Shown here: in pieces, positions 1 to 7,351 of the stretch
Layout: each line of letters opens with the position of its first letter
Position numbering within the stretch: the first letter of the stretch is position 1
Source of the DNA: a virus
Taxonomy: Duplodnaviria; Heunggongvirae; Uroviricota; Caudoviricetes
Virus record (IMG/VR): IMGVR_UViG_2693429524_000006
Strand: one strand, 5' to 3'
DNA: 7,351 bases
The notes under the pieces: model-generated
Told to the model about the DNA's origin: nothing
Database searches by the model: none
The model's input: the letters and a program-made list of their open reading frames with translations, nothing else
Made by a program: the position numbers and the translations under genes

Positions 1-4979: not shown

Positions 4980-5023
4980 TTACCGCAAAGGTAATGATAA
5001 GCGCTAAGAAATATTAAAATCAA
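4980..5023 (-). promoter_or_regulatory. leader promoter of antirepressor C (TTGATT-N18-TATCAT) with TTACC-N5-GGTAA repeat
   Basis: minus-strand -35 at 5018-5023, -10 at 4994-4999, inverted repeat 4980-4994. Confidence 0.5.
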
Positions 5024-5141
5024 CCATATTTGGTTAATGCGTATAAAAGAGCCAGCAGCGAGAAATTGTGCCGCGACGTAAAATAACGAGCATCTGCTGG
5101 CTTACAACCAGCGATGTTTCAAATTTGTCACTATTATCAAC

Positions 5142-5489
5142 GTGCCATTCCACGGCGCAGAGCTTTATGTTGTCAATCACAACGGCGAACCGTATACCCC
5201 AATGAAACCTATCGTTGAGGGAATGGGGCTAGACTGGAAATCTCAACATAAGAAGATTTCTCAACGCTTCTCGAAGGGTATGGTGGAAATCACCATACCT
5301 TCTGCCGGTGGGGTGCAAGCCATGATTTGTATGGCTTTACGAAAATTGGCAGCTTGGTTGAACAGCATCAGCCCTAACAAAGTCCGCCCTGAAATCCGCG
5401 AAAGTATTGAAACATCAACCGTATCGATATCGACACGGTTGATTATGACGGTAACTTATTTCCGTGTGTCCTATTTCTCCCGCCACTAA
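5142..5489 (+). pseudogene. probable remnant of an antirepressor N-terminal domain gene (P22 Ant-N/Rha-like); truncated
   Basis: no ATG start (GTG at 5142, no SD; frame open back to 5082); PIVEGMGLDWKSQ...GGVQAMICMALRKLAAWLNSISPNKVRPEIRE resembles antirepressor N-domains as recalled; last ~25 residues look like out-of-frame junk. Confidence 0.35.
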
Positions 5490-5786
5490 CTAATTATATT
5501 TGTCTTTAAAAATTTCATGGAATGATTGAGAGTAAGACTTGCCATACTTCAAATAACATTCTTCATCCAACTTTCTTAATGAACTTCGAACCTGTTCGTG
5601 GCATACAGCAAAAAAAACAAGTCCGCCGCCTATTAATACCCCTATTGATATTGGGTTCGCAACATCCCATAAAAAATCGGCTAACAGAGCAAATACCCCA
5701 CCGCCGCCAATAAATGCCCCTATAGCTCGGTTCGTTTTAGCTTGCTCATAGCGTCTCTCTAACTCACTAAACTCTTTAATATCCAT
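5490..5786 (-). CDS. small membrane protein (98 aa) with two glycine-rich predicted TM segments
   Basis: ATG at 5786 with AGAGGT about 7 nt upstream; starts 18 nt after the stop of 5805..7190; segments AIGAFIGGGGVFALLADFLW and ISIGVLIGGGLVFFAV. Confidence 0.75.
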   Translation of the reverse strand: MDIKEFSELERRYEQAKTNRAIGAFIGGGGVFALLADFLWDVANPISIGVLIGGGLVFFAVCHEQVRSSLRKLDEECYLKYGKSYSQSFHEIFKDKYN

Positions 5787-5804
5787 ATAAGCACCTCTAT
5801 AAAA

Positions 5805-7190
5805 TTACTTCATCACCGGATCCACCTGGTTTATTAGTGGCGCAATCCAGAACAGGTTATTGCCGGGTATCAGGGTTCGGACATTATGCACAATACGATC
5901 ACCGGCATCACCATTCAACACTCCTGCGGTCACATCAATGATGCTATCCGCAAGACCAAATGACGGTCCGAATAGAGATCCTACGAATCCACGACTGGCA
6001 TACCTAGACTGTGTGCCAGTGCCAAATAAAGCCCCCAGCCCAACAGCACCACCAGTAGCCTTTTCAGCCATGTTGTTATATTCCATCAATGGCCCAAGAA
6101 TACCGGATCTATCTATACCCTCAAGCACCAGCTTCTCTGGTGACCAGTCAACATTTTTCCCTTTCGATGCTTCTTTTAGCGCATAGACCAGTGAGCCAAG
6201 AGCAATCTGAAATGCAGTGCCATAATAAAATTGCGCAGTTCCTTCCTGTAACCCACCAAGTAGCGCACGGTTGTATGAAGCCGTTGTGAATGATTTAAAC
6301 TGAAATATCGTTCGCCCCATTGGAGTACTCGCCCATAAAGGTGTGTCACCAATACCGGGGGTGATGATAGTGTTATTAACGTCTTTCAGAACCGCTGACT
6401 GGAATACTCCGGCAACGTACTGATCGTCCCATTTATCAAAGTTACCAATGTGCCATCCATCAATTACCTCACCATGTTTCTCGAACTCACTGCGAATACG
6501 CGCAGCCATATTGTCGTTGATACCGAGTTTTGCCATGCGACGTGCAGAAAACGCACCAGACAAAATACCGTCTGACGTGAGCATTCCGTTCATGGATTTG
6601 TTTATGTCATTAAATCGATCCATGAGTGTCAGCTTGCCGAAGGCATCAGTAATTCGCTCCATTCCTGCTTCGACTGCTGTTGTCCTGGAAGAACTGTCAA
6701 CAAGATCACCAATTGCACGAGAACGTGAATGTAGTACAGCTTCCAATCCAATCCCCATCTTCAACATCTCTTCTTTGCTGGCCTTAAATGCCGGTGATTG
6801 GGATATCTGAGAAGCATAGCCTTTCATGGTGTTACGGAAACCATTAACCATAACCCCTCTGGCCAGATCTGGAATAGCTGATACTGTCATTCCACCGAGT
6901 TTGGTCGTGAAGTTCACATCCCGCAGAAAAGCGCCAGCACGAACAAAAAACGAAGACGGATCATCAGGCATACCATATGTACCAACAAGACGATCGCGTA
7001 ATGCTGTTATGTCTCTGAGATCATTTGCTCTTGATTTTGAAAGTCTGGACTGTTCTTTCCGTAATTCCTTTTCGTACTTTCGCATTAATGAATCGAGTTT
7101 ACCCTGAGGAACAACTTCACCATTGCTCTCATAACGTGCTTTCAGATTTGCCACACTTTCGTCATATTTCGCCTTTATTTTTTCAGGCAC
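5805..7190 (-). CDS. hypothetical protein of at least 461 aa with coiled-coil N-terminus and Gly-rich C-terminus; possibly a phage virion or ejection-type protein; start uncertain
   Basis: long uninterrupted ORF ending TAA at 5805-5807; track start is GTG at 7190 with weak SD; in-frame sequence upstream stays coding-like to a stop at 7296-7298 with no ATG. Confidence 0.75.
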   Translation of the reverse strand: MPEKIKAKYDESVANLKARYESNGEVVPQGKLDSLMRKYEKELRKEQSRLSKSRANDLRDITALRDRLVGTYGMPDDPSSFFVRAGAFLRDVNFTTKLGGMTVSAIPDLARGVMVNGFRNTMKGYASQISQSPAFKASKEEMLKMGIGLEAVLHSRSRAIGDLVDSSSRTTAVEAGMERITDAFGKLTLMDRFNDINKSMNGMLTSDGILSGAFSARRMAKLGINDNMAARIRSEFEKHGEVIDGWHIGNFDKWDDQYVAGVFQSAVLKDVNNTIITPGIGDTPLWASTPMGRTIFQFKSFTTASYNRALLGGLQEGTAQFYYGTAFQIALGSLVYALKEASKGKNVDWSPEKLVLEGIDRSGILGPLMEYNNMAEKATGGAVGLGALFGTGTQSRYASRGFVGSLFGPSFGLADSIIDVTAGVLNGDAGDRIVHNVRTLIPGNNLFWIAPLINQVDPVMK

Positions 7191-7351
7191 TTCCCGTAAC
7201 AGACTGTCATATTCGTCCTCAATTAATTGCAGACGCTCAGTGAACCGCCCCGGGTTTCCTGGAGAGTGTTTTATCTGTGAACTCAGGCTGCCAGATCATC
7301 GTTTCCGATGGAAGCATAATAAGCTTTTTCTGCTTCTGCCGGAGGAGTATG

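Follow-up and report, generated by a model that had tools for sequence, protein, structure and literature searches.

A probable IS629-truncated remnant of a T7 gp16-type ejection-protein gene and its small membrane-protein neighbour in an Escherichia coli prophage contig

Two adjacent reading frames of a prophage contig raise the question of how a long, coding-like frame can be present without a credible start, and what the small gene behind it might encode. The window, meaning the whole stretch of 7,351 nucleotides analysed here, is the complete draft contig CYFD01000105.1 of an Escherichia coli assembly. On its minus strand, the ORF table contains a large ORF (5805..7190, 461 amino acids, mechanically called from a GTG start) and a small ORF (5490..5786, 98 amino acids, ATG start), which confirms the two minus-strand frames 18 nt apart claimed by an earlier note made from the sequence alone. 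The spacer between them (5787..5804, minus strand) carries a Shine-Dalgarno sequence, GAGGTG at 5797-5792, standing 5 nt ahead of the small-gene ATG; a promoter or terminator will not fit in its 18 nt. Above the large ORF, an in-frame TGA is located at 7298-7296, and no ATG, GTG or TTG occurs in frame between this stop and the GTG at 7190. A frameshifted gene, a truncated gene or a non-canonical start had been offered as explanations. Neither NCBIfam nor PADLOC gave a match for the large ORF or for the 98-aa protein.

Our present results make it very probable that the large ORF is the remnant of a gp16-type ejection-protein gene truncated by the insertion sequence IS629, and that the small gene is a real membrane-protein gene.

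The IS629 junction and the interrupted reading frame

The right-hand terminal 111 nt of IS629, a member of the IS3 family, occupy the edge of the contig (7241..7351, minus strand) and are identical at 111/111 positions to the terminus of the 1310-bp element annotated as IS629 in Stx2a phage Stx2_499. An additional 176 phage records match the window at 7241-7351 only, and where annotated, the matching segment is IS629 or an IS3 transposase. The element runs 5' to 3' on the minus strand, in the direction of the phage genes. The last codons of its OrfB (...HTPPAEAEKAYYASIGNDDLAA) are followed by the stop TGA at 7285-7283, in a frame other than that of the large ORF, and its right inverted repeat ends with ...GGGGCGGTTCA at 7241. 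The left end of IS629, 'TGAACCGCCCCGGGAATCC', lies outside the contig along with any target-site duplication; after a simple insertion, it would be expected to adjoin the phage-gene sequence '...GGCAAACGAACTATGACTG(A)'.

Homology to the phage TL-2011b and to the UTME-9 prophage stops exactly at 7241/7240. The segment 5805..7240 (minus strand) represents a pseudogene, the 3' remnant (codons about 531-1007 and the stop) of a gene for a 1007-aa internal virion, or ejection, protein of a TL-2011b-like temperate podophage. Its nucleotide sequence is 99.9% identical to TL-2011b gp38 from window position 7241 to 5811, and the encoded fragment differs at 2 amino acids from the corresponding part (residues 531-1007) of the intact protein of UTME-9. 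A clear virion-protein homology with a canonical start, which the earlier note had left to a longer sequence context, is found at locus L003, where the intact homologue of 1007 aa occupies 7414-10437. In this intact protein, the GTG at 7190 corresponds to an internal valine codon (…LLREVPEK…), and it has no usable Shine-Dalgarno sequence; it is a fallback of the gene caller and no real start. The ambiguous start is thus explained, because the IS629 end at 7241 cuts the gene. Of the three proposals, truncation was the correct one, while a frameshifted gene or a non-canonical start is not needed. The upstream in-frame sequence, described as coding-like, is indeed coding for the large gene from 7240 down, whereas bases 7241-7295 are IS629 terminal sequence.

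The frame of the remnant is open and undamaged across 478 codons. It differs from intact copies by 1-4 nt and contains no internal stops, which suggests that the insertion of IS629 is recent. Database entries from 3 draft contigs list an identical 461-aa product under the name 'Uncharacterised protein [Escherichia coli]'; this protein of several E. coli drafts corresponds to a pseudogene, the piece of a phage ejection-protein gene that IS629 has left. Some low-level translation of the remnant from the GTG at 7190 may take place by read-through from IS629.

Only the right end of IS629 and codons about 531-1007 are visible because the assembler stopped inside the repeat, and the 5' half of the gene cannot be seen because the contig ends inside IS629. 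As to this 5' half, a simple insertion and a deletion may both be compatible with the contig. When the missing N-terminal 527 aa were used as a query for the other half, relatives at <=87% identity only were found among the matches listed.

A short-read draft contig ending in a multicopy repeat could, in principle, be chimeric at its end and the real gene intact. The exact 41-nt IS629/phage junction had 0 matches in the contigs of the GTDB representative genomes and was likewise absent from 5,426 complete E. coli genomes, as an assembly artefact would predict. Nevertheless, contig CYAS01000059.1 of a second assembly starts with the same junction, 13 nt deeper into IS629, and the junction is present in a third contig too. 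The source strains have the assembly accessions GCA_001284405.1 and GCA_001283645.1. The break falls exactly at the terminal base of IS629, as expected for a true insertion, and independent IS3-family insertions have hit the same gene elsewhere, for example in UTME-14. We therefore regard an artefact as very improbable.

Slightly less credible still is a genuine shorter gene, starting at GTG 7190 or at an upstream non-canonical codon and yielding a functional product. It would account for the frame being intact over its whole length, and the orientation of IS629 sends the element's own transcription into the remnant. However, in intact relatives the canonical start lies 546 codons upstream of the valine encoded by GTG 7190; the latter has no Shine-Dalgarno sequence, what continues in frame above 7240 belongs to the inverted repeat of IS629, the open frame is explained by the recency of the insertion, and the exact ORF occurs in 3 contigs only. 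A programmed or mutational frameshift, joining the ORF to an upstream gene that leaves the window, has next to no probability: an other-frame ORF does run off the window end, with its stop at 7285-7283 just upstream, but this ORF is the IS629 transposase OrfB, identical to annotated copies and unrelated to the phage protein, and phage-gene homology starts abruptly at 7240.

Assignment of the remnant to the T7 gp16 / phiKMV gp37 family

The IS629-truncated remnant comprises the C-terminal 47% of an internal virion protein of the T7 gp16 / phiKMV gp37 type. Profile comparison matched the fragment to positions 781-1226 of the 1235 positions of phrog_342 (E=2.2e-107) and also to phrog_16310 (E=1e-249), and the intact homologue to phrog_342 positions 199-1226 (E=7.9e-208). 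T7 gp16 and phiKMV gp37 themselves matched phrog_342 with E=0 and E=5.5e-247, respectively. By BLASTP, the remnant is similar to residues 1143-1318 of phiKMV gp37 (E=4e-8), the pairwise identity being just 28% over 180 residues. A single-sequence search with phmmer found residues 1143-1316 of PDB 9sfn_G ('Internal virion protein', 1337 aa; E=1e-4), whereas a four-sequence profile of the intact protein had no match in the PDB. The match to T7 gp16 is short (residues 1101-1127, E=0.005). The earlier guess of an ejection protein was therefore right in kind, with profile and BLASTP evidence placing it in the gp16/gp37 type. TL-2011b gp38 and many prophage orthologues, annotated as 'hypothetical', thus belong to the T7 gp16 family. 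A sub-threshold Pfam hit of the large ORF to Tox-REase-2 (16.6 bits against a cutoff of 27.6) was dismissed as noise.

Conservation of the remnant is highest in its C-terminal region (5916..6443, minus strand), which contains an FQFKSF motif and a Gly-rich stretch (about 5955-6053). The glycine richness noticed earlier is real, fragment residues 381-420 having Gly at 9 of their 40 positions. By alignment, the region would correspond to the C-terminal putative membrane-insertion region of T7 gp16, called 'TMH II' and comprising residues 1119-1290 (PMC8954989). Roles in inner-membrane insertion and as a DNA conduit have been described for the gp16 family (PMC8954989). Kyte-Doolittle hydropathy of the C-terminal region of the remnant is mild, with one 19-residue peak of 1.21; 'membrane insertion' therefore rests on homology and literature.

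The N-terminal lytic transglycosylase is not universal in the gp16 family, being absent in P22 and Sf6 (PMC8954989). No SLT match was obtained for such a domain in the intact homologue, whose phrog_342 match begins at position 199; in intact relatives, it is the 902-aa protein encoded just before that carries the SLT domain. A swap of the lytic domain between gp15- and gp16-like proteins has been reported for K1E/K1-5 too (PMC8954989). The gene order in intact relatives is a gp10-like staple, a T7_gp14 family protein (181-191 aa), the 902-aa SLT protein, the 1007-aa protein and the 98-aa protein, with the ant/BRO region, tailspike and lysis genes downstream of the last. The order gp14-like, gp15-like, gp16-like in one co-directional block is thus found in intact relatives; in the window, it is cut by IS629 and the contig end.

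The 98-residue protein and its candidate roles

The small gene (5490..5786, minus strand) is intact and under purifying selection; 7/7 nucleotide differences from its UTME-9 counterpart are synonymous and 0 non-synonymous. It encodes a small predicted inner-membrane protein of phrog_21905 (E=1.2e-67 over 98/98 positions), an uncharacterised phage family that is covered by neither Pfam nor NCBIfam and lacks a solved structure. The two glycine-zipper-like transmembrane (TM) segments reported in the earlier note are seen by hydropathy at residues ~21-40 and ~46-62; both are Gly-rich and contain a GGG(G) run. Together with an N-terminal helix and a short DVANP loop between the TM segments, they make up a predicted two-TM hairpin; the AF2 model (pLDDT 79) has helices at residues 3-40, 45-81 and 89-97. 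The C-terminal tail bears the conserved phrog_21905 motif LDxxCYxKYGKxYxxS, and K83, Y85 and S88 are invariant in the family alignment. It is this tail motif, rather than the TM segments, that is most strongly conserved.

The protein is very common in E. coli assemblies; in the assembly collection, 4806 indexed blocks contain its exact sequence. Among 1.84 billion representatives, its family amounts to about 26 clusters when grouped at 50% identity, and 19/19 aligned members, including the window protein, match phrog_21905 only. Searches for relatives of other kinds gave no match to Pfam for the 19 members, nothing below E=0.1 among PDB sequences for the family, and generic helical hairpins only, with E above 1e-3, when the model was compared with BFVD and PDB by Foldseek. 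No match was produced by tblastn of the small protein against 50,697 deposited phage genomes. A 1285-aa protein (P0017) that came up in the exhaustive search proved to be a repeat protein of no relation, and no fusion.

Members of the family occupy a constant position. Their gene immediately follows a phrog_342 or phrog_684 gene in loci L003/L012, L005, L018, L021, L023 and L025; in L006-type prophages it stands behind a 70-nt relic of the 3' end of such a gene, and in all informative contexts checked it closes the ejection-gene block. The gap between ejection gene and 98-aa family gene is 7-21 nt, with a Shine-Dalgarno sequence, in lineages down to ~17-30% identity. No sigma-70-like site was detected at the scan threshold on the minus strand of 5200-7351, and upstream of the family genes of eight loci there are weak, non-conserved promoter matches only. 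The short gap, the Shine-Dalgarno sequence and the lack of an own promoter suggest co-transcription with the late ejection-gene block, and a product so tightly coupled would probably act at the inner membrane. The description of the pair as a two-gene operon is fair for intact relatives; here the first gene is a dead remnant. An identical 98-aa protein accompanies two gp16-like types only 42% identical, which argues against a tightly co-evolved partner. The conserved position of the gene may be just the shared genome architecture of related phages.

Exclusion of incoming related phages, by interference with gp16-type membrane insertion, is a possible though tentative role of the 98-aa protein. 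Its specific form would be a SieA-like superinfection exclusion protein, expressed by the prophage, that keeps the DNA of related podophages from passing the inner membrane; to this, too, we give no better than tentative standing. Morons are often lower in GC than their neighbours, and the 98-aa gene has a GC content of 38% vs 46% in the adjacent gene. Moreover, the gene shares the map position of P22 sieA: the last ejection gene is on one side, the ant/immI region on the other, and the tailspike gene follows downstream. Its product is likewise small and predicted to reside in the inner membrane. The ejection proteins on which P22 SieA acts are gp16 and gp20 (PMC10883804). Against this stands the comparison of the proteins themselves, which gave no similarity (BLASTP E=7.7, hhalign probability 0.3%): the 98-aa protein belongs to PHROG 21905 vs 7745 for SieA, has 2 TM segments in 98 aa vs 3-4 in 162-164 aa, lacks the FxRYPxEAxxFNK motif and matches no PADLOC model. 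The 98-aa gene is also co-directional with the ejection gene at its short distance and has no own promoter, while sieA is convergent and served by the promoter PsieA. The proposal of an exclusion protein is therefore not supported for the SieA family as to sequence, profile, TM count, motif and promoter; as a functional analogy it may stand. Nor does TL-2011b gp39, whose gene occupies the corresponding position, resemble SieA.

It is conceivable, if rather doubtful, that the 98-aa protein assists or handles the ejection proteins of its own phage. Along both lines, phrog_21905 could constitute a dedicated inner-membrane partner of gp16-type proteins in temperate podophages, either as a new exclusion class unrelated to SieA that stops incoming ejectosomes at this membrane or as a pre-packaging handler, with the conserved, putatively cytoplasmic LDxxCYxKYGKxYxxS tail as its interaction site; we put this forward with reserve. 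Some other function altogether is also possible. Should the 98-aa protein turn out to modulate the entry of DNA, podophage exclusion could be studied through it at little experimental cost.

A role in lysis timing, as a class II holin or an antiholin-type protein, seems unlikely. It would agree with the small size, the two predicted TM segments and the charged termini, and the order in the Citrobacter and L021-type genomes (gp16-like gene, small two-TM gene, small ORFs, T7-type large terminase) recalls T7, where the holin gene 17.5 is located just ahead of the terminase small-subunit gene. However, hhalign assigned a probability of 0.6% to T7 gp17.5 and no Pfam holin matched, so that homology to the T7 holin is rejected like that to SieA. 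In addition, another part of these prophages already provides a complete lysis cassette, made up of two holin-family genes together with a GH19 endolysin and DUF2514, and conservation peaks in the C-terminal tail and not in the TM segments.

Proposed history of the prophage and comparison with known systems

We propose that the contig bears part of a defective TL-2011b-like temperate podophage, in which a copy of IS629 sits within the last and largest ejection-protein gene. The 461-aa ORF from GTG 7190 is the gene caller's salvage of what remains. In the intact phage, the gp16-type protein is presumably carried in the capsid core until infection, when it is ejected; the C-terminal region retained here would, as in its family, insert into the inner membrane, thereby completing the conduit for the DNA. 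A prophage with no intact gp16-type copy would probably be unable to yield infectious particles, and in this sense the insertion marks the prophage as defective. The whole arrangement is ordinary prophage decay.

The closest known counterpart is TL-2011b gp38 (YP_007001989.1, 1004 aa, 'hypothetical protein'), which has the same frame and C-terminus as the window copy except for the last residue; the 1007-aa UTME-9 protein WP_337444690.1 is one of its prophage orthologues. Compared with gp38, the window copy has lost codons 1 to ~530 and is fused to IS629 instead. In TL-2011b, two unrelated genes in convergent orientation, and not the 98-aa gene, stand behind the gp38 gene. Likeness to T7 gp16 and phiKMV gp37 consists in the PHROG profile, the place after gp14- and gp15-like genes and the homologous C-terminal region. 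With 1007 aa, the intact relative is shorter than the 1318 and 1337 aa of the T7 gp16 / phiKMV gp37 group, and it is without the N-terminal transglycosylase present in T7 gp16. The counterpart of the small gene in P22 would be sieA, which also encodes a small membrane protein and likewise adjoins the ant region behind the last ejection gene; but sieA is convergent with gene 16 and has its own promoter, whereas the 98-aa gene is co-directional with its neighbour and tightly coupled to it.

Truncation of a gp16-like gene by IS629

The larger of two minus-strand ORFs (461 aa, GTG start, 5805..7190) is a pseudogene, the part of a T7 gp16-type ejection protein gene that is left after truncation by IS629, and lies in a defective TL-2011b-like prophage at a draft contig end. 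The ORF table reproduced this frame, the 98-aa one (ATG start, 5490..5786) and the 18-nt gap between them, in which a GAGGTG Shine-Dalgarno sequence is located 5 nt ahead of the ATG of the smaller gene. The Gly-rich C-terminal stretch of the large product and two hydrophobic Gly-rich segments of the small one were found as described in the earlier note. The in-frame TGA at 7298-7296 is also real and, in-frame ATG, GTG and TTG codons being absent between it and 7190, GTG 7190 is the sole in-frame start candidate.

When positions 5400-7351 were compared with phage records by megablast, two separate sets of matches emerged. Positions 7241-5811 matched Escherichia phage TL-2011b (99.9%), and the first ~115 bases (7351-~7237) matched 176 other records, mainly Stx phages, whose matched features are IS629 or IS3 transposase wherever annotation exists. 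In Stx2a phage Stx2_499 the matching element is annotated as IS629 (1310 bp, with OrfA and OrfB), and 7351-7241 (minus strand) is identical to its last 111 nt. The IS629 terminus ...GGGGCGGTTCA is reached at 7241 and the phage gene runs from 7240 on: TL-2011b reads ...CGAACTATGA|CTGAGCGTCTGCAATTAATTGAGG and the window ...GGGGCGGTTCA|CTGAGCGTCTGC... across this point. Since phage homology starts at 7240 and identity to IS629 (111/111 to the annotated element) lies above it, the in-frame extension to 7295, previously regarded as coding-like, is the end of IS629. The ORF running off the window in another frame is the 3' end of OrfB (stop 7285-7283). GTG 7190 is a valine codon within ...LLREVPEK... 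of an intact 1007-aa relative. The ambiguous start is fully accounted for, and there is nothing unusual about it.

The idea of a truncated gene was correct, as the IS629 end is fused to the 3' part of a gene whose intact 1007-aa relative is encoded in the orthologous prophage of E. coli UTME-9. Gene order there is capsid staple protein (gp10), an 823-aa and a 154-aa protein, "virion core protein, T7 gp14 family" (181 aa), a 902-aa SLT-domain protein, the 1007-aa hypothetical protein and a 98-aa hypothetical protein. The fragment corresponds to residues 531-1007 of the 1007-aa protein, with two substitutions and 3 nt differences. Its counterpart in TL-2011b is gp38 (1004 aa, annotated as "hypothetical protein"); ahead of this gene lie those for a tail protein, for two internal virion proteins of small size and for a 905-aa "endolysin".

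Three draft contigs encode exactly this 461-aa product, and the copies are deposited as "Uncharacterised protein [Escherichia coli]". The window is the whole of contig CYFD01000105.1 (7351 bp, GCA_001284405.1), and a 29.5-kb contig of GCA_001283645.1 has the same junction, starting 13 nt deeper in IS629. Short-read assembly at a true repeat boundary would probably yield contigs that end like these, ~110-125 nt inside a multicopy IS. The IS629/phage junction was not found in 5,426 complete E. coli genomes or GTDB representatives. A protein search with the missing N-terminal half gave, among the matches listed, relatives at 87% identity or less. In a related prophage of E. coli UTME-14 (L004, 2414-6751) a different IS3-family element interrupts the same gp16-like gene at another position, so IS hits in this gene recur. 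The UTME-14 element carries an annotated AL1L frameshift pseudoknot, and its second copy is present in the BRO region of the same prophage.

Relationship to T7 gp16 and phiKMV gp37

The view of the large ORF as an ejection protein is borne out by its membership of phrog_342 ("internal virion protein with endolysin domain"), which is also matched by T7 gp16 (E=0) and phiKMV gp37 (E=5.5e-247). The fragment aligns with profile positions 781-1226 of 1235 (E=2.2e-107) and the intact homologue with positions 199-1226 (E=7.9e-208). Direct matches were obtained to phiKMV gp37 residues 1143-1318 (28% identity, E=4e-8), to PDB 9sfn_G ("Internal virion protein", 1337 aa; E=1e-4) and to T7 gp16 residues 1101-1127 (E=0.005).

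Among ejection proteins, the gp16-like type is third and largest and crosses the inner membrane via C-terminal putative TM regions (T7 residues 1119-1290) (PMC8954989). Taken with these alignments, this points to the Gly-rich region as the counterpart of the family's conserved, putatively membrane-associated C-terminal part; its hydropathy in the remnant is only mildly positive. Presence of the lytic domain varies among gp16-like proteins: lysozyme activity resides on gp16 in T7 and on the gp15-like protein in K1E and K1-5 (PMC8954989). The same swap is seen here, the SLT domain being in the 902-aa protein.

Repeats and antirepressor genes in the rest of the window

Two copies, in inverted orientation, of an isrK sRNA plus C4 antisense RNA pair (Rfam RF01394, 77.9 and 67.7 bits; RF01695, 77.7 and 61.2 bits) are present at 1949-2134(+) and 4757-4943(-), each directly upstream of an antirepressor-type gene, BRO-N (2182..2877, +) and AntA (4051..4707, -), respectively. 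The arrangement resembles an antirepressor cassette under C4 control, of P1/P7 style, that has been duplicated. The isrK/C4 regions are covered by inverted repeats I2, I4 and I5, and the BRO-N and AntA proteins have in common a ~90-aa C-terminal domain that includes ...INDKAGFF. A 279-nt inverted repeat (2622-2900 vs 4028-4306, 96% complementary) could allow the 1.1-kb segment between its arms to invert. This segment contains a 190-aa ORF (3152-3724, +) whose counterpart in related prophages is a "type II toxin-antitoxin system YafO family toxin". Further repeats are direct, 1-184 = 2779-2962 (184 nt, 97%) and 996-1057 = 3940-4001 (62 nt, 97%; with GC-rich terminator-like hairpin AAGGCCGC...GCGGCCT), or inverted, 1-122 vs 4028-4149 (122 nt). 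Together, direct and inverted repeats indicate a mosaic, duplicated moron/immunity region.

ORF 5142-5489(+), convergent with the 98-aa gene and abutting it, is what is left of the N-terminal part of a truncated P22_AR_N antirepressor; its counterpart is a pseudogene in the UTME-9 annotation and an 86-aa P22_AR_N ORF in the related locus L011 (CP050218.1, 7.05-Mb genome). In L011 the stretch immediately downstream of BRO leads into a type I-E cas operon, which is complete (cas2, cas1, cas6e, cas5, cas7, cse2, cse1, cas3; 12612-20297) and stands in place of the tailspike and lysis genes.

The 98-aa membrane protein and its link to ejection genes

The small gene is an intact, conserved, uncharacterised membrane-protein gene. 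In the assembly collection, 4806 indexed blocks contain its exact product, which matches only phrog_21905, a family with no functional annotation; Pfam, NCBIfam, PADLOC and PDB searches gave no match. Run exhaustively over 1.84 billion representatives, an HMM search yielded only 26 clusters at E<=1e-3. Full-length members mostly have ~100 aa; a 1285-aa match was rejected as a spurious repeat protein. In the 19-member alignment an N-terminal helix is followed by two TM segments, the second with a GGG run, and then by a C-terminal tail. Invariance is confined to K83, Y85 and S88, all within the tail motif LDxxCYxKYGKxYxxS. AF2 modelling on this alignment (pLDDT 79) gave a long helical hairpin with a short C-terminal helix, for which Foldseek returned generic hairpins only.

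At every informative locus the small gene is co-oriented with the last large internal-virion-protein gene (phrog_342 or related phrog_684) and follows it at a distance of 7-21 nt. This holds for the E. coli 1007-aa type (L003, L012, L013), Citrobacter braakii (L005) and metagenomic relatives down to ~17-30% identity (L018, L021, L023, L025). In a second E. coli prophage type (1129-aa + 282-aa; L006-L011) the 282-aa gene intervenes, and a non-coding relic before the 98-aa gene, at ~9925-10000, preserves the 3'-terminal ~70 nt of the 1007-type gene, stop codon included. This relic marks a recombination boundary; the small gene was thus inherited with the 1007-type 3' end while structural genes upstream of it were swapped. 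One and the same 98-aa protein occurs alongside gp16-like proteins just 42% identical to each other.

Compared with UTME-9, the remnant (5805-7238) differs at 3/1434 nt (0.2%) and the small gene (5490-5786) at 7/297 (2.4%), all seven being third-position and synonymous; GC content is 46% and 38%, respectively. Unequal divergence and GC suggest two neighbours with different histories.

No sigma-70-like promoter was found on the minus strand of 5200-7351. A looser scan of 300 nt upstream of the small gene at eight loci gave weak, non-conserved matches only, and a Shine-Dalgarno sequence at every locus. We infer that the small gene is co-transcribed with the late ejection-gene block. Its conserved link with ejection genes is a mildly interesting leftover.

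T7 gp17.5 holin, tried as a relative, is unrelated; intact prophages already carry a complete lysis cassette elsewhere. The earlier note had likened the arrangement to ejection-protein then exclusion-protein gene orders in P22-like phages. In P22, sieA does sit after gene 16, between it and the mnt-arc-ant region, but the two genes converge and sieA is served by a promoter of its own, whereas the 98-aa gene follows the ejection gene on the same strand. SieA has 162-164 aa, three TM segments and a FxRYPxEAxxFNK motif (PMC10883804). The 98-aa protein belongs to a different PHROG, lacks this motif and showed no similarity to SieA by BLASTP or hhalign. An exclusion role of the 98-aa protein would be a functional analogy only.
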